Shown here: positions 1-64,000 of the stretch, one piece after another
How the letters are laid out: each line of letters opens with the position of its first letter
How positions within the stretch are numbered: the first letter of the stretch is position 1
Program-made: the position numbers and the translations under genes
Notes under the pieces: generated by a model
Databases searched by the model: none
Told to the model about the DNA's origin: nothing
The model's input: only the letters and a program-made list of their open reading frames with translations
Assembly: GCA_038061795.1 (NCBI GenBank)
Contig: JBBTYL010000001.1
Location: 65,801-129,800 of the forward strand
Origin: Patescibacteria group bacterium
GTDB taxonomy: Bacteria; Patescibacteriota; Minisyncoccia; Phycocordibacterales; PALSA-1337
Length of the DNA stretch: 64,000 nucleotides
Direction of reading: 5' to 3'

Positions 1-2
1 AA

Positions 3-233
3 CGAAGAACTCAGATCGTAAAGCTCGCCAAGGAAAAGCTTGAAGAAGGACGGAAGCAGATTCGCATTCATCGCGACGAAGCTATGAAGGATCTCAAGAC
101 CAAGGTAAAAGAAGGAGGCATCGGGGAGGACGAAATGTTCAGACATGAGAAGGAAATCCAGAAATTCGTCGATGAGACGAACAAGAGGCTTGATGAGCTT
201 TATTCAAAGAAGGAAAAGGAAATAACAGCCTGA
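3..233 (+). CDS. frr: Ribosome recycling factor, C-terminal fragment (5' end outside window)
   Basis: Frame starting at nt 3 reads ...KQIRIHRDEAMKDLKTKVKEGGIGEDEMFRHEKEIQKFVDETNKRLDELYSKKEKEITA*. This matches the conserved Frr C-terminal helix pattern (i-s-EDE ... EIQK-x-x-D). Stop TGA 231-233 overlaps the next ATG (TGATG). Confidence 0.75.
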   Translation, partial: RRTQIVKLAKEKLEEGRKQIRIHRDEAMKDLKTKVKEGGIGEDEMFRHEKEIQKFVDETNKRLDELYSKKEKEITA

Positions 234-1306
234 TGACAGTCATACTTTTTTTAGTCGTACTAGCTATTCTTATTTTTGTCCATGAACTTGGGCACTTTCT
301 TGTTGCAAAAGCTTGCGGCATACGCGTTGATGCATTTGCAGTCGGTTTTGGCCCGAAACTTGTATCAAAAACCGTCGGAGAGGTGACATATTCTATCAAT
401 CTCGTGCCTTTCGGCGGTTATGTCAGGATCTTCGGAGAGAATCCTGACGATGAATCAATCAATGGCCCAGACAGTTCCCGTAGTTTCATCAACAAGCCCA
501 AATGGCAGCAAGTCTCGGTGCTTTTTGCCGGAATATTCTTCAACTTCGTCTTTGCGTGGCTTCTCATAGTGATAGCATTTTCTTCAGGCGTTCCGGCTTC
601 TGTCAGCAGCTATCCGGAATACCGCGATCAAATGAAGAATGAGCGAATCGTCGTTACATTCGTGAACAAAGGCTCTCCAGCTGAAAAAGCAGGACTCAAA
701 GCTGGAGATGCTCTTGTGACAACTTCAGTCGAGGATTTTCAAAACGTCATAAATCAAAGCGAAGGAAAAGATATCGAAGTCATTTACAGGAGGAATGATA
801 TTGAATCAAAAGCCAACATTGTCGCTGAAAAAGGAATCATCGAAGGAAAGTATGCGATCGGGATTGCCATGGATGATGTGGCAACACTTCGACTTCCAGT
901 CCATGTCTCAGTGCTTGAAAGCGTAAAGCTCACTACCTACATGATCGGTGCCACATTCACCGGTCTTTATGATCTAGCGGCAGGCGTTTTCAAAGGAACT
1001 TCAAGCCTTGAGTCAGTTACTGGCCCGATCGGAATAGCCGGCCTTATCGGCGATGCTGCAAAGCTCGGCTTTACTTATCTCATCATGTTCACAGCCATTA
1101 TTTCCATAAACCTCGGCGTTCTCAATCTCATGCCGTTTCCAGCACTTGATGGAGGACGAATCCTTTTTGTAATTATTGAGGCAACGATACGTCGTCCTAT
1201 TAGACCGGTTATTGCGAACTCATTGAATGCAGCAGGCTTCAGCCTCCTCATTTTGCTGATGATTGTGATTACCTATCGCGACATCGCTAAATTGTTTGTG
1301 AAATAA
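233..1306 (+). CDS. rseP: RIP (site-2) zinc metalloprotease, M50 family, RseP-like
   Basis: 357 aa. HExxH in the first TM region (VHELGHFLVA), a central PDZ-like segment, and a C-terminal NLMPFPALDGGR motif. Multiple TM helices. Confidence 0.9.
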   Translation: MTVILFLVVLAILIFVHELGHFLVAKACGIRVDAFAVGFGPKLVSKTVGEVTYSINLVPFGGYVRIFGENPDDESINGPDSSRSFINKPKWQQVSVLFAGIFFNFVFAWLLIVIAFSSGVPASVSSYPEYRDQMKNERIVVTFVNKGSPAEKAGLKAGDALVTTSVEDFQNVINQSEGKDIEVIYRRNDIESKANIVAEKGIIEGKYAIGIAMDDVATLRLPVHVSVLESVKLTTYMIGATFTGLYDLAAGVFKGTSSLESVTGPIGIAGLIGDAAKLGFTYLIMFTAIISINLGVLNLMPFPALDGGRILFVIIEATIRRPIRPVIANSLNAAGFSLLILLMIVITYRDIAKLFVK

Positions 1307-1348
1307 GGCGTTTTCCTGTATCATAGGCCTGTATTTAAACTCATATCT

Positions 1349-2584
1349 ATGCGCCAATCGCTACTTTTTACCAAAACCCGAAAAGACGCCCCAAAGGACG
1401 AAGTATCAAGGAATGCCCAGCTTCTTATTCGAGCAGGCTTTATCCACAAGGAGATGGCCGGAGTGTACTCATACCTTCCACTCGGTTTGCGAGTGATGAA
1501 CAAAATAGTCCAGGTTATCAGGGATGAAATGAATGCACTCGGCGGTCAGGAGCTCTTTCTCACCTCGCTTCAGGACAAGAAAGTTTGGGAAACTTCTGGA
1601 CGATGGGATGATGCGGTCGTAGACAATTGGTTCAAGACAAAATTGAAGAACGACAGCGAGCTTGGTCTCGGATTCACTCATGAAGAGCCTTTGACGAATC
1701 TTATGACCGAATACTTGAGATCATTCAGGGATCTTCCGGTTTTCGTCTACCAGTTCCAGACGAAGTTCAGGAATGAGGCTCGCGCAAAGAGCGGAATCAT
1801 GCGCGGTCGCGAATTTCTCATGAAGGATCTATATTCCTTTACGCGGACAGAAAAGGAACACGCTGATTTTTATGAAAAAGCGAAGCAGGGCTATATCAAT
1901 ATTTTCAAAAAAATAGGGCTTGGCGACAAGACCTACGTGACATTCGCTTCAGGAGGATCCTTTTCAAAGTATTCGCATGAATTCCAGACTCTGACGGACG
2001 CTGGTGAAGATTCAATTTTTGTGGACGAGAAGAAAAAGATCGCCATTAACAAGGAAGTTTTGAACGATGAGGTGCTTGCAGATCTCGGCGTGAAGCGAGA
2101 TGAGCTAGTTGAAAAGAAAGCAGTCGAAGTCGGAAACATTTTTTCTCTAGGCACGAAGTTTTCGGATGCATTCGAACTCAAATACGTCGACGAAAAAGGA
2201 GAAAAGAAGCTTGTCATCATGGGAAGCTATGGCATCGGCCCCGGACGAGTCATGGGAACGGTCGCAGAAGTCCTTTCAGATGATAAGGGCCTTGTGTGGC
2301 CAGCGTCTATTGCTCCTTTTGCAATTCATCTCATTTCAATTGAGGATAAGAATGGAAAAGTAAAGGCAGAGGCTGACAAGCTTTATGAGCGTTTGACCAA
2401 AAAGGGCATTGAAGTCCTTTATGATGACCGTGACGCGCGTCCAGGAGAAAAATTCGCAGACAGCGATCTTATCGGAATTCCTACGCGCATCGTCATAAGC
2501 GAAAAGACCTTGGAATCAGATTCTGTTGAAGCTAAAGATAGAATGACCGGCACGGTTGAAATGAAGAAACATGAACGAATTTAA
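1349..2584 (+). CDS. proS: Prolyl-tRNA synthetase, short form lacking the INS editing insertion
   Basis: 411 aa. ProRS-type N-terminus (AQLLIRAGFI..AGVYSYLPLG). Class II motifs FRNEARAKSGIMRGREF and GSYGIGPGR. C-terminal anticodon-binding pattern (DDRDARPGEKFADSDLIGIP). Confidence 0.9.
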   Translation: MRQSLLFTKTRKDAPKDEVSRNAQLLIRAGFIHKEMAGVYSYLPLGLRVMNKIVQVIRDEMNALGGQELFLTSLQDKKVWETSGRWDDAVVDNWFKTKLKNDSELGLGFTHEEPLTNLMTEYLRSFRDLPVFVYQFQTKFRNEARAKSGIMRGREFLMKDLYSFTRTEKEHADFYEKAKQGYINIFKKIGLGDKTYVTFASGGSFSKYSHEFQTLTDAGEDSIFVDEKKKIAINKEVLNDEVLADLGVKRDELVEKKAVEVGNIFSLGTKFSDAFELKYVDEKGEKKLVIMGSYGIGPGRVMGTVAEVLSDDKGLVWPASIAPFAIHLISIEDKNGKVKAEADKLYERLTKKGIEVLYDDRDARPGEKFADSDLIGIPTRIVISEKTLESDSVEAKDRMTGTVEMKKHERI

Positions 2585-3629
2585 GAAAAAAATTTATGCA
2601 TATTTGTCGAATGATATTGGTATAGATCTCGGAACAGCCAATACGCTTGTTTATCTGCGCGGACACGGAATTGTCGTGAACGAGCCTTCTGTTGTAGCAG
2701 TAAACCAAAAAACTGGTCGCGTGGTTGCTGTGGGAACTGTTGCAAAGGACATGCTTGGCCGAACCCCGCCGCATATTATCGCTGTTCGGCCCCTCGTCGA
2801 CGGAGTCATCTCGGATTTCGAAGTCACCGAAGAGCTAATTTCATACCTTGTAAAGAAAGCGGAGCAATATTCCAAGAAAATTCTAGGACCGCGTGTCGTT
2901 GTCGGGGTTCCTTCAGGTGTGACAAACGTGGAGATTCGTGCAGTGCGTGATGCTACGAAAAATGCAGGCGCTCGCGAAGTCTTCATCGTCGAAGAGCCGA
3001 TGGCTGGGGCGATCGGAATTCGCTTGCCTATCCATGAGCCGGTCGGAAGCATGATCATTGATATCGGAGGAGGAACGACGGATATTGCCGTCATATCCCT
3101 CGGGGGAATAGTCCGTTCGAAGAATCTCAAAGTTGCCGGAGACAAGCTCAACAGCGATATCATGTCGTACATCCGCAATGAATTCAAGATTCTCATCGGC
3201 GAGAAGACCGCCGAATATATAAAGATTGCTGTGGGAGCGGTCGTGCCAGGCGAATCTCTTGAGACGACCATTCGGGGTCGGGATCTCATCACCGGCCTTC
3301 CTCGCGAAGTAGTCATCACTGATTCCGATATCCGTGAAGCGATGTCCTCTTCCGTAGATATGCTCATCGAGTCGGCGAAGGAAGTCCTTGAGACCACGCC
3401 GCCAGAAATCCTTTCTGATGTCATGAATCGCGGCATACATCTTGTCGGCGGCGGGGCGCTAATCAAGGGTCTTGCTGGGCTTCTGACATCTTCACTTAAG
3501 CTCCCAGTCTATATCGCCGAAGATCCTTTGACAGCTATCGCCCGAGGGACAGGAATCATACTTGAGAATCTGGAAAAATATAACGATGTATTAATACAAA
3601 ACGAAGATGAGCTACGAGCACAAAAGTAA
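2571..3629 (+). CDS. mreB: Rod shape-determining actin homolog MreB
   Basis: 352 aa. Actin-fold motifs IGIDLGTANT, DIGGGTTD, LVGGGALI. Followed by mreC. Confidence 0.95.
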   Translation: MNEFKKKIYAYLSNDIGIDLGTANTLVYLRGHGIVVNEPSVVAVNQKTGRVVAVGTVAKDMLGRTPPHIIAVRPLVDGVISDFEVTEELISYLVKKAEQYSKKILGPRVVVGVPSGVTNVEIRAVRDATKNAGAREVFIVEEPMAGAIGIRLPIHEPVGSMIIDIGGGTTDIAVISLGGIVRSKNLKVAGDKLNSDIMSYIRNEFKILIGEKTAEYIKIAVGAVVPGESLETTIRGRDLITGLPREVVITDSDIREAMSSSVDMLIESAKEVLETTPPEILSDVMNRGIHLVGGGALIKGLAGLLTSSLKLPVYIAEDPLTAIARGTGIILENLEKYNDVLIQNEDELRAQK

Positions 3630-4332
3630 TGTCAAGCCGAAAAGGATAGGCGTGCCCATAAAGATCGTAAGCACGATCATACTTGTCCTCGTTGTCTTGA
3701 ACATGTTCGTGCCGACACTCCTTTCCTCCTTCTTCGCTTGGATTGCGCGCCCATTCTGGAGCATCGAGAAGGGCATCACTGATAGTGCGGCCTTTATTTC
3801 TCCTGAACTGCAGAATGCCACAATCATTGAACTGCAGAAAGAGAATGCCGATTTGAAAAAGCTTTTTGATGCGAGAGTGTCTTCAAGCTCTGTTGTCGCA
3901 TATATTCTCAAGAAGCCGCCATTCTCAGCTTATGATACGTTCATAATCGACGCCGGCTTGGACGCGGGCATCAAGAACGGCGCAAAGGTATATGTCATGG
4001 GAGGGGTCATTATCGGGGAAATCATCGATGCAGCCTCGATGATATCGAAAGTCAAGCTCTATTCTTCATACGGAGAAAAGTACGAAGTGTACATCGGCAG
4101 TGACAACATACAGGCTACCGCTACAGGAAGAGGAGGAGGATCATTCGAAGCCGTGCTTCCCCGCGATGTCAAAATCCAGGAAGGCGATACTGTCACGATC
4201 CCACATCTCACAACCACAGTCTTCGGCATTGTGAAAAAGGTCATCGCCGATCCTGCACGCGCCTTTTCTACCATACTTTTTTCCCAGCCGATAAACATAT
4301 ACGAACAGAAGTGGGTAGAGATCGATATTTAA
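3607..4332 (+). CDS. mreC: Rod shape-determining protein MreC
   Basis: 241 aa. N-terminal TM anchor, a coiled-coil stretch (ELQKENADLKKLF), then a beta-rich domain. Overlaps the mreB 3' end and sits in the canonical mreBCD order. Confidence 0.75.
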   Translation: MSYEHKSNVKPKRIGVPIKIVSTIILVLVVLNMFVPTLLSSFFAWIARPFWSIEKGITDSAAFISPELQNATIIELQKENADLKKLFDARVSSSSVVAYILKKPPFSAYDTFIIDAGLDAGIKNGAKVYVMGGVIIGEIIDAASMISKVKLYSSYGEKYEVYIGSDNIQATATGRGGGSFEAVLPRDVKIQEGDTVTIPHLTTTVFGIVKKVIADPARAFSTILFSQPINIYEQKWVEIDI

Positions 4333-4333
4333 T

Positions 4334-4630
4334 ATGAAAAAAAACGCCGTAAAAAAAATATTCATTCGCCTCGGAGCCGGAATCCTGATGTTCTGCTTCA
4401 TCATGTGGGGCTACTGGTGGATGGCGTGGTGCGCTGCTATCGTTCTGCTTTTCTATTTTCCTGCATATTACGAAATCATCCTGTGGGGAGTGATGTACGA
4501 TGCGCTCTACGGAATGCCCTTGCCGGAATTTTGGAATATCAGGTATATTTTTACCATTGCGAGTATCGTGCTATTTCTGATATCCTTTTTCCTGAGGAAA
4601 AGACTTACGATTTATGAAGATAGGAATTAA
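4334..4630 (+). CDS. Small polytopic membrane protein, putative MreD
   Basis: 98 aa, about 3 TM helices, located exactly between mreC and the PBP2 gene. The assignment is positional only. Confidence 0.4.
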   Translation: MKKNAVKKIFIRLGAGILMFCFIMWGYWWMAWCAAIVLLFYFPAYYEIILWGVMYDALYGMPLPEFWNIRYIFTIASIVLFLISFFLRKRLTIYEDRN

Positions 4631-6296
4631 AATAAGGAAAAAATCGCACAGGGAAATAGCTCCTGATGAAATTTTCATAGATTCGCACAACCTTCCCCAG
4701 TTCGATACGCAGCAATTCGAAGGAAGGCTAGAACGCCCGATATCTAGAACCACTCTGTCGGTGATTGTGGCTTTTTTCGTTCTCGTTCTCATAACGTTCG
4801 GATCAAAAGTCTGGGCGCTTCAGATCAAGGATGGAGACATCTATCGGGATCGCAGTGAAAACAATCGCTTGAGACATACGCCCATATTCGCTGCGCGCGG
4901 CGTTATCTATGATAGGAACGGGGTTGAACTGGCATGGAATGCGCCAAGCGACGATCCTGACATAGCGCTTAGGAAATACAAGGGGGACCCTGGCTTGGCC
5001 CATGTTGTCGGGTATGTACAGTATCCTTCGAAGGACAGCGCCGGATTCTACTATCGTGAAGACTTTGAGGGCGCCGATGGCGCAGAGAAGCACTTCAATT
5101 CGAATCTTCAGGGTGCGAATGGCATAAAGCTCGTGGAAGTCGATGCTCGTGGCAAAGTCCAATCACAAAATACGATGCAGCCGCCGAAAGAAGGATCTAA
5201 CCTGAGTCTTTCGATCGATTCTCGAATTCAGTCGGAAATGTATCGTGCAATCAGGGATATTGCAGGCAAGGTGGGATTTTCAGGGGGTGCCGGCGTCATG
5301 ATGGATGTGACGAACGGCGAAATCATAGCCATGACGAGCTATCCTGAATACGATTCCGAAACCATGTCGTCGAAGACCGATACTGCCAAAGTGAAATCCT
5401 ACCTAACGAGTCCCGACAAGCCTTTTCTTGATAGGGCTGTCGATGGACTTTACACCCCCGGTTCTATCATCAAGCCGTATATGGCGCTTGCAGCTCTCAA
5501 TGAAAAAGTCATAAATGCATCGCAGGAGATACTAAGTACCGGATCAATTGCCGTCCAAAACCAATACTACCCTGATTTGCAGACCATTTTCAAAGATTGG
5601 AAGGCTCACGGCTATGTGGATATGAGACATGCCATTGCTGTTTCTTCGGATGTCTATTTCTATGAAATCGGAGGAGGGTACAAGGATCAAAAAGGCCTCG
5701 GCATTGCTCGAATCGAGAAGTATATGAAGCAGTTCGGTTTCGGCGAGAAAATTAGCGACTCATTCTTTACCGGGGCAGCCGGTACGGTTCCAAATCCCGA
5801 ATGGAAGAAAGAACATTTTGACGGCGAAGCGTGGAATCTCGGAAATACGTACCATACTTCGATAGGTCAGTACGGATTCCAGACATCGCCGATACAGATC
5901 GTACGTGCGCTTGCCTCGATAGTTAATGACGGATTGCTTAGGAACCCAAGCATCATTAAGGGCGAGCTTGGTCCTATTGTCCGTCAAATTGATATTCCAG
6001 CTGATTACTTTACGGTAATAAAGGAAGGAATGAGGCTTGGAGTTCAGCAGGGAACCGGAACATCCCTCAATGTGCCCTATGTTGAGATTGCCAGCAAGTC
6101 AGGTACTGCAGAACTTGGAGCTTCCAAGGACAAGGTGAACTCATGGATGACTGGTTATTTCCCCTATAAAGCTCCTAGGTATGCTTTCGCTGTCCTTATG
6201 GAAAAGGGTTCAGTCCACAATCTCATAGGAGCCGGAGCGGCTATGAGGGAAGTGCTGGATTGGATGAATATCAACACGCCGGAGTATTTTAAATAA
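4614..6296 (+). CDS. mrdA: Penicillin-binding protein 2 (elongasome transpeptidase)
   Basis: 560 aa. TM anchor. Transpeptidase triad SxxK (GSIIKP), SxD/N (SSD) and K[ST]G (KSGTAE). Follows mreBCD. Confidence 0.85.
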   Translation: MKIGIKIRKKSHREIAPDEIFIDSHNLPQFDTQQFEGRLERPISRTTLSVIVAFFVLVLITFGSKVWALQIKDGDIYRDRSENNRLRHTPIFAARGVIYDRNGVELAWNAPSDDPDIALRKYKGDPGLAHVVGYVQYPSKDSAGFYYREDFEGADGAEKHFNSNLQGANGIKLVEVDARGKVQSQNTMQPPKEGSNLSLSIDSRIQSEMYRAIRDIAGKVGFSGGAGVMMDVTNGEIIAMTSYPEYDSETMSSKTDTAKVKSYLTSPDKPFLDRAVDGLYTPGSIIKPYMALAALNEKVINASQEILSTGSIAVQNQYYPDLQTIFKDWKAHGYVDMRHAIAVSSDVYFYEIGGGYKDQKGLGIARIEKYMKQFGFGEKISDSFFTGAAGTVPNPEWKKEHFDGEAWNLGNTYHTSIGQYGFQTSPIQIVRALASIVNDGLLRNPSIIKGELGPIVRQIDIPADYFTVIKEGMRLGVQQGTGTSLNVPYVEIASKSGTAELGASKDKVNSWMTGYFPYKAPRYAFAVLMEKGSVHNLIGAGAAMREVLDWMNINTPEYFK

Positions 6297-6380
6297 TATG
6301 AAAAATCCAGTTTAGGTCGAATTTAACACTTATACACACAGCGAATATTTCAAAATTGGGGTCGTGATAGAATATTAACA

Positions 6381-9300
6381 ATGAAATTTACAAACAAGAT
6401 TTCTGTTCAAGTAGTTTTTCTCTCATTACTTTTTGTGTCCGTTCTATTTTTTCCTCAGGGAGCATCAGCTGCGCCATGTGACATGATTTCTTCCTACGGT
6501 CTTTGGGATAACACTGTTAGTACACCTCAGGGTCAGTATGAAAATAGTCCTTTCACAGTACAAAGACCATTCTCAATGATAGAGTCGGGTTATTACAATG
6601 AACACAATACTGGAGCTGGTGTAACAAAGCTCACTTGGGATGCTAATTATTTAGGTGGGTGGCAAGGCATGGAACCAGCAATAGTGACCTATGAATTGCC
6701 AAATTCATACCATTGTTCTGGAACGCCGACAACAACCCCACTATCCTTTGTTCTTCCAGGTGGGATTGTCCAATCCAAGAATTTGGACAACAAAGTTACA
6801 TTCTCAACAGGCAAACACTATCCAATTAGCGCACTCGCCGATCAACTGTTCTACAATGCAAATTTATTTATTTTACCATGCGCAGAGCCTGGAACTCCTT
6901 GGGATGGACACTTGGGTAGAGGACCAAATACATCGAGTCTCTGCAATCAAGTCGATGAATTTGTAGCAGCAAATCCGTCGATTGATACGACAGGAGTAGG
7001 TGTCAGCTTGAAATCTCCATGGGGGCTCAGCGTACAACAGGAAGATGAAGCAATCGAGCAGATTGCTAAGACTGGGAAAATACGAGTCCAAGGTGCTGGT
7101 GTCACTAGAGATATACCCGCCACCAACTGTGTGCGCATCGCAGGTCCTGATCCAGTCGAATATGCTAAGACGCATGGAGGGAAGCAGCCAATCAAGGTGG
7201 TGTTTATGCGAGAGAATTCACATTATTCAAATGTATCAGATTTTAAGGATGCTGTTAGTTCGGTGATTGATAGTGGATTCAGATCCACGTATCCACTCAG
7301 TATTTATCAGAACGATTTTTCATTTTATATTGATCTAAGGAAACAGGAATTACCAATGACTGGGATAAATTTTGATCATCTACCAAATTCACATATTCAG
7401 TCTAGTTGCCAGGTTTCAGAAAAAGACAAACAAATTGTTTTATATAGTTCACTTGGATCTGCTAATATTGGAGGATATACTATCCAGTTCGGTAAAGTAG
7501 TTTTTATCAATACCTCAAGTGGAAGCGGCCTGGAATATAAGGTTGTACATGAAATTGGTCATGCTATCGGAGGACTTAACGATGAGTATATAGTTGCTAC
7601 AACAGGCAATGTTAATGTTAATGTTGGCGATCTTGGAAATGTAGCAACAACATGCAGTCTGGTTCCAAGCTGGGATTACAGAGGTTTAGATAATAAGGTT
7701 TACGGTTCCGTTACTGCTCGAGGTTGTAGTTTCCTTAAGACGAAAGAATTGAAAAATGCGTCAGATTATTTTAGACCAAGTAGCAAAAGTATTATGAATA
7801 GATACTACGATGTACCATATAGTTTGTATGGTGAAGACCCGGGTCCAGATAATCGTTTTAATGTAGTGGGTTGTGGGTATATGATTGCAGGAATTAAAGG
7901 TGAATCAATATCACAGGGGAGCGCCCAAAAATATTGGCCTGAATGTTTGAAAGCAGCTCAAGAGGGAAAAGTCGTCAAAGACGGCATTCCACCAGCCGCT
8001 CCAGCTCCTACCATTGGCCCACCAAAGACATCATTTCTTTTTCGGGAATCATCTTTTGCAAATGTGATTGATAGCATACGATCTCTGTTCAAGAGTTCAA
8101 TAAGCATCCCTACTGCATTCGGCGCTGGTGTATACAGCACCAGCCCTGGATTTACAGTGAAAGTCAATGGATCAGGATTTTCGGCGATTGACAATGCTGT
8201 TCAGCTCAGAAATATATCTACGGGGCAGATTATTGAGATTCTTGAAATATCAAATAAGGCAGGATATCCGCTTGAATTCATTGTGCCGACTACCACCCCT
8301 GTCGGTGAGTATGGTATGAAGGTAGGAGCTTTCAACAGCCCATGGTCGAATGAGCTTTCGTTTAGCGTCTTGGCTTCCAAAATTCCTGTAGTAGTCATCG
8401 CCGCAAATCCAGTAACCGTCAAATCCGGCCAATCAACGATTGTAAAGTGGGGTTCTGGCGGAGCAGATAAATGTATTGGAACTGCCAATAATACAGTTCC
8501 TTCGGTATGGTCAAATCCTGGGCTAAATGGATCGATGACATTCTTCCCAGTAGGAAACACGACACTTACTCTTACTTGCAATGGCGTGGGTGGTAGTAAG
8601 ACTTCTGCAGTTACGATTTTGAGTGACACAACCTCGAAGCCAACAGTAACATTCAATGTTACGCCGGCAACCATCAGTACCGGTAATGGAACAACGATCT
8701 CATGGACTGCATACAACGCAACTTCTTGTACGGGGAATTCGACCACTGCTGTTCCAGAATGGAACAAGATATTGCCATCGTCAGGTACACTCTATGTCAA
8801 GCCGACCCAAACAACCATATTTACATTGTCGTGTAGCGGTGCAACTGGAAGTACAAATATCGAAAAGAAAGTTACAGTCAATAATACCAACAACCTATCA
8901 GCATCGTGCACATACAATCCTTCTACATCGGTTGGCAAGCATCAGCTCGTTACAAGAACTGCTACGGCTACTGGTGGTACTGGTTCGTATACCTATTCAT
9001 GGACAGGAGTTGATGGATTAAAGGGAAATAACAGATCAATTTCGACATACTATTCATCTTCAGGAAGCAAATCCGCATCGGTGACAGTTGCATCCGGTGG
9101 TCAGTCTGTAACGACGCAATGCCCGGTAAATGTAAGCACATCTTTTGGTCCAACATATGAAACATATTTTCCAAGTATTTCATCTATTAACCCAATTTCA
9201 GGTCCAGCAAACACAAATATTACGCTAAGTGGAGTTGGGTTTAAGGAAGGAGTAACATTTGTTGCGATAAAGAAGGGAACTGAGGTGACATATATACGGC

Positions 9301-10358
9301 CTGAAACCATTTCTGGAAGTGCTAATTTTAGCTCAATGACATTTAATTTTGACCATTTGTCGCTCACATCAAGTGCGAAAGTTGGCGATAAATTCTCTAT
9401 AGTTGTCATCAATCCATTTGATGCCATTAAGGCAAGAGCACCACAATACCTCGGAATACGCCAACTCGAAAGCAACGCCATTAACTTCACATTAACTTCA
9501 GCTACAGAGTCTATACCAGCACCAGTTATAACCAGTATCAACCCAACTTCAGGAATAACAAATAGCCCAATCACTATCACTGGTACTGGCTTCACTTCTC
9601 AAAGCACCGTTACAGTTCAGCAGGCAGAATATGCTGAAATCATTACACCCACATCCGTTACCTCAACCTCTATTCAATTCGCATTTCATACAGGAATCAC
9701 TAGAAGAGGAGAATATCAAATCAAAGTTAACAATGGTGGTGTGTCAAGTAATATAACCACTTTCAACCTCACAGGGTTGCTTCCTCCTCCTCGCACACCA
9801 ACTCCAATCACACCAACTCCAGTAACAACGGATCCAGTGGCTACATCTCAACCAATCACCGTCCTTCCGTGGACTGGACCAGAAACCGTATCAGCGGGAT
9901 CTACACTAAACTACACCCTTAATTGGTCGGGAGGTCCTCTTATACCTGATGATGGAAACGAATGGATCATTTTCACCTTTTTCGAAAAGGACGGTAAGGT
10001 TGTATTTTCCAAAGATTTTTATCCCACGCCGTATATGTCAAAATGGACCGGACGACGCACTGTCGGAAGCAGCGCTTCAGTATCTGTTCCAGTTGACGCT
10101 CCAGCCGGAACCTATGATGTATACACAGGTATATATCGTGGCACACCGCGTCAGGAGCTAATTCCTGGTCCTGGAGTGACGCCTGCAAATGCTACTTCTA
10201 GAAAGTACAAGGTTGGTACGGTTTTTGTGACAACTCCCATCAAGACTCCAAATAATTCTAGCAATTCTTATTCTGCATCGCATTCTTTCAATGCGATTAC
10301 TGAAACAAAAACAAGCTCTGTCTGGAACGCAATAAAATCATGGTTTGGTTTTGAATAG
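6381..10358 (+). CDS. Giant secreted/surface protein: M64-like zinc metallopeptidase domain plus Ig-like/IPT repeats and a Pro/Thr linker
   Basis: 1325 aa. Signal peptide MKFTNKISVQVVFLSLLFVSVLFFPQGASA. Motif VVHEIGHAIGGLNDEY (HExxH...DEY, as in M64-type peptidases). Two Cys-containing Ig-like repeats (..TIVKWGSGGADKCIG..TLTLTCNGVGGS / ..TTISWTAYNATSCTG..IFTLSCSGATGS). Two IPT-like repeats (ISSINPISGPANTNITLSGVGF / ITSINPTSGITNSPITITGTGF). Linker PPPRTPTPITPTPVTT. Confidence 0.8.
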   Translation: MKFTNKISVQVVFLSLLFVSVLFFPQGASAAPCDMISSYGLWDNTVSTPQGQYENSPFTVQRPFSMIESGYYNEHNTGAGVTKLTWDANYLGGWQGMEPAIVTYELPNSYHCSGTPTTTPLSFVLPGGIVQSKNLDNKVTFSTGKHYPISALADQLFYNANLFILPCAEPGTPWDGHLGRGPNTSSLCNQVDEFVAANPSIDTTGVGVSLKSPWGLSVQQEDEAIEQIAKTGKIRVQGAGVTRDIPATNCVRIAGPDPVEYAKTHGGKQPIKVVFMRENSHYSNVSDFKDAVSSVIDSGFRSTYPLSIYQNDFSFYIDLRKQELPMTGINFDHLPNSHIQSSCQVSEKDKQIVLYSSLGSANIGGYTIQFGKVVFINTSSGSGLEYKVVHEIGHAIGGLNDEYIVATTGNVNVNVGDLGNVATTCSLVPSWDYRGLDNKVYGSVTARGCSFLKTKELKNASDYFRPSSKSIMNRYYDVPYSLYGEDPGPDNRFNVVGCGYMIAGIKGESISQGSAQKYWPECLKAAQEGKVVKDGIPPAAPAPTIGPPKTSFLFRESSFANVIDSIRSLFKSSISIPTAFGAGVYSTSPGFTVKVNGSGFSAIDNAVQLRNISTGQIIEILEISNKAGYPLEFIVPTTTPVGEYGMKVGAFNSPWSNELSFSVLASKIPVVVIAANPVTVKSGQSTIVKWGSGGADKCIGTANNTVPSVWSNPGLNGSMTFFPVGNTTLTLTCNGVGGSKTSAVTILSDTTSKPTVTFNVTPATISTGNGTTISWTAYNATSCTGNSTTAVPEWNKILPSSGTLYVKPTQTTIFTLSCSGATGSTNIEKKVTVNNTNNLSASCTYNPSTSVGKHQLVTRTATATGGTGSYTYSWTGVDGLKGNNRSISTYYSSSGSKSASVTVASGGQSVTTQCPVNVSTSFGPTYETYFPSISSINPISGPANTNITLSGVGFKEGVTFVAIKKGTEVTYIRPETISGSANFSSMTFNFDHLSLTSSAKVGDKFSIVVINPFDAIKARAPQYLGIRQLESNAINFTLTSATESIPAPVITSINPTSGITNSPITITGTGFTSQSTVTVQQAEYAEIITPTSVTSTSIQFAFHTGITRRGEYQIKVNNGGVSSNITTFNLTGLLPPPRTPTPITPTPVTTDPVATSQPITVLPWTGPETVSAGSTLNYTLNWSGGPLIPDDGNEWIIFTFFEKDGKVVFSKDFYPTPYMSKWTGRRTVGSSASVSVPVDAPAGTYDVYTGIYRGTPRQELIPGPGVTPANATSRKYKVGTVFVTTPIKTPNNSSNSYSASHSFNAITETKTSSVWNAIKSWFGFE

Positions 10359-10421
10359 AAATAATATTTACTTTTACCTATAAATAAGGTATTATATAGG
10401 TCTTATAACTAATGTAACCCT

Positions 10422-10886
10422 ATGAGCGACGCACAACAATATCTTACTAGTGAGAAAATGCAGGAATTTACCAAGGAACTTACAGTGCTGAAGACGGAAA
10501 AAAGAAAGCAGGTTGCAGAAAATCTTGAATATGCAAAGAAGCTCGGAGACCTTTCGGAGAATGCCGAATACCACGAAGCCAGACAGGAACAGGCAGAAGT
10601 GGAGGATCGCATAAACCATCTCGAAAATCTCATCAAGACAGCGATGATCGTAGATGAGAAGCATGGAGATGTAGTCTCAATCGGTTCGACCGTCAAAGTT
10701 CAGAAGGAAGGGGAGAAGGATGTAAGAGAATACAAGATCGTGGGATCAGAGGAGGCAGACATGGTTCACGGGAAGGTATCAAACCTTTCCCCGCTCGGCT
10801 CCGCGCTTCTTGGAAAAAAGAAGGGAGAAAAGGTTTCTTTTATCACGCCGAAAGGCAAAGCTGTTTACACACTCATCTCTATTTAA
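10422..10886 (+). CDS. greA: Transcription elongation factor GreA
   Basis: 154 aa. N-terminal coiled coil with GDLSENAEYHEARQEQ and a C-terminal FKBP-like domain (ISNLSPLGSALLGKKKGEKV). Confidence 0.95.
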   Translation: MSDAQQYLTSEKMQEFTKELTVLKTEKRKQVAENLEYAKKLGDLSENAEYHEARQEQAEVEDRINHLENLIKTAMIVDEKHGDVVSIGSTVKVQKEGEKDVREYKIVGSEEADMVHGKVSNLSPLGSALLGKKKGEKVSFITPKGKAVYTLISI

Positions 10887-10892
10887 ACTTTG

Positions 10893-12347
10893 ATGGATGA
10901 ATTAAAAGCTATTCGTCTCGAAAAACTCAATAAGCTGAAGGCGGCAGGGATGAATCCATTCCCGAGCAAGGTTCCGCGTACATTCTGTCTCGCAGATGCT
11001 AAGGCAAGCTTTGAAGAGTATGAAAAAGCCGGCAAAGAAGTCTCTCTTGCTGGTCGTATCATGGCTATCCGAGGACAGGGGGCGATTCTTTTCGCTGTCC
11101 TCTATGACGGCAAGGGGAAATTTCAGGCCGTCTTCAAGAAAGACGAGCTCGATGAGAAGCTTTTTCAGCTTTTTACTGACGCAGTAGATATCGGCGATTT
11201 CATTTCTGTCACAGGGACTTTCTTTACGACGCAAAGAGGCGAGCAGAGCATCATGGTGAAGTCATGGACGATCGCTACAAAATCGCTTCTGCCATTGCCG
11301 GAAAAGTGGCATGGCATCAAGGATGATGATGAGCGATACCGAAAACGCTACCTCGACATTCTCATGAATGAGGAGCTTCGGGATCTTTTCATGAAGAAAA
11401 CCAAATTCTGGGATGTCACTCGAAATTTCCTAAAGGAGAATGGATTTTTGGAAGTTGAAACGCCAGTCCTTGAACTTACGACGGGGGGCGCAGAAGCTAC
11501 TCCATTCAAGACCCATCATAATGATTATGATCTTGATGTATATTTGCGCATTTCAGTCGGTGAACTTTGGCAAAAGCGTCTCATGGCGGCCGGGTTCCCA
11601 AAGACCTTCGAAATAGGAAAGGTATTTCGAAATGAGGGAACAAGTCCAGAGCATGCACAAGAATTCACCAATATGGAATTTTACTGGTCATTCGCGGACT
11701 ACGAGGATGGAATGAAGCTGGTCCGGGAAATGTATATAAAGATCGGGCAGGATGTTTTCGGTACGACGAAATTCACGACTCGAGGGCATTCATTTGACCT
11801 TGCTGACACATGGGCGAAGATAGATTTTACAGAAGAAATACTCAAGCAGACGGGAGTTGATATTTCAAAGGCTTCAGAAAAAGAAATGATGAAGAAGCTC
11901 CAAGAACTCAAGGTTACCTATGAGGGAGAGAACAAAGAGCGATTGATAGATACGCTTTGGAAATATTGCAGAAAAAATATTGCAGGTCCAGCATTCCTTA
12001 CCAATCATCCTTTGATTGTTTCTCCTTTGGCAAAGAGCGTAGATGGCAAACAGCTTGCGCAGATGTTCCAACCGATCATCGCTGGAAGCGAAGTGGGCAG
12101 GGGGTATTCAGAGCTCAATGACCCCATTGACCAGAAGGAGCGATTCGATGCGCAGCAGAAGCTCGTCGATGGCGGAGATACGGAAGCAATGATGGCTGAT
12201 CATGAATTCGTCGAGATGCTTGAGCATGGAATGCCGCCGACATGCGGATTCGGATTCGGAGAGCGGCTCTTCGCTTTTCTTGCCGACAAGCCGCTTCGGG
12301 AACTTCAGATGTTTCCGCTCATGAGGCCTAAGAAGGAAGGAAAATAA
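10893..12347 (+). CDS. lysS: Lysyl-tRNA synthetase, class II
   Basis: About 484 aa. The ORF opens at TTG 10890; ATG is at 10893. OB-fold N-domain. Motifs RYRKRYLDIL, FRNEGTSPEHAQEFTNMEFY, GFGFGERL. Confidence 0.95.
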   Translation: MDELKAIRLEKLNKLKAAGMNPFPSKVPRTFCLADAKASFEEYEKAGKEVSLAGRIMAIRGQGAILFAVLYDGKGKFQAVFKKDELDEKLFQLFTDAVDIGDFISVTGTFFTTQRGEQSIMVKSWTIATKSLLPLPEKWHGIKDDDERYRKRYLDILMNEELRDLFMKKTKFWDVTRNFLKENGFLEVETPVLELTTGGAEATPFKTHHNDYDLDVYLRISVGELWQKRLMAAGFPKTFEIGKVFRNEGTSPEHAQEFTNMEFYWSFADYEDGMKLVREMYIKIGQDVFGTTKFTTRGHSFDLADTWAKIDFTEEILKQTGVDISKASEKEMMKKLQELKVTYEGENKERLIDTLWKYCRKNIAGPAFLTNHPLIVSPLAKSVDGKQLAQMFQPIIAGSEVGRGYSELNDPIDQKERFDAQQKLVDGGDTEAMMADHEFVEMLEHGMPPTCGFGFGERLFAFLADKPLRELQMFPLMRPKKEGK

Positions 12348-12366
12348 TTAAATATACAAAAGAAAT

Positions 12367-12395
12367 CGCGCCGACTTGAAGTCAGCGCGGTTTTG
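12367..12395. terminator. Hairpin between convergent lysS and the S1 protease gene
   Basis: CGCGCCGAC-TTGAA-GTCAGCGCG followed by GTTTTG. One mismatch in the stem. Lies between two convergent stop codons. Confidence 0.6.
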
Positions 12396-12418
12396 TAATT
12401 TTCATTCGGTCATAGCAT

Positions 12419-13474
12419 TCAATGCCCAACAACCGATTTGATCCACGCACTGCGAGGAGCGACTGCCGTGTGAAATGATTCACTTGGCTGAGGCCTTCCG
12501 CAGGGCGCGTAGTAGTAGGCGAAGGGGAAGTAGTACCACCAGAGACCTGTCTGATCGACAAGCGCAGCTGGGAAGGTGTTGAACCCTCCATCCTGCGACC
12601 ATGGTGTGTAGAAACTGCCATAGTTGATTGCTGCAAGTTTCCATTTCCCGTCCGTGTCTTTAACGAACACTGGTCCGCCGGAATCTCCGGGGGTAATCAA
12701 GCATCCGTCCAAAGTGAAGGAAGAAATGATGTTCTCGCCTTCGGTTCGAGTGAATTTCCCGAAAGCCCAGCGTTTTTTGCCGTCTGAACTTGGGACTATC
12801 CAACCGTTTGTGATGGTTGTTGTCAGCGACCTGATTCTGAAGAACGCTTGGTCGCAGTCAGGCTTACTGATGCTGACGCTTGTGAATGATTCTGGACCAG
12901 AGAAGGTAAACGTGTTTGTGAGCGTCACCCATGACTGCAGGTTCGTGCTGATTTCGACTGCGAAGCTTGTTTCGCTGTCGCCGCCGAATACCTCAAACAG
13001 GGCATTGCTGTCCGTTACGTAGAGGTTGGTGATGTAATGGAAGGAAGTATTCACGATTTCAGTCGTGATCATTTCCGTCCCACGACCCGCACCGTAACCC
13101 GCTGTTACGAACTGCATCCCGTCGAGACTGCCTTGCTTAACATAGGGCGGAATCCAGGTTGAGGAGTTCCCTAGGGGTTTTTTAACTTGGCAGAGCAGTA
13201 TTTGTGAATTCGTATCCGCAACAACATTTGTTACCACGTTCGCGACACCATTATAGATGAACGTTGTGTTCGAAACAATGTTCAAGTGTATTGTCGTGAT
13301 GAGCCAGAATTTATCGTAGACAGCAGCTGTGCCGCCGTTGATCGATACTACTTGCGCCGCGTATGGCAATCCCACCGGAGCATTCGTATTGTCTGCCGTG
13401 ATGGAAACTGTCACACCGTATCCCTGAATCATGCCCATGAGCATGATGAGTGCCGACACGAGATTCGTTTTCAT
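12419..13474 (-). CDS. Secreted trypsin-like (S1 family) serine protease
   Basis: The ORF track gives 368 aa. The likely start is the ATG at 13474 (MKTNLVSALIMLMGMIQG, signal-peptide-like). Contains the catalytic-serine motif GDSGGPVFV. Visibly more G+C-rich than its neighbours. Confidence 0.7.
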   Translation of the reverse strand: MKTNLVSALIMLMGMIQGYGVTVSITADNTNAPVGLPYAAQVVSINGGTAAVYDKFWLITTIHLNIVSNTTFIYNGVANVVTNVVADTNSQILLCQVKKPLGNSSTWIPPYVKQGSLDGMQFVTAGYGAGRGTEMITTEIVNTSFHYITNLYVTDSNALFEVFGGDSETSFAVEISTNLQSWVTLTNTFTFSGPESFTSVSISKPDCDQAFFRIRSLTTTITNGWIVPSSDGKKRWAFGKFTRTEGENIISSFTLDGCLITPGDSGGPVFVKDTDGKWKLAAINYGSFYTPWSQDGGFNTFPAALVDQTGLWWYYFPFAYYYAPCGRPQPSESFHTAVAPRSAWIKSVVGH

Positions 13475-13547
13475 GATTTCTCTCTTTCGTTTTGGGTTGA
13501 ATTGTTGACCGTTTGAAATTCTCAAAAAGCTTACTTAAGCCTCTACC

Positions 13548-13576
13548 ATTATACTACTTTAAAGCATGAATGTCAA
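13548..13576 (-). promoter_or_regulatory. Consensus sigma70-type promoter for the S1 protease gene
   Basis: Minus strand reads TTGACA-TTCATGCTTTAAAGTAG-TATAAT (17-nt spacer), about 75 nt upstream of the ATG at 13474. Confidence 0.55.
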
Positions 13577-13633
13577 GTAAGGCAGGGGATAAGTCACAGA
13601 GCCACAGATTAGAGAACCGACACATGTAAAAAA

Positions 13634-13690
13634 GTGGATAACTGTGTTTGCTACTATATGATAAGTGGGATAAAATAGTAGACAAGTGGG
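13634..13690 (+). promoter_or_regulatory. Three phased AAGTGG(G/A) direct repeats upstream of mraZ (candidate MraZ operator)
   Basis: GTGGA at 13634, GTGGG at 13665, GTGGG at 13686. Each is preceded by AA/AAA. Spacings are 31 and 21 bp, so the boxes are helically in phase. They lie 80-130 nt upstream of the mraZ start. Confidence 0.45.
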
Positions 13691-13766
13691 AAGAAGTAGG
13701 AAATCTGTTTCCTGGAGGTATCGACTCTCAAGAAACATTTCCAAATTTCGGATCGCTTAACATGCC

Positions 13767-14210
13767 ATGCTGATCGGAGAACATCTGCACACGATTGATG
13801 ACAAAAGCAGAGTCTCTCTTCCTTCGAAGTTTCGAAAGGAGATGGGCTCTACGGTGGTCATAGCTCCCGGGATAGATAGCTGTCTCTTCATCTTTACGTT
13901 GAAGGGATGGAAAGAATTTGCCGAGAGATTGTCGCGTCCAGATTCATCTTCGGTTTTGCAGGCAGACAATCGAAATTTCAACCGAATCATTTTCGGTCGT
14001 GCGACCGAGGTTGAAGTCGATTCGATCGGAAGAATTCTCATCCCAGATCATCTTTGTGAGCACGCTGGTATCAAGACGCGAGTTGCGATCATTGGCGTTC
14101 TGAACAGAGTAGAGGTATGGGATGAGAAGCTCTGGTCATCATATCGCACCGCAGTAGAAAAGAAGACCGATGCCCTTGCAGAAAAGCTTGGCTCGGCAGG
14201 GATCTTTTAA
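13767..14210 (+). CDS. mraZ: Transcriptional regulator MraZ
   Basis: 147 aa. Duplicated SpoVT/AbrB-like halves (DDKSRVSLPSKFR ... DSIGRILIPDHL). First gene of the dcw cluster. Confidence 0.95.
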   Translation: MLIGEHLHTIDDKSRVSLPSKFRKEMGSTVVIAPGIDSCLFIFTLKGWKEFAERLSRPDSSSVLQADNRNFNRIIFGRATEVEVDSIGRILIPDHLCEHAGIKTRVAIIGVLNRVEVWDEKLWSSYRTAVEKKTDALAEKLGSAGIF

Positions 14211-14213
14211 ATC

Positions 14214-15146
14214 ATGAAACCAGACCTGATTCACACCACAGTGCTTATGCATGAGTCCATTGATGGACTCGACATCCATCCCAGTGACGTTTATTTGGAT
14301 GGGACGCTTGGCAGTGCCGGACATACGGCGTGTGCACTAGAAAAAATGCACGGTGACATAACGATTGTGGGTTTGGATAGGGATATAGAGGCTCTTGAGA
14401 GGTCAGAACAGCGCTTGAGTTCGTACAAAAGCATGGCGAACGGCAAAGTGCATGTTCCGAAGATCTTTCTAAGGGAAGCGAGCTACGGAGACATGGACAA
14501 GGTTCTCAATGAGCTGGGAATCCAGTCGGTCAACCGCATCATGCTGGATCTCGGACTATCATCAGATCAGTTCGAGACCTCGAAGAGGGGATTTACCTTC
14601 AAGAACGATGAGCCGCTGATCATGACGTTCAAGAAGAATCCTCAGGAAGGCGATTTGACGGCACAGCAGATCGTCAATACGTGGGAGGAAGCCAATATAG
14701 CCGACATTATTTACGGTTATGGCGAGGAAAAGTATTCGAGAAGAATCGCGCGGGCAATCGTCAATTATCGGGAGAAGAAATCAATAGAGACGACTGGAGA
14801 GCTCGTGGAGATCATCAGCCATTCAGTGCCAGGATTTTACAGGAAAGGAAGGTTGCATCCCGCGACTAGGACGTTCCAGGCTTTGCGCATCGCAGTGAAT
14901 GACGAACTCAATACTTTGAAGAAGGGATTGGTCAAGGGATTCGAACGGCTTGAGAACGGCGGAAGGATTGCGGTGATTTCGTTCCATAGCCTTGAGGACC
15001 GCATCGTAAAGAATTTCAATAAGGAAAAAGCAGATGCGGGAGAAGCCTTGATTATCACGAAAAAGCCGATTGTTCCGACAGAGAAGGAGATTTTCGATAA
15101 TCCAAGGTCACGTAGCGCAAAATTGAGGATTTTAGAAAAAAAATAA
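14214..15146 (+). CDS. rsmH: 16S rRNA (cytosine1402-N4)-methyltransferase RsmH/MraW
   Basis: 310 aa. HTTVLMHESI..DGTLGSAGHT, ISFHSLEDRIVK, NPRSRSAKLR. Confidence 0.95.
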   Translation: MKPDLIHTTVLMHESIDGLDIHPSDVYLDGTLGSAGHTACALEKMHGDITIVGLDRDIEALERSEQRLSSYKSMANGKVHVPKIFLREASYGDMDKVLNELGIQSVNRIMLDLGLSSDQFETSKRGFTFKNDEPLIMTFKKNPQEGDLTAQQIVNTWEEANIADIIYGYGEEKYSRRIARAIVNYREKKSIETTGELVEIISHSVPGFYRKGRLHPATRTFQALRIAVNDELNTLKKGLVKGFERLENGGRIAVISFHSLEDRIVKNFNKEKADAGEALIITKKPIVPTEKEIFDNPRSRSAKLRILEKK

Positions 15147-15154
15147 TCATAAAA

Positions 15155-15490
15155 TTGAAAATGACGCAGGCAATCGCACACAATATAAGCAGCATGATGA
15201 GATACAAGGAAAGGATATTCATCTTTCTCGTGGCTGGAATCGTCGTTCTTGCGTCATCATACGCGTATCTTTTGCATGATGCCATTACGAATGTCGTTGA
15301 GAGGGAAAGCGTCGTCAGGGAGAATCGCATCGTTTCGACATCGGTCAGCGAACTAGAAGCGAAGTATTTCAGCGTAAAGAATTCCATCACGATCGAGCTG
15401 GCACATGCCAAAGGCTTCAAGGATTCTGAAGTAAGCTCATTCATTTCAAAAAAATCTTTGACAGCGATGGCAAATCATAATGAACTCTAA
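15155..15490 (+). CDS. FtsL-like single-pass membrane protein
   Basis: 111 aa, one TM helix, located between rsmH and ftsI. Positional call. Confidence 0.45.
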   Translation: MKMTQAIAHNISSMMRYKERIFIFLVAGIVVLASSYAYLLHDAITNVVERESVVRENRIVSTSVSELEAKYFSVKNSITIELAHAKGFKDSEVSSFISKKSLTAMANHNEL

Positions 15491-17192
15491 TTCGGTATTA
15501 CGAATCAGACTTGTCGCTATAGGCATATTCTGCTGTGCACTCATCATTATCGGCAAGCTTTATTGGATTCAGGTTGCCCAAGGCGAAGTCTATAGCGAAA
15601 AGGCTGATCGGCAATACGCTAGGCCGGCAGTTTCTAATTTTGATCGAGGCTCGATCTTTTTCACTTCCAAGGATGGCATCAAGGTGGCAGCTGCAACCGT
15701 CAAAGACGGCTATGTTCTTTCCATCAGCCCAAAGCTCATGAAGGATCCTATGAATGTTTATGAAGCTTTGTCACAGTACCTAAAGCTTGATAAAGATTCA
15801 TTCATTGACAAGGCCTCGAAAGCAGGTGATTCATATGAGGAAATCCAGAAAAAGTTGGACCTAGCTGTCGGACAATCGATCGCTGCGCTTAAAATCACCG
15901 GCGTTGATGCCCAAAAAGAAAGCTGGAGGATATATCCTGGCGATTCCCTCGCTGTGCAGACCATTGGGATCATCGGGCTTGATAAGCAGAATAAATCAGC
16001 GGGACGGTACGGACTCGAAAGATACTATGAAGGCGTCCTGACAAGGACGGCGCTCTCATCTGATGTGAATTTTTTTGCGGAGCTTTTTTCTGGCATCAAA
16101 AAAAGCGTTTTTGATGATCTGAAAAAGGAGGGCGATGTTCAGACGACGATCGAGCCGACCGTCGAATCATATCTTGAGGATACGCTTGTCGATACGAGAA
16201 AGAAATGGAATTCGGATTCCATCGGGGGAATCATTATGGATCCTAAGACTGGGGAAATCTATGCCATGGCGCAGCTGCCGACATTCAACCCGAATGATCT
16301 TTCGAACATCAAAGACGTCGGGATCTTTTCGAATGCTCTCGTCGAGAATTCCTATGAGATGGGATCCATCATCAAGCCCTTGACTATGGCCGCCGGCATC
16401 GATAGCGGGGCGATAACCGCGAAATCAACCTATAAGGATGACGGATTTTTGACTTTGAGCGGAAGGAAGATCTCGAACTATGACGGCAAGGCTCGAGGAG
16501 TGATTCCGATGCAGGAAATATTGAGCCAATCGCTCAATGTCGGAGTCGCGTACATAGTCTCGAAAATGGGCTCTGAAAATTTTTCTGAGTACTTCCTCAA
16601 GTTCGGCTTTGGCGAAAAAACCGGCATTGATCAGCCGAACGAGCAGAAGGGACTTGTAAAAAACCTGGTGACACAGAGAGATGTCGAGGTCGCGACAGCT
16701 TCATACGGGCAGGGAATTGCCATGACGCCGATACAGACCATCCGCGGACTTTCTGTGCTCGCCAATGGCGGCATGCTTGTCACTCCGCACATAGCCAAGG
16801 CTATCGAATATGCAGACGGCATTTCAGAGGAGGCCAAGTTTGCCGAACCAGCACGCATTCTTAAGAAAGAGACAGTTGATGACGTAACCAATATGCTCAT
16901 AAAGGTTGTTGATACGGCACTTAAGAAAGGAGAGGTCAAGATGGAGCACTACAGTATCGCGGCCAAGACAGGTACGGCCCAGATTGCGGATCCGGTAAAT
17001 GGAGGGTATTATGATGACCGGTATCTTCACTCGTTCTTTGGCTATTTTCCGGCCTATAGCCCGAAATTCATCGTTTTCCTTTACCATGTATACCCGAAGG
17101 GAGCTGAATTCGCCTCTGAAACGCTGACTGACCCATTTATCCAGCTTGCCAAGCTTCTTATTAATTATTATGAAATTCCGCCTGACAGATAA
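15480..17192 (+). CDS. ftsI: Penicillin-binding protein 3 (divisome transpeptidase FtsI)
   Basis: 570 aa. TM anchor. SxxK (GSIIKP), SxN (SLN), KTG (KTGTAQ). dcw context. Confidence 0.85.
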   Translation: MNSNSVLRIRLVAIGIFCCALIIIGKLYWIQVAQGEVYSEKADRQYARPAVSNFDRGSIFFTSKDGIKVAAATVKDGYVLSISPKLMKDPMNVYEALSQYLKLDKDSFIDKASKAGDSYEEIQKKLDLAVGQSIAALKITGVDAQKESWRIYPGDSLAVQTIGIIGLDKQNKSAGRYGLERYYEGVLTRTALSSDVNFFAELFSGIKKSVFDDLKKEGDVQTTIEPTVESYLEDTLVDTRKKWNSDSIGGIIMDPKTGEIYAMAQLPTFNPNDLSNIKDVGIFSNALVENSYEMGSIIKPLTMAAGIDSGAITAKSTYKDDGFLTLSGRKISNYDGKARGVIPMQEILSQSLNVGVAYIVSKMGSENFSEYFLKFGFGEKTGIDQPNEQKGLVKNLVTQRDVEVATASYGQGIAMTPIQTIRGLSVLANGGMLVTPHIAKAIEYADGISEEAKFAEPARILKKETVDDVTNMLIKVVDTALKKGEVKMEHYSIAAKTGTAQIADPVNGGYYDDRYLHSFFGYFPAYSPKFIVFLYHVYPKGAEFASETLTDPFIQLAKLLINYYEIPPDR

Positions 17193-17201
17193 CCTACCAT
17201 T

Positions 17202-18467
17202 ATGAAAAATTTTCTTAAAAAAATAATCTCATCGATACTCATCTGGGAGTCCAAGATGGTATTGAAGAAATACAAGCCGTCCATCATTGCTGTCACAGGC
17301 AGCGTCGGCAAGACATCCACCAAGGATGCGATTTTTACCGTTCTATCCTCGACGGGCTATGTTCGACGAAGCGATAAAAGCTTCAATAGCGAAATTGGCG
17401 TTCCTTTGACCATCCTTGGTTGTCAGAACGGCTGGAATGATCCATTTTTGTGGATGAGAAATATTTTGGAGGGCCTTGAGCTTATTTTTTTCAAATCAGA
17501 CTATCCTTCGACGCTTGTTCTCGAAGTCGGCGCAGATCATCCTGGAGATATCGAATCAGTTTCAAAATGGCTACAAGCCGATGCCATCGTTATTACGAAG
17601 ATAGGAGATGTTCCAGTACACGTTGAATTCTTTCCATCGATTGATGATCTTGTAAAAGAGAAATCATATCTAATCAAAGCGCTCAAGAAAGACGGGACAC
17701 TCATACTTCTCGCCGATGACCCGAAGGTAAGCGCAATGGCGGCTGGAGTCGCGCAGAAAGTCATGACGTTTGGCATGATATCTCTTGCAACAGTTACTGC
17801 TTCTGACAGCTCGATCACTTATGACGGACAGTCATTGCCAGATGGCATGTCATTCAAGCTCAATCTTCAGGGTAATAGCGTTCCAATCAAGCTAAAAGGG
17901 ATTCTTGGCAGCCAGCAAGTATATCCTTTGATTGCAGGAGCAGCTGTCGGGCTTGCTCGAAACATGTCTGTCTCTAGGATCGTGGATTCATTTGAACACC
18001 ATGTCGCTCCTCGGGGACGAATGAATATCCTTAAGGGCCTGAATGGCAGTGTCATTATTGATGATACTTATAACTCTTCACCGATTGCGCTTCAGGAAGG
18101 CCTGACTGTGCTTGCTTCGCTGCAAGTTTCTGGAAAAAGGATTGCCGTACTCGGCGACATGATGGAGCTCGGAAGCTTCTCTCCAGATGAACATCGCAAA
18201 GCCGGCATTCAGGCAATGCAGTCATGCGATGTTCTAGTAACAGTTGGTCCGCGGGCGAAACAGATGAGCGATAAGGCGGTTTCTTTTGATTCTTCTGAGG
18301 ATGCAGCCGAATATCTGAAGGGAATCGTGGGGACAGGAGATATTATTTTCATAAAAGGCTCGCAGTCAGTCCGCATGGAACGAATTTCCGCAGTTTTGCT
18401 TGTGGATCCGTCAAAAGCGGGTGAACTGCTTGTCAGACAGGAGGAAGAGTGGCTTTCTAAGAAGTAG
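17202..18467 (+). CDS. murF: UDP-MurNAc-tripeptide--D-Ala-D-Ala ligase MurF
   Basis: 421 aa. Mur ligase P-loop AVTGSVGKTSTKD. MurF-type DDTYNSSP motif. dcw context. Confidence 0.85.
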   Translation: MKNFLKKIISSILIWESKMVLKKYKPSIIAVTGSVGKTSTKDAIFTVLSSTGYVRRSDKSFNSEIGVPLTILGCQNGWNDPFLWMRNILEGLELIFFKSDYPSTLVLEVGADHPGDIESVSKWLQADAIVITKIGDVPVHVEFFPSIDDLVKEKSYLIKALKKDGTLILLADDPKVSAMAAGVAQKVMTFGMISLATVTASDSSITYDGQSLPDGMSFKLNLQGNSVPIKLKGILGSQQVYPLIAGAAVGLARNMSVSRIVDSFEHHVAPRGRMNILKGLNGSVIIDDTYNSSPIALQEGLTVLASLQVSGKRIAVLGDMMELGSFSPDEHRKAGIQAMQSCDVLVTVGPRAKQMSDKAVSFDSSEDAAEYLKGIVGTGDIIFIKGSQSVRMERISAVLLVDPSKAGELLVRQEEEWLSKK

Positions 18468-18477
18468 AAGTTTTTTC

Positions 18478-18546
18478 AAAACAAAATCCGCACACGTTAT
18501 GCGGACTTGTCGGTTTACCTTGTGGCCGTTACCCCTCCTTATCAGT
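18478..18546 (-). ncRNA. Candidate small RNA, copy A (unclassified family)
   Basis: Minus strand: ACUGAUAAGGAGGGGUAACGGCCACAAGGUAAACCGACAAG + hairpin UCCGCAUAACGUGUGCGGA + UUUUGUUUU. Preceded by a promoter at 18553-18580. The core is shared with copy B at 27965-28038. The 5' end is estimated from the -10 box. Confidence 0.4.
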
Positions 18547-18552
18547 GCAATA

Positions 18553-18580
18553 ATTTTAGCAAATTAAGAGTCTTCGTCAA
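18553..18580 (-). promoter_or_regulatory. Sigma70-type promoter for candidate sRNA copy A
   Basis: Minus strand TTGACG-N16-TAAAAT. Confidence 0.5.
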
Positions 18581-18664
18581 GCAGCAGATCATCCTTCATC
18601 CTTGTGGACCGGAGGGGAGTGAATTTTTCAAAAAACAGATATTATGGTAAGGTAAAACCCATAT

Positions 18665-18736
18665 GGCCCTATCGTCTATCGGCTAGGACGGAGCCTTCTC
18701 AAGGCTCAAAGCAGGGTTCGACTCCCTGTAGGGTCA
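18665..18736 (+). tRNA. tRNA-Glu (anticodon CUC)
   Basis: Cloverleaf folded by hand. Acceptor GGCCCTA/TAGGGTC (one G-U). D arm GTCT..GGAC with a GG loop. Anticodon stem GAGCC/GGCTC, loop TTCTCAA. T arm CAGGG-TTCGACT-CCCTG. Discriminator A. CCA is not encoded. Confidence 0.9.
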
Positions 18737-18748
18737 CAGAAATGAAAA

Positions 18749-18772
18749 AGGACAGCTTCTGCTGTCTTTTTT
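18749..18772 (+). terminator. Intrinsic terminator after tRNA-Glu
   Basis: GACAGC-TTCT-GCTGTC followed by TTTTTT. Confidence 0.75.
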
Positions 18773-18872
18773 CGTTTCCTAGTGATCGCTGGCAGCGAGA
18801 ATCGAAAGACGGAGCGAGCGTAGGCGAGCGAGTCGGGGTCGCAGGCCGAGCCAGCAGGCGAGGACCTGTGAC

Positions 18873-18892
18873 CGACTCCCTGTAGGGTCACA
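18873..18892 (+). repeat. Exact 20-nt duplicate of the tRNA-Glu 3' end (att-like direct repeat)
   Basis: CGACTCCCTGTAGGGTCACA occurs at 18719-18738 (T loop to the 3' end of the tRNA, plus CA) and again at 18873-18892. Confidence 0.85.
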
Positions 18893-18949
18893 ATTGAGCT
18901 TTTCCTACTATATTGATATAATTACATTATTAATTTTAATTAAATAATA

Positions 18950-19252
18950 ATGGAAGGCGCACCAAAACCAGAAGGAATGGAAATCAAATACATAGGGAAA
19001 TTTACTTATAAGATTAAGAAGGAATACTTAGTTCCTGTACTTGAAAGGATTTCTAAGGAGACGGGAGTGCAGGTTAACTATATTTTAAATACGTTAAGAG
19101 GAGCCCCAGTAAATATTGATTTTATTGTTGATTCTGCTTGCAGCGATGATGATGTTGAGAAAGTAGAACAAGCGATTGAAGCACACAAAGATGAGCTAAG
19201 AGAACTTGCTCGTAAAAGCGAATTGGAAGTTGAGGGCCAGGGTGAGGTGTAG
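18950..19252 (+). CDS. Hypothetical protein
   Basis: 100-aa acidic ORF after an AT-rich promoter-like region. No recognisable motif. Confidence 0.5.
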   Translation: MEGAPKPEGMEIKYIGKFTYKIKKEYLVPVLERISKETGVQVNYILNTLRGAPVNIDFIVDSACSDDDVEKVEQAIEAHKDELRELARKSELEVEGQGEV

Positions 19253-19269
19253 TTTTTGTACTCGGCACC

Positions 19270-19923
19270 ATGAAACTCCTTCTCACCTCATCAGGCCTTA
19301 CTAACAAGTCAATCTCGAACGCCTTATTCGACCTAGTCGGCAGGAAGCCCGAAGAAACCTCTATCGCTTTCATTCCGACTGCGTCAAATATTGAAACTGG
19401 AGACAAGAGCTGGTTTATAGATGATTTGGTCAATATTCAGAAACAAGGTTTCAAATCCATCAGCATCGTAGATATTTCAGCGGTTTCAGAGGATATATGG
19501 CGACCGCAGCTTGAGGAGGCGGATGTCCTCTTTTTCAATGGAGGAAACAGCTATCATCTCATGAACTGGATAAATAAGTCTGGACTTGCAAAGCTGCTTC
19601 CTGAAATGCTCAAAACGAAAGTATACGCAGGTTCAAGCGCGGGAAGCGTGGTTACTACGCCGGATCTTGTATTGAGGCTTTCTAAAATCATATACGGAGA
19701 CGATATTGAAAAAGAGAATATGAACGGCTTGAACTATGTCGATTTCTATTTCCTCCCACATCTTAATTCACCCGATTTTCCTAATCGAATGGAGGAGAAG
19801 ATTAAGGAAGCTGCAAGAGATTTGCCAAAGAAGATTTATTCTCTTGACGATCAGACGGCACTTAAGGTCGTGGATGGAAAGGTGGAGGTTGTCAGTGAGG
19901 GGAAGTGTCTTGAGTTTAATTAA
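19270..19923 (+). CDS. Peptidase S51 (dipeptidase E-like) family protein
   Basis: 217 aa. MKLLLTSSG.., IAFIPTAS, FFNGGNSYHL, YAGSSAGS (nucleophile-Ser context typical of PepE-like proteins). Confidence 0.8.
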   Translation: MKLLLTSSGLTNKSISNALFDLVGRKPEETSIAFIPTASNIETGDKSWFIDDLVNIQKQGFKSISIVDISAVSEDIWRPQLEEADVLFFNGGNSYHLMNWINKSGLAKLLPEMLKTKVYAGSSAGSVVTTPDLVLRLSKIIYGDDIEKENMNGLNYVDFYFLPHLNSPDFPNRMEEKIKEAARDLPKKIYSLDDQTALKVVDGKVEVVSEGKCLEFN

Positions 19924-20465
19924 TCTAAATTCCCAAAAAACTTAATTAAATTAGCAATATGCTCACCCACTCCAACCCCAAGCGATTCACAACCTCGAGT
20001 GATAACAGTTCGATCTATTTTTGATGCAAAAGATTTCTCATTGAACCTTTTCTTTATTGAGCTCGATTTCATGTCTTTGAATGGGATCGGATTGAGTTTC
20101 TTGTACGCATAGAAGATTCCGCAAAGCTCGTCGCAAGCCATGAGCGCTGAAGCCAGTTTGGTCTTGGGCAGGGTAGTGAAGCCGTTGTAATTGTAGGCAT
20201 GGGCTTCTACGGCATGGATCAGTTCTTCAGGATAGTTCCATTCCTTAAACCATTTTAATGATTCAGTAGGATGGGTATCAGGATGTTCTCCAAAATCAAT
20301 ATCATGAAGGAGTCCAGTGATGTACCAGAGGTCTTTGTTTTCATTAAATATGCTTGCGTATCCTTCTAGAGCAGTGGCTGTCATTTTCGCATGATAGCGT
20401 TGATATTCATCAGCAACATGCAGTTCAAGAAGTTTGTAAGCTTCGTCTCGGGCGGGGATGATCAT
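19920..20465 (-). CDS. HD-domain phosphohydrolase
   Basis: 181 aa. H...HD metal motif (GLLHDIDF) plus downstream His residues. The stop is convergent with and overlaps the S51 gene end. Confidence 0.75.
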   Translation of the reverse strand: MIIPARDEAYKLLELHVADEYQRYHAKMTATALEGYASIFNENKDLWYITGLLHDIDFGEHPDTHPTESLKWFKEWNYPEELIHAVEAHAYNYNGFTTLPKTKLASALMACDELCGIFYAYKKLNPIPFKDMKSSSIKKRFNEKSFASKIDRTVITRGCESLGVGVGEHIANLIKFFGNLD

Positions 20466-20547
20466 AAGAGTATTATAGCAAACATGCCTAGTTTGACATC
20501 ACTATGCTTATTGGATACCATTCGCATCAGTAACAACAATTGTTTTT

Positions 20548-21090
20548 GTGCGCGATAAGCGGACACGAACAGCAACCCGGAGAAACTGTCCCATGAAAAC
20601 AAGCAGAAAGCCCCTTGAGGTCTTCTATGCGATTACAATGACCTCTCTGTATCTTGCCGAAATCGGCAACCAGAAAAAAGCGCCTAAGCTGACTAAGCTT
20701 GAATGCAAGAAGCCGGCCAAAAACAAAACCGCAATCGGGCGCGTCGTCGAAAACGGAAGCATGCTGGCTGTCGGCGATCAGCTCGTACTTTTTGTACCTG
20801 AAGGCGCCGGCGGGCAGAATACAAGGGTGGAACGTGAGCTGACGATGGTTAATACCAGTTATTGGGGAGGTCGGACATCGCGAGTCGTTGCCCTTTTCTT
20901 GGATAAGAACGAAGCTCGCTTGGCGTATGGAAAAAGCAATCATGCTTCTTGCGATAAGCGATGGCTTCCTCAGACTATTGCAACGCTCAAAGCCATCGGC
21001 TTGGATCATCCCAAATGCTCTGTTTTGACGCTTGGGGAGCCGGGTTCAATGTATGGACCTTTGCTTATCCCTGACGTTTGGCAGAAATAA
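20548..21090 (+). CDS. Hypothetical protein (G+C-rich)
   Basis: 180-aa ORF followed by a strong intrinsic terminator at 21116-21142. Preferred over the overlapping antisense ORF for that reason. Confidence 0.45.
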   Translation: MRDKRTRTATRRNCPMKTSRKPLEVFYAITMTSLYLAEIGNQKKAPKLTKLECKKPAKNKTAIGRVVENGSMLAVGDQLVLFVPEGAGGQNTRVERELTMVNTSYWGGRTSRVVALFLDKNEARLAYGKSNHASCDKRWLPQTIATLKAIGLDHPKCSVLTLGEPGSMYGPLLIPDVWQK

Positions 21091-21115
21091 TTCCTTCTTT
21101 TGTGTTTTCACAAAA

Positions 21116-21142
21116 CCGCCGGGTCGCAAGCTGGCGGTTTTT
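21116..21142 (+). terminator. Intrinsic terminator
   Basis: CCGCCGG-GTCGCAAG-CTGGCGG followed by TTTTT. Confidence 0.8.
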
Positions 21143-21171
21143 CTCTGCTTAAATTTGTTATACTTTACCCC

Positions 21172-21735
21172 ATGAAGCCATTCTTCGGAACCCTTTCAGT
21201 AATCATCGCCATTATATCTTTCGTCCCATATATAAAAGACGTTCTTGCCAGAAAAACTACCCCGCATATCTACTCATGGCTCGTTTGGACTATTCTCCAG
21301 GCCCTCGCAACGATAGCGATTCTTAAAGAAAACCCCTGGTGGAGCGGATTGGGAGTAGGCAGTGTCGGCCTTGTTTCACTTGTTGTCTTTCTTTTCTCTT
21401 TCAAATATGGAACAAAAAATATAACTATTTTTGATACCGTCTGTCTGATCGGGGCACTGGCTGCAATCTCGGTTTGGATTTTTATCCACGACATAACCCT
21501 TTCAGTAATACTTGTCACCATCATTGATTTTGTGGCTTTTCTGCCCACATTCAGAAAAGCTTATCAGGAACCTCATAGCGAGACGATTATCTTATATGTA
21601 TGCAGCGGTCTTTCAAATATATTCTCACTTCTTTCTATTTCCCATCACTCAGTCTCCTCAACCCTTTACGTTGCAAGTCTCATCGTCACCAATTTTCTCT
21701 TTGTCGGGCTTGTACTTATGAGAAGGAAGAAATGA
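21172..21735 (+). CDS. Polytopic membrane protein, unknown function
   Basis: The start is moved to ATG 21172 (MKPFFGTL...), because the upstream part of the tracked ORF covers the terminator. About 6 TM helices. Confidence 0.6.
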   Translation: MKPFFGTLSVIIAIISFVPYIKDVLARKTTPHIYSWLVWTILQALATIAILKENPWWSGLGVGSVGLVSLVVFLFSFKYGTKNITIFDTVCLIGALAAISVWIFIHDITLSVILVTIIDFVAFLPTFRKAYQEPHSETIILYVCSGLSNIFSLLSISHHSVSSTLYVASLIVTNFLFVGLVLMRRKK

Positions 21736-22089
21736 TAAATAAAACACACGCGCCGTTGCCGACGCGTGGTTGTGTAACATTTTTACCATGAGGAGTAGCG
21801 GTTAGTTGATCTCCAGGTTTTCTTCTTTTTCTTTTTTCTCTTGACTGATGGCTGCAACCCCATTTGTTTGGCTGCTCCACGGCTGATGTGAGGTCCTGCG
21901 TACATGATGATGCCTTGGTTGACGTTATACCGACTGAACTGACGCTCCAGCAATGGTCGCTGATTCGCATCTTTTTGTCAAATCAATTTGACAAAGCCAC
22001 TAAAGTATAATATGTTTTTTAGAAGATGACCGTACGTGCGTTTATCTACGAGCCGACGTATTTCGGAGTTTGAAAACGGAATTGAAACT

Positions 22090-22920
22090 ATGACTTCAAC
22101 ACTTACCCCGATCAAGATGCGTTTCCCCGAACAGAGGTATTCCATAAGCAACCCGCCCATTGATAGAGATGAGGGCGAGCGAAGGATTGATGAACTCGAA
22201 CAAAGTATCATCCTTACCGAAGCCGATTTGCGAACGAAAGACGTAAGCGATTTTGGGACTCCTGATGCGCTTCATGAATGGAGGATCAGGGCGAGAAGGT
22301 CAATCGGACACCGCAATCATGAGCTTAGGACTCTTCGAAAATGGCTTCGGTCGCAAGATCCGTCAGGGCCGACGAATCCTGAAGTCCTGGCGGAGTTTAA
22401 TGCGGCAATATCGGAATTCATCGCTGAACACCCCTATATAGCGAAACGTTGGAAGAGCGAAAGTTCAGAATCCCTAGTTGCCGAAACGATAAAGCGCAGG
22501 GAGGAGCTATTGTCACTCAGGGGGAGGTATGAAAGATTCATGTCACACCTTGAAACAGAAAGAAGGCGTCTCCAGTGCTCTTTTTTCGACCTTAAGGAAG
22601 CAAAAGCTCGTGTTCATCGAGTAATCAAGAACATGGAGCCTGAGCTGCTTGAGTTGAAGGCGACGCGCAGGACTATCGGATCAGGACCCATACCAACAGG
22701 TGACCCTCGTTTGAAAATTATCGAGGAGCAGCTTTCAGGACTCAAGAGGGAACTTAAAATGGAAAGCGCCCAGATGACTGGCTGGCTTTTCAGCCTCATT
22801 GCGCCTCGCAGCCTGGAGCTCGGGTTGAAGCCTGACGAGCTGGAGCTTCTTACTAGGATTGGTGAGTTCGTCCGTCTAACCTCAGAGAGACGCGCAATCC
22901 AGTTTCCGCACTCAAAGTAA
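22090..22920 (+). CDS. Hypothetical coiled-coil protein
   Basis: The ORF is open from 22036; the first ATG is at 22090. Charged, helix-rich sequence. A terminator follows. Confidence 0.5.
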   Translation: MTSTLTPIKMRFPEQRYSISNPPIDRDEGERRIDELEQSIILTEADLRTKDVSDFGTPDALHEWRIRARRSIGHRNHELRTLRKWLRSQDPSGPTNPEVLAEFNAAISEFIAEHPYIAKRWKSESSESLVAETIKRREELLSLRGRYERFMSHLETERRRLQCSFFDLKEAKARVHRVIKNMEPELLELKATRRTIGSGPIPTGDPRLKIIEEQLSGLKRELKMESAQMTGWLFSLIAPRSLELGLKPDELELLTRIGEFVRLTSERRAIQFPHSK

Positions 22921-22937
22921 CCCCCAAATTCAAAACT

Positions 22938-22970
22938 CCGCCGATGCGTTTGCTCGGCGGTTTTTCTTTT
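22938..22970 (+). terminator. Intrinsic terminator
   Basis: CCGCCGA-TGCGTTTGC-TCGGCGG followed by TTTTTCTTTT. Confidence 0.8.
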
Positions 22971-23057
22971 GCATGCCATTGCTACTTATCCTCATATGTA
23001 GTACGCTTGTACGTACAAGGAAAATAGTCGCGCTTCTTTTAAATTTAATTCAATCAC

Positions 23058-23255
23058 ATGACAGGAACAATCAAGACAGTCACTGATAAGGGATTCGGTT
23101 TCATTGCTCGCGAAGGCGAGACAAAGGACCTTTTCTTCCATTCAAATGACCTCTCTGGCGTTTCATTCAATGAGCTCAAAGCAGGCGATGTCGTCTCTTT
23201 TGAAGTAGTTGATGGACCAAAGGGACCTAGTGCAAAGAACGTAGCACGAGCGTAA
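23058..23255 (+). CDS. Cold-shock domain protein
   Basis: 65 aa. RNP1-like KGFGFI and the overall CspA pattern (GTIKTVTDKGFGFIAREGETKDLFFH). Confidence 0.9.
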   Translation: MTGTIKTVTDKGFGFIAREGETKDLFFHSNDLSGVSFNELKAGDVVSFEVVDGPKGPSAKNVARA

Positions 23256-23277
23256 TCGCTAGGTGTCTAAAGTAAGA

Positions 23278-23300
23278 GCCCGCTTCACAGCGGGTTTTTG
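23278..23300 (+). terminator. Intrinsic terminator
   Basis: CCCGC-TTCACA-GCGGG followed by TTTTT. Confidence 0.8.
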
Positions 23301-23393
23301 CTTGCTTGAATGTATTTGACAATATTAAATAAGTATTGTAAGTTGTATGTAGTAGTAGCTGGGTCGTACCTAGCTTCAAACCTGTTCATTTTT

Positions 23394-23708
23394 ATGAAAA
23401 CATTGCTTCTTGCAGCACTTGCACTGATGTTGTTCGTGGCAGATGCTCAAGCTAGTCGGCAAGCACCATGCTTCTTATACTTCAGCTTCGAGACGTGGCA
23501 ACTTGAGCCGTATTATCCTCCGATTGCAGAAAGCACGAACGCGGCAGCTTTCATCCCGCACGAGAAGACGGCAGAACAGGAATTCTGGGCATCGGTCTAT
23601 TTCATAGATGACTTTGATTCCCATCGCATCATCCGCATTTTCATCCTTTTCTGTCTCGTACTCGTATGCGACAAAATCAAACTCGGAAGGAAGCAGCTTG
23701 AAAAATAG
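23394..23708 (+). CDS. Small secreted hypothetical protein
   Basis: ATG at 23394 gives MKTLLLAALALMLFVADAQA, which is signal-peptide-like. No known motif. Confidence 0.5.
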   Translation: MKTLLLAALALMLFVADAQASRQAPCFLYFSFETWQLEPYYPPIAESTNAAAFIPHEKTAEQEFWASVYFIDDFDSHRIIRIFILFCLVLVCDKIKLGRKQLEK

Positions 23709-23826
23709 CGAATTGATCGGTTCACTTTCAAACCCGGCGTGGAAACATGCCGGTGTTCTTTATATATAAAAAAACCGCCTCACACTATGGGGATAGCATG
23801 AGGGGTCTGAAAAAGCGACTTCGTAG

Positions 23827-24177
23827 TCATTGTAGGGGCACATCAAGGACTGCGTGGATGTCGGCGGTGACAAATGGCTTGTTGAGTGATACATCGCAGC
23901 CACGGCTCCGCTGTTCTTGCTGGAGATCTCCGCTCATCGCGATCATCTTGCAGTTTGGAAACATTATTCGTGCTACCTCGAGAAGCTGAAGCGTATTACC
24001 GCCTTCGATCTTGCCGTCCCAAAAGATGTAATCAAAGAGTTCCTGGGGATGAAGGTAAGCATGAACTCGGAATGTACTTTTCGCGACATGGATTTCGGCA
24101 TTCGGCAGTTTTGCCTCAATGGCCTGACAAAGCAATCTGCTGATAGCCTCGTCGTCTTCTACAATCAGTGTCTTCAT
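23827..24177 (-). CDS. Stand-alone CheY-like receiver domain protein
   Basis: ATG at 24177 gives MKTLIVEDDEAISRLL... with a central D (IFWDG) and a late K (LNKPF), in the pattern of response-regulator receivers. No output domain and no adjacent kinase. Confidence 0.7.
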   Translation of the reverse strand: MKTLIVEDDEAISRLLCQAIEAKLPNAEIHVAKSTFRVHAYLHPQELFDYIFWDGKIEGGNTLQLLEVARIMFPNCKMIAMSGDLQQEQRSRGCDVSLNKPFVTADIHAVLDVPLQ

Positions 24178-24313
24178 ATTTGAGTGGGGTGTGCTGGGTT
24201 TGTTACCTGAAAATACTATATCACACAATCCTAGAAAAGCAAATAAAAAAACAGCGCTACGATCCTTTGCAGGAGGTAGCGCGTTTGTGTAAATGACCCT
24301 AAGGTCGAAGAGC

Positions 24314-25138
24314 TCAATTTGCCCAGGAAATGATTCGACGGAATACCTCTTCACGAACCACGGGCTGAAGCTGGATCATGTGGCATGCATTCTGCACAAC
24401 TTCGCAGTGCGCTCTGTGCTTGCGAGCGATTGCCTGCTGAATCGAGGGCGGAGTAAGTCTGTCTTCGCTGCCGCCGATGACGAGTGTGTTGCATCGCCTG
24501 ACAGGTTTCACCCACGCATTCCATAAGAAGAACGAAATGTCGCGGGCTGCCTTGCCAGACTCATACACAAGCTGTGACATGTATTGATCCTGATCGTCGC
24601 GCGTGAAGCCTTGGTTAAAGGCCAAATCACGAAGATCATTTACCGTCAGCACAAATGGTTGTTTGCCGAGAATGCTCGGAACATATTTCCAGATCTTCAA
24701 CAGAATGGGACCGCGAAGCGGAATGCCGGCTGGTGGTGCGCTCGTAACAAGTATGAGTTTTTCAACCCACGCGTGTCTATATGCCACGATCTGTGAAATG
24801 AGCGCGCCCATTGAGTGACCGACAAGCGTACAGAGTCCAATGTAACTGATCGCATCCATAACGTCCCGGACATATTCTGCAATTCCTGCTTCGGCAAGCT
24901 TGAAGGAGGTTGAGTTTCCATGCCCGCGCAAATCAATTGCGTAAGCGGGGATGCCCATATCTTCTGCTTGCTGAAGCCAGTGTTGGAAGACCGCTGCGTC
25001 CGACCACATTCCGTGGACGAATAGCAGGGGCCGTTGTGCTAGTGGCTGACCGGTGGACTCATTTGGAACCCACCTGTTTGCGTAAAGGTAGATGCCATTT
25101 GGCAACACGATTTTCCGAAAAGGGAAGTTTTGTTTCAT
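24314..25138 (-). CDS. Alpha/beta-fold hydrolase
   Basis: 274 aa. HG oxyanion region (LLFVHGMWSD) and nucleophile elbow GHSMGA. G+C-rich. Confidence 0.8.
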   Translation of the reverse strand: MKQNFPFRKIVLPNGIYLYANRWVPNESTGQPLAQRPLLFVHGMWSDAAVFQHWLQQAEDMGIPAYAIDLRGHGNSTSFKLAEAGIAEYVRDVMDAISYIGLCTLVGHSMGALISQIVAYRHAWVEKLILVTSAPPAGIPLRGPILLKIWKYVPSILGKQPFVLTVNDLRDLAFNQGFTRDDQDQYMSQLVYESGKAARDISFFLWNAWVKPVRRCNTLVIGGSEDRLTPPSIQQAIARKHRAHCEVVQNACHMIQLQPVVREEVFRRIISWAN

Positions 25139-25319
25139 AACTGGAGTTTTCTTGGGACAAATTGTCGATGTTGTTTAGCTGACCTGCAAATATTATGTCA
25201 TAAATTAATAATAAAAGCAAATCAATTCAGGCAAGAAAAAACGCACCATTCCTCAAAGGATACTGGTGCGTGCGGTTCTTTTGGAACCGCGCTTCGTTCG
25301 GGGTTTGTTGCTGAAGAGC

Positions 25320-25643
25320 TTACGCTGCAAGCAGTGCTTGATTCAGACCGCGCCGATCGAGCATTCCAACACGAGTGACCGGATGACGGAGTTCGCGCTT
25401 GGATTCGCTCAGAAACACGACTTGGTGCCGAACCACTTCGAAAGGATTGTTGAGTTTCAAACTGAACTGAACATCCTTCTCAAAGAGCACTACGATCGCT
25501 TGCGATTCGTGCGGGCTTGGGACGAATGTTACTCCGTCTTCGCCCATGGCGTTCATGACCACCCGTTCGATTGCTGTCCGAAGACTAGGGGAACGAGTGG
25601 CAATGTGGACCGCGACTGACTTGTTATGTGCATTGGATTTCAT
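25320..25643 (-). CDS. Hypothetical protein
   Basis: 107-aa ORF. Preferred over the overlapping plus-strand ORF because a TTGACT-N17-TATACT promoter (25743-25771, minus strand) lies upstream. Confidence 0.4.
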   Translation of the reverse strand: MKSNAHNKSVAVHIATRSPSLRTAIERVVMNAMGEDGVTFVPSPHESQAIVVLFEKDVQFSLKLNNPFEVVRHQVVFLSESKRELRHPVTRVGMLDRRGLNQALLAA

Positions 25644-25742
25644 ACTCGGTATTCTTTCTCCTTGGCAGCTGGCGAAGATTTGCCTGCTGTTTCTGTGGCG
25701 GGTTGTGCCACAGTGGTTTACCGTAACCCTCTACCTTGATAT

Positions 25743-25771
25743 AGTATAGCACCAAAAAGGCTCAAAGTCAA
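25743..25771 (-). promoter_or_regulatory. Sigma70-type promoter
   Basis: Minus strand TTGACT-TTGAGCCTTTTTGGTGC-TATACT. Confidence 0.45.
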
Positions 25772-25832
25772 GCATCCCGTAAATTAGCCAAAAAGGGCCT
25801 ATTTCTGCTATGATTTAAGCCAATCTACTCAC

Positions 25833-27962
25833 ATGAACGAAAAGTTCCTAAAACCCTACAATTCGGCTGAAACCGAGGATTCCATCTACAAAGCGTGGCT
25901 TGAAAGCGGATATTTCAATCCTGACAAGCTGCCCGATCGACACAAAACTCCATACACCATAGTCCTGCCTCCGCCGAACGTGACGGGAACTTTGCATATG
26001 GGGCACGCCGCCATGCTTGCTATCGAGGATATTTTTATTCGTTACAAGAGGATGAAAGGATACAAAACGCTCTGGGTTCCAGGTACAGACCATGCTGCGA
26101 TTGCGACACAGTCAAAAGTTGAAAAAGATCTTGAAAAGAAGGAAGGCAAGAGGCGTCATGATCTCGGTCGTGAGGAATTTCTCAAGCGTGTTAATGATTT
26201 CGCGCTTGCAAGCCATGATACGATCGTAAATCAGGTGAAGAAAATGGGATCATCGATCGACTGGTCCCGAGAAGCCTTTACTCTTGATGAGAAAAGGACT
26301 GTCGCAGTGAGGACTGCATTCAAGACTATGTATGATCTCGGCCTTATCTATCGGGGACATCGCATTGTGAACTGGGATCCGAAAGGCCAGACGACTATCT
26401 CTGATGACGAAATCGTTTATGAAGAACGAAAGTCAAAGATCTATACTTTCAAATACGCAAAGAATTTTCCCATTTCAATTGCTACGACCAGGCCGGAAAC
26501 AAAAGTGGGGGATACTGCAGTCGCTGTCCATCCTGAAGATGCTCGTTACAAGCGGTTTATTGGAAAAAACTTCGATGTAGATTTTGCCGGAGCGAGGCTT
26601 TCCATAAAAATAGTAGGAGATACAGCTGTTGATCCAGAATACGGAACTGGAGCGGTGGGAGTTACACCTGCACATAGTTCTATAGATGCTGAAATTGCTG
26701 CACGCCATAACTTACCTACGATTCAGGTCATCAATGAATATGCAAAAATGATGCCGAAGACAGGAATTGTCGAAGGACTCAAGGTAGCTGAGGCACGAGA
26801 GAAGATAGTTGCATGGCTCAATGAAAATGGTCTCATGGAAAAAGAAGAAGAGACGACTCAGAATATCTCGACTGCAGAACGAACAGGCGCGGTCATCGAG
26901 CCTTTGCCGAAACTCCAGTGGTTTATTGCAGTAAATAAAAAATTCGCGAAGAATGGAAAAGAGAGAACGCTTAAAGAAATCATGATAGAGGCAGTCGAGA
27001 GCAAGCAGATTAAAATAATGCCTGAGCAGTTTGAACGAGTTTACTTCAATTGGATCAATAATCTTCGCGACTGGTGCATTTCACGACAGATTTGGTACGG
27101 GCACAGGATTCCTGTGTGGTACAAAGGAGACGAAGTACATGTTGGGTTGGAAGCCCCAAAGGGCGAGGATTGGAAGCAAGATGAAGACACTCTCGATACT
27201 TGGTTTTCTTCGGGCCTTTGGACATTTTCGACTCTTGGTTGGCCAGAGCAGACTCCTGATCTCTCAACATTCCATCCGACTGATGTTCTCGAAACAGGTT
27301 ACGACATCCTTTTCTTCTGGGTTGCCCGAATGATCCTTATGACAGGCTGTCTGCTCGATACGATTCCATTTAAGAATGTGTATCTCCACGGACTTGTGCT
27401 TGATAAGAAGGGAAAGAAGATGTCGAAATCGAAGCCGGAATCAAATATCGACCCTCTCGATATGATTGCAAAATATGGTGCGGATGCTACACGACTTTCG
27501 CTCATCATTGGAAACGCAGCAGGGAATGATCTCAAGCTTTCAGAAGACAAGATCAAGGGCTATCGAAATTTTTCAAATAAGCTTTGGAATATCACGCGAT
27601 TCGTTTTGACTTCAGCCGAAGGAGAAACTTTAGAAGAAGGAACCGAAGTAAGTAAAGAATTAAAAGATACTCTCGCAGATGTTACGACAGATATTGAAAA
27701 TTATCGGCTCTATCTTGCAGCAGAAAAGCTTTATCACTATGCATGGCATGAATTCGCAGACAAGATACTAGAAGAAAGCAAACCGATACTTGCAAATGGC
27801 AGCGATGCGGAAAAGAAAGCACGAAAGCAATTCCTCCTCGTCACGCTTGTTACGCTTCTGAAAGCCCTCCACCCGTTTATTCCGTATGTTACCGAAGAAA
27901 TCTGGAAAGACATGCCGATCTCGGACAAGAAGATGTTGATTATAGAAGAATGGCCAGTCTAG
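25833..27962 (+). CDS. valS: Valyl-tRNA synthetase (short, no C-terminal coiled coil)
   Basis: 709 aa. PPPNVTGTLHMGHA (HIGH), WVPGTDHAAIATQ, KMSKS. The ORF ends soon after the anticodon-binding region. Confidence 0.95.
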   Translation: MNEKFLKPYNSAETEDSIYKAWLESGYFNPDKLPDRHKTPYTIVLPPPNVTGTLHMGHAAMLAIEDIFIRYKRMKGYKTLWVPGTDHAAIATQSKVEKDLEKKEGKRRHDLGREEFLKRVNDFALASHDTIVNQVKKMGSSIDWSREAFTLDEKRTVAVRTAFKTMYDLGLIYRGHRIVNWDPKGQTTISDDEIVYEERKSKIYTFKYAKNFPISIATTRPETKVGDTAVAVHPEDARYKRFIGKNFDVDFAGARLSIKIVGDTAVDPEYGTGAVGVTPAHSSIDAEIAARHNLPTIQVINEYAKMMPKTGIVEGLKVAEAREKIVAWLNENGLMEKEEETTQNISTAERTGAVIEPLPKLQWFIAVNKKFAKNGKERTLKEIMIEAVESKQIKIMPEQFERVYFNWINNLRDWCISRQIWYGHRIPVWYKGDEVHVGLEAPKGEDWKQDEDTLDTWFSSGLWTFSTLGWPEQTPDLSTFHPTDVLETGYDILFFWVARMILMTGCLLDTIPFKNVYLHGLVLDKKGKKMSKSKPESNIDPLDMIAKYGADATRLSLIIGNAAGNDLKLSEDKIKGYRNFSNKLWNITRFVLTSAEGETLEEGTEVSKELKDTLADVTTDIENYRLYLAAEKLYHYAWHEFADKILEESKPILANGSDAEKKARKQFLLVTLVTLLKALHPFIPYVTEEIWKDMPISDKKMLIIEEWPV

Positions 27963-27964
27963 GA

Positions 27965-28038
27965 AACAAAAAACCGCACTCTCGTGCGGATTCCTGCAGG
28001 ATTTACCTTCGTGGCTCGTGACCCCTCCCCTCATCAAT
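27965..28038 (-). ncRNA. Candidate small RNA, copy B (same family as 18478-18546)
   Basis: Minus strand: AUUGAUGAGGGGAGGGGUCACGAGCCACGAAGGUAAAUCCUGCAGGAA + hairpin UCCGCACGAGAGUGCGG + UUUUUUGUU. A promoter-like TTGACT-N17-TAAACT lies at 28045-28073. Confidence 0.4.
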
Positions 28039-28044
28039 ACATAA

Positions 28045-28073
28045 AGTTTATACAATCTTTATATCCAAGTCAA
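28045..28073 (-). promoter_or_regulatory. Candidate promoter for sRNA copy B
   Basis: Minus strand TTGACT-N17-TAAACT. An alternative reading is N15-TATAAA. Confidence 0.4.
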
Positions 28074-28095
28074 GTAAGATAATCACTTTCTCCTG

Positions 28096-28120
28096 TGGCG
28101 ATGGCGGGAGTCGAACCCGC
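28096..28120 (-). other. Orphan tRNA 3' fragment (T arm plus acceptor 3' strand)
   Basis: Minus strand GCGGG-TTCGACT-CCCGC-CATCGCC-A is a perfect T arm with a 3' acceptor strand. No complementary 5' acceptor strand (GGCGATG) or D/anticodon arms were found upstream. Confidence 0.5.
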
Positions 28121-28191
28121 AGAATTAGTTATGAAAAAAGAATGAAATGCGCCCGTCGTAAAGGCGTGATATTATTAAAACCCTGAACTTT

Positions 28192-30024
28192 ATGAAAGAA
28201 AAAGAACACGAAAGTACATATCCAAAAGTCACAACTTGGGATGTGGTGAAGGAATATTGGAAATCGGCGAAATTTCATTGGCTGTTGGGCGCGTCTGTCC
28301 TCGTAGGAGTGGTGGTTTCAAACTTAGCGCAGAACATCATTGCACCGCTCTACTATAAGGAATTTTTCGATGCCCTTGCGGGCAGCGACCCATCTCTGGT
28401 GCTGACAGGCACTGTCCTTGTTTCAATACTTTTTTCGATTCTCGGGCTTAATATCATAAGCTGGGTCGGCTATCGTCTGAGTGGCTTCAGTCAGAATTTT
28501 TTCTTTGTGCGTGTCGGGCATCGTCTCGTGGAACATGCTTTTACCAGGCTTGTCGACCACTCTCACTCCTTCTTTTCGAATAACTTTTCCGGCTCGCTAG
28601 TTCAAAAAGTGAATCGCTATAACAGATCCTTCGGCCGGCTTTTTGACAGGCTGAGCGGGGATATTGTCCCGCTTTTCATAAAAATAACTGCAGCTACCAT
28701 TGTCCTCTATTATGTGAAGCCGGTAATTGCAGGCGTCGTGCTTATATGGATCGTAGTATTCGTCATGCTTTCTTATTCTTTGGCTAGAGTGAAATTGAAA
28801 TACGATATTCTTGCCGCAAGGGCCGATTCAAAACTGACCGGAACCATTGCTGATTCTATTTCAAACCATAATTCAATCCAGCAATTCACAGGGACCGCAG
28901 AAGAGATGAGGCTTCTTGATATCTCGAGCAGGCATTATTATCGGACTATGCTGAAACGATGGAATATCGGCTCAACTATAGATTCAGTCCAGGCTGTCCT
29001 AGCTTTAGCCATAGAATTTTTTATCTTTTATTTCGGGATTAAATATTGGCAGGCAGGTGCGCTTTCACTTGGAACCTTCGTCCTCATTCAGGCATACGTA
29101 ATAAGCATAGGGGGAAGCCTTTGGAATTTCAGTCGCGTCGTGCGTGACCTCTATGAGGCGACTGCAGATGCAAAAGAAATGGTGGAAATCATCAAGTTAC
29201 CTCATGATATTAGGGATTTTCCTCGAGCAATAAAATTGAAGGTGCCTCATGGGAAAATCGAATTCAAGAACGTCTCCTTCACCTTCGGGAAAAATGAACA
29301 AAACAAGCCTGTTTTCACCAATCTTTCTATCTCAATTAAGGCAGGAGAAAAAGTCGCGCTAATAGGCTCATCAGGAGCAGGAAAATCCACCTTCGTTAAA
29401 TTGCTTTTGAGGCTTCATGATATAAAGGACGGAGAGATACTCATCGATGGTCAGAATATTGCCGATGTGACACAGGAGAGCCTTAGAGAAAATATCAGCC
29501 TGGTTCCGCAGGATCCTGCGCTTTTTCATCGATCACTCATGGAAAATATTCGTTATGGGAAAAGGGATGCGACTGATGACGAAGTTATCGAGGTTTCAAA
29601 GCTTGCACATTGCGACATTTTTATAAGGGATTTCCCGCAGAAATATGAGACTTTTGTCGGGGAAAGAGGCATCAAGCTTTCCGGAGGAGAGCGACAAAGA
29701 GTCGCCATTGCGCGCGCACTTCTCAAGAATGCGCCGATACTTATCCTTGACGAGGCGACCTCAAGCCTTGATTCGCATTCCGAATCATTGATTCAGGACG
29801 CGCTTAATACGCTCATGAAAGGGAAGACGACTCTTGTCATCGCTCATCGCCTTTCGACTATTCGGAAAATGGACAGGATCATCGTGCTTGGAAAAGACGG
29901 CGTGCTTGAAGAAGGAAGCCATGATGAGCTTATTAGGGCCCACGGCACCTATGCACGCCTATGGAATTTGCAGGCAGGAGGATTCGCAGATAAGAGCATT
30001 GAGGATATGCTAGAGGAGGAATAA
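28192..30024 (+). CDS. ABC exporter, fused permease/ATPase (MsbA-like)
   Basis: 610 aa. Six-TM N-domain. Walker A GSSGAGKST, signature LSGGERQR, Walker B ILILDEATS. Confidence 0.9.
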   Translation: MKEKEHESTYPKVTTWDVVKEYWKSAKFHWLLGASVLVGVVVSNLAQNIIAPLYYKEFFDALAGSDPSLVLTGTVLVSILFSILGLNIISWVGYRLSGFSQNFFFVRVGHRLVEHAFTRLVDHSHSFFSNNFSGSLVQKVNRYNRSFGRLFDRLSGDIVPLFIKITAATIVLYYVKPVIAGVVLIWIVVFVMLSYSLARVKLKYDILAARADSKLTGTIADSISNHNSIQQFTGTAEEMRLLDISSRHYYRTMLKRWNIGSTIDSVQAVLALAIEFFIFYFGIKYWQAGALSLGTFVLIQAYVISIGGSLWNFSRVVRDLYEATADAKEMVEIIKLPHDIRDFPRAIKLKVPHGKIEFKNVSFTFGKNEQNKPVFTNLSISIKAGEKVALIGSSGAGKSTFVKLLLRLHDIKDGEILIDGQNIADVTQESLRENISLVPQDPALFHRSLMENIRYGKRDATDDEVIEVSKLAHCDIFIRDFPQKYETFVGERGIKLSGGERQRVAIARALLKNAPILILDEATSSLDSHSESLIQDALNTLMKGKTTLVIAHRLSTIRKMDRIIVLGKDGVLEEGSHDELIRAHGTYARLWNLQAGGFADKSIEDMLEEE

Positions 30025-30050
30025 TCAGAAAACATAGTATAATAACCGTT

Positions 30051-30962
30051 ATGCACTGGATACTAATAGCGCTCATTCCACCTCTTCTTTGGAGTCTTCT
30101 AAATCATGTAGATAAATATCTGATTTCTAAATATGCCGGTCACACAGGAATTGGTGGGCTTGCAATATTCTCGTCTGCTTTCGCTGTCGTAGCTTTACCA
30201 ATAGTTTATATAATTGATAACACAATTTTCAGTATAAGCGTCCCTGATGCCTTTTTTCTTTCAGTGACTGGTATCCTTACCGCCTTCGGGATTTTGTTTT
30301 ATCTTTATGCTTTAGACAGAGATGATGCCTCTCATGTCGTGCCATTCTGGTTCCTTATTCCTATTTTCAGTTATGTTCTCGGAGTCATTGTCCTTGGGGA
30401 GTATATCGTATTTGATAAAATACTTGGCTCGCTGATCACGCTTATCGGCGCTTTGATATTGTCGCTTGAATTTGATCAGGGTTTTCGAGTTAAAAAGGCT
30501 GCAGCGTTTTTCATGATTGCTTCAAGCCTAGTCTTTGCTGTGAATTATGTTCTTTTTAAGGATATCGCCCTTGGAGTGTCATTCTGGCAGTCGATTTTCT
30601 GGAATCAGGTAGGAATGTTTATTTTTGGTGCGGCAGCCGTGCTTTTCGTAAAATCTTATCGACAGGATTTTATAAGGATGATAAAGGCAAATACGAAGCA
30701 ACTTGTGATATTGAACACTATCGGTGAGTCGGTGCAGATGATCGCTGTGTTTGTTAATTACTATGTCCTGCTTATTGCTCCTATCGCCCTCGTATCGCTT
30801 ATTGAATATACTTTCCAGCCGCTTTTCGTGTTTATCGAGGGCATTCTTTTGACAATTTTTTTGCCTCACATTTCGAAGGAAAAGATCAGCTATGGACACA
30901 TCCTTCAAAAACTCCTCTCCATCATAGTTATGGCTCTAGGAGTCTATTTGATTATGATATAA
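30051..30962 (+). CDS. EamA/DMT-family transporter
   Basis: 303 aa, about 10 TM helices arranged as two similar halves. Confidence 0.8.
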   Translation: MHWILIALIPPLLWSLLNHVDKYLISKYAGHTGIGGLAIFSSAFAVVALPIVYIIDNTIFSISVPDAFFLSVTGILTAFGILFYLYALDRDDASHVVPFWFLIPIFSYVLGVIVLGEYIVFDKILGSLITLIGALILSLEFDQGFRVKKAAAFFMIASSLVFAVNYVLFKDIALGVSFWQSIFWNQVGMFIFGAAAVLFVKSYRQDFIRMIKANTKQLVILNTIGESVQMIAVFVNYYVLLIAPIALVSLIEYTFQPLFVFIEGILLTIFLPHISKEKISYGHILQKLLSIIVMALGVYLIMI

Positions 30963-30969
30963 TTACGCC

Positions 30970-31305
30970 ATGGATCACTCAGCAGACAACAAGAAATCAT
31001 CCATTTTTTTCGGAATAATCTTTTTCCTGCTCATATCTGTTCTCGCAGCTTCGTATTACATATTTTATGTGTCAAAAAACTACGATTTTACTTTCAATGG
31101 CGACTGCGACTCATCTACACAGACTTGTTATGTAGCAGAAGACAAATCGAATTATCGGGTTTTCCATCTACCTGCTCGTGATTTCTATGCTTGTTCTACA
31201 GATGGCAGCTGCGTAATACAGTGTGAAAATGATAGCATTGCTTGTGAGGAGACGATGTGTAGTGTTGATGACGGAGATGTCTGCAGCGTTCGGGAAGAAA
31301 ACTAG
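30970..31305 (+). CDS. Membrane-anchored Cys-rich hypothetical protein
   Basis: 111 aa. One TM helix, then a domain with 8 Cys residues. Confidence 0.5.
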   Translation: MDHSADNKKSSIFFGIIFFLLISVLAASYYIFYVSKNYDFTFNGDCDSSTQTCYVAEDKSNYRVFHLPARDFYACSTDGSCVIQCENDSIACEETMCSVDDGDVCSVREEN

Positions 31306-31307
31306 CC

Positions 31308-32144
31308 ATGGCACATGACATAGAAACATTGATATCCGACCGCAGCATTTTCAATGCTTTTGTCTATACTTCGCTTCATGATGCGATGAAGGAACTCGAA
31401 GCTCGTCAGGATGATCCAAGGCTTCTCGAATATCTGGAAAAGACGCTGCCTGCAGGAGTTCCAGAAATACTGAAGGGGAGGAAGCACACGTTCCTTTCTC
31501 GGGACGTTGCCACGACGAACTATGAGGCCCGCAGGTTCATTTATATCAATGACGCGATGGATGATTTCACTCCTGTTTTTTGGGAATATGCCCAGGATAA
31601 ATTTACTCCGGAAGTAAATGAAGCGAAACATGCCCTTGGCAAAATGACATTCTATGCAGGAAGGGCAAAGAACGGTTCAGAGATAATCCAGAAGATGAAT
31701 ATCATCGACTTCAATATTTCAACAGGCAAGAAGATTTCTGAAGTCATAACGAAGTGGGGACAGCCACTTATTGATTTTCATCATGAGCTTTTCAGCCATA
31801 CTGGACAGAAGACTAGTGACATTATTTTTTATGATGCTTCCGAGTGGTATGCAAAGTCAGGTTTAACAGTCGATAAGTACTATAAGCATCTTTTCAAATT
31901 GTTTCTCGTGAATGGTATTAACTTTGAGAATTTCCTGCTGGAGAATGCCGATGAGAAGCAATTCATCCGCGATATCTTCCTTCCCGCATTTATTTCCATC
32001 GTTGAGGATACAGGCAAGAAGCCGCTTATCGTCGCATTGGAACCAACAGAACTAGAAAGCAATAGTTTCTGGCATTACTATCCATTCGAATCCATGGACT
32101 ATGTCAAAAAAAAGCAATCATCTGGTATAATTAATGGCAAATGA
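31308..32144 (+). CDS. Hypothetical protein, translationally coupled to the histidine kinase
   Basis: 278-aa ORF. Its stop overlaps the kinase start (ATGA at 32141). Confidence 0.55.
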   Translation: MAHDIETLISDRSIFNAFVYTSLHDAMKELEARQDDPRLLEYLEKTLPAGVPEILKGRKHTFLSRDVATTNYEARRFIYINDAMDDFTPVFWEYAQDKFTPEVNEAKHALGKMTFYAGRAKNGSEIIQKMNIIDFNISTGKKISEVITKWGQPLIDFHHELFSHTGQKTSDIIFYDASEWYAKSGLTVDKYYKHLFKLFLVNGINFENFLLENADEKQFIRDIFLPAFISIVEDTGKKPLIVALEPTELESNSFWHYYPFESMDYVKKKQSSGIINGK

Positions 32145-33781
32145 TAAATAGCTGTACAGGAGCCGCAGAGTACGGGGAAATAATCTACTATTCGCACCTT
32201 ATTCCCGTTGCCATAGCATTGGTTCTCATCTATTTCGTTCTTACGAGATCGAAGTTCTCATTTCTCTCATACGTATTTTCCTTCTTTGTAATGAGTTTCA
32301 GCCTCTGGCTGCTCGGAGATATCATCACTTGGATATCGACTAATTATTTTCTCATTACGGTTTTTTGGGCGCCGCTTGATTTCATTAATATCTTGTTTTA
32401 TGTATTTGGTGCATATTTCTTCGCAGTCCTTATTACGGGCAAGGATGTGTCCTGGAAATGGAAACTATTGGCGCTTGCAGCAATATTGCCCGCATGGCTT
32501 GTTACGGTTTCCGGGAATTCTATCATAGGTTTCGATCAGCCGAATTGCGAGGCGCTTAATAGCGATTTTCTCGGGCAATACAAGATCGTTATAGAGGTTA
32601 TCGTGTGCCTCTATATCATTGTTCATGGAGTATACACATTCCTGAAGGGGAGCAAGGCTCTGAAGCACCAGGTCGCCACCGTGGCCCCAGCGATGATCCT
32701 TTTCTTTCTTACATTTTCCGTAACTGAGTACATTTCAAGCATTACAGGATTCTACGAGCTTAATCTCTATTCGCTCTTCGTGCTACCGGTATTCCTTGCG
32801 CTCATCATCTATTCAATAACCAATTTCCGGATCTTCAATTTCAAATCGTTCGGTACCCAGCTTCTCGTCTACGTTCTTATTATCTTCGTCGGTTCGCAAT
32901 TCTTTTTCCTCGAAAACACGACTTCAAAGATCTTGACCATTATTACTTTCATTCTCTCACTATCATTCGGAATCATCCTTCTTCATGTCCTTAGGAAAGA
33001 GGAGAAATATGTAAAAGAAATAGAAAAGCTCGCTGGCGACCTCAAAAAGGCCAATACACGCCTGCTTGAGCTCGATAAGCAAAAATCCGAATTCGTTTCT
33101 TTCGCAACGCACCAGCTCCGGGCGCCTTTGACGGCAATGAAGGGCTACGCATCTCTCATCATGGAGGGCGAGATGGGCGCAATTACCAAAGAAGTCCGCG
33201 AGTCTGTTAGCCGCATCTATGATTCGTCAAAAACTCTTGCAAATATCGTCGATGACTATCTCAATATTTCCCGCATCGAGCTCGGCACAATGAAATACTC
33301 GTTTGAAATACTGAATCTCAAGGATTTGGTCGAGAACGTCATCGGAGAGATCAAGCCGAATATCGACCGCAGCGGCCTTGCCTTCGCTTTTTCTCAGGTT
33401 CCGGCCGATCCGAAGGAGCGATTCATGGTTCATGCCGACAAAGACAAGCTCAAGCAGGTAGTCGCGAACCTGATCGACAACTCAGTGAAGTATACGCCGA
33501 AGGGAAGCCTGGAAGTCGGGCTTCTCAAGAGTTCATCAGATAGGAAAATCGTATTTTCAGTGAAGGATACCGGAGTCGGCATCGCACCGGCTGTCATGCC
33601 AAAGCTTTTCCAGAAATTCATCCGTGCGGAAAATGCAAATAAGCAGAATATTTATGGGACTGGACTTGGGCTTTTCGTCGCAAAGGAAATCGTTTCCGCG
33701 CATAAGGGGCGCATCTGGGCCGAATCGGACGGGGAGGGCAAGGGTTCTACTTTCTATCTTGAATTAGAGATGGTTGTTTAA
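32141..33781 (+). CDS. Sensor histidine kinase with polytopic N-terminal domain
   Basis: 546 aa. About 7-8 TM helices. H box SFATHQLRAPLT, N box DNSVKYTPKG, G1 DTGVGI, G2 GTGLGL. Confidence 0.9.
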   Translation: MINSCTGAAEYGEIIYYSHLIPVAIALVLIYFVLTRSKFSFLSYVFSFFVMSFSLWLLGDIITWISTNYFLITVFWAPLDFINILFYVFGAYFFAVLITGKDVSWKWKLLALAAILPAWLVTVSGNSIIGFDQPNCEALNSDFLGQYKIVIEVIVCLYIIVHGVYTFLKGSKALKHQVATVAPAMILFFLTFSVTEYISSITGFYELNLYSLFVLPVFLALIIYSITNFRIFNFKSFGTQLLVYVLIIFVGSQFFFLENTTSKILTIITFILSLSFGIILLHVLRKEEKYVKEIEKLAGDLKKANTRLLELDKQKSEFVSFATHQLRAPLTAMKGYASLIMEGEMGAITKEVRESVSRIYDSSKTLANIVDDYLNISRIELGTMKYSFEILNLKDLVENVIGEIKPNIDRSGLAFAFSQVPADPKERFMVHADKDKLKQVVANLIDNSVKYTPKGSLEVGLLKSSSDRKIVFSVKDTGVGIAPAVMPKLFQKFIRAENANKQNIYGTGLGLFVAKEIVSAHKGRIWAESDGEGKGSTFYLELEMVV

Positions 33782-33792
33782 AAGAGTTTTTA

Positions 33793-33823
33793 AACCCCCG
33801 TCGCGCGTAGCGCCGGGGGTTTG
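33793..33823. terminator. GC-rich hairpin terminator shared by convergent transcripts
   Basis: ACCCCCG...CGGGGGT with an inner CGC/GCG stem, followed by TTG. The minus-strand reading is followed by TTTAAAAA. Confidence 0.7.
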
Positions 33824-33839
33824 TGATCGAGAATTTCAC

Positions 33840-34049
33840 TCAATCTTGTTCTTCGGGGGGGTCATTGGGGTGCTCGACATTTTCAGGACGAGCCACACAC
33901 CTTCTTTGTGGAGCATCAGGAGGAGCAACTCTGCGGATTTTCGATTTTGGCGGAGGTAAAACCTCTACGCATAAACCATCTTTCCACAGTGTCAGAGCTT
34001 CCGATGCACGACCGACCCAATGAGTCATTTTTGCAATTCTCATAGGCAC
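33840..34049 (-). CDS. Small G+C-rich ORF (or non-coding transcript) behind a perfect consensus promoter
   Basis: 69-aa Pro/Arg-rich ORF. Upstream promoter TTGACA-N17-TATAAT at 34093-34121, downstream hairpin at 33793-33823. Coding status is uncertain. Confidence 0.3.
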   Translation of the reverse strand: MPMRIAKMTHWVGRASEALTLWKDGLCVEVLPPPKSKIRRVAPPDAPQRRCVARPENVEHPNDPPEEQD

Positions 34050-34092
34050 AACAGTTTGGGGTTTTTGTTTACGACAAAACTAACTGCTAAGT

Positions 34093-34121
34093 ATTATACA
34101 CCCATTTAACATGAATGTCAA
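34093..34121 (-). promoter_or_regulatory. Perfect consensus sigma70 promoter
   Basis: Minus strand TTGACA-TTCATGTTAAATGGGTG-TATAAT. It shares TTGACATTCATG with the promoter at 13548-13576. Confidence 0.55.
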
Positions 34122-34136
34122 TCCCTATAAAAACCC

Positions 34137-34421
34137 TTATTCTAAAACGTTTTTTTGGCGCTTTATCTTATAGACTTTTTTGAATGTCCAGGCTGTGACG
34201 GCTAGAAAAAGGAACAGAAAAATGAAAGTCCACGGAATTGCTGTAACAAACATTGATCGCGGATCGAGAGGAAACATTACTCCATTAAACAGATCGATCC
34301 CCATAAAAATAATCCCTCCGATGAAAAGGAGAAGGAATATGGTAAGTAGGAATACATTCTTCCACCCACCCTTGTCGTGGACGACGAAGAATAACCCGAA
34401 CGGAATAAGCCAGAGTTCCAT
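34137..34421 (-). CDS. Small membrane protein
   Basis: 94 aa, 3 TM helices. Confidence 0.5.
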   Translation of the reverse strand: MELWLIPFGLFFVVHDKGGWKNVFLLTIFLLLFIGGIIFMGIDLFNGVMFPLDPRSMFVTAIPWTFIFLFLFLAVTAWTFKKVYKIKRQKNVLE

Positions 34422-34433
34422 CGAATATTCAGT

Positions 34434-34898
34434 TTACTTTGCGAGTTCTTCTACTACGGCTTTCACGTCTGCACCGTCGGCTTTGCCCTTGAGTTCCTTC
34501 ATGAGCATTCCCATGAATTGTCCAAGTTTCTTTGCATCAGGCTTTCCGTCTTTTGCAATTTTCGCTTCAGCGATTTTCTTGATATCCTTTCGGCTCATGG
34601 TTTCTGGAAGGAAAACTTCAAGGATGGCGAGCTCGGCTTTTTCCTTTTTTACCAAATCCTTCCTGCCGCCTTTCTCGAATTGCTCTATGGAATCCTTGTG
34701 CTGCTTGACGCTCTTTTTGATCAAAGCTAGCGCGGTGTCATCATCTACAAAGCCTGCCGGACTTTTTTGGGCAATCAATTCATATGAAAAAGATGAAACA
34801 AGGCCTCTTAATGTTTCAAGTCTTATAGTGTCGTGTGCACGGAGCGCTTCGGTTATCTGCGTCTTTATATTCTCATGCAATGTTATATTTTTAGTCAT
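34434..34898 (-). CDS. GatB/YqeY-domain protein
   Basis: ATG at 34898 gives MTKNITLHENIKTQITEALRAHDTIRLETLRGL..., the typical YqeY N-terminus. C-terminus GKADGADVKAVVEELAK. Confidence 0.85.
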   Translation of the reverse strand: MTKNITLHENIKTQITEALRAHDTIRLETLRGLVSSFSYELIAQKSPAGFVDDDTALALIKKSVKQHKDSIEQFEKGGRKDLVKKEKAELAILEVFLPETMSRKDIKKIAEAKIAKDGKPDAKKLGQFMGMLMKELKGKADGADVKAVVEELAK

Positions 34899-34919
34899 AC
34901 ATCGGGTATAATACCACAT

Positions 34920-35978
34920 ATGAACACCCTTATCATCATCCTGATTATCCTTGTCGTCATCGCCATTGTCCTTATGATCCTCTTTTTACTCCGTAAACCG
35001 AAAAATATCGAGGCTTCTCGTGATGATGTAGGTCTTAAGCTCATTCTCGAGCAAATTAATGAGCTCAACAGGACAGTTGATAGCAAAATAGGCGAAAGCG
35101 CGCGTCATATGCGGGAATCTATGCAGACCCAGCTCTCAGAATCAACGAAGATGATCCGCGATGTGACTGCCGGCCTTACGAAGCTGGATGAGACGAACCG
35201 TCAGGTGGTTTCTTTTGCCGATCAACTTCAATCTTTACAAGATATTCTGAAGAATCCGAAACATCGAGGAATCCTTGGTGAATACTATCTCGAAACCTTG
35301 CTTCATAACGTTCTCGCACCAACTCAATACAAGATGCAATATGCTTTTGCCAATGGAGAAATCGTAGACGCAGCTGTTTTCGTTAAGGAAAAAATCATCC
35401 CGATTGATTCGAAGTTTTCTCTTGAGAACTACAATAAGCTTGCTGAAGAGAGAAATCCTGTTGAAAAGGAGAAGTTGGAAAAAGCCTTCGTGAATGACCT
35501 CAAGCTCCGCATTCAGGAGACAGCAAAGTATGTCCGCCCATCAGAAGGCACGATGGATTTTGCTTTCATGTTCATTCCACATGAAGCTATTTACTATGAT
35601 CTTTTGGTTAATAAGATTGGTGCGGTTACTGAAGAGACTGATAATCTCATCCAAAGAGCGGCCCAGAAGTACAAAGTCATCATTGTCTCACCGACCTCCT
35701 TTTTGGCCTATCTGCAGACGGTATTACAGGGTTTGAAGGCTCTCCAGATTGAAGAAACGGCTAAGGATATCATCAAAAGGGTTGAAGACCTCGGAAATCA
35801 CCTCAAGAAGTATGAGGATTATCATATGAAGCTTGGTGCTTCGCTTTCGACCGTTGTGAATCACTACAACAACTCCGGAAAGGAGCTCAAGAAGGTAGAT
35901 AAGGACATTTTGAGGATTACTGGAGAGAATCCAGGGCTAGAGACGGGGGTTATTGACCATCCAGAAGAGATAGTGTAA
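34920..35978 (+). CDS. rmuC: DNA recombination protein RmuC
   Basis: ATG at 34920 (MNTLIIILIIL.., TM anchor). A long coiled coil, then the RmuC C-terminal pattern (MDFAFMFIPHEAIYYDL...VIIVSPTSFLAYLQ). Confidence 0.85.
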   Translation: MNTLIIILIILVVIAIVLMILFLLRKPKNIEASRDDVGLKLILEQINELNRTVDSKIGESARHMRESMQTQLSESTKMIRDVTAGLTKLDETNRQVVSFADQLQSLQDILKNPKHRGILGEYYLETLLHNVLAPTQYKMQYAFANGEIVDAAVFVKEKIIPIDSKFSLENYNKLAEERNPVEKEKLEKAFVNDLKLRIQETAKYVRPSEGTMDFAFMFIPHEAIYYDLLVNKIGAVTEETDNLIQRAAQKYKVIIVSPTSFLAYLQTVLQGLKALQIEETAKDIIKRVEDLGNHLKKYEDYHMKLGASLSTVVNHYNNSGKELKKVDKDILRITGENPGLETGVIDHPEEIV

Positions 35979-35990
35979 TATGACCTGACT

Positions 35991-36323
35991 ATGACAGAAT
36001 TCGCAGTTATACAAACAGGAGGCAAGCAATACAAGGTCAAGGCAGGGGATGAGATCAAGATTGAGAAAATCCTCGGCGACCGCGGCTCCACTTTTAAAGA
36101 AGGCGACAAGATCGTCTTCGACAAGGTTTTGCTTGTAGATAACGGTTCTGACACTACTATCGGCACGCCTTTCATCGCTTCTGCGAAGGTCACTGCAACT
36201 ATTACGAAGATCGGACGACTTCCAAAGATCGACGTTATCAAGTACAAGCAGAAGAGCAAGTACTTCAAGAAAAACGGGCATCGACAGCCATACTTCCAGG
36301 TAAAGATTGAGGGATTGAAATAA
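35991..36323 (+). CDS. rplU: 50S ribosomal protein L21
   Basis: 110 aa. FAVIQTGGKQYKVKAGDEIKIEK ... KYKQKSKYFKKNGHRQPYFQVKI. Confidence 0.95.
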   Translation: MTEFAVIQTGGKQYKVKAGDEIKIEKILGDRGSTFKEGDKIVFDKVLLVDNGSDTTIGTPFIASAKVTATITKIGRLPKIDVIKYKQKSKYFKKNGHRQPYFQVKIEGLK

Positions 36324-36387
36324 TTCTCTACATAAAAGCAATTTTGCTATTCAGCTTGAATAGTTTTCTTGCTATAATCATACACAA

Positions 36388-36748
36388 ATGACCATATTCA
36401 ATTTTCTAAAATTTAAAAATAAGAAGGTAGATATTTCAAAAGTAATTGAGAAGCAGCTTCAAGAGAATATTGAGGTAATAAAGTCATTGCGCGATTATGA
36501 CGAAGGAAAAAAAGACATTTCAACCGCTGACCTCGAACGACGTCTGCCAAATATACGAGTATCTCCTCGAGCGTAATTTTCTATCATTCCCTTTAACGCA
36601 GGCCGGAAAGAATAAAGTAGAGTCACTGGTTTCGAGCATAACGGAATCACATTTCGGAGAGGAAATATATAAGACAGCTGAAGAAAAGGCTTTGGCGCAT
36701 TTATATTTTATTATCAAAAGAAAGTCATACGAACGCTTGTTGATATAG
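36388..36748 (+). pseudogene. Frameshifted and truncated Doc/Fic-like gene remnant
   Basis: Two overlapping ORFs (36388-36576 and 36497-36748) switch frame at an A7 run (36507-36513). The second reads ..LTSNDVCQIYEYLLE...GKNKVESLVSSITESHFGEEIYKTAEEKALAHLYFIIK, matching the N-terminal two-thirds of Doc/Fic toxins. It stops where the HxFxDGNKR active-site motif should begin. Confidence 0.4.
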
Positions 36749-36767
36749 TATTCTCAAAAGCCTGATT

Positions 36768-38270
36768 TTGTTGTACTATGATGGAATTATGAATCCAGTC
36801 AGAAAACCAGATTTAGCTGACAAATACCTTAAGATAATCGGCAAAAGGAAGCTGTATCCGCCCTTGAATGGGTATTCGGCTTTTATACAGGGATCGGAAT
36901 ACAACATAAAGAAATATGTTGGTGAGTGGTACAAGAATGAAGTGAGGCCAGATAGCTTTATTCATATAAAGGACGGCTACTCGCAAGTTTGGCTGCCGGA
37001 AGATGACATCAAAGCAGCATCGAAATTCGGTTTTCTTGAGTATCTGAATGATCGCAAAGCATTTGAGTACAGGATGAAGTATTTTTCAGATAGCTCGATA
37101 TGGATGGATAAGCTTTATGAGCAGTCGACATATGAAAAAATTAATTTGAGTGATTGGGATGCCCTAGTCTTGCTTTTAAATGAAGTGCGTGACGTTGTGT
37201 GGGATACGAACGGTGCTTCCTGGTTTACTATATCGCTCGATAAGCAATTTTGTATTGATATCCTCAAGGAGGAAAAATACCCACTTACGGAAGAAAATTT
37301 GAATGCCATGTGGGAAAAGGCTGTCGAGCCTGCATTCGAATCTTTTGACAAGGTTCAATTCAAGCATTTTCTTTTGCTGGTTAAAGAAGGTGAAAATTGG
37401 AATAAGATTGTTGAGAAGTGCCAGTATTTCTTTGCGGATTATCATTCTGTCCGGACGTTGTCAGAAGCTGAAAAAATTCTTAAGGAAAGATTTTCCGGCT
37501 TTATCGGTAATCCGCAGGCAGCAGAGAAGGCTTTGGAATCAGAGGACGACCATCTTGAGATGATTCTGGAAGAACATGAAAAATGGATTGCTGGACTGCC
37601 TGACAATCAGAAAAACATTGCGCATTATCTGCAGACAGCGATGAAAATCAGGGATCGTCGGAAAAACTTCATTGCAAAGGCGATAACGTTGCTGTACCGC
37701 GTAGCAGAAAAGCAATTCAAGGAAGCGGGAATCGACAGGGATCTTATCCCGTATTATACGTTTCGTGAACTCCTCAAGGGCACGGAATATATGCAATCAG
37801 TGAAAGAGGAACTATCTGAAAGGAAAAGGGGCTTCCAGTGGCTGATTCCCTATAATGGGGAGCCTGAAAAACTGAATATTGATATTGACTCTGGCGTTGA
37901 AAAAATAAATACATATTTCAAAGAGTGCCATTCTGATGGCAAGAATTCTGATATTATAAAAGGGCAGTCAGCATTTAAAGGAAAAGTAAAAGGCAAAGTC
38001 AGGATAGTGACTAATGTAAATTCAAATCACGGATTCAGCGATGGTGAAATACTCGTTGCGGGAATGACTCGCCCTGAATATGTCCCTCTTATGAAAATGG
38101 CTGCCGGTATCATAACTGATGAAGGAGGTATTACATGTCATGCAGCTATCGTTTCCCGAGAGCTGAAGATTCCGTGTGTGATCGGAACAAAGATTGCAAC
38201 GAAACTTCTTAAAGATGGGGATGTAGTTGAAGTTGATGCGGATAATGGTATTGTTAGAATACTCAAATGA
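36768..38270 (+). CDS. Swivel-domain paralog S1: variable N-terminal region plus C-terminal PEP-utilizer phosphohistidine domain
   Basis: 500 aa (TTG 36768; first ATG 36789). C-terminus: KGKVKGKVRIV..GEILVAGMTRPEYVPLMKMAAGIITDEGGITCHAAIVSRELKIPCVIGTKIATKLLKDGDVVEVDADNGIVRILK. No ATP-grasp or TIM-barrel motifs. Confidence 0.85.
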   Translation: MLYYDGIMNPVRKPDLADKYLKIIGKRKLYPPLNGYSAFIQGSEYNIKKYVGEWYKNEVRPDSFIHIKDGYSQVWLPEDDIKAASKFGFLEYLNDRKAFEYRMKYFSDSSIWMDKLYEQSTYEKINLSDWDALVLLLNEVRDVVWDTNGASWFTISLDKQFCIDILKEEKYPLTEENLNAMWEKAVEPAFESFDKVQFKHFLLLVKEGENWNKIVEKCQYFFADYHSVRTLSEAEKILKERFSGFIGNPQAAEKALESEDDHLEMILEEHEKWIAGLPDNQKNIAHYLQTAMKIRDRRKNFIAKAITLLYRVAEKQFKEAGIDRDLIPYYTFRELLKGTEYMQSVKEELSERKRGFQWLIPYNGEPEKLNIDIDSGVEKINTYFKECHSDGKNSDIIKGQSAFKGKVKGKVRIVTNVNSNHGFSDGEILVAGMTRPEYVPLMKMAAGIITDEGGITCHAAIVSRELKIPCVIGTKIATKLLKDGDVVEVDADNGIVRILK

Positions 38271-39742
38271 CTTTTAAACAAGAAAATATTTCCGATTCTG
38301 CCATTCATCAAATAATGTCTAAAGACTGGAATTTTGGCATTGACAGAAGAATGACTTACCAGATGATGTATTTGGTTTATTTTGGATATAGGACGCAACT
38401 TAACCGTTTTTTCGGTTTGGATTTTAGAGATTACATCTTTAGGATTAAAGATGGAAACAATGCTCAATACTCCTGGGGTTCGAATCAAAAAACTAATCTA
38501 GATTTGATCAAGAAAAGGCTTGAGACATGTGATAATAAGTTTATTGATTTAATATTGAAGACAATAAATAGCGGCAATAAGAAAGGTAATAGGTATGTCT
38601 CCAGGATGCCGACCAGTTACAGTGGTTGTGATAATAAGAGTCTGTTTGATAAATACGAAGAATTTAAGGAGTATCAGGAAATGATATCGCTCCCGATCTG
38701 GCTAACGTTCGTTCCATTCGAGAATATTTTAACCCAAATTATTACCGACAAACTATATCAGCATGGTTTTTCGAGCGAAGAGGCTATAAAATTTTTTGAT
38801 ATAATTTCAAAACCAGTCAGTGTTATACCTTTGGATAACTATCTGTGCCAGATCAACAAAGCTGCACTACTATCTGTTAAGAAAAAAACACGGATTATTA
38901 ACGAAATTACCGAAGATTTCTCCTGTTTAGGCATGTTTGATTTTAACTATGAACTTACCCCAAGAATTACTCATGAGGAAAGAATTTCCAGCGTTACCCC
39001 AGAAATCGCTAAGGATTTTTTAAGATCGATCAAAAACAAATATAGAGGCAGAAAAAGAAGCACAAATAATGCTATTAAGAAATTTAAGAATGATAAACAC
39101 TTTTTTTCACTATTGAAATTCTATACTCTTTATGCGGATTTTAAGGAGTGGAAAAATTTTTATAGAGAACAGTCTTCGCTTAAGGCTAGGTATTTATTTG
39201 CTGAAATTTCAAGTAGGCTGAATATATCATTGGATGAAGTCGGCTTCATAACTTACGACGAGATTAAGTCAGCGCTGCTTGATAATGTAACTCAAGACAG
39301 ATCATTGCTTCAAAAAAGGATTTCTAATAGCGCTTTAATTTTCATTGAAGACACTTTGTCTATCATTACTGATGATAAGATGCTTAAAATTGTTGATGAA
39401 AAATTGGCCAATAAAATTCAAGATAAAATTACTGGGACTGTGGCGTATCCTGGTATTGTGAGAGGAAAAGTGAGGATAGTTATAAGTAATAACGATTTTG
39501 ATAAGATTTCAGAAGGAGACATTCTTGTGACGAGCACTACTCGCCCAGACTATATCAGGGTTATGGAGAAGTCTGCTGCATTTATAACGAACGAAGGAGG
39601 GATGCTTTCACATGCCGCAATCCTTGCCCGGGAAATGAAGAAGCCTTGTATCATTGGAACAAAAATTGCCACCAGAGTATTAAAGGACGGCGACACAGTC
39701 GAAGTGGATGCAGATAATGGTATTGTTAGGATATTAAAATGA
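38267..39742 (+). CDS. Swivel-domain paralog S2
   Basis: 491 aa. ATGA overlap with S1. C-terminus: GIVRGKVRIV..GDILVTSTTRPDYIRVMEKSAAFITNEGGMLSHAAILAREMKKPCIIGTKIATRVLKDGDTVEVDADNGIVRILK. Confidence 0.85.
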   Translation: MTFKQENISDSAIHQIMSKDWNFGIDRRMTYQMMYLVYFGYRTQLNRFFGLDFRDYIFRIKDGNNAQYSWGSNQKTNLDLIKKRLETCDNKFIDLILKTINSGNKKGNRYVSRMPTSYSGCDNKSLFDKYEEFKEYQEMISLPIWLTFVPFENILTQIITDKLYQHGFSSEEAIKFFDIISKPVSVIPLDNYLCQINKAALLSVKKKTRIINEITEDFSCLGMFDFNYELTPRITHEERISSVTPEIAKDFLRSIKNKYRGRKRSTNNAIKKFKNDKHFFSLLKFYTLYADFKEWKNFYREQSSLKARYLFAEISSRLNISLDEVGFITYDEIKSALLDNVTQDRSLLQKRISNSALIFIEDTLSIITDDKMLKIVDEKLANKIQDKITGTVAYPGIVRGKVRIVISNNDFDKISEGDILVTSTTRPDYIRVMEKSAAFITNEGGMLSHAAILAREMKKPCIIGTKIATRVLKDGDTVEVDADNGIVRILK

Positions 39743-41196
39743 CGACAAAGGAAAAGCTCGAAAAACTAGATATTTTCAATACAAACGTCTGGCTTGAGGA
39801 CGGTCGCTGGATACAAGCTCCGTTGCAATGGATGCTTTTTACTTATTGGCATACAAGTGACATATTAAAGCGTGCGATGCCGGGGGTTGAAATAACGACA
39901 ATCTTTAGCATAGACGGCTATGCCTTTCACAGTACGCACAGTAGAAAAGCAATCTATGATTATTTAAAGAATTCTTATGAAGCAGGCACGCTTCTTGATT
40001 ATGTAAGCAGAATTGATGCGGAGGGAGATGCAGTCTTTAAGAAAGTAGAACAAAATTTTTTGCTTGACGATGAAACATTTATCAAGAATTTCGATTCAGT
40101 CATTAAGACCTACAAGGAATTTATTGGTTTGTGGACTATTGCAACCTTTGCTGGAGATGAGATGACAAAGATAGCCAAAGATACTGGCTATGTTACAGCT
40201 GACGCTGATCTGTTCGGCAGGGTTCAGCCTTTTCTGCGAGACACCTGGATAGAGGAGGAAGTGCATGCCATACGAGACATTGCAGAAAAATATATTAAGA
40301 GATATCCCAATCAAGAAAACTCGATAGCCGCTGCGGTTGAAAATGACAAGGAATTATCTGGATTAGTTGATTCCTATATACAACACTATATTTGGTCTCG
40401 CATCAGCAAATGGGTGGGAGAACCTGTCGACCGAGCACATGCGTATAAGCGATTGTCAGAAGAGATTACGAATATTCTCAAAGGAAATAATGTCAAAGCT
40501 CATAGAAAAGCTATATCTGATCCGGGGTATGATGGAGTGGTAGCGCTTTGTTCATCTTCTGCGTATTGGAGGGCACAAGCAGCAATGTTGGATATGAAGA
40601 TGGCTCATCGCATGAGGCCAATCCTCGATGATATTGGTTCAAAGAACGGCGTGGGATATAAGCTGGTGCTCATGCTGACTCCGAACGAACTATTTGTGGT
40701 GCTTCGGGATTCCAAAAGGGAAATTAAAAATAAGGAGACCGTCTTTTCCCGCGAGAAAGTGTTTTTCAATGCACTTTCGCTTGATGGAGAAGAAATCGTC
40801 TTGACCCCGAATGATCCGCTCTATGCCGAAATTGATAACCTCTATTTGAAGAGACATTATGAACAGACAGGAAGGCTGGATGTATTGAAAGGAATCGGTG
40901 CTTCAAAGGGCTATGTAAAAGGAATAGTAAGGGTCATAGAATCGCAAAAACAATTTGCTGATTTCAAAGATGGAGAGATTTTGGTTGCTGCAGAGACCTC
41001 TCCAACATTCGTGCCTCTTATGCGAGCGTCTTCTGCGATTTTGACCGGTAAGGGTGGAATCACAAGTCATGCCGCCATCGTTTCTCGTGAGCTCGGTAAG
41101 CCTTGTATAATAGCAATCAAGGATGTAACGAGGATACTCCAGACTGGTGATAGGGTGGAGGTGGATGCAAATGCTGGTATAGTAAGAATCATCTAA
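39739..41196 (+). CDS. Swivel-domain paralog S3
   Basis: 485 aa. ATGA overlap with S2. C-terminus: GYVKGIVRVI..GEILVAAETSPTFVPLMRASSAILTGKGGITSHAAIVSRELGKPCIIAIKDVTRILQTGDRVEVDANAGIVRII. Confidence 0.85.
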   Translation: MTTKEKLEKLDIFNTNVWLEDGRWIQAPLQWMLFTYWHTSDILKRAMPGVEITTIFSIDGYAFHSTHSRKAIYDYLKNSYEAGTLLDYVSRIDAEGDAVFKKVEQNFLLDDETFIKNFDSVIKTYKEFIGLWTIATFAGDEMTKIAKDTGYVTADADLFGRVQPFLRDTWIEEEVHAIRDIAEKYIKRYPNQENSIAAAVENDKELSGLVDSYIQHYIWSRISKWVGEPVDRAHAYKRLSEEITNILKGNNVKAHRKAISDPGYDGVVALCSSSAYWRAQAAMLDMKMAHRMRPILDDIGSKNGVGYKLVLMLTPNELFVVLRDSKREIKNKETVFSREKVFFNALSLDGEEIVLTPNDPLYAEIDNLYLKRHYEQTGRLDVLKGIGASKGYVKGIVRVIESQKQFADFKDGEILVAAETSPTFVPLMRASSAILTGKGGITSHAAIVSRELGKPCIIAIKDVTRILQTGDRVEVDANAGIVRII

Positions 41197-42552
41197 ATGA
41201 TTGTGAATACAAAAAAACCAAAATGGACAATGTTAGTAGCACGCAATCAGGAAGTGCTACATTTTGACGCCGTAATGAGTATGCGGAGGGAAGGAATTCA
41301 TGTTGGAGAATATTATTGGAATTCTTTTAACGAGTTTGCATTTAAACATAATACTCCTCTCGTTGAATTTTATTCAGATTTGGAAAGAACTAACTCAACA
41401 CTTGTAAATTTTAACGAAGCTTTGAATAAGGAGTCTGACTCACTCGAACAGGCTCTTGATAAGATCATTCAAAGCATTGAATCTGACCTAAAGCTTGAGC
41501 CGGGTGCCACCAGACTTGATATGAAGAATATTTATTTGCGATTTAGATTGAATATGGGTTACATGATGTTGGGGTACACGTGGGTGTCAGTCTTGACTGA
41601 AAAAATAAGGAATGAAATTGGTGATCCTGCATGGATGAGCATTGAGAAATTGGTTCTTATGCCTTACAAAGCGACTCTTCTCGCCAGAGAGCACAAAGAT
41701 ATTGCAGCTGTCCAAGTAAATCAAAATAATCAATCCGAGGAAAAGCTTAGAATCGAAGCTGAAAAACTGGCTCATTCCTACGGATTCATTCATTCTGAAT
41801 ATCTTTCAGCAAGCTGGACGGCTGCTGACTATTTTGCTGTTCTTAAGGATTTAGCTCCGGACGTTGGTGGTAAAGAAGTCCTTGATGTTGAAAAATTTTC
41901 TTCTTATGTGCGTTGGCTTATACAAATAACACAAAAGATTGTTTATATTTATGATGAGGGGAAAATGTCGCTTGTACGTGCAAACTGGGCATTACGTCTG
42001 ACATTTGAAAAATTAGGACATGATTCACGAACCGTACTTAGGCTTACAGAAAAGGAATTTTTTCGTTGGATTGAGACCGAAGAAATACCCGCGAGCGATG
42101 TTATTGATCAAAGGAGGCACTTTGCCATACTCTCACTTAATGAAAGGTACGAGCATTTTTTTGGCGAAAAAGATGTAATTGAGATTATTAAAGAGCAAGG
42201 AATCAAGGAAGAAGTGACTTTGGAAAATATTACAGAGTTAAAAGGCACAGTCGCTTCTAAAGGATTTTCAAGGGGGAAAGTCAGAGTTGTGTTTAATCAA
42301 GAGGATAGTAATAAATTTGAGGATGGCGAAATCCTTGTTGCTAGCATGACAACACCGGAACTTATAAACGCCATGAGGCGCGCTGCTGCTTACATAACTG
42401 ATGAGGGAGGTACAACTTGTCATGCGGCAATAATTGCACGAGAGTTTCATAAGCCGTGCATCATCGCTACGAAGATTGCTACAAAAGTTTTAAAAGATGG
42501 CGATATGGTCGAAGTGGATGCTAATGCTGGGGTTGTTAGGATATTAAAATAA
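41197..42552 (+). CDS. Swivel-domain paralog S4
   Basis: 451 aa. TAAATG junction with S3. C-terminus: GFSRGKVRVV..GEILVASMTTPELINAMRRAAAYITDEGGTTCHAAIIAREFHKPCIIATKIATKVLKDGDMVEVDANAGVVRILK. Confidence 0.85.
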   Translation: MIVNTKKPKWTMLVARNQEVLHFDAVMSMRREGIHVGEYYWNSFNEFAFKHNTPLVEFYSDLERTNSTLVNFNEALNKESDSLEQALDKIIQSIESDLKLEPGATRLDMKNIYLRFRLNMGYMMLGYTWVSVLTEKIRNEIGDPAWMSIEKLVLMPYKATLLAREHKDIAAVQVNQNNQSEEKLRIEAEKLAHSYGFIHSEYLSASWTAADYFAVLKDLAPDVGGKEVLDVEKFSSYVRWLIQITQKIVYIYDEGKMSLVRANWALRLTFEKLGHDSRTVLRLTEKEFFRWIETEEIPASDVIDQRRHFAILSLNERYEHFFGEKDVIEIIKEQGIKEEVTLENITELKGTVASKGFSRGKVRVVFNQEDSNKFEDGEILVASMTTPELINAMRRAAAYITDEGGTTCHAAIIAREFHKPCIIATKIATKVLKDGDMVEVDANAGVVRILK

Positions 42553-42553
42553 C

Positions 42554-43963
42554 ATGAAGCCCTACGTCGCGATCGGATCAAGAAACAGAACTCTTCTCAC
42601 CGGTTTTGGCGTCCTTCATTCATATATGCGAAAAGTACCTGGCACGGAATGTCAGATTGAAAAAGTTCTCGATGCTGCAAATGGCTATGAGGTCAATCTT
42701 TGTCATCATACTGAAGACAGAAAAAGAATACGTATCCTTATGGAAAAAGAGGTCAGGGAAGGGAAGTACACTCAAAATTTTTTTGATGTAATTGATAAGG
42801 AATATAAAGACGATCTCAAGGGTATCAAGGCTTTTTCTAAAGAGGACTTTTCAAAGCTTGATAATAAGAAACTCATAGAATATTTTAATATATTTTACGA
42901 AATCTATATCTCTACGATTCATCCGATGGTGCTTGGCATCTACGCTTCCGACTTACAGGATGTTTTTGAAAATGAACTGAAGAATATCCTAAAGGATGAA
43001 GCGACTCTAGAAAACATGATCAAATACACAGCTCTTTTCCTGACGCCCACCAGGCTGACGACTGTGCAGAAGGAAGAGCAAGCCCTCTTCGAACTGCAGA
43101 GTGATCCTGAAAATGATAAAGCCTTGGATGATTTGGTTGAATCATTCGGCTGGTTCCATATGGAGTACATTGGCGAGCCACGCACGAAAGAGGAATATCA
43201 GAGGCAGTTGCAGGAACGAATTGAGTCACCGAAGCAAAGACTGCAAGATATCATCAAGGAACAGCGGGATTTTCTTGAAAAAAATAAAGACTATCAAAAT
43301 TTGGATTTCTTCAAGAAGCTGGTATTCATGATGCAGGAATATCAGATCGTCCTTGATTTTTCAAAAGCTGACTTGATCGAAGGCATTTATTACGCACGGC
43401 CATTGCTTTTGGAAATCGGCGAACGAGTCGGTCTTCCGTCTTGGATAGATGTGCGTTTCCTTGCCCCTGACGAGATAAGGGAATTTTTGAGAAGTAATAC
43501 AAAAGTGAATTTTGAATACATACAGGAAAGGAAAAAGCATTGGGCCTGCCTGCTGGAGGATGGAAAAATCACAGCATATTATGGGGATGATGCGGTGAAA
43601 ATAATGGATAGATTGATAGAGAAGCCAGACACGACATTGGTGAAGGAATTCAAAGGCCTTACTGCTTATCCTGGGATAGTAAGAGGTACAGCCTGCATTA
43701 TAAAAGGAGCGGGTGACAGGAATAAATTCAAACAGGGGCAGATTATGGTTACCTATGATACAACTACCGAACTTACTTCAATCATAAAAATAGCAAGCGC
43801 CATCGTTGCTGACTATGGCAGCCTGCTTTCACATACGGCGATTGTCTCCCGAGAATTCAAGATTCCATGCATTGTCAGCACTAAGGTCGGGACTAAACTG
43901 GTAAAAGATGGAGATCTATTAGAGGTCGATGCTGCAAAGGGAATTGTAAAAATCCTAAACTGA
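42554..43963 (+). CDS. Swivel-domain paralog S5 (most divergent swivel)
   Basis: 469 aa. Junction AAATAACATG. C-terminus: GIVRGTACII..GQIMVTYDTTTELTSIIKIASAIVADYGSLLSHTAIVSREFKIPCIVSTKVGTKLVKDGDLLEVDAAKGIVKILN. The His is retained. Confidence 0.85.
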   Translation: MKPYVAIGSRNRTLLTGFGVLHSYMRKVPGTECQIEKVLDAANGYEVNLCHHTEDRKRIRILMEKEVREGKYTQNFFDVIDKEYKDDLKGIKAFSKEDFSKLDNKKLIEYFNIFYEIYISTIHPMVLGIYASDLQDVFENELKNILKDEATLENMIKYTALFLTPTRLTTVQKEEQALFELQSDPENDKALDDLVESFGWFHMEYIGEPRTKEEYQRQLQERIESPKQRLQDIIKEQRDFLEKNKDYQNLDFFKKLVFMMQEYQIVLDFSKADLIEGIYYARPLLLEIGERVGLPSWIDVRFLAPDEIREFLRSNTKVNFEYIQERKKHWACLLEDGKITAYYGDDAVKIMDRLIEKPDTTLVKEFKGLTAYPGIVRGTACIIKGAGDRNKFKQGQIMVTYDTTTELTSIIKIASAIVADYGSLLSHTAIVSREFKIPCIVSTKVGTKLVKDGDLLEVDAAKGIVKILN

Positions 43964-43973
43964 CATAAAAAAA

Positions 43974-44010
43974 CCGGTAGCACATTGACTGGCAGTGCTA
44001 CCGGCAGTTT
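43974..44010. terminator. Bidirectional hairpin terminator at the end of array block A
   Basis: CCGGTAGCAC-ATTGACTGGCA-GTGCTACCGG. A7 lies upstream, so the minus strand has a T7 tail (strong). CAGTTTGG lies downstream, so the plus-strand reading is weaker. Confidence 0.75.
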
Positions 44011-44013
44011 GGA

Positions 44014-44724
44014 CTAGCTAGGCATTCCATGAAGGAGCCATCTTTCGTTTACGATTATTCGGGCAAACTTTCTGACTTCAGCAGCTGTAAGCTGGTAAGT
44101 TTTTGCATATCTTTCCTTGAGTCTATTTTCTGCCATGTCCATGGATGGAGTTAATGGATCCCATGACAAAAAGATACCGTCACTTTTAGTGAATCCCTTG
44201 GCTTTGAGCTGTTGTAGAAACTTCACAAGACCCTTCCTTTTTGACTTTAGGAGTGTTTTTTCGACTAGACCACGACCTGGCTCTCGCTGACTAAAGCTGC
44301 GCTTGATGAAATCACCGACTGTTATCTGTAATTCGCGATTGTAATTGCTACACATATAATCATAGAGATCTCCATACAAACCTGCAACCACTTCACGAAG
44401 TGGGACGTTTTCTATTTTTGCTTTTGAGAGCTTCGACAGTAACTCGTTGTGCCGCACAAGCGCCGGCCAATCATCAGGTGTAAGGCCAAATTGAGCTAGC
44501 TTGGTCTTAATTGCTTTGATTGCTTTCCAACTTAACCCAACATTGGTGTAGAGTGACCCTGAAGCCTCAGTCCTCATACTGACAACAAAGCGATAATGAT
44601 ACGCGGAAACAAGGTCGCCAATTGTGACAAGCTGCTTTTCTTTCGCCCAGCGATTCAATGAGCTCATGTTGAGATGTGACAACGGTAATGCAAAAATTGC
44701 ACGTTCAGACATCTTAGTTTTCAT
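44014..44724 (-). CDS. Hypothetical protein, possible helix-hairpin-helix (RpoA-CTD-like) segment
   Basis: 236 aa. LPLSHLNMSSLNRWAKEKQLVTIGDLVS loosely resembles the alpha-CTD HhH pattern (L-x-L-S-x-R-x-x-N-x-L...I-x-T-I-G-D-L). Otherwise unrecognisable. Confidence 0.5.
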   Translation of the reverse strand: MKTKMSERAIFALPLSHLNMSSLNRWAKEKQLVTIGDLVSAYHYRFVVSMRTEASGSLYTNVGLSWKAIKAIKTKLAQFGLTPDDWPALVRHNELLSKLSKAKIENVPLREVVAGLYGDLYDYMCSNYNRELQITVGDFIKRSFSQREPGRGLVEKTLLKSKRKGLVKFLQQLKAKGFTKSDGIFLSWDPLTPSMDMAENRLKERYAKTYQLTAAEVRKFARIIVNERWLLHGMPS

Positions 44725-44857
44725 TTTTTCCTTTCGAACCGTAGAATACCCGCGACTTAGACGGTGGGTTGTTGGTGTTTAATTAGAGAGACGCTAGCAC
44801 CATATAATCATATTTAGAATATTAGTCAAGTAAACATAAAAATAAAGGCCAACCCTT

Positions 44858-45463
44858 TCAGGTTGGCGCTTTTTGAAATGGAACATGAATTACCGATTGA
44901 TTTGTGACTCGGAGCTCGTCACATTCATTGAGGTGTGGAAAGAAGGCTTCTTTCGGCTCTGGGAATCCTGCGATTGCCCAAGCGATGAAACAATTCCAGA
45001 CTCCATGGCCGAAGACGAAGACCTCGCCGGACGTAATGTGGTGTCTATTGATTGCAACCTGCATTTCATTCTTTATTCTTTGCCCGTATGCCTTATAGAG
45101 TGCAAGTGCTTCTGGGTCTTGCAGGTATGCTTCCGTATCGAACTGGTAACGGCAAGCGAAGGCCCACATTCTGCCGAAGAATTCCTTGTCACTTGGCCAG
45201 AATTCTCTGAGGGGTACGATGGGAATCGATGCCATTTCAGTTCCATTACAAGCCAGATGCGCAGTAACGATTGCACGAGGGGATTCCGAATGAAGGATAA
45301 TGGCTGGCTTGTAATGGAGTCTTTTTAAACGGAGATTGAGGGAGTATCCTTGCAGGATCCCGTTTCCGCTTACCAGCCGGCGAAAATCATACTCAGGATC
45401 ATCCTGGAGTTCAGGCTTTTTCGGGGCATGTATGTGCCGCCAAAGACTGTAGGTTAGTGACAT
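44858..45463 (-). CDS. Histidine-phosphatase superfamily (PGAM/SixA-like) protein
   Basis: 201 aa. N-terminal RH motif (LWRHIHA), LHSESPRAIVTA (S-x-x-x-R-A-x-x-T-A) and a distal His (VFGHGVW). More G+C-rich than the array genes. Confidence 0.65.
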   Translation of the reverse strand: MSLTYSLWRHIHAPKKPELQDDPEYDFRRLVSGNGILQGYSLNLRLKRLHYKPAIILHSESPRAIVTAHLACNGTEMASIPIVPLREFWPSDKEFFGRMWAFACRYQFDTEAYLQDPEALALYKAYGQRIKNEMQVAINRHHITSGEVFVFGHGVWNCFIAWAIAGFPEPKEAFFPHLNECDELRVTNQSVIHVPFQKAPT

Positions 45464-45606
45464 AAGCAGTGCTCTTTTGGGGTTGAGGGTTGGTTTCGAG
45501 GATCAAAATACTTTGTATCTATAGCATATTATTTTAAATAAGTCAATAAAAACGACGCCTTTAAATATGGGGGAAATGTGGTATTGTTTGATTACAAAAT
45601 AGTTGC

Positions 45607-47103
45607 ATGCAAAAAGACTCCACAAACTTCAATATTAAGCCTGACGAATGGGAATTCGAATTTCAGCAAAGGGAAATGCATCCTGCCATAATGACTGATC
45701 TTTGGCTCCGAGCAATCAGGGATCATATGTCTATAGAATTGGATTTTTCAGTGAAAAGTCCTGATTATCTTTTCACTGATGCATATAAGGGGTATGTAAA
45801 AGTTAACGATAAGAAACTAATTCTCAAGAAACTTAGAGAAAAGATAGAGAGTCCTGATTACTTGCAGTATCTCTTTGATAAGACTATGGCAATGCCAAAG
45901 AAGATTGATTCTGTCATGGAAAAATGCACTCAGAATCTTTCTGAAAACCTTTCAAAAAAAGAGTTGGCAGAGCGCTGGAGGACTGTTGAAGAAAGTTATC
46001 TTGAGACGATTCCATGGTTCTATATTCCTTGGTATGTTACAGAGGAAAATATGCTTTCTGATAGGGTCAAGTCAGGTCTTGAAAAATACAGGAAGGAAAT
46101 AGAAAAGCTTATAGATTTCAATACAGCACTGGGAATACTCCTTTTTCCTGCCAAGGAAGCGATTTTTCAGAAAGAGCAAAGGGATTTCTTTAGGCTTGTA
46201 AAAAAGTTGCAGAATAATGAATCTATTGATTCAAATATCGAAAAACACCTCGCTGATTATTCATGGATAAAGACTTTCTTCTTGCTACCTGTTGAACCAT
46301 TAACCAAAGACGAATTACTCAAAAGAATTGACGTGGCTGTGCAGGAGAACCAGCTGGATCAATATGAATTGCAAGAAAAGAAAAAAGCGGAATATGATGG
46401 AATTTCAAAGAAATTATTTGCGCTATTGAAAAACAACAAGGAACTTCTTACCTCAATCGAAAAAGCGAGGGAGTTGGGATGGATACTTACCGCGAGTGTT
46501 GAAGAAGGAACTCGTGCGGCATCAAAGTTGCTTCCATTCTGTAGGATCCTCGCAAAAGCTTTGGACATGCCTTATGAATCTTGGGTACATCTGACATCTA
46601 AAGAGATTTACGATTGCCTGCTTGAGGATAAGAAGGTCTCCTTGGAGGAAATTAGCAACCGAGGTGCTGCTACTGCTGCCATCATGCAAAATGGCGTTAT
46701 AAAATGGATGTGGGGCGATGAAGCAAAAGGATTCAGTGAGCATGTTGAATCTGGGGTCGGAAAAATTGATATGAATGTAAGAGAATTTAGGGGTCAACCT
46801 GCCTTCAAAGGGAAAACCACAGGCGAGGTAAGGATTGCCCTAACGCCCAAAGATTCGAATGATCTTGTTGCAGGAGAAATACTTGTTACTTCAATGACGA
46901 GTCCTGATTATGTACCAGCAATGAGAAGGTCGGCTGCCATTATAACGAATGAAGGTGGTCTATTATCTCACGCGGCTATTATGTCGCGGGAATTCGGCAA
47001 ACCATGCATAGTTGGAACCAAAGTTGCCACCAAACTGCTGAAGAATGGCGTCACAGTTGAGGTAGATGCAGATAACGGTATAATTAGGATACTAAAAACA
47101 TAG
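45607..47103 (+). CDS. Swivel-domain paralog S6
   Basis: 498 aa. First gene of block B. C-terminus: GKTTGEVRIA..GEILVTSMTSPDYVPAMRRSAAIITNEGGLLSHAAIMSREFGKPCIVGTKVATKLLKNGVTVEVDADNGIIRILKT. Confidence 0.85.
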   Translation: MQKDSTNFNIKPDEWEFEFQQREMHPAIMTDLWLRAIRDHMSIELDFSVKSPDYLFTDAYKGYVKVNDKKLILKKLREKIESPDYLQYLFDKTMAMPKKIDSVMEKCTQNLSENLSKKELAERWRTVEESYLETIPWFYIPWYVTEENMLSDRVKSGLEKYRKEIEKLIDFNTALGILLFPAKEAIFQKEQRDFFRLVKKLQNNESIDSNIEKHLADYSWIKTFFLLPVEPLTKDELLKRIDVAVQENQLDQYELQEKKKAEYDGISKKLFALLKNNKELLTSIEKARELGWILTASVEEGTRAASKLLPFCRILAKALDMPYESWVHLTSKEIYDCLLEDKKVSLEEISNRGAATAAIMQNGVIKWMWGDEAKGFSEHVESGVGKIDMNVREFRGQPAFKGKTTGEVRIALTPKDSNDLVAGEILVTSMTSPDYVPAMRRSAAIITNEGGLLSHAAIMSREFGKPCIVGTKVATKLLKNGVTVEVDADNGIIRILKT

Positions 47104-47109
47104 AACAAT

Positions 47110-48159
47110 ATGATCATCCTAGAAAGAATATTTTCACGCGAAAAAAGCTTCTTCTATTTCCAACTGTGGAATGACAGCGACCGTCTCGGTTATTCACGAT
47201 TTCTTGACTATCAAGTAAAGAACAGTGCTTTCACTATTCTTCCGCCAGGGCAAAAGGGTTCCGTCTGGTATGACCCAGCTGAAATGAAACAGATTATTGA
47301 ACAGATAAAGAAATACCTAATTCCAAATGAAGTGGTTATTTCTGATCTCAAGAGTACGCTTGATGAGCATTGGCCATTTCTTCTGCCGTATCTGAAGAAG
47401 GAAAAAGAAGTTGAAAGTGGAGAAGAGCTTTCTGAATACTATGAACATTTGCTTGGATGGTGGTCAGCTTTTACCGCCGTTTTCTTTTTACCTGATTTAC
47501 CAGAAGCTCCGAAAGAATTCAATGAGTACCTTTTAGCATATCGAGCAGAATCTGAGAAATATACAGAACAAATGAATAAGGTTTTTGTTAATGCATGGAA
47601 TAAGCTTATGCCGAAGCATGCTGATTTGACCCATTTTATCTCTCCTTACGAGGCAGTGAAAGTGCTTTGCAATGATTCCGATAGCGAGAAAATCACTTCT
47701 GATGTCAGGCGAAGAATCAATGGCTTCGGCATGCTTAATGAAAAGATCTATGCAAATCTTGATGAATTTAATGTCGCTCTTTCAAAGGCAGGACTCTCAA
47801 TCGATGATGGTGATGCAAAAGGTATTAAAGAGGTGAAGGGAACTGTTTCATATAGGAATAAGGAGAAGATGAAGATTCAAGGAAAGGTAAGGGTGATTGT
47901 AAGTTTTGCTGACATGCCATCATTTCAGGATGGAGAAATACTTGTTACAGAAATGACAAACCCGGATTATGTGCCTATTATGAAAAAGGCTGGAGCTGTG
48001 ATTACAGACGAGGGAGGAATGACTTGTCATGCATCGATTGCTTCACGTGAACTTCAGGTTTCTTGTATTGTGGGAACAAAGATAGCGAGTAAGGCGTTTA
48101 AAACTGGCGATATGCTTGAAATTGATATGGAAAAGGGCGTCGCTAGAATACTGAAATAA
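47110..48159 (+). CDS. Swivel-domain paralog S7 (short class)
   Basis: 349 aa. C-terminus: KIQGKVRVIV..GEILVTEMTNPDYVPIMKKAGAVITDEGGMTCHASIASRELQVSCIVGTKIASKAFKTGDMLEIDMEKGVARILK. Confidence 0.85.
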   Translation: MIILERIFSREKSFFYFQLWNDSDRLGYSRFLDYQVKNSAFTILPPGQKGSVWYDPAEMKQIIEQIKKYLIPNEVVISDLKSTLDEHWPFLLPYLKKEKEVESGEELSEYYEHLLGWWSAFTAVFFLPDLPEAPKEFNEYLLAYRAESEKYTEQMNKVFVNAWNKLMPKHADLTHFISPYEAVKVLCNDSDSEKITSDVRRRINGFGMLNEKIYANLDEFNVALSKAGLSIDDGDAKGIKEVKGTVSYRNKEKMKIQGKVRVIVSFADMPSFQDGEILVTEMTNPDYVPIMKKAGAVITDEGGMTCHASIASRELQVSCIVGTKIASKAFKTGDMLEIDMEKGVARILK

Positions 48160-48160
48160 C

Positions 48161-49234
48161 ATGCAACACGACCTTGTACAATTTGCAGAACGGAAGATGC
48201 CTCTGTTCAATCTAGTCATATCCCTATGGCAGCACAATTTGGTTTTGATAGAAACTATTGGAATTGGTTTTACGAAGTCTGTCTTCGTCCACAAGCATGG
48301 CATGTGCGAGCTCAATGTCTCTCAGAAAGAAATGGATGCGATAGCAGAACGAGTGCAGAAGCTCATCAAGAATGGCGAGCCGTCATTCAAAGTATGGTAT
48401 GAGAAGGCTAAAGGCTTGAATAAGGAAGCTGATAAGCTCCTTGATCAATACAAGGGAAAGAGCTTCAATATAGATAGAAAGTCGTACGGACCGGTACTCA
48501 AACATTTTAAGGAAAATTTTGGTTATTGCACCATACTGCCATACTGGATACTTTATGGTATAGAGAAAGCTTTAGAAAAAGGCGAGTCAGAGGAAATATT
48601 TGCTGAGGTGCTTTCTATGTACGAAGAATTGAAGGGTCAGACCCGCTACCCGCAGCTCGGCCAGATGGTCATAGATAGGTATTTCGAAGAAGCAGCAGAG
48701 ATCATGGATGTAGATGATGAGCAGGCGTCATATCTTCATCCTGATGAGCTCAAGAGAATCCTTGAAGGAGAGGAGGATCCTGTGCCTCCTGTCGAATTGG
48801 TCAAAAGGATGAGTTGGTGTGCACTTACGCTTGGCAAAAAGCCATATGAGGTGAAATTCAGCTACGAGCAAAAGGAATTTTCGAACATGGAGTCTTCTCA
48901 TGATTTAAATGTTAAAGAAGTGAAGGGAACAGTAGCCTACAAAGGGGTTGTGCGAGGTACAGTAAAAATCGTGAATACAATGGATGATCTAAAGAAGTTT
49001 AACGAAGGGGATGTACTTATTTCTATCCAATCAAGCCCCTCGCTTATGTCAGGAATTTTGCGTTGCTCAGCTCTGGTCACGGATGAAGGCGGTCTCGCTT
49101 GTCATGCCTCGATTATTTCTCGAGAACTCAAGAAGCCGTGCGTCATCGGTACGAAAATCGCAACCAAGGTATTTAAGGATGGGGATATAGTGGAAGTTGA
49201 TGCAGAAAAAGGAATTGTGAGTATAATTGGATAA
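48161..49234 (+). CDS. Swivel-domain paralog S8 (short class)
   Basis: 357 aa. Junction AAATAACATG. C-terminus: GVVRGTVKIV..GDVLISIQSSPSLMSGILRCSALVTDEGGLACHASIISRELKKPCVIGTKIATKVFKDGDIVEVDAEKGIVSIIG. Confidence 0.85.
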   Translation: MQHDLVQFAERKMPLFNLVISLWQHNLVLIETIGIGFTKSVFVHKHGMCELNVSQKEMDAIAERVQKLIKNGEPSFKVWYEKAKGLNKEADKLLDQYKGKSFNIDRKSYGPVLKHFKENFGYCTILPYWILYGIEKALEKGESEEIFAEVLSMYEELKGQTRYPQLGQMVIDRYFEEAAEIMDVDDEQASYLHPDELKRILEGEEDPVPPVELVKRMSWCALTLGKKPYEVKFSYEQKEFSNMESSHDLNVKEVKGTVAYKGVVRGTVKIVNTMDDLKKFNEGDVLISIQSSPSLMSGILRCSALVTDEGGLACHASIISRELKKPCVIGTKIATKVFKDGDIVEVDAEKGIVSIIG

Positions 49235-50314
49235 ATGAAACCAGAGTTTAAATATTCGGAATATCAGCAGCTTTTTTCAACAAATGGGATGTCATATCTC
49301 ACCTCGGATATTTTCATGGGTTACTACAAAGCTCTTGGAGGTATGACCATTTTCCTGAATGATAAATGGACAAGCTTTTTGCCAAAAGAGACAATCACAA
49401 GAACTTTGCAGGAAGGTGTCAGAATTCTTAGTGATGAAGAGCTTTTTGGAAGTCTGAAGAAGGATTTGGATGATTATTACAAGGACGCGAATGTTTTCTT
49501 TGAAAAAACTCTAGCCAATGAAAAATTATCGCTTGAGCAATGCCAAGCGATTCTAGATACGCTTACTAAGAATTACAATTCTTATTCCAAGACCGAATTC
49601 TTTTATGTAGATGAAGCATATCGACTTAAAGATCAGAATCCTATCATCGCAAAAAATCTAAAGGAATTCGAATCAATAAAGAATAGCAGCCGCGCAAGGA
49701 CTAACGCTATCTTTTTTATGCCTGGTTCGCACAGAAAAACATTTCTAAAAAAAATATCAGTCCAATTTGATATATCGCTTGAACATATTTCTTCATATGG
49801 GAAATCTGATATTTTGAATCTGTTTTCTGGCATCAAGTTGTCAGAAGAAGATATAAAAGAGCGAGAAAGTTCATATTTAATGTGCGGTAAAACAGGAGAG
49901 GTAGTGTATCTTCAAGGAGAAGAAGCCAAAGAAGTGATAACAGGATTTATGTCAGGTGAAAAGAAAGAAGATGTGTTGAAGGGGATAATTGTCTCTAAGG
50001 GTAAAGTGACTGCTCCGGTAACAGTCATAAGGTTTGGTAATAATGCTTTCAGTAGATTGTCAGAAACTATTGCCAAAATGCCGCAAGGGAACATTCTTGT
50101 TGCAGACACAACAGGACCAGAATTGCTGTTAGCTTGCAAGAAGGCTTCTGCCATCCTCACGAATCAGGGAGGAATGATGTCCCATGCGGCAATAGTCAGT
50201 AGGGAATTGAACATACCTTGTATTGTTGGATTGAAAACAGCAACAGACTTGTTAAAGGACGGTGATGTGGTCGAAGTGGATGCTGAGAAGGGGGAAGTTA
50301 AACTTTTGAAGTAA
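49235..50314 (+). CDS. Swivel-domain paralog S9 (short class, S9-S11 subfamily)
   Basis: 359 aa. Starts immediately after the S8 stop. Central YSKTEFFYVDEAY motif. C-terminus: GNILVADTTGPELLLACKKASAILTNQGGMMSHAAIVSRELNIPCIVGLKTATDLLKDGDVVEVDAEKGEVKLLK. Confidence 0.85.
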   Translation: MKPEFKYSEYQQLFSTNGMSYLTSDIFMGYYKALGGMTIFLNDKWTSFLPKETITRTLQEGVRILSDEELFGSLKKDLDDYYKDANVFFEKTLANEKLSLEQCQAILDTLTKNYNSYSKTEFFYVDEAYRLKDQNPIIAKNLKEFESIKNSSRARTNAIFFMPGSHRKTFLKKISVQFDISLEHISSYGKSDILNLFSGIKLSEEDIKERESSYLMCGKTGEVVYLQGEEAKEVITGFMSGEKKEDVLKGIIVSKGKVTAPVTVIRFGNNAFSRLSETIAKMPQGNILVADTTGPELLLACKKASAILTNQGGMMSHAAIVSRELNIPCIVGLKTATDLLKDGDVVEVDAEKGEVKLLK

Positions 50315-50318
50315 ATCT

Positions 50319-51395
50319 ATGAATTTAAATGTAAAAGATTACGCTCGAGCATTTCAATTTAAGATGCACCCGCCTTTCTTGATTGTGGATTTATTTGCTA
50401 AAGGATATAGGAACGTCGATCATGTAATGATTAGCCAGGATGGTTGGTTTACAACTTATATTTCGAAGGAATCAATCAAGCAGACATCAAAAATTGGAAT
50501 TGAAATTTATAGTAACAAGTCAAATTTCCAGAAGCTTATTGATGAGTCAAATACGTATGAAAAAGGCTCGGAGGAATATTTTAAATACCTGCTGACCAAA
50601 AAATCATTAAATTTAGATGAAACCAAGCGTTTTTTTGATGTTATTGTTGAATTTTGGACACATTTTCAAAAAACCGAATTCATTTATTTGGACAGTGCTT
50701 TTGAATTTTCAAAAAATGATGCAATTACAGCTGAGAATTTAAAGAGTTTCGGCGAATTTAAGTATCATGCAAGAGGCTATATGAACCTTGTTCTATATTC
50801 AGGACCAAAGTATTTTGAATCGGTGCTTCGTATCCTTAGCGAGCAATTCAAGATTGATTATGAAACTATTTCAAATTACTCGCAGAAGGAGATTATAGAT
50901 CTGTATTCCCAAAAAATAACAGGTAAAGACAAGATTCAAAGTATAAAAAACTCGTATTCAATTATTTATCTTAATCAAAAGGATTCCTTTTTGTTTGGAA
51001 TTGATTCCCGATCATTCGTATCAGCGTTTATCTCCAATTTTGAGTCTGGTATAGAATTGAAAGGTAGGACAGCTTGCAAGGGCAAGGTACGTGGAAAAGT
51101 GCGTATAATTATCATTGACGGTTTTGATAAATTTAATGATCTTTTGATTCAGATTGAAAAAATGAAAAAAGGAGAAATCTTAGTGACAGAGACAACAACT
51201 CCAGAATTCACTCCTGCGTGTTCGAAGGCTACAGCTATATTGACTGCACAGGGAGGAATGATGTCTCACGCTGCTATCATTAGCCGAGAGCTAAAAATAC
51301 CATGTATAGTTGGTATTCATAATATACTTAAAGTACTAAAGACCGGGGACATGGTTGAAGTAGATGCAGAAAAGGGAATAGTGAGGAAAATATAA
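50319..51395 (+). CDS. Swivel-domain paralog S10 (short class, S9-S11 subfamily)
   Basis: 358 aa. Central FQKTEFIYLDSAF motif. C-terminus: GEILVTETTTPEFTPACSKATAILTAQGGMMSHAAIISRELKIPCIVGIHNILKVLKTGDMVEVDAEKGIVRKI. Confidence 0.85.
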   Translation: MNLNVKDYARAFQFKMHPPFLIVDLFAKGYRNVDHVMISQDGWFTTYISKESIKQTSKIGIEIYSNKSNFQKLIDESNTYEKGSEEYFKYLLTKKSLNLDETKRFFDVIVEFWTHFQKTEFIYLDSAFEFSKNDAITAENLKSFGEFKYHARGYMNLVLYSGPKYFESVLRILSEQFKIDYETISNYSQKEIIDLYSQKITGKDKIQSIKNSYSIIYLNQKDSFLFGIDSRSFVSAFISNFESGIELKGRTACKGKVRGKVRIIIIDGFDKFNDLLIQIEKMKKGEILVTETTTPEFTPACSKATAILTAQGGMMSHAAIISRELKIPCIVGIHNILKVLKTGDMVEVDAEKGIVRKI

Positions 51396-51403
51396 AAAAA
51401 TAA

Positions 51404-51431
51404 AACCCAGCGACTACTCTGGGTTTTGGTG
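51404..51431. terminator. Bidirectional intrinsic terminator at the end of array block B
   Basis: ACCCAG-CGACTACT-CTGGGT followed by TTTTGG on the plus strand. An A-rich tract upstream gives TTTTATTTTTTT on the minus strand. Confidence 0.8.
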
Positions 51432-51467
51432 ATTGTTTGTTTACAGCCGTAGTCGGCTGGATCCGGG

Positions 51468-51944
51468 TTACAGATGTGGAGGGCGGTCTGCGGGATGTAC
51501 AGGCGGCGGGAAGTAACGCGCGACGACGCGATACATGGAACCCATAATCGCCATCATGGTTTCCTCATAGTCCTGGGCGAAATGCACAGGCCACGGATTG
51601 CTGATCCGCGCGTTGCAGATCTTGCTGAGGGGAACACCCATGCTCATCACCTCGCCGGCGAGGGTATCGGTCGCACAGACGATGAGATCGTAATTGGCGA
51701 AATCACCTTGTACCGTTACCCGCCGCCGATTGTGGCAGGAAATGTCCAGCCCGATCAGTTTCGCGGCTGCAACACCGAATTCGGCTGCCGGGCCGCCTTT
51801 CGCAGCACTTTCGCCGACGCCGGCGCTTTCGACAATGACTTGGTGCCCTGCATTTTCGAGGAGCATACCGAGGACGGCGGCCATAACTGGTGACCGATCA
51901 CTGTTTCCGATGCAAACGCAAAGGACTTTCTGGATTTTTTTCAT
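51468..51944 (-). CDS. Low-molecular-weight phosphotyrosine phosphatase / ArsC-fold protein
   Basis: 158 aa. N-terminal P-loop VLCVCIGNSDRSP (C-x5-R-S). Strikingly G+C-rich relative to the flanks. Confidence 0.75.
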   Translation of the reverse strand: MKKIQKVLCVCIGNSDRSPVMAAVLGMLLENAGHQVIVESAGVGESAAKGGPAAEFGVAAAKLIGLDISCHNRRRVTVQGDFANYDLIVCATDTLAGEVMSMGVPLSKICNARISNPWPVHFAQDYEETMMAIMGSMYRVVARYFPPPVHPADRPPHL

Positions 51945-52002
51945 GATGGAATATCCGTAGTTGTTGTTTCTTGTTGTGAAGGACGATTGTGCTAACTTTT
52001 AC

Positions 52003-52031
52003 ATAATAGCACAGTTAATGAATAAAGTCAA
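52003..52031 (-). promoter_or_regulatory. Sigma70-type promoter for the LMW-PTP gene
   Basis: Minus strand TTGACT-TTATTCATTAACTGTGC-TATTAT (17-nt spacer), about 60 nt upstream of the ATG at 51944. Confidence 0.5.
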
Positions 52032-52043
52032 TAATACGTAATA

Positions 52044-52075
52044 AAACAAGGCCTCGCAGATGAACTGCGGGGCCT
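52044..52075 (-). terminator. Intrinsic terminator of the 52099-52719 gene
   Basis: Minus strand GGCCCCGCAG-TTCAT-CTGCGAGGCC followed by TTGTTTT. Confidence 0.75.
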
Positions 52076-52098
52076 GTTGTGAAAACCGAACCGATCAA

Positions 52099-52719
52099 TC
52101 AATATAAATGTACTTTCGTCGAGACGACGGAATCGTCTTCGAAGACAAACTCAATCGCTTGGCAGTACTCGACATGAGTACGAAGCGTAGTGCCCGTCGC
52201 ACACCATTCTGCGAGTGGGATGAGCGGAATGTGACTAATCGCGGCCGCGTTTTGCTTGTTCGGAAGCTGCGTCGCGATTGTCTTCACTGCTTGAAACGTA
52301 CGAAGGGCTTGGGTTCTTATGAGGTCTGGCATGATTTTGAGGAACCCTGGAGCGTCCAGCAACGGTGGCTTGGCTGGATCAGCCTGCGCCAACCGCCACC
52401 GTTCATATCCCGCCTCCCATTCTCCGATCCTGCTCGGGCCAAGCATGAGGTTATCGCTCATGGGGGCAAGGTCTGGACTTGATTTTGTTGTAAGTTCCCA
52501 AAGGATCTCACATGTCTGCACTGCTCGTGTAAGTGCCGAATGCCAGTAGCGGTGGAAAACGATGCCTTCCTTGGCGAAGTAGTCCGCTGCAACCTGTATT
52601 CTTTGGCTTGAGCCGGGCTTAAGTGGCGCCTTAGGTTGCCAGATGCCCGCACCCGGGCTTTCATCTTTTTCCTGTTCAGCGTGTCGAATGAGGAATACCG
52701 ATCTCTTCATACTTTTCAC
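52099..52719 (-). CDS. Histidine-phosphatase superfamily (PGAM/SixA-like) protein
   Basis: 206 aa. VFLIRHAEQ (RHxE catalytic motif), HSALTRAVQT, and a distal His (AISHIPLI). A TTGACA-N17-TATGAT promoter lies at 52769-52797 on the minus strand. Confidence 0.7.
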   Translation of the reverse strand: MKSMKRSVFLIRHAEQEKDESPGAGIWQPKAPLKPGSSQRIQVAADYFAKEGIVFHRYWHSALTRAVQTCEILWELTTKSSPDLAPMSDNLMLGPSRIGEWEAGYERWRLAQADPAKPPLLDAPGFLKIMPDLIRTQALRTFQAVKTIATQLPNKQNAAAISHIPLIPLAEWCATGTTLRTHVEYCQAIEFVFEDDSVVSTKVHLY

Positions 52720-52850
52720 TTTCGATTTGGTTGTTTGTCGACGTTAATGTTTATGTAAACCAGTGATAATCATATCATTATAAATTAGTTATGTCAATTA
52801 ACCTCAAAACCTAGCCAATTGTAGGCAAAAGAGGCATAATTTGGTCACAC

Positions 52851-53951
52851 ATGATTTACCCAGACTTGAGGCCGCAGAATTATCAGAGGGCTTTTTTCTT
52901 TAAAAAGTTGGGCTATTTGCTTAATGATGGTTTGGTTCTTCCGCACTATAAAAAGAGAGATTTCATCGCGCTTTACTCACATGAGGCACTTGGCACATAT
53001 ATTGGAAATTCTGCAGCTGAGTGGGCTGGTCAAAACGGAAAGGATATATTCTCTAGTGAAAGGAATTTTAAAGAATTCGAAGCAGGTTTCAGAGTAACTA
53101 CCGATGAAGCTGAGAATTATATTTCCAAAGCTCAAAAGCTTACAACTGTTACATTCAACGATTTTGTAGATCTGCAATCTATTGTATGCAAGCTCTACTA
53201 TTATTTTGAAAAAACTGAATTCTTTTTTACCGATGCAAGTTATAAAGGCGAGATGTCTGAGATATTAAAGAAAAACCTACTTGTTCTCGGAGATGATTTA
53301 AAAATGAGAAGTCGACCAATTCTAGTCGAACTTATGACTTCTGTTCTCTATCATTTCGTTAGTTTAAGCTCAGTATGGTTCGGAGTAGACGAAGAAGATT
53401 TAAAGTTCTACAGCTTTGACGAAATACGAGCATTGTTTGAGCTGGAACAAAGAGTTTCTCCTGAGACGATTAAGGATAGGCAAGAATCATTTGTTCTGTA
53501 TTGTGAGGATGGAAAAATAATCTCCATTGAAGGTAAAGATAAGCGAGAAGTTCTTGAGAGATTCGAGGAAGAGGATCATTCCAATAAAAAAGAATTTAAG
53601 GGGACGGTTGCTAACAAGGGTAAGGTTACAGCTCGAGTTAGGGTTGTTTTGCCTGAATTAAACATTCCGTATCAAGAATTCGTTAAAAAACTTTATTCTA
53701 TGGAAATGAATCAGGGAGATATTCTTGTCACAGAAACAACATCACCTGATTTCGTTCCTCTTATGAAAAAAGCCGGAGGGATTATTGCTAATCAAGGAGG
53801 GCTCAATTCTCACGCAGCAATCATGTCCCGTGAGCTCGGTATTCCGTGTCTTGTTGCGACTTATCATGCGACCGATATCCTAAAGACAGGGGATATGATT
53901 GAGCTGGATGCAGAAAAGGGGATTGTCACAATTCTAAAAAATAAGCTATAA
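52851..53951 (+). CDS. Swivel-domain paralog S11 (short class, S9-S11 subfamily)
   Basis: 366 aa. Central FEKTEFFFTDASY motif. C-terminus: GDILVTETTSPDFVPLMKKAGGIIANQGGLNSHAAIMSRELGIPCLVATYHATDILKTGDMIELDAEKGIVTILKNKL. Confidence 0.85.
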   Translation: MIYPDLRPQNYQRAFFFKKLGYLLNDGLVLPHYKKRDFIALYSHEALGTYIGNSAAEWAGQNGKDIFSSERNFKEFEAGFRVTTDEAENYISKAQKLTTVTFNDFVDLQSIVCKLYYYFEKTEFFFTDASYKGEMSEILKKNLLVLGDDLKMRSRPILVELMTSVLYHFVSLSSVWFGVDEEDLKFYSFDEIRALFELEQRVSPETIKDRQESFVLYCEDGKIISIEGKDKREVLERFEEEDHSNKKEFKGTVANKGKVTARVRVVLPELNIPYQEFVKKLYSMEMNQGDILVTETTSPDFVPLMKKAGGIIANQGGLNSHAAIMSRELGIPCLVATYHATDILKTGDMIELDAEKGIVTILKNKL

Positions 53952-53984
53952 TTGTGTCAAAATGAAACAATTAGCATTGCAAAT

Positions 53985-55037
53985 ATGACACAATTAACTA
54001 ACAGACAAAAGAAAATCGTCGACTTCATTGCATCAAGGGATGCAGTTCAGAATCAAGATGTGGTCATCTTCCTGGAGGTGGATACTGATTCTGCATCGAG
54101 AGAGACCGTTGTCAGAGAACTCGCCGTGCTTGTCGATGCAGGAATAATCGAAAAAAGCGGGAAAGGACGCGCAGTGTCGTACAGGATCAGGGGAGTTCAT
54201 CCGCTGCTCAAAGCATTGGACCATGAAGAATATATTTCCAAGGAGCCGGATGTGAGATCTAAAGATGCGATCCTATTCAATCAGGAGATATTCCATAAAT
54301 TAGACGGAATATTCAGCGAAGCTGAGATTTTTGAGCTAAATAGGAAAAATGATGCATATCGGGGACGTGAGAAAAATCTAACTCCAGCCATTCTAAGAAA
54401 AGAGCTTGAGAGGATTACGATAGAATTGTCCTGGAAATCATCAAAGATCGAAGGCAATACGTATTCTTTGATAGACACTGAAATTCTTATCAAAGATAAC
54501 AAGAAAGCGTATGGACATGATGCAGATGAGGCAACGATGATTCTCAATCACAAGAAAGCCATTGATTACATATTTGACAACAGGGAAAAATTCAAGATTC
54601 TTTCCCTGAGGAATGTCGAAGATGTGCACCGAATGCTTGTGGAGGGGCTGGAAGTGAATCATGGCATACGATCAAAAGCCGTAGGCATAACCGGCACTCA
54701 ATATCGTCCGCTTGATAATCAACATCAAGTCAAGGAGGCCCTTGAAAATACAATCATTGAAATAAATAGGATGAAAGATCCCTGGAGCAAAGCCCTCATT
54801 GCTCTTATCATGATCGCCTATATCCAGCCATTTGAGGATGGAAACAAAAGGACCTCGCGCATCGTTGCAAACGCATGTCTGATCGCTCATGATGTTTGTC
54901 CGCTTTCGCTTCGCAGCATTGATGAAACCGAATACAAGAAAGCGATTACTGTATTCTACGAGCTTCAGAATGCGGCCTATATGAAAAAGCTATTCTTGGA
55001 GCAGTTTGATTTTGCAATCAAGAATTACTTTCTTTAA
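53985..55037 (+). CDS. wHTH-Fic/Doc-fold protein with atypical active-site motif (QPFEDGNKRTSR)
   Basis: The ORF is open from TTG 53952, immediately after the S11 stop; the first ATG is at 53985. N-terminal winged-helix pattern (..VVRELAVLVDAGIIEKSGKGRAVSYRI). Inhibitory-helix-like SSKIEGN (S-x-x-x-E-G). Fic core IQPFEDGNKRTSRIVAN, where canonical Fic is HxFx(D/E)GNGRxxR and Doc has NKR. The stop lies 3 nt before the S12 ATG. Confidence 0.75.
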   Translation: MTQLTNRQKKIVDFIASRDAVQNQDVVIFLEVDTDSASRETVVRELAVLVDAGIIEKSGKGRAVSYRIRGVHPLLKALDHEEYISKEPDVRSKDAILFNQEIFHKLDGIFSEAEIFELNRKNDAYRGREKNLTPAILRKELERITIELSWKSSKIEGNTYSLIDTEILIKDNKKAYGHDADEATMILNHKKAIDYIFDNREKFKILSLRNVEDVHRMLVEGLEVNHGIRSKAVGITGTQYRPLDNQHQVKEALENTIIEINRMKDPWSKALIALIMIAYIQPFEDGNKRTSRIVANACLIAHDVCPLSLRSIDETEYKKAITVFYELQNAAYMKKLFLEQFDFAIKNYFL

Positions 55038-55040
55038 GCC

Positions 55041-56450
55041 ATGTCGTATCAACTCGTTAAAGATTTTAAAGAAGTACTTGGTGCACATGAATGCTTCACC
55101 ATACGCGGGGGAATGTCACCCCTTTTGCTCTCATTTCCATGGCAGGGAGAAAATCTTCCCCTTGTGCTTTTTACCATCAGCAAAGGCAGGGACTGCTTCA
55201 TGGCCCTTGATGAGGAGAACTATTTTGAAATTGCCAGATTGAGATTTGAGAAGTACCACAAGGGAGAGCTTTCACTAAAATGGCTTCAAGATGAATATTA
55301 TTCTTTTGCTGCACAGATGCAGGATTTTTATGATAAGTCGATTGCACAAGATTTTTCAAAAGCTTTAGATGAAGAGTTAAGTCAAACACTGAAAGGTTTG
55401 CTCGATCAGTTTCTTGTTTCGCTCCAGAACACTATTTATTTAGAATGTATTGATTATGACAAGATATTGAATGTCATTGGTACAGATAAGAAAGAAGAAC
55501 TAGATGTTATCTGGGAAACTGCTACGCACCCCACATTCATATCTTTTGAAGGACGTCGATTGAAGCTCCTTATCGATCTTGTTTCGAGCAGACAAAATAA
55601 CCTTATCCGTAAGGCGAAGTTCATTTTCACTGATTATGTCTGGACGAAAAGCGATGCAGAAATTGAAACAGCGCTAGCTGATATTCGAAAGAATATGAAA
55701 GAGAAGAGCGGGGAATATGACAATCTTGAAAAAAGCGTTGCTGCCAAAAAAGCAGAATATGATACATGGAAGGTTAGTCTTAATAAGGATATGCAGGAAG
55801 TCGTCGAGTACATGCAGATGGTTATGCTTTTCCGTGATTTAAGAAAGGATGTTATCGCACAGATGCAAGCTGTAATGGTAGAAGTTGCTGTCGAAATGCT
55901 CAAGCGAATTGAGGTTGACGCAAAGCATGCGACAAACATACTTATCTTTGAGTGTGTTAAAGGTATCGAGTATCTTAAAAGTATTAAGGATGAACTTGTA
56001 AGGCGTGAGAGTGGTTTCATTTCTGTTGTGTACACAGATTTCAGTTACAAGATTGAATTATGTGATTTCGACAAAGCTCTCGATGAATTTGAGAAAACAG
56101 TAGTTAAGCATGTTCATACAGATACGATAAAAGGATTTGTTGCGAACAAAGGCAAACTAACAGGAACAGTTCGCGTCGTACTCGATCCACATGGCTACAA
56201 AGGATTTAATAAAGGGGATATTCTAGTGACATCCATGACCCGTCCAGAATTTGTGCCTCTGATGAAGCAGGCTGGAGCAGTTGTGACCAATGAAGGAGGC
56301 ATTACCTGCCATGCCGCCATCGTTTCTCGTGAGCTTGGGATCCCTTGTGTTATCGGTACCAAGATTGCTACAAGGGTGCTAAAGGATGGAGATAGGGTTG
56401 AGGTTGATGCAGACAATGGAGTGGTTACAATATTAAAAAAAAATGAATAG
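55041..56450 (+). CDS. Swivel-domain paralog S12
   Basis: 469 aa. C-terminus: GKLTGTVRVV..GDILVTSMTRPEFVPLMKQAGAVVTNEGGITCHAAIVSRELGIPCVIGTKIATRVLKDGDRVEVDADNGVVTILKKNE. Confidence 0.85.
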   Translation: MSYQLVKDFKEVLGAHECFTIRGGMSPLLLSFPWQGENLPLVLFTISKGRDCFMALDEENYFEIARLRFEKYHKGELSLKWLQDEYYSFAAQMQDFYDKSIAQDFSKALDEELSQTLKGLLDQFLVSLQNTIYLECIDYDKILNVIGTDKKEELDVIWETATHPTFISFEGRRLKLLIDLVSSRQNNLIRKAKFIFTDYVWTKSDAEIETALADIRKNMKEKSGEYDNLEKSVAAKKAEYDTWKVSLNKDMQEVVEYMQMVMLFRDLRKDVIAQMQAVMVEVAVEMLKRIEVDAKHATNILIFECVKGIEYLKSIKDELVRRESGFISVVYTDFSYKIELCDFDKALDEFEKTVVKHVHTDTIKGFVANKGKLTGTVRVVLDPHGYKGFNKGDILVTSMTRPEFVPLMKQAGAVVTNEGGITCHAAIVSRELGIPCVIGTKIATRVLKDGDRVEVDADNGVVTILKKNE

Positions 56451-56451
56451 C

Positions 56452-56485
56452 AAAAAACGCCGGCAATGTTACAGTCGGCGTTGCG
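56452..56485. terminator. Hairpin terminator (strong on minus, weak on plus) at the end of array block C
   Basis: AACGCCG-GCAATGTTACAGT-CGGCGTT. A6 lies upstream, so the minus-strand reading ends in TTTTTTG. Confidence 0.7.
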
Positions 56486-56504
56486 TGAGTAAGGTGATGC
56501 TTTG

Positions 56505-56873
56505 CTACTGTCCCACCACCACTTCCTTTGTGATGTTGGTTGAGTGCCCCTTGGGGAAAAGCCTGCTGATTCCCGTACTGATGTTGTAAAGCGTAATGCC
56601 CTCATCGTCATCAATTGTGGCTACGCCTCGATAACTATTGTGAATGATTGTTCCAGTTTTGCTGGCAATTTTCACCCAACGATTATCCCGCCATTCTGCA
56701 ACCCAATCCAGTTTAATTTTCAGACCAGATGCCGTCAATTCAATCGCTCCAATCTGTGCACGATGCCAATGCTGAACGCCACGCAATTGTTCGTCGTTGA
56801 ATTGTCCACTTGCAAAATCTGGGTTCAGGACAATTTCTTCCCAAGCTATATGTCTTACAGTTGCACTTCTCAT
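56505..56873 (-). CDS. Hypothetical protein
   Basis: 122-aa ORF, more G+C-rich than the flanks, with the terminator above downstream. No motif recognised. Confidence 0.5.
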   Translation of the reverse strand: MRSATVRHIAWEEIVLNPDFASGQFNDEQLRGVQHWHRAQIGAIELTASGLKIKLDWVAEWRDNRWVKIASKTGTIIHNSYRGVATIDDDEGITLYNISTGISRLFPKGHSTNITKEVVVGQ

Positions 56874-57050
56874 AATTTTTAACAGGTTTTGGTTTGAGGT
56901 TCAAGCCACTATGGCTGTGCTCGAGTTGAGCGATAAAGCGAATCACTGTAAATACTATGTACTATTAATACATAGACGTCAATAGTATATAAAGCACTGT
57001 CTTATTTATGGTTTACGTTTTCTCATTTTTATAGTACTATATTGACCATT

Positions 57051-58076
57051 ATGGAACTTGTTCGGAATTTCAAGAAACTGTCAAAAAGTGACGCCCACCT
57101 TGCAGGAGGTAAGGGTGCATCCCTTGGGGAAATGACCCAAGCCGGTATTCCGGTGCCCCCTGGCTTCGTCGTACTTTCCGAGTCTTTTGAGCAATTTCTC
57201 AAAGAAACTGAACTCCATGCCGAAATCGATGCAGTGCTCCATACAGTCGATCATAAGGAGATTCACCTTGTCGAGGCGGCTTCCGAGAAAATTCGTGCCC
57301 TTATCCTTTCGCGTGAGATGCCGAAGGATATCGCGGATGCTATCAACAAGTCATTTAAGGATCTTGATGCAAAGCATGTGGCTGTCCGTTCGTCTGCAAC
57401 AGCCGAAGATGGCATGGACCATGCGTGGGCAGGACAGCTTGAATCATATTTGAATACTACTGAAGATCAGGTGCTTACTAAAGTGAAGCTTTGCTGGTCA
57501 TCCCTTTTTACCCCACGAGCGATCTTTTACCGATTCGAGAAAATGCTACACAGCACGAAGATTTCAGTTGCGGTTGTTGTGCAGAAGATGGTCGAATCAG
57601 AAGTTTCTGGAATCGCTTTTTCAGTGCATCCTGTAACAGAAGACTACAATCAGCTCATTATTGAAGCCGGCTTCGGTCTCGGTGAAGCCATTGTCTCTGG
57701 TTCAGTAACTCCTGATAGCTATGTAGTTGAGAAGAATCCGCGCAATATCCTTGATATAAATGTGTCGACGCAGGAAAGAGGTCTCTATAGGTCTGAAAAG
57801 CACTCTGCAGAGCATGGAAATAACGAATGGATAGATATTCCTGAGCCGAAGGCCTCTTCTCAGGTTCTTACTGGTAAACAGATCCTTGAGCTTTCAGAAA
57901 TCATCCTAGGCATCGAGAAGCACTATGGCTTCCCATGCGATATAGAATGGGCATTCGAGAAAGGGAAGTTCTACATTGTCCAAAGCAGGCCGATTACGAC
58001 GCTTGCTCGAAAGGAGGTAAAGAATGAAGTATCTGGTTTCGCTACTCCCGAATTAAAAGATTTCAAGACGGAATAA
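57051..58076 (+). CDS. Stand-alone PPDK_N / PEP-synthase-type ATP-grasp (nucleotide-binding) domain protein
   Basis: 341 aa from ATG 57051 (TTG 57042 also possible). Motifs: GGKGASLGEM, VAVRSSATAEDG, CWSSLFTPRAIFYR, VAVVVQKMVESEVSGIAFSVHP, GFGLGEAIVSGSVTPD, CDIEWAFEKGKFYIVQSRPITT. The ORF ends at TAA 58074-58076, in the same frame as S13. Confidence 0.85.
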   Translation: MELVRNFKKLSKSDAHLAGGKGASLGEMTQAGIPVPPGFVVLSESFEQFLKETELHAEIDAVLHTVDHKEIHLVEAASEKIRALILSREMPKDIADAINKSFKDLDAKHVAVRSSATAEDGMDHAWAGQLESYLNTTEDQVLTKVKLCWSSLFTPRAIFYRFEKMLHSTKISVAVVVQKMVESEVSGIAFSVHPVTEDYNQLIIEAGFGLGEAIVSGSVTPDSYVVEKNPRNILDINVSTQERGLYRSEKHSAEHGNNEWIDIPEPKASSQVLTGKQILELSEIILGIEKHYGFPCDIEWAFEKGKFYIVQSRPITTLARKEVKNEVSGFATPELKDFKTE

Positions 58077-58139
58077 TGGGATTACTACGGTTTCTGGAAG
58101 CAAGATCTTTTTCCAAGTTATTTTTGGAGCGCGTGCTGG

Positions 58140-59447
58140 GTGCCGGAACTTGCCGTCAAAATGGGGATCAAGACCGATGGGGTTTGGGCGATAACGATGA
58201 ATGGTGGGCAGTATTTGGTAAAAGGTTCAGAAAGAAAAAAAATCAAAGAACATATTTCAAAGAAAATCCTAAGCAAAGATACTGCTTTTTTTGAAAATAT
58301 GATCAAAGTCGCCGATGAAACTTATTTATTGGCAAAAAAGAGCGGAGAAGCATTGCAGGATTTAAAGCCGACCGCTGAAAATTTTCAGAAATTCCTTGAT
58401 GCTGCGAAAAGAATAAATTTCCTCTGGCTGCTCGGAGCTAGCCATTTCCATGAAGCCGCAGAGAAGGAGCTCCAGGATGCTGTCGTCACCGAATCTTTTC
58501 CAGCAGAAAAGGTCATGGATATAATTCCTCCAATCGTAAGCCCATTGTTTGAACGGCATAAGGAATTGGTTGAGCTTAAAAAGGAAGCAGGTTCCAAATC
58601 CTTGGATGAAATAAAGAAAGACAAAAAACTCTATGCTAAATTCCAAAATCAAGTAGAAAAATATCCATGGATTGAAATCTTCAATTTCATTGGCGAGCCT
58701 CTTACGGTTGAAAGGCTCTATGAGCAAGTCACTCATATAGAAACTCATGATGCAAAGCATGCCAAAATTTCCATTTCCCCAGAACTGGAATGGCGCGCTG
58801 ACTGCATGAATAAGTGCGGTTACGTAAAGCAAGCCGGTGCCGAATATTTTTCCATTTTTTCTGAACGGGCACTTCCATTCCTTGCTAATGTAGCTAAGGA
58901 ACTTGGTTTAACCTACAGGGAATTTATGATGTTTAGCGTTACTGAGGTGAAGCAGGCCTTGAAAGGTGAAATAACTCATGATGAGCTGAAATCCAAAATT
59001 TCCACTCGCAAAAACGGTTATAGTTATGCCTTTATTGCTCTTGAAGGTGAAAAGGTTGTATTTACAGAGAATCCAGGCGACATGGCCATTCTCAAAAAAA
59101 TGATCCCAATAACCGATAAAGATACCCGGGAGCTCAAAGGCGCAGTCGGTAATCCTGGAAAATACTTGGGTCCAGCACGGGTCATCATGAATACTGACGA
59201 TTTTCATAAAATGCAGACGGGTGATGTGCTTGTGACTACCATGACCACGCCAGATTTCGTTATTTTGATGCAAAAGGCCGGCGCTATCGTTACCGACATC
59301 GGCGGCTTGCTCTGCCACGCTGCAATCATTTCTCGTGAAATAAACAAGCCCTGCGTGATCGGCACTCGATTTGCAACGCAGGTTTTCAAAGATGGAGATA
59401 CTCTCGAGGTGGATGCAGAAAAGGGGATAGTAAGGATTATCAAATAG
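58140..59447 (+). CDS. Swivel-domain paralog S13 (N-terminus uncertain; frame open from 58077)
   Basis: 435 aa from GTG 58140 (ATG at 58161). The frame is open back to the ATP-grasp stop and encodes WDYYGFWKQDLFPSYFWSACWVPEL, which resembles other paralog N-termini. C-terminus: GDVLVTTMTTPDFVILMQKAGAIVTDIGGLLCHAAIISREINKPCVIGTRFATQVFKDGDTLEVDAEKGIVRIIK. Confidence 0.8.
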   Translation: MPELAVKMGIKTDGVWAITMNGGQYLVKGSERKKIKEHISKKILSKDTAFFENMIKVADETYLLAKKSGEALQDLKPTAENFQKFLDAAKRINFLWLLGASHFHEAAEKELQDAVVTESFPAEKVMDIIPPIVSPLFERHKELVELKKEAGSKSLDEIKKDKKLYAKFQNQVEKYPWIEIFNFIGEPLTVERLYEQVTHIETHDAKHAKISISPELEWRADCMNKCGYVKQAGAEYFSIFSERALPFLANVAKELGLTYREFMMFSVTEVKQALKGEITHDELKSKISTRKNGYSYAFIALEGEKVVFTENPGDMAILKKMIPITDKDTRELKGAVGNPGKYLGPARVIMNTDDFHKMQTGDVLVTTMTTPDFVILMQKAGAIVTDIGGLLCHAAIISREINKPCVIGTRFATQVFKDGDTLEVDAEKGIVRIIK

Positions 59448-59450
59448 TCT

Positions 59451-61007
59451 ATGAATGATAGCAAATGGGTAAGTAATTACATAATACCTAGAGTGGGTTA
59501 TCATCTACCGTTCGTTTGGTCGTCTTGGGGTTTAAGTTATGTTCAGAAGATTTTCTTTGGAAAACAAATCATAAAAGAGCACTTTAACCATATGGTTGGA
59601 GTTGATCTCCTCGGTGCATATTTCAGAAAAAATGAATTGCGTGAATTGATCGAAACTGCCATTAAGAAAGTATTCGATGACCCCGATTTCATCGAAAATA
59701 ATCACCGAGAAGCTTATAGATTTAATGATGATTATTTTAAATACGCACAAAAAGTTTTGAATTTTGATTTAACCAAAAAGAGTGATAAAGAACTCGCAGA
59801 AATTGTTACATTAATGATAGATGGGCTGGCTCACGCACAAGCTCATGCCGTCATTACGACCTGGTTTGTTGACAGCGATGGTCAGGACCTCACAAATAAA
59901 TTGTTAGCTATTATCGATGAGTATGTCAAAAAAGGTAATCAAGATGTAAAAGTTTCTGAAGTTTTCAGCCTTCTTACAACACCCTCGAAAACGAGCCTTC
60001 TTATTCGAGAAGAGATCGAATCCTTGGAGATTTTACAGATTATCTTAAAAAATAGTAGCGCAGAGGAAGCTATTAAGAATCTTGCAAATTCTGATGCTAT
60101 TCCTGCAAATATTGATGTACACCTTTCTCAAAAAATTAACGAACATCTCAAGAAATGGTGTTGGACGCCATTTGCATACCTCGGTCCATCATACAAGATT
60201 GGGGACTACCTTAAACTTTGGCATGACCAGATTTTAAATAATATTAATCCTGAAGCAGAGATCGCCGAACGGATTGAAAAACCTAAATTAATTGAATCAA
60301 AACGTGCCGCACTAAAGGCGAGTCTTGATTTGACTGAAAATCAAGCTCGAATATTCGATATCACCGCTGATATTATTTTTCTTAAGAATTACCGGAAGGA
60401 TGTCTCATTCCATGGGTATTATGTTTTAAATAAAGTCTTTCAGGAAATCGGAAAAAGGAAATTCCTTTCGATTAATCAGCTTCAGGTCATGAGTCACATC
60501 GAAATAATAGAAATGCTTAATTCTGGGAAAAGTGCTAATCTCATGACGATCAATAAAAGAAAATCAGACACAATAATCCTAATTAGGGATGGAAAATCAC
60601 AAATTCTTTCTGGAATTGATGCATCTAGTTTTATTAGGAAGGAAGAATCTTATATTGAAAAAGATACAATTGATGTAAGCGCGAAGGAATTTAAAGGTGT
60701 ATGCGCCTGCAGTGGACATGCAAAGGGGCCAATAAAGATCATAAATACCCCAGAGGAAATGGGGAAAATGGATGAGGGTGATATAATGTTGTCCCATACA
60801 ACTTTTCCCTCACTGGTTCCTGCTATGAAAAAAGCAGCTGCAATTATCACTGAAGACGGCGGAGTGACATGCCATGCCGCAATAGTTGCAAGAGAACTCA
60901 ATACGCCCTGTGTGACGGGAATTAAGTTACTTACTAGTATTCTAAAAGATGGAGACATGGTTGAAGTTGATGCAAATAGTGGAATTGTTAAGATTTTGAA
61001 TAAATAA
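59451..61007 (+). CDS. Swivel-domain paralog S14
   Basis: 518 aa. C-terminus: GHAKGPIKII..GDIMLSHTTFPSLVPAMKKAAAIITEDGGVTCHAAIVARELNTPCVTGIKLLTSILKDGDMVEVDANSGIVKILNK. Confidence 0.85.
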   Translation: MNDSKWVSNYIIPRVGYHLPFVWSSWGLSYVQKIFFGKQIIKEHFNHMVGVDLLGAYFRKNELRELIETAIKKVFDDPDFIENNHREAYRFNDDYFKYAQKVLNFDLTKKSDKELAEIVTLMIDGLAHAQAHAVITTWFVDSDGQDLTNKLLAIIDEYVKKGNQDVKVSEVFSLLTTPSKTSLLIREEIESLEILQIILKNSSAEEAIKNLANSDAIPANIDVHLSQKINEHLKKWCWTPFAYLGPSYKIGDYLKLWHDQILNNINPEAEIAERIEKPKLIESKRAALKASLDLTENQARIFDITADIIFLKNYRKDVSFHGYYVLNKVFQEIGKRKFLSINQLQVMSHIEIIEMLNSGKSANLMTINKRKSDTIILIRDGKSQILSGIDASSFIRKEESYIEKDTIDVSAKEFKGVCACSGHAKGPIKIINTPEEMGKMDEGDIMLSHTTFPSLVPAMKKAAAIITEDGGVTCHAAIVARELNTPCVTGIKLLTSILKDGDMVEVDANSGIVKILNK

Positions 61008-61008
61008 A

Positions 61009-62331
61009 ATGCTTAAAAGAGACGAATACATAATAACCGTTCGAAGATTCTATTACCCGCTTTTTTGCGGTCTCGTATTTGACGGTTACGGCAATAAGAA
61101 AAACTTCGAAGGAATTTTAAAAACCCCCTTCAGCCTTAAAAATATCGTATACATAGATACAGCATGGCATTACTCTATTGAAGATATAGATACCGCTGCA
61201 AAGCTGTTTTTGTCTGCTTTGAAGGCGCCTGGGCATTTGGATTATGTAATCAATGAATTCAAAAGAAGGGAAGACAATCTCATTGCTTCGTCTACGAAAA
61301 GCATAGAAGCCTATTTCAGAGCATATGAGGAGTTCATGCCTGCCCTCAACTTGGTCTTTTCAATAGATAAGTCGGCAAATCTGCTTTTGAAGGAAGCTCT
61401 GGGCAAGAAGCTGCCGGATGATGAGCTTGAGGCCTTGATGAATAGGTTGAACATTCCAATGATGGTTAATTTTCACAAACAAGAGGAGTATGACCTCGTA
61501 ATGAGCAGTGACCTGCAGAAGCATGTAGAAAATTATGCATGGATGCATTCCCGTTATGGGCAAGTGAGTGAATACACGGTTAAAGATGCCCAGGAAAAAC
61601 TTGCTGAAATCAACAAGGATGAATTCCTGAAAAAATGGAAAGAAGATAAGGAAAATCTATCCAAAACAATTGCATACGCCAAGGATCTCTTGAAAGAAGA
61701 ATCCTACCTTGTCGATATTTTTCAATACATAATCTATTACAGGACACAAAGAACGGATATCATGTCGAAGAGTTCATTCTTAGCTGCTTCTATTCTGAAG
61801 CAAGAGGCCGAGTCAAAAAAGCTGACGTACGACCAGTTTCTGCGATGTCTGCCGGAGGAGATTCTTAATAATAAAATTCCATCCATTGAAGTGCTCAATG
61901 AACGTATTAAAAATTGCGCAGTTCTGCTTGATGAGGGGAAAACTAGAGCAGCTTCAGGTTCGGAATTCGATCAGCTGATGAAGTTTTTTGATGAAACAAT
62001 CGAGGCTGTCAGTGAATTTAAAGGAAATGTTGCCTGCAAGGGAATTGTTAAAGGAATAGCACGAATCATAAAGACCAATGAAGATTTTTCAAGAGTTATG
62101 GATGGTGACATTCTCGTTGCGAGCATGACAACTCCCAATATGGTGCCGATCATGAAGAAAGCTTCTGCGTTCGTTACGGACGAAGGTGGCGTGACCTGCC
62201 ACGCCGCCATCATTTCAAGAGAAATGAACAAACCTTGTATTATTGGAACAAAGATCGCGACGAAGGCCTTGAAGGATGGGGATATGGTGGAAGTGGATGC
62301 AAATACCGGAGTTGTTAAAATTTTAAAATAA
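61009..62331 (+). CDS. Swivel-domain paralog S15
   Basis: 440 aa. C-terminus: GIVKGIARII..GDILVASMTTPNMVPIMKKASAFVTDEGGVTCHAAIISREMNKPCIIGTKIATKALKDGDMVEVDANTGVVKILK. Confidence 0.85.
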   Translation: MLKRDEYIITVRRFYYPLFCGLVFDGYGNKKNFEGILKTPFSLKNIVYIDTAWHYSIEDIDTAAKLFLSALKAPGHLDYVINEFKRREDNLIASSTKSIEAYFRAYEEFMPALNLVFSIDKSANLLLKEALGKKLPDDELEALMNRLNIPMMVNFHKQEEYDLVMSSDLQKHVENYAWMHSRYGQVSEYTVKDAQEKLAEINKDEFLKKWKEDKENLSKTIAYAKDLLKEESYLVDIFQYIIYYRTQRTDIMSKSSFLAASILKQEAESKKLTYDQFLRCLPEEILNNKIPSIEVLNERIKNCAVLLDEGKTRAASGSEFDQLMKFFDETIEAVSEFKGNVACKGIVKGIARIIKTNEDFSRVMDGDILVASMTTPNMVPIMKKASAFVTDEGGVTCHAAIISREMNKPCIIGTKIATKALKDGDMVEVDANTGVVKILK

Positions 62332-62332
62332 C

Positions 62333-63424
62333 ATGCGAAAGATTGAAACGATAATTAAAAGGGATAACTCCTTGATCGATGCAAAAGCTTGGAGGCAAGG
62401 CTATACATCAGGACTGAAGAAATGGCTTGGTTGGTCTTATTCTGACACGCTTTTTTACATACACGACGGATATACAGAAATCATGCGCCCACCACAGGAG
62501 CATACGGTTGAGTTCAAGGAATTCCTTCTGAAAAAGATAGATGATGACCCTAACTGGCTTAAAAAAGAAACTGGTGCATTTGATAGCTTAGTCCAAGAAA
62601 TCAATTTTTTCTATAAAGACTCAGTTAAAATGATTGAAAGGGGAGTCGATAATGAATCACTTGTTGAGATATATGAAAAGTATCTTGAGTACATTACCAA
62701 AGCAATGGGACCGTTCATAACGATGTACTGGATTCCGAATTGGCTTGAGAATGACTCTGTTAGGAAGGAAAAATATAAGAACGAAATACAAATAGCGCTT
62801 CAATACCGAAAGAAGACTGAAAACCTTTTTCCTGACGGTGCAGTCCTTACTGATAAAATTCTTATGAAAGTTTCAGAGTTGACTCAAATCGAACAAAAAT
62901 TAATGAGGGTTTTATCAGGAGAAGAGCTCATTGATTACCTGCGAAATGATAAGGAGATAAACCTATCAGAATTGGAAAAAAGGGTCATTGGTTTTATATA
63001 CTCGAAAGATGGAATAATTTTGACTGATAATACCGAACAGTCATTGAAAAGCGCATTTGAAAGTTTGGGATACGAGTATGTTCCCAAAGTTTCGATTGAG
63101 ACGAAAGAAATACGTGGTCAATCAGCATGCAAGGGAATCGCAAAAGGAAGGGTGCGGATCATAATGAGTAAGAAAGATATTGGTCTGCTGGAACAAGGAG
63201 AAATCCTCGTAACCTCGATGACGACTCCAGAGTATCTTCCTGCAATGCAGAAGTCATCAGCATTTGTTACCGATGAGGGCGGCATTACCTGCCATGCTGC
63301 AATTGTTGCCAGGGAACTTGGCAAGCCCTGTATAATTGGTACCAAGAATGCAACGCAAATATTGAAGAATGGAGATATGGTCGAGGTCGATGCGAACGCT
63401 GGAATTATTAGGATTCTAAAATAA
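62333..63424 (+). CDS. Swivel-domain paralog S16 (short class)
   Basis: 363 aa. Junction AAATAACATG. C-terminus: GIAKGRVRII..GEILVTSMTTPEYLPAMQKSSAFVTDEGGITCHAAIVARELGKPCIIGTKNATQILKNGDMVEVDANAGIIRILK. Confidence 0.85.
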   Translation: MRKIETIIKRDNSLIDAKAWRQGYTSGLKKWLGWSYSDTLFYIHDGYTEIMRPPQEHTVEFKEFLLKKIDDDPNWLKKETGAFDSLVQEINFFYKDSVKMIERGVDNESLVEIYEKYLEYITKAMGPFITMYWIPNWLENDSVRKEKYKNEIQIALQYRKKTENLFPDGAVLTDKILMKVSELTQIEQKLMRVLSGEELIDYLRNDKEINLSELEKRVIGFIYSKDGIILTDNTEQSLKSAFESLGYEYVPKVSIETKEIRGQSACKGIAKGRVRIIMSKKDIGLLEQGEILVTSMTTPEYLPAMQKSSAFVTDEGGITCHAAIVARELGKPCIIGTKNATQILKNGDMVEVDANAGIIRILK

Positions 63425-63425
63425 C

Positions 63426-64000
63426 ATGCCAAGTAACGACAAGTGGCTTATAACAAGGACACGCTATATTCCCTCGACATACCCATTACTTTCATTTTTT
63501 GACTGGAATTTCAGTGAATATTTTGGCATGAGCGATACAGGACATGTTATCAATGTATGGGACAAGGGCAATTATTTCGCTATTTGGGAAAAGGAAAAGT
63601 ATGCAGAATTTGGCGAACATGCGCTTGCAATGCTTCAGAAGGTTGACGACCTCAATGCTTTGAGAAAGAAAAGTACTGCTTCGGGACAAAAGCTTGTTGA
63701 TTTTTGTAAGGATTACGCCCTTTCATCTGAACCAGTTACGCATCAAAACTATCTAAATTTTATTGAGAATCTTTCGATTAAGTACTCACACTTAATGAGA
63801 GACAACATGTGTTACTGGCTGTTTGCGCCAAATATAATTGAAAAAAGAATACAAGCATTGCTCAGTAAGTACCCTGAAGATCAAAAGAAAGACATCATCC
63901 AGGCTCATTCCCACCCAGCAGAACTGTCATACAGCCAAAGGATTGAGAAGGAATTTTCAAAGCTTGTTGCAAGCGCTAGGGAGGAAGGACTTGAAAGCGT
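63426..64000 (+). CDS. Probable paralog S17, 5' part only (runs off the window)
   Basis: Not in the ORF track because it has no stop. ATG 63426 follows the same AAATAACATG junction. My translation, MPSNDKWLITRTRYIPSTYPLLSFFDWNFSEYFGMSDTGHVINVWDKGNYFAIWEKEKY..., stays open to nt 64000 and resembles the S14/S16 N-termini. The swivel domain is not visible in this window. Confidence 0.6.
   Translation, partial: MPSNDKWLITRTRYIPSTYPLLSFFDWNFSEYFGMSDTGHVINVWDKGNYFAIWEKEKYAEFGEHALAMLQKVDDLNALRKKSTASGQKLVDFCKDYALSSEPVTHQNYLNFIENLSIKYSHLMRDNMCYWLFAPNIIEKRIQALLSKYPEDQKKDIIQAHSHPAELSYSQRIEKEFSKLVASAREEGLES

What the first reader, a model, noticed from the sequence alone, without database searches (positions are those of the whole stretch)
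53952..55037. wHTH-Fic/Doc-fold gene embedded in an array operon, with Gln replacing the catalytic His and a Doc-like Lys in the motif
Seen:
- The gene sits between S11 (stop 53949-53951) and S12 (ATG 55041) with gaps of 0-33 nt and 3 nt, on the same strand. It is almost certainly co-transcribed with them.
- It has a winged-helix-like N-terminus and an SSKIEGN segment matching the (S/T)xxxE(G/N) inhibitory-helix motif.
- The core reads IQPFEDGNKRTSR. The Gln codon is CAG at 54825-54827, one third-position change from a His codon (CAY).

Established: the canonical Fic motif is HxFx(D/E)GNGRxxR, with the His as catalytic base. Doc has K in place of the second G (..NKR) and is a kinase rather than an AMPylase.

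Inference: the gene is one of three things. It may be a recently inactivated enzyme, a binding or regulatory pseudo-enzyme (perhaps a transcriptional regulator of the array via its wHTH), or a sequencing error at one base. A Fic/Doc-type modifier inside a phospho-His locus recalls regulation of PPDK and PEPS by phosphorylation next to the catalytic His.
Basis: partly seen in the sequence, partly recalled or inferred. Interest (0 to 1): 0.6.

Follow-up and report, generated by a model that had tools for sequence, protein, structure and literature searches.

The report
Self-regulated Gln-variant Fic gene inside array
The gene is an ordinary member of a large, already noted but uncharacterised Fic subfamily that always has Gln in place of the catalytic His; it carries its own promoter and operator and appears to have inserted into the swivel-domain gene array rather than belonging to it.

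Summary
A Fic-fold gene lies between two swivel-domain genes, with IQPFEDGNKRTSR (Gln codon CAG at 54825-54827) and an SSKIEGN inhibitory motif.

The Gln is neither a sequencing error nor a recent inactivation:
- Four independent assemblies give identical DNA.
- 119 of 120 close homologues carry Q-x-F-x-D-G-N-K-R, as do 112 of 114 motif-bearing distant representatives.
- Both Gln codons are used across homologues.
- Khater and Mohanty (2015) already described this motif class as "clade D2", function unknown.

New here: nearly every family member has a conserved operator upstream. It is an inverted repeat plus a third half-site 22-23 bp downstream. Half-site bases co-vary with one residue of the N-terminal winged-helix recognition helix. 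The protein therefore very probably binds and regulates its own promoter. The real start is ATG 53985 (350 aa).

Linkage to the array is not conserved. None of 88 homologue loci has a linked swivel array. Three related arrays lack Fic, and only one close relative shares the arrangement.

Best reading: a solitary, self-regulated Fic module that inserted into the array. Its biochemical activity remains unknown.

The parts
53923..53952 (+). Promoter-like site TTGTCA (53923-53928) - 18 nt - TATAAT (53947-53952). The -10 hexamer overlaps the S11 stop codon and the first 3 nt of the operator's left arm.
   Evidence: 11 of 12 matches, the best + strand site in 52600-57100. This is a consensus match only and has not been tested.
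53950..53972 (.). Operator inverted repeat: left arm AATTGTGTCA (53950-53959), centre AAA, right arm TGAAACAATT (53963-53972).
   Evidence: The palindrome core occurs only once in the 64 kb window. The same architecture lies upstream of most homologues.
53986..53995 (+). Third half-site TGACACAATT, a direct repeat of the right arm 23 bp downstream. It overlaps the start codon and codons 2-4 (M-T-Q-L).
   Evidence: In other loci the third site lies at +22 bp (+23 in the window's clade).
53985..55037 (+). Q-variant Fic gene, 350 aa (wHTH plus class-II-like Fic domain); stop TAA at 55035-55037.
   Evidence: (P0001, 100% identical NCBI 'Fic family protein').
53985..54194 (+). N-terminal winged helix-turn-helix (about residues 1-70). 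The recognition helix begins at S38-R-E-T41.
   Evidence: AF2 DSSP gives H6-16, H23-32, H39-51, E55-58, E65-68. The profile matches ArgR, BlaI and AspA winged helices and the CbFic2 HTH. Residue 40 co-varies with half-site bases.
54438..54458 (+). Inhibitory-helix motif S-S-K-I-E-G-N (residues 152-158 of the 350-aa protein); Glu156 is invariant.
54822..54860 (+). Fic active-site loop I-Q-P-F-E-D-G-N-K-R-T-S-R. Gln281 (CAG 54825-54827) replaces the catalytic His, and Lys288 replaces the second Gly.
   Evidence: (aligned to FICD HPFIDGNGRTSR).

Best explanation
This is a solitary, self-contained gene of the widespread Q-x-[F/Y]-x-[D/E]-[G/V]-N-K-R Fic subfamily ('clade D2' of Khater and Mohanty 2015). 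It inserted between two genes of a swivel-domain array in this lineage. It is not a functional component of the array.

How it most likely works:
1. The N-terminal winged helix binds a tripartite operator: an inverted repeat plus a third half-site two helical turns downstream. The operator covers the -10/transcription-start region and the start codon of the gene itself. The protein therefore represses its own synthesis and keeps its level low.
2. The C-terminal domain is a complete class-II-type Fic fold. It has an intramolecular inhibitory Glu and an intact phosphate-binding loop (D-G-N-K-R..R).
3. The invariant Gln at the catalytic-His position and the invariant Lys indicate a conserved but non-canonical use of a nucleotide or phosphoryl ligand. 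This is not ordinary His-base AMPylation.

I take the Fic domain to be an auto-inhibited effector that acts on some cellular target, in the manner of stand-alone Fic toxins and defence proteins.

Shown: family membership, conservation of Gln, the conserved operator, protein-DNA covariation, and the lack of conserved linkage to the array.
Inferred: repression rather than activation, ligand binding, and an effector role. The chemistry and the target are unknown.
For: Family and conservation:
- QPF.DGNKR occurs in 119 of 120 close homologues.
- Among the 114 motif-bearing 50%-identity cluster representatives of the 150 listed, 112 have Q..[GA]NKR, down to about 32% identity. 288 clusters score E<=1e-30.
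- Both Gln codons are used: CAG 53, CAA 40.
- The gene is identical in 4 independent assemblies.
- Invariant residues include E156, Q281, D285, G286, N287, K288, R289 and R292.

Fold:
- AF2 model with pLDDT 90.7.
- Best solved matches are FICD/HYPE, Fic-1, BT_2513 and SoFic.

Operator:
- 44 of 84 distinct upstream regions have a 9-nt-arm inverted repeat plus a third copy at +22 bp. Shuffles give 0.3 on average, 3 at most.
- 62 of 84 pass a looser score.
- Residue x of the S[RKL]xT recognition-helix motif tracks the half-site: I/V with TGATAC (37 of 39), M with TGTTAC (6 of 6), F/T with TGCTAC (4 of 4), E with TGAC[AG]C or TGAAAC (4 of 4). Mutual information was reached by 0 of 10000 permutations.
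- Of 120 exact metagenome occurrences of one operator class, 81 sit directly upstream of an intact Q-Fic and 3 beside a decayed one; 17 are not assessable.
- Promoter-like site at 53923-53952.

Not an array part:
- None of 88 homologue loci has a linked swivel array; the only two swivel-HMM hits are weak and lie 4-6 kb from the Fic gene.
- 144 immediate neighbours fall into 159 Pfam families, and the commonest (AbiEii) occurs only 4 times.
- Arrays with S12 orthologues at 52-57% identity have no Fic.
- In L099 a 394-aa swivel paralogue occupies the slot between the S11 and S12 orthologues.

Literature: the motif class was described in PMC4454073.
Against: - No biochemical evidence exists for any member. 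With Gln in place of the general base, the domain could be non-catalytic.
- The gene is packed tightly against its neighbours (33 nt and 3 nt). A related organism (S12 88% identical) keeps the Fic-S12 junction, so the arrangement has been stable for some time and S12 must be transcribed through Fic.
- The GC content of the gene (0.418) does not differ from the array, so there is no compositional sign of recent transfer.
- About 18% of assessable copies of one operator class are not beside a Q-Fic gene. Several of these are N-terminal remnants of the gene. A wider regulon cannot be excluded from 64 kb.
- The covariation statistic ignores phylogeny.
- The association with toxin-antitoxin and defence genes is modest, and viral contigs rarely carry the gene.
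Confidence: 0.55

Rival explanations
1. Non-catalytic, ligand-sensing transcription factor (a pseudo-enzyme). The Fic domain only binds a nucleotide or a modified protein and tunes DNA binding by the wHTH. There may be a regulon beyond its own gene.
For: - The general-base His is replaced by Gln in the whole family.
- The wHTH and its operator are clearly functional.
- 19 of 103 assessable operator copies have no Q-Fic within 2.5 kb.
- There is precedent for DNA binding coupled to Fic domains in CbFic2 (PMC10628234).
- PDB 3EQX (SoFic) was deposited as a 'FIC domain containing transcriptional regulator'.
Against: - A regulator whose main detectable target is itself has no obvious purpose.
- The perfect operator occurs once in the window.
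- Several orphan operators are visibly remnants of deleted Q-Fic genes.
- Gln, Lys, both Arg, Asp, Asn and the inhibitory Glu are invariant. This is more than a decayed active site would keep, though a ligand-binding site would keep much of it too.
Confidence: 0.25
2. The gene is a functional component of the swivel-domain array. It either modifies the phospho-His carrier proteins, as the PPDK/PEPS regulatory proteins do, or regulates the array promoters.
For: - Same strand, with gaps of 33 and 3 nt, and no terminator called at either gene junction.
- The Fic-S12 junction is conserved in a relative with 88% identical S12.
- Phosphatase genes are also embedded in the array.
Against: - None of 88 homologue loci has a linked swivel array; the only two swivel-HMM hits are weak and 4-6 kb away. 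No PEP-utilizers family appears among the 25 most frequent families listed for 144 immediate neighbours.
- Three related arrays (L097/L098, L099, L220) lack Fic.
- Operator half-sites do not cluster anywhere else in the array.
- The closest Fic homologues (78-79% identical) sit beside dnaK/dnaJ instead.
Confidence: 0.07
3. Sequencing error at one base, or a very recent His-to-Gln inactivating mutation in an ordinary Fic gene.
For: CAG is one third-position change from CAY.
Against: - Identical DNA in four independent assemblies from different samples.
- Gln is present in essentially all relatives, with both CAG and CAA codons.
- The accompanying Gly-to-Lys change is also family-wide.
Confidence: 0.01

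Closest known systems
'Clade D2' Fic/Doc proteins with motif Qx[F|Y]x[D|E][G|V]NKR (Khater and Mohanty, Sci Rep 2015, PMC4454073)
   Same: The motif is exactly the same, including the G/V alternative that I saw independently in Sulfitobacter and Cereibacter plasmid genes. The clade is restricted to bacteria, and the authors inferred selection to retain it.
   Different: - That study had 45 sequences, called them usually single-domain, and grouped them with Doc.
- Here the family is far larger: at least 593 species and 288 clusters at E<=1e-30.
- It has an N-terminal wHTH and an inhibitory helix.
- By sequence profile and by fold it is nearer to FICD-type class II Fic than to Doc.
- The operator and the autoregulation were not described there.
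FICD/HYPE and C. elegans Fic-1 (class II AMPylase/deAMPylase of Hsp70 BiP)
   Same: - Best sequence matches (E=6e-15 with the profile) and best fold matches (Foldseek probability 1.0, TM about 0.6).
- An N-terminal inhibitory helix with (S/T)xxxE(G/N).
- Asp, Asn and both Arg of the loop are retained.
   Different: - Catalytic His replaced by Gln, and the second Gly by Lys.
- A wHTH in place of the TPR domain.
- 16-20% identity.
- Both FICD activities are described as needing the His (established knowledge; PMC8373988 was listed but not read in detail).
SoFic (Shewanella SO_4266; single-gene anti-phage defence) and the PADLOC candidate PDC-S04
   Same: - A stand-alone class II Fic with cis-inhibition.
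- PADLOC SoFic model E=1.8e-22, PDC-S04 E=1.4e-16.
- Both combine a Fic domain with a winged helix.
   Different: - The match covers only profile positions 43-218 of 361.
- In SoFic the wHTH is C-terminal.
- SoFic has the canonical His and GNGR and AMPylates its targets.
- A defence role for the Q clade is untested.
Doc toxin of Phd/Doc (kinase of EF-Tu)
   Same: Lys at the second-Gly position (..NKR).
   Different: - Doc keeps the catalytic His and lacks the last Arg.
- Doc is a minimal fold of about 125 aa completed by Phd, and it has a Phd antitoxin gene upstream.
- None of these holds here, and no Doc chain matched the family profile at E<=1.
CbFic2 of Coxiella burnetii (Fic enzyme regulated by DNA binding through an HTH; PMC10628234)
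   Same: A Fic domain fused to an HTH. The family's wHTH matches the CbFic2 HTH (8cil residues 302-371, E=0.0014).
   Different: CbFic2 has a canonical motif, a C-terminal HTH and non-specific DNA binding, and it targets host histone H3.

Membership tests
Fic/Fido superfamily (Pfam PF02661) | Match to the family HMM above the curated threshold | tested here: met
   50.4 bits against a cut-off of 24, E=4.2e-13, residues 217-310 of the 361-aa ORF.
Fic/Fido superfamily (Pfam PF02661) | Fic fold (helical core with the active-site loop between two helices, plus a beta-hairpin flap) | tested here: met
   AF2 model with pLDDT 90.7. Foldseek to FICD, BT_2513, Fic-1 and SoFic gives probability 1.0, E down to 7e-9.
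Canonical AMPylating Fic enzymes (HxFx(D/E)GNGRxxR) | Catalytic His at the first motif position | tested here: not met
   Gln281 (CAG 54825-54827) aligns with FICD His363. Gln is family-wide.
Canonical AMPylating Fic enzymes (HxFx(D/E)GNGRxxR) | Second Gly of GNGR (anion hole) | tested here: not met
   Lys288, invariant in the family.
Canonical AMPylating Fic enzymes (HxFx(D/E)GNGRxxR) | Asp/Glu, Asn and both Arg of the loop | tested here: met
   D285, N287, R289 and R292 are invariant.
Class II Fic proteins (intramolecular N-terminal inhibitory helix) | (S/T)xxxE(G/N) motif N-terminal to the Fic core in the same chain | tested here: met
   S152-S-K-I-E156-G-N; S152, E156, G157 and N158 are invariant. 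It aligns with FICD TVAIEGN.
Doc toxins (Phd/Doc) | H-x-F-x-[D/N]-[A/G]-N-K-R with catalytic His and no final Arg | tested here: not met
   The Lys is present, but His is Gln and the final Arg (R292) is retained. Motif definitions are from PMC4454073.
Doc toxins (Phd/Doc) | Minimal fold of about 125 aa and an upstream Phd-type antitoxin gene | tested here: not met
   - The protein is 350 aa with a full core and flap.
- There is no conserved neighbour among 144 flanking genes.
- No Doc chain matched at E<=1 in the PDB profile search.
Clade D2 of Khater and Mohanty 2015 | Motif Qx[F|Y]x[D|E][G|V]NKR | tested here: met
   QPFEDGNKR in the window gene. 112 of 114 motif-bearing representatives fit, and the V variant was seen in plasmid genes.
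SoFic anti-phage defence system | Full-length match to the SoFic model, including the C-terminal domain | tested here: not met
   The PADLOC hit (E=1.8e-22) covers only profile positions 43-218 of 361. NCBIfam SoFic scores 20.9 bits against a cut-off of 550.
SoFic anti-phage defence system | Protection against phage | not testable with these tools
   Needs phage challenge of a host expressing the gene.
Autoregulated wHTH repressor | Cognate operator at its own promoter, with specificity matching the recognition helix | tested here: met
   Conserved inverted repeat plus third half-site. Residue-to-base covariation. The operator is dedicated to Q-Fic genes in 81 of 103 assessable metagenome sites. 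Binding itself was not measured.
Component of the swivel-domain (PEP-utilizers) array | Linkage conserved in orthologues and in related arrays | tested here: not met
   None of 88 homologue loci has a linked swivel array. Arrays L097/L098, L099 and L220 lack Fic. Only the close relative L096 shares the junction.

The most novel reading that the evidence does not exclude
The Q-x-F-x-D-G-N-K-R clade is a very widespread, one-gene, self-repressed module. It is found in at least 593 species, mainly Patescibacteria, but also in gut Alphaproteobacteria, Gastranaerophilales, Akkermansia and plasmids of cultured bacteria. On this reading its Fic domain carries out a chemistry not yet described for Fic proteins. 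The invariant Gln, together with the Doc-like Lys and the inhibitory Glu, would position a water or a substrate rather than act as a general base. The domain would then be, for example, a hydrolase, a de-modifying enzyme or a phosphotransferase. The diversified operator and recognition-helix pairs would insulate co-resident copies from one another, as in toxin-antitoxin or defence systems.
Probability: 0.25. Interest if true: 0.6.

Novelty: new member of a known kind. Interest (0 to 1): 0.3.

Why it matters
For the window, the result removes a tempting but unsupported story. The Fic gene is not a regulator or modifier of the phospho-His array, so the array should be interpreted without it.

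More generally, the result shows three things about the Gln-variant Fic clade noted in 2015:
- The clade is large.
- It is under strong purifying selection at the altered active site.
- It is equipped with a predictable, co-evolving operator.

This gives simple, testable handles: operator binding, specificity swaps at one residue, and E156G or Q281H variants. Cultured hosts and plasmids carry members (Bacteroides finegoldii, Cereibacter, Sulfitobacter). Together these could settle whether a Fic domain without the catalytic His is an enzyme or a sensor.

Tried and rejected
- Literature search for the exact motif strings found nothing. Searches for experimental work on a Gln-variant Fic found only the 2015 in-silico paper.
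- NCBIfam has no specific model, only weak SoFic and ArsR-HTH hits.
- PHROGs gave only unknown-function families.
- A conserved partner gene (antitoxin or target) was sought by clustering 1356 ORFs from 88 loci and by Pfam-scanning 144 immediate neighbours. None was found.
- A swivel-domain HMM built from the window's 16 paralogues found no linked array in the homologue loci.
- A composition test for recent transfer was negative: Fic GC is 0.418, within the array range of 0.34-0.46.
- Phage carriage is rare: 10 viral contigs, and 5 phage records with partial matches of 28-32% identity covering 53-59% of the query.
- Extra operator copies at the array promoters were sought and not found.
- The dnaK/dnaJ adjacency of the nearest homologues was considered as a clue to an Hsp70 target, by analogy with FICD. 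It is too rare to support that: DnaJ is beside 3 of 144 neighbours.
Full report
**Observation**

The ORF 53952..55037 (+) exists as described. The S11 stop is TAA at 53949-53951 and the S12 ATG is at 55041. The loop reads IQPFEDGNKRTSR with CAG at 54825-54827, and SSKIEGN lies at 54438-54458. Pfam Fic/DOC (PF02661) matches at E=4e-13, above its curated threshold. The flanking genes carry the PEP-utilizers mobile (swivel) domain. The closest solved sequences are FICD/HYPE. In that alignment Gln sits on the catalytic His and Lys on the second Gly of HPFIDGNGRTSR.

**The Gln is not an error or a recent lesion**

- The exact protein is on record from several assemblies of different groundwater samples, and the gene DNA is identical in all four that were fetched.
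- Of the 120 best homologues (52-100% identity), 119 have QPF[E/A]DGNKR.
- An exhaustive search of 1.84 billion cluster representatives gave 288 clusters at E<=1e-30. Of the 150 best, 114 reach the motif and 112 of these read Q..[GA]NKR, down to about 32% identity.
- Across 93 homologous genes the codon is CAG 53 times and CAA 40 times. This shows selection for the amino acid itself.
- Alignment of 47 members shows that E156 of the inhibitory motif, Q281, D285, G286, N287, K288, R289 and R292 are all invariant.
Most are Patescibacteria, but the family also occurs in Alphaproteobacteria, Gastranaerophilales, Akkermansia and others.
- Plasmids of cultured bacteria carry it too. The Sulfitobacter and Cereibacter genes read LQAFADVNKR and LQPFEDVNKR.

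**Already in the literature**

Khater and Mohanty (Sci Rep 2015, PMC4454073) sorted Fic/Doc sequences by motif and described a clade 'D2' of 45 bacterial sequences. Its consensus is Qx[F|Y]x[D|E][G|V]NKR, and they noted the His-to-Gln replacement. They argued from its retention that the proteins may not be dead. That is this family, including the G/V alternative. I found no experimental follow-up in the searchable library. HTH-Fic fusions in general, and K at the G/K position, were noted by Kinch et al. 2009 (PMC2686095).

**Architecture**

An AlphaFold model built on 47 sequences (pLDDT 90.7) has an N-terminal three-helix, two-strand winged helix at residues 6-68. A linker follows, and then a complete Fic core with the inhibitory helix and the flap.

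- Foldseek places the model with FICD, Fic-1, BT_2513, SoFic and CbFic2.
- A family profile finds FICD at E=6e-15 and finds no Doc chain at E<=1.
- Profile positions 3-70 match the ArgR, BlaI and AspA winged helices and the HTH of CbFic2.

So the protein is Doc-like only in its Lys. In fold and in its inhibitory helix it is a class II Fic. It also keeps the last Arg, which Doc lacks.

**A conserved operator (new here)**

Some homologues had spurious N-terminal extensions that 'translated' similarly to one another. This pointed to conserved DNA upstream of the ATG. Listing the upstream regions showed an inverted repeat in nearly every locus, for example AATTGTATCA-aaa-TGATACAATT or AATCGTATCA-nnn-TGATACGATT. 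A third copy of the right arm follows it.

- Of 84 distinct upstream regions, 44 have a 9-nt-arm inverted repeat (at most 1 mismatch) plus a third copy (at most 1 mismatch). Shuffles give 0.3 on average and 3 at most. The third copy lies 22 bp after the right arm in almost all loci, and 23 bp in the window's clade.
- A looser score finds 62 of 84.
- In the window the left arm is 53950-53959 and the right arm is 53963-53972. The third site is 53986-53995, so ATGACACAATTA is both a half-site and codons M-T-Q-L.
- The TTG at 53952 is therefore part of the operator. The start is ATG 53985.
- The best promoter-like site of the region, TTGTCA-18-TATAAT at 53923-53952, abuts the left arm and overlaps the S11 stop.
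- In other loci a TTGAC-like box often precedes the left arm at a spacing that puts TAC[A/G]AT of the right arm at -10. Only 21 of 126 oriented sites have a good -35, so this is suggestive only.

**Protein-DNA covariation**

The half-site differs between loci but agrees among the three copies within a locus. It tracks one residue at the start of the recognition helix, in the motif S[R/K/L]-x-T (window S38-R-E-T).

| Half-site | Residue x | Loci |
|---|---|---|
| TGATAC | I or V | 37 of 39 |
| TGTTAC | M | 6 of 6 |
| TGCTAC | F or T | 4 of 4 |
| TGAGAC | P | 1 of 1 |
| TGAC[A/G]C or TGAAAC | E | 4 of 4 |

TGTTAC with M occurs in three different sequence contexts: SKMT/TKMT with CGAT, and SRMT and TRMT with CAAT or CATT. 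No permutation out of 10000 reached the observed mutual information. Phylogeny is not controlled. Recurrence of the same pairings in different backgrounds argues that the cis-encoded wHTH reads this operator.

**The operator is dedicated to the gene**

The perfect palindrome occurs once in the 64 kb. The three half-sites at 53949-53996 are the only cluster.

- 81 lie directly upstream of an intact Q-Fic gene.
- 3 lie beside decayed copies.
- 17 are at contig ends and cannot be assessed.
- 19 have none within 2.5 kb.
- Several of those 19 still encode the first codons of a Q-Fic gene (MIKLSQKQQ..., MNKLTQKQQK...). They are remnants of deleted copies.

**Relation to the array**

None of 88 homologue loci (up to 10 kb each side) has a linked swivel array. 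The only two HMM hits are weak, on 738-aa proteins 4-6 kb away. The 144 immediate neighbours fall into 159 Pfam families. The commonest is AbiEii with 4, followed by DnaJ, AAA_14/DUF4143, NYN and SNase with 3 each.

Conversely, S12 has orthologues in many Patescibacteria. In arrays with S12 at 52-57% identity (L097/L098, L099, L220) it is preceded directly by another swivel gene and there is no Fic. L099 has the same local order as the window: His_Phos_1 on the minus strand, an S11 orthologue at 66% identity, and then the S12 orthologue. A 394-aa swivel paralogue occupies the place where the window has Fic. Only L096, whose S12 is 88% identical, also has a Q-Fic C-terminus directly upstream of S12.

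The nearest Fic homologues (78-79% identical) lie beside dnaK/dnaJ in other genomes. The simplest account is a lineage-specific insertion of a self-contained gene, with its promoter and operator, into the array. The composition of the gene does not differ from the array, so the event is not very recent or the donor was similar.

**Mechanism**

Shown by comparison: the wHTH recognises a tripartite operator at its own gene.

Inferred from the operator's position over the -10/start region and over the start codon: it represses its own synthesis.

The Fic domain keeps everything needed to hold a phosphate-bearing ligand and to be auto-inhibited by Glu156. Gln281 is invariant rather than drifting, which argues for a specific role and not mere loss of function. 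Whether that role is catalysis of some non-canonical reaction or only ligand sensing cannot be decided here. I favour an auto-inhibited effector (0.55) over a pure sensor or regulator (0.25), for two reasons. A regulator that mainly regulates itself has no evident purpose. Solitary cis-inhibited Fic proteins such as SoFic act as toxins or defence proteins (PMC12249575; PADLOC hits). An array-linked function is unlikely (0.07), and an error or recent inactivation is excluded.

**Verdict**

Interest is modest and rests on the conserved operator and on the open question of what a His-less Fic domain does.

Noticed in passing
window 36768-63424 (and beyond the window end): The array itself has at least 16 paralogous genes, each a variable N-terminal domain plus a C-terminal PEP-utilizers swivel (phospho-His) domain. 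There is a single stand-alone PPDK_N ATP-grasp gene at 57042-58076. Best partial matches are to the C-terminal halves of PEP synthase-like, rifamycin phosphotransferase and PigC/RedH enzymes. Fused 800-aa PPDK_N+swivel versions and similar arrays occur in other Patescibacteria (L097, L099, L220). It looks like a split phosphotransferase with one shared ATP-grasp subunit and many substrate modules.
   Followed up: partly
window 51468-51944 (-) and 52099-52719 (-); L099 6094-7609 (-): A low-molecular-weight phosphatase (LMWPc) gene and a histidine-phosphatase-superfamily (His_Phos_1) gene lie on the opposite strand inside the array, in a stretch of higher GC (0.47). In L099 two His_Phos_1 genes occupy the same position just upstream of the S11 orthologue. 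The phosphatase may therefore be a conserved array component.
   Followed up: partly
L005 1-4984; L006 1387-3360; L007 4044-9910; L032: The closest homologues of the window's Fic gene (57-79% identical) lie within or beside the dnaK/dnaJ operon, 5-12 nt upstream of dnaJ in two loci. This is notable because the best structural match, FICD, modifies an Hsp70. However, DnaJ flanks only 3 of 144 neighbours overall.
   Followed up: partly
L123 2441; L202 2481; L210 5260 / L215 3055: Orphan operators are followed by only the first few codons of a Q-Fic gene (MIKLSQKQQ..., MNKLTQKQQK...) and then by unrelated ORFs. This indicates repeated deletion or decay of the gene.
   Followed up: partly
L113 1892; L119 773; L193 1595: Some perfect operator palindromes without a Q-Fic gene lie next to other genes. 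By recall, not tested, their N-termini resemble RhuM-type or Bro-N/DinD-type proteins. In L007 a RhuM-Fic fusion sits directly upstream of the Q-Fic gene.
   Followed up: no
L055 363-1421 and 8170-9228; L063 8920-11044; L033 8589-11065: Some genomes carry two Fic-family copies in one locus. In L055 two copies are each followed, 3 nt downstream, by the same 325-aa protein of unknown family.
   Followed up: no
window 56505-56873 (-), 44014-44724 (-), 44858-45463 (-): Minus-strand ORFs interrupt the array and have no hit in Pfam, PADLOC or PHROGs.
   Followed up: no
window 53921-53932: ATTGTCACAATT inside the S11 C-terminal coding sequence resembles an operator half-site and contains the putative -35 box. 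It may be chance, because all S paralogues end with similar G-I-V-x-I-L codons.
   Followed up: no

Follow-up and report, generated by a model that had tools for sequence, protein, structure and literature searches.

A premature stop codon divides a gene for a rifampin phosphotransferase-like dikinase in an array of ATP-grasp-less paralogues

RESULTS AND DISCUSSION

A single stop codon interrupts an RPH-like kinase gene

In a 64 000-nucleotide stretch of DNA from a Patescibacteria group bacterium (hereafter 'the window'), sequence comparison indicates that a single premature stop codon splits the gene for a kinase of ~800 residues, resembling rifampin phosphotransferase (RPH), so that an ATP-binding gene is followed by a remainder that lacks a start codon. 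We consider it likely that a nonsense mutation, real and recent in evolutionary terms, split the one full-length RPH-like dikinase gene of a large paralogue array into two ORFs in this genome from Hainich groundwater. A stop codon alone is an ordinary kind of mutation and no new mechanism.

The upstream piece is an ATP-grasp (PPDK_N) ORF on the forward strand (positions 57051 to 58076; 341 aa; deposited as MEK7463621.1) that ends at the premature TAA codon at 58074-58076. Mechanical ORF calling opens this frame at TTG 57042 and closes it at the same TAA; judged by homologues that begin with MEL or MEF at ATG 57051, this ATG appears to be the true start. The downstream piece, S13, is annotated on the forward strand from 58140 to 59447 (435 aa from GTG 58140; MEK7463622.1). 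Other in-frame starts for S13 are ATG 58161 and ATG 58197, the latter being the start called on a Logan contig. Between the stop and GTG 58140 lie 21 conserved codons on the forward strand (58077 to 58139; WDYYGFWKQDLFPSYFWSACW) that have no start codon of their own, and the frame from 58077 translates as WDYYGFWKQDLFPSYFWSACWVPELAVKMG. A preliminary description of this DNA had placed both ORFs in one frame with TAA 58074-58076 as the sole stop between them, had named GTG 58140 and then ATG 58161 as the first in-frame ATG, GTG or TTG codons thereafter, and had noted an ATG at 58076-58078 that overlaps the stop as TAATG, with GGG at 58078-58080. All of these coordinates proved correct on rechecking.

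The region 57042-58073 matches the PPDK_N profile (PF01326) with an E-value of 2.8e-98 over profile positions 3-321 of 328, and residues 380-450 of the 456-aa remainder match the PEP-utilizers swivel domain (PF00391; E 1.4e-22). The ATP-grasp piece thus comprises the N-terminal domain and the entire inter-domain linker of an RPH-like dikinase, and S13 comprises the remaining central domain and the C-terminal His swivel domain, where the catalytic His is kept (GGLLCHAAI; invariant in homologues). The three domains are arranged in the order grasp, central and swivel, but here the TAA parts the grasp domain from the rest.

When the TAA is removed, positions 57051-59444 give a translation of 797 aa that matches dozens of single proteins of ~795-807 aa from Patescibacteria and DPANN with 56-72% identity and 100% coverage, the best fused match being 72% identical. 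No gap is present at the junction in an alignment of 26 sequences (the window plus 25 full-length homologues). The column of the TAA holds a sense residue in 25 of the 25 homologues, which is E in the closest (P0001) and D, E, G, N or a few others elsewhere. At the closest orthologous locus (L001), an intact 801-aa gene heads an array of swivel-only paralogues and reads GAG GAG TGG GAT TAT where the window reads GAA TAA TGG GAT TAC. The stop is therefore likely to be a Glu codon mutated by one G>T change, most plausibly GAA>TAA at 58074, as judged from these aligned codons. Two further searches for an unbroken form returned nothing: the 90%-identity clusters of either piece contain no fused members, and a scan of JGI metagenome contigs for the junction with N at the first base of the stop gave 0 matches, a result that is uninformative given that the window derives from an ENA/NCBI dataset.

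Neighbouring genes share a reading frame by chance in about one-third of cases. The arrangement described here is nevertheless far beyond chance, because the read-through product matches single proteins collinearly over 100% of its own length and because 58077-58208 matches a profile built from the junctions of full-length homologues with an E-value of 1e-21. One of the two readings offered in the preliminary description, namely that a single ~800-aa protein of ATP-grasp, variable and swivel domains has been broken by a single nonsense codon, is strongly supported by the alignment and by the Foldseek comparison described below.

The start-less stretch encodes a conserved part of the central domain

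The 63 nucleotides at 58077-58139 had been suspected to be coding sequence, and this is borne out by the conserved peptide that contributes to the junction profile match. The stretch includes invariant G, K and W columns of the homologue alignment, and an AF2 model places a strand at residues 344-348 and a helix at 353-360 with pLDDT values of about 86-94. In the model, the central (substrate-binding) domain is predicted to begin with these two elements as its first beta-strand and its first helix. A proposed resemblance to the N-termini of the paralogues S14 and S17 did not hold, as neither is significant by the junction profile (E 1.6 and 3.5, respectively), and MAFFT aligns them only through a loose aromatic '...W' motif. 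Among the paralogues, w39739 alone is marginal (E 0.03 in a 23-sequence space).

In the split state, there is no obvious route for translation of 58077-58139. No near-cognate start (CTG, ATT, ATC or ATA) is present between the TAA and GTG 58140, and this GTG is the conserved Val codon of a CWVPE motif, located in a GC-rich context unlike that of real starts in this DNA. Because this genome barely uses Shine-Dalgarno motifs, examining GTG 58140 and ATG 58161 for such a motif has no power to discriminate. A promoter and terminator scan of 56400-58400 revealed no enrichment over shuffled sequences. The ATG that overlaps the stop opens a forward-strand ORF of 72 codons (58076 to 58294, ending at TGA 58292-58294), but this ORF is in another frame (+2) than S13 and is incidental; L001 reads GAG TGG at the corresponding site and hence has no ATG there.

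Neither half has decayed, and the stop recurs in other assemblies

A premature stop relative to orthologues, as expected of a decaying pseudogene, is present at this locus. However, no further lesions and no accelerated, unconstrained change were seen after the stop. The ATP-grasp piece deviates from homologues at 0 of 158 highly conserved columns and S13 at 3 of 82, which is within the range of intact homologues; the 456 codons downstream of the TAA stay open, and the S13 part carries 18 lineage-specific changes compared with 26 in the intact sister. This lack of decay in either half implies that the mutation is recent or that the pieces are still in use, and for S13 a function that persists would explain it no less well than a recent origin of the stop.

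Exact copies of the truncated 341-aa protein occur on six or more contigs, drawn from ENA ERZ1292633, ENA ERZ1292628, Logan ERR3858136 and an NCBI MAG. Likewise, the junction TAATGGG of the window recurs unchanged in at least three further assemblies (L002, L003 and L004) from groundwater of Hainich H41, although 4-9 SNPs at other positions set them apart from the window. Two of the three are ENA assemblies that represent replicate filters, and the third is from Logan, where another assembler was used; all assemblies carrying the stop nevertheless originate from a single site, and their reads may partly overlap.

One ATP-grasp gene among seventeen swivel paralogues

The interrupted gene resides in a tandem array on the forward strand (36768 to 64000) that consists of 17 paralogues and a single ATP-grasp domain; every paralogue combines a conserved swivel domain with an N-terminal or central region that is divergent. 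The array is broken up by Fic and phosphatase genes and extends about 1.1 kb beyond the end of the window, as its end is visible in L002. No other ATP-grasp than that at 57051 accompanies these 17 swivel paralogues within the window. Mean identity is 53% for the swivel domains, all of which keep the His, but 20% for the remaining parts of the proteins. Our literature search for accounts of such arrays of swivel-only paralogues in CPR/DPANN organisms uncovered nothing beyond a resistome survey that counts rph-like genes in CPR (PMC8651080).

A trans-acting ATP-grasp that serves the swivel-only paralogues is plausible, because a free ATP-grasp gene is located directly before swivel-only genes in 11 of 80 related loci, because a single grasp domain accompanies 17 conserved swivel domains that retain their His, and because two-component homologues are known. 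We favour a model with the following elements. A change, most simply from GAA (Glu) to TAA at 58074, broke a gene for grasp, central and C-terminal His swivel domains. The 341-aa ATP-grasp protein would still be made and useful, and it may charge the swivel His of adjacent ATP-grasp-less paralogues in trans, as HpeI, CreI and PpsB do for their partners. It is thus probable that the ATP-grasp piece persists, in the manner of HpeI or PpsB, as a separate subunit. The cut in the window nevertheless leaves the conserved linker motif PELKDF on the ATP-grasp piece, whereas natural two-gene versions carry this motif on the second protein, and the added linker could impair the ATP-grasp piece. The S13 remainder would have no normal translation start and would be made, if at all, only when translation restarts at GTG 58140 or ATG 58161. 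The conserved strand and helix (21-28 residues) would then be missing from the product, so that its substrate module would probably be weakened or dead; S13 is probably crippled or N-truncated.

Alternative interpretations

A related possibility, which we regard as doubtful, is that the stop is the first step of a gene fission that yields a free ATP-grasp 'charger' for the 17 swivel modules and a restarted S13 that is active even though its first strand and helix are missing. If this is true, the locus would be a natural intermediate between one-component (RPH-type) and two-component (HpeHI/PpsAB-type) dikinases, and a nonsense mutation followed by restart would be the route to the ATP-grasp-less paralogues of CPR/DPANN arrays. 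The preliminary description had stated that the junction records how those paralogues relate to a full-length ancestor. The part of this claim that stands is that fission at this boundary is possible; each of the other paralogues opens with an ATG of its own, no trace of the linker is detectable in them, and natural two-gene versions are cut at another point, leaving the proposed origin only loosely supported.

It is also conceivable, but unlikely, that the window carries an established and functional two-gene dikinase in which the stop is a stable fission and S13 is made normally from GTG 58140 or ATG 58161. NCBI annotates both pieces as ordinary genes, S13 exhibits no decay or rate acceleration, relatives commonly have two-gene versions, and the existence of short paralogues of 349-366 aa means that a smaller N-terminal region is tolerated in this family. 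However, the first protein of the natural splits ends 0-9 residues after an ITTL motif in 11 of 11 loci, mostly within 3, and an ATG belonging to the second gene overlaps the stop or lies within about 8 nt of it. In contrast, 23 residues separate ITTL from the cut in the window, and the nearest following starts lie at a distance of 64-85 nt. The product would also lose the 21-28 residues with the invariant G, K and W columns and the modelled strand and helix, and its GTG start is the Val codon of CWVPE, in a context unlike real starts.

That the stop is a sequencing or assembly artefact, with G as the true base at 58074 and an intact gene, seems very unlikely to us. The difference from an intact gene is a single base, the MAG is of modest coverage (cov_6 in the contig names) and neither half has decayed. 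A base-call error is nevertheless unlikely, because the same TAATGGG is present in three other assemblies, generated by different assemblers and with SNPs at other positions, and a substitution is untypical of Illumina homopolymer errors. The stop is accordingly treated here as a real mutation.

There is an equally slight chance of programmed readthrough or recoding, by which one gene would give mostly free ATP-grasp protein and some full-length enzyme. The perfect continuity of frame and the undecayed downstream half agree with this idea, and a mixture of products would suit an array that shares one ATP-grasp. But terminators in the window are most often UAA with U as the next base, and TAA closes 28 of the 39 listed ORFs and TAAT is its commonest context, and the stop is not conserved, as 0 of 25 orthologues have one in this column. 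Likewise, no RNA structure that would promote readthrough is evident (fold z = +1.1; 174 of 200 shuffled sequences fold equally well or better), and no suppressor tRNA is encoded in the window, where the sole RNA gene found is a tRNA-Glu(CTC) at 18665. An alternative genetic code was dropped from consideration because TAA ends so many of the ORFs.

The second reading in the preliminary description, a separate S13 that begins at ATG 58076 in TAATG and is thrown out of frame by one extra G in the GGG run at 58078-58080, is hardly credible and is refuted by the ancestral state of that run. The ATG does overlap the stop and has an A-rich upstream context like that of real starts here, and deletion of one G would give MDYYGFWK. 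However, TGG GAT is also found at this site in the closest orthologue, which implies that the G run is ancestral and that no G is extra; the W is common to the closest homologues P0001 and P0003, the alignment requires no indel, and GGG is agreed upon in all assemblies. Several events that happen to restore exact collinearity would be needed, compared with one substitution for the interrupted single gene. TAATG had furthermore been regarded as the coupling style used across the array, but no junction there is literally TAATG; the gene junctions are ATGA, TAAATG, TAACATG, TAAAATG and TAGTCTATG.

The public records MEK7463621.1 and MEK7463622.1, which are shown as two ordinary genes, together make up a single gene that has been interrupted; the S13 model of 435 aa begins at a conserved internal valine codon. 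The locus is a dated instance of breakage at the boundary where the family occurs both fused and as two genes, and it could serve to test the action of an ATP-grasp in trans. The larger question is how a whole array of ATP-grasp-less swivel proteins is phosphorylated in these tiny genomes, for which this locus is a natural experiment.

Comparison with known systems

Relatives of the interrupted gene include PEP synthase and PPDK, which have homologous ATP-grasp and swivel domains (8a8e, 9e-134; PPDK, about 1e-20). These enzymes differ in having the swivel in a central position and a C-terminal PEP/pyruvate-binding barrel. No PEP/pyruvate-binding TIM-barrel is present in the two ORFs, in which Pfam finds only PPDK_N and PEP-utilizers, and sequence matches in the PDB are confined to the grasp and swivel domains.

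The enzyme RPH-Lm (PDB 5FBS and 5HV1), like the wider RPH-like family of small-molecule dikinases, shares the order of an N-terminal ATP-grasp, a central substrate-binding domain and a C-terminal phospho-His swivel. Rifampin phosphotransferase 5hv1 is also the best full-length Foldseek match (E 1e-37, about 910 columns, global TM-score 0.36). The RPH sequence match is strong for the grasp and swivel domains (2e-103), but identity is only 22% and the central domain has no sequence match. The gene in the window differs in being interrupted by a stop and set in an array of 17 ATP-grasp-less paralogues, and to our knowledge no such paralogue array has been described for RPH.

Parallels to the split state are found within the same CPR/DPANN family, and partly in the same aquifer, at loci such as L015 (H43-bin083), L009 (Paceibacterota), L056 (H41-bin076) and L061, where several swivel-only genes in succession follow a free ATP-grasp gene (317-348 aa). 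L015 and L009 carry the junction motif of the window. Unlike the window, these two-gene loci have an ATP-grasp protein that ends 0-9 residues after QSRPITTL, and they join their genes by an ATGA overlap or a short spacer, and in L015 the linker motif ELKDFKPEDY... resides on the second protein, rather than on the ATP-grasp piece.

The characterized two-component homologues of RPH are HpeHI of Rhodococcus, CreHI of Corynebacterium and the phenylphosphate synthase PpsAB of Thauera/Aromatoleum, in which a separate ATP-grasp polypeptide of ~40 kDa is paired with a second polypeptide that carries the substrate-binding and swivel domains, and both subunits have been shown to be needed for ATP-dependent substrate phosphorylation (PMC12167813). 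The split layout of the window, with its free 341-aa ATP-grasp, is the same, and by Foldseek the HpeI structure (9goj) matches its grasp domain with 33% identity and a TM-score of 0.74 on the target. However, each gene of these systems has its own start, whereas the second piece in the window has none at the cut and is left with 21 start-less codons; the cut in the window also falls after the linker and not before it. Finally, each of the characterized systems has one partner for its ATP-grasp subunit, whereas the single ATP-grasp of the window has 17 candidate partners.

One gene interrupted by a single stop

The plus-strand ATP-grasp ORF (Pfam PPDK_N, E 2.8e-98) extends from TTG 57042 (homology places the real start at ATG 57051) to TAA 58074-58076, and the frame is then open from 58077 to a stop at 59445-59447. 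This downstream ORF, numbered S13 among the swivel-domain paralogues of the window, carries a C-terminal PEP-utilizers swivel domain (Pfam, E 1.4e-22). All coordinates in the preliminary description were exact on rechecking, and the two ORFs do share one frame with a single intervening TAA. Beyond this stop, the earliest in-frame ATG, GTG or TTG codons are GTG 58140 and then ATG 58161, and near-cognate starts are absent from all 21 codons between the TAA and GTG 58140. The locus represents a known enzyme family, here in interrupted form, and a genuine, recent nonsense mutation is the most likely cause.

A search of the 797-residue read-through product (stop deleted) against 5.8 billion proteins returned dozens of single 795-807-aa proteins that are 56-72% identical to it over 100% of its length. 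The named full-length homologues are few and belong to Patescibacteria (CPR) lineages; further matches, at up to 87% identity, cover no more than the ATP-grasp domain, and their central regions are larger. An alignment of the product with 25 full-length proteins is collinear across the junction with zero indels, and the TAA falls in an ordinary residue column, occupied by Glu in the closest homologue and by Asp, Glu, Gly, Asn and a few others elsewhere. These observations support the earlier proposal that one ~800-aa protein of ATP-grasp, variable and swivel domains was broken by one nonsense codon. At the nucleotide level, GAA TAA TGG GAT TAC TAC in the window corresponds to GAG GAG TGG GAT TAT TAT at the locus of the closest orthologue (L001). 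Given this sense Glu codon and the lack of any indel, a single G>T substitution at a Glu codon explains the whole junction. In this relative the 801-aa gene is intact and stands at the front of a row of at least seven swivel-only paralogues.

The supposedly untranslated stretch at 58077-58139 had been judged coding from its resemblance to the N-termini of two other paralogues, S14 and S17. That resemblance was not upheld, as a junction-region profile built from the full-length proteins gave them no significant match (E 1.6 and 3.5). The same profile matches 58077-58208 (E 1e-21), bearing out the coding assignment, and the 58077-58139 peptide includes Gly, Lys and Trp columns that are invariant within a conserved motif (consensus GLWKNDLFATCFWQDCW). 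Judged by these alignments, the coding status of the stretch is better grounded than it was on paralogue resemblance.

The window was compared with the columns in which the other sequences are at least 90% conserved: its ATP-grasp half departs from them at 0 of 158 positions and its S13 half at 3 of 82, compared with 0 to 19 deviations in intact homologues. Lineage-specific changes, assigned by majority outgroup, number 7 in the window versus 15 in its intact sister for the first half, and 18 versus 26 for the second. The catalytic His of the S13 swivel domain is intact. Given that neither half shows decay, the lesion is either recent or has left two pieces that selection still maintains.

Alternative explanations for the stop

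Genuine two-gene versions of the family exist. Profiles for the grasp, junction and swivel regions were run against 80 related loci from GTDB genomes, drawn from CPR bacteria and DPANN archaea and with several Hainich MAGs among them. The gene is fused in most of these loci, and 11 have a free ATP-grasp gene (317-348 aa) followed directly by swivel-only genes. In these 11, the ATP-grasp protein ends 0-9 residues (most within 3) past ITTL, the end of the QSRPITTL motif, and the second gene has its own ATG overlapping the stop (ATGA) or at most ~8 nt from it. In one locus of the same subfamily (L015) the second protein starts MSKYNFVSKELKDFKPEDYHYFGLWKNDLF, and therefore the linker motif stays on the second protein. 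In contrast, the window is cut 23 residues past ITTL, which leaves the ATP-grasp piece with the linker motif and supplies no start, and on this sequence comparison looks like raw damage rather than finished fission. Interrupted members are not unique to the window, since in-frame stops occur at two more loci. A ~798-aa family member in a Candidatus Azambacteria MAG has a TGA (11504-11506 of L038) at codon 507, in the central domain, with no restart codon nearby. In Patescibacteria H43-bin098_1, a free-standing ATP-grasp gene has a TGA (10763-10765 of L030) in a column of the grasp domain where Trp is invariant (GNE-TGA-KNI versus GNNEW); this TGA is either a TGG>TGA nonsense mutation or a hint that TGA is decoded as sense in that genome.

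Comparison with other assemblies makes a random error of base calling or assembly unlikely. At least six public contigs encode the identical 341-aa truncated product, including two ENA assemblies from replicate 0.2-µm filters of Hainich groundwater well H41 and the Logan assembly of run ERR3858136; from an NCBI MAG it is deposited as MEK7463621.1, with the 435-aa S13 model under MEK7463622.1 ("Patescibacteria group bacterium"). Three of these loci, L002-L004, from assemblies of the same population, match the window at 99.84-99.95% identity, with 4-9 differing positions, nearly all synonymous and clustered, and share exactly the same TAATGGG junction despite these differences. No intact allele above 72% identity was found in the searched protein and metagenome collections. 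The few differences between the window and L002-L004 (53360-53468, 55388-55403, 57335-57341 and 63566-63584) lie within paralogue genes as short patches, each of 2-6 SNPs that are mostly synonymous, and could reflect recombination among strains or gene conversion between paralogues.

We found no evidence for translational readthrough. TAA closes 28 of the 39 listed ORFs of the window, with TAA-T the commonest context; RNA around the stop folds no better than shuffled sequences (z = +1.1); a tRNA search of the window recovered tRNA-Glu(CTC) only; and no aligned orthologue has a stop in the TAA column.

The proposal that S13 starts at ATG 58076-58078, overlapping the stop as TAATG in the +2 frame (which ends at TGA 58292-58294 after 72 codons), and is frameshifted by an extra G in the GGG run at 58078-58080 is refuted by L001, in which the same ancestral Trp-Asp codon pair, TGG GAT, occupies this place.

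Structural consequences of the cut

The AlphaFold2 model of the read-through protein (mean pLDDT 86.6) has a disordered linker immediately after QSRPITTL (residues 320-326), followed by a confidently modelled PELKDF segment. The central domain opens with a strand (344-348) and two helices (353-360 and 365-371). A product initiated at GTG 58140 (Val364) or ATG 58161 (Met371) would, on this model, lack the strand and one or two helices.

The surrounding paralogue array

The array is more unusual than the stop, which is itself an ordinary event. Seventeen tandem swivel-domain paralogues (36768-64000) continue ~1.1 kb past the window end, and the array terminates in a 110-aa swivel-only fragment (end seen in L002, 16376-18119). 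A profile scan recovered one ATP-grasp domain for all 17. The C-terminal swivel domains average 53% identity, versus ~20% for the rest of the proteins, whose N-terminal or central regions are highly divergent; the His is kept in all. Comparable arrays occur at many CPR and DPANN loci (e.g. L001, L009, L032, L053, L057 and L070), and no description of such an array was found in the searched literature.

Genes interrupting the array (44858-45463, 51468-51944 and 52099-52719, minus strand; 53952-55037, plus strand) encode two histidine-phosphatase-superfamily proteins, one with a score short of the Pfam cut-off, together with a low-molecular-weight phosphotyrosine-phosphatase-like protein and one carrying a Fic domain. 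A His_Phos_1 gene also adjoins the orthologous array in L001, and together these associations suggest a phosphorylation and dephosphorylation module. Immediately upstream of the ATP-grasp gene, the ~600-bp gap contains a minus-strand ORF of 122 aa with no Pfam match (56505-56873), called as a gene in three of three related assemblies. Shine-Dalgarno motifs are almost absent upstream of the ~38 plus-strand ORFs in the window; the sequence ahead of starts is A/T-rich, and many genes of the array touch or overlap the prior stop (ATGA, TAAATG, TAACATG).

Comparison with two-component enzymes

From the two-component systems and the single ATP-grasp among 17 swivel paralogues, we infer that the ATP-grasp domain was already required to work in trans on neighbouring paralogues. 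In that case the cell would pay little for the loss of the covalent link to S13, and the 341-aa fragment would stay under selection. We likewise infer that S13, deprived of normal initiation, is probably weakened or silent. The interrupted gene matters for annotation, and may offer a natural test of whether ATP-grasp domains act in trans.

The top full-length Foldseek match is rifampin phosphotransferase (RPH; 5hv1, E 1e-37), and the N-terminal domain is matched by HpeI (9goj), a free ATP-grasp subunit; sequence matches to solved structures are confined to the grasp and swivel domains. The two-component RPH homologues HpeHI, CreHI and PpsAB are biochemically established, each with a ~40-kDa ATP-grasp subunit and a ~70-kDa substrate-binding/swivel subunit, both of which are required (PMC12167813). 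Compared with this arrangement, the split state of the window mimics the known layout imperfectly.
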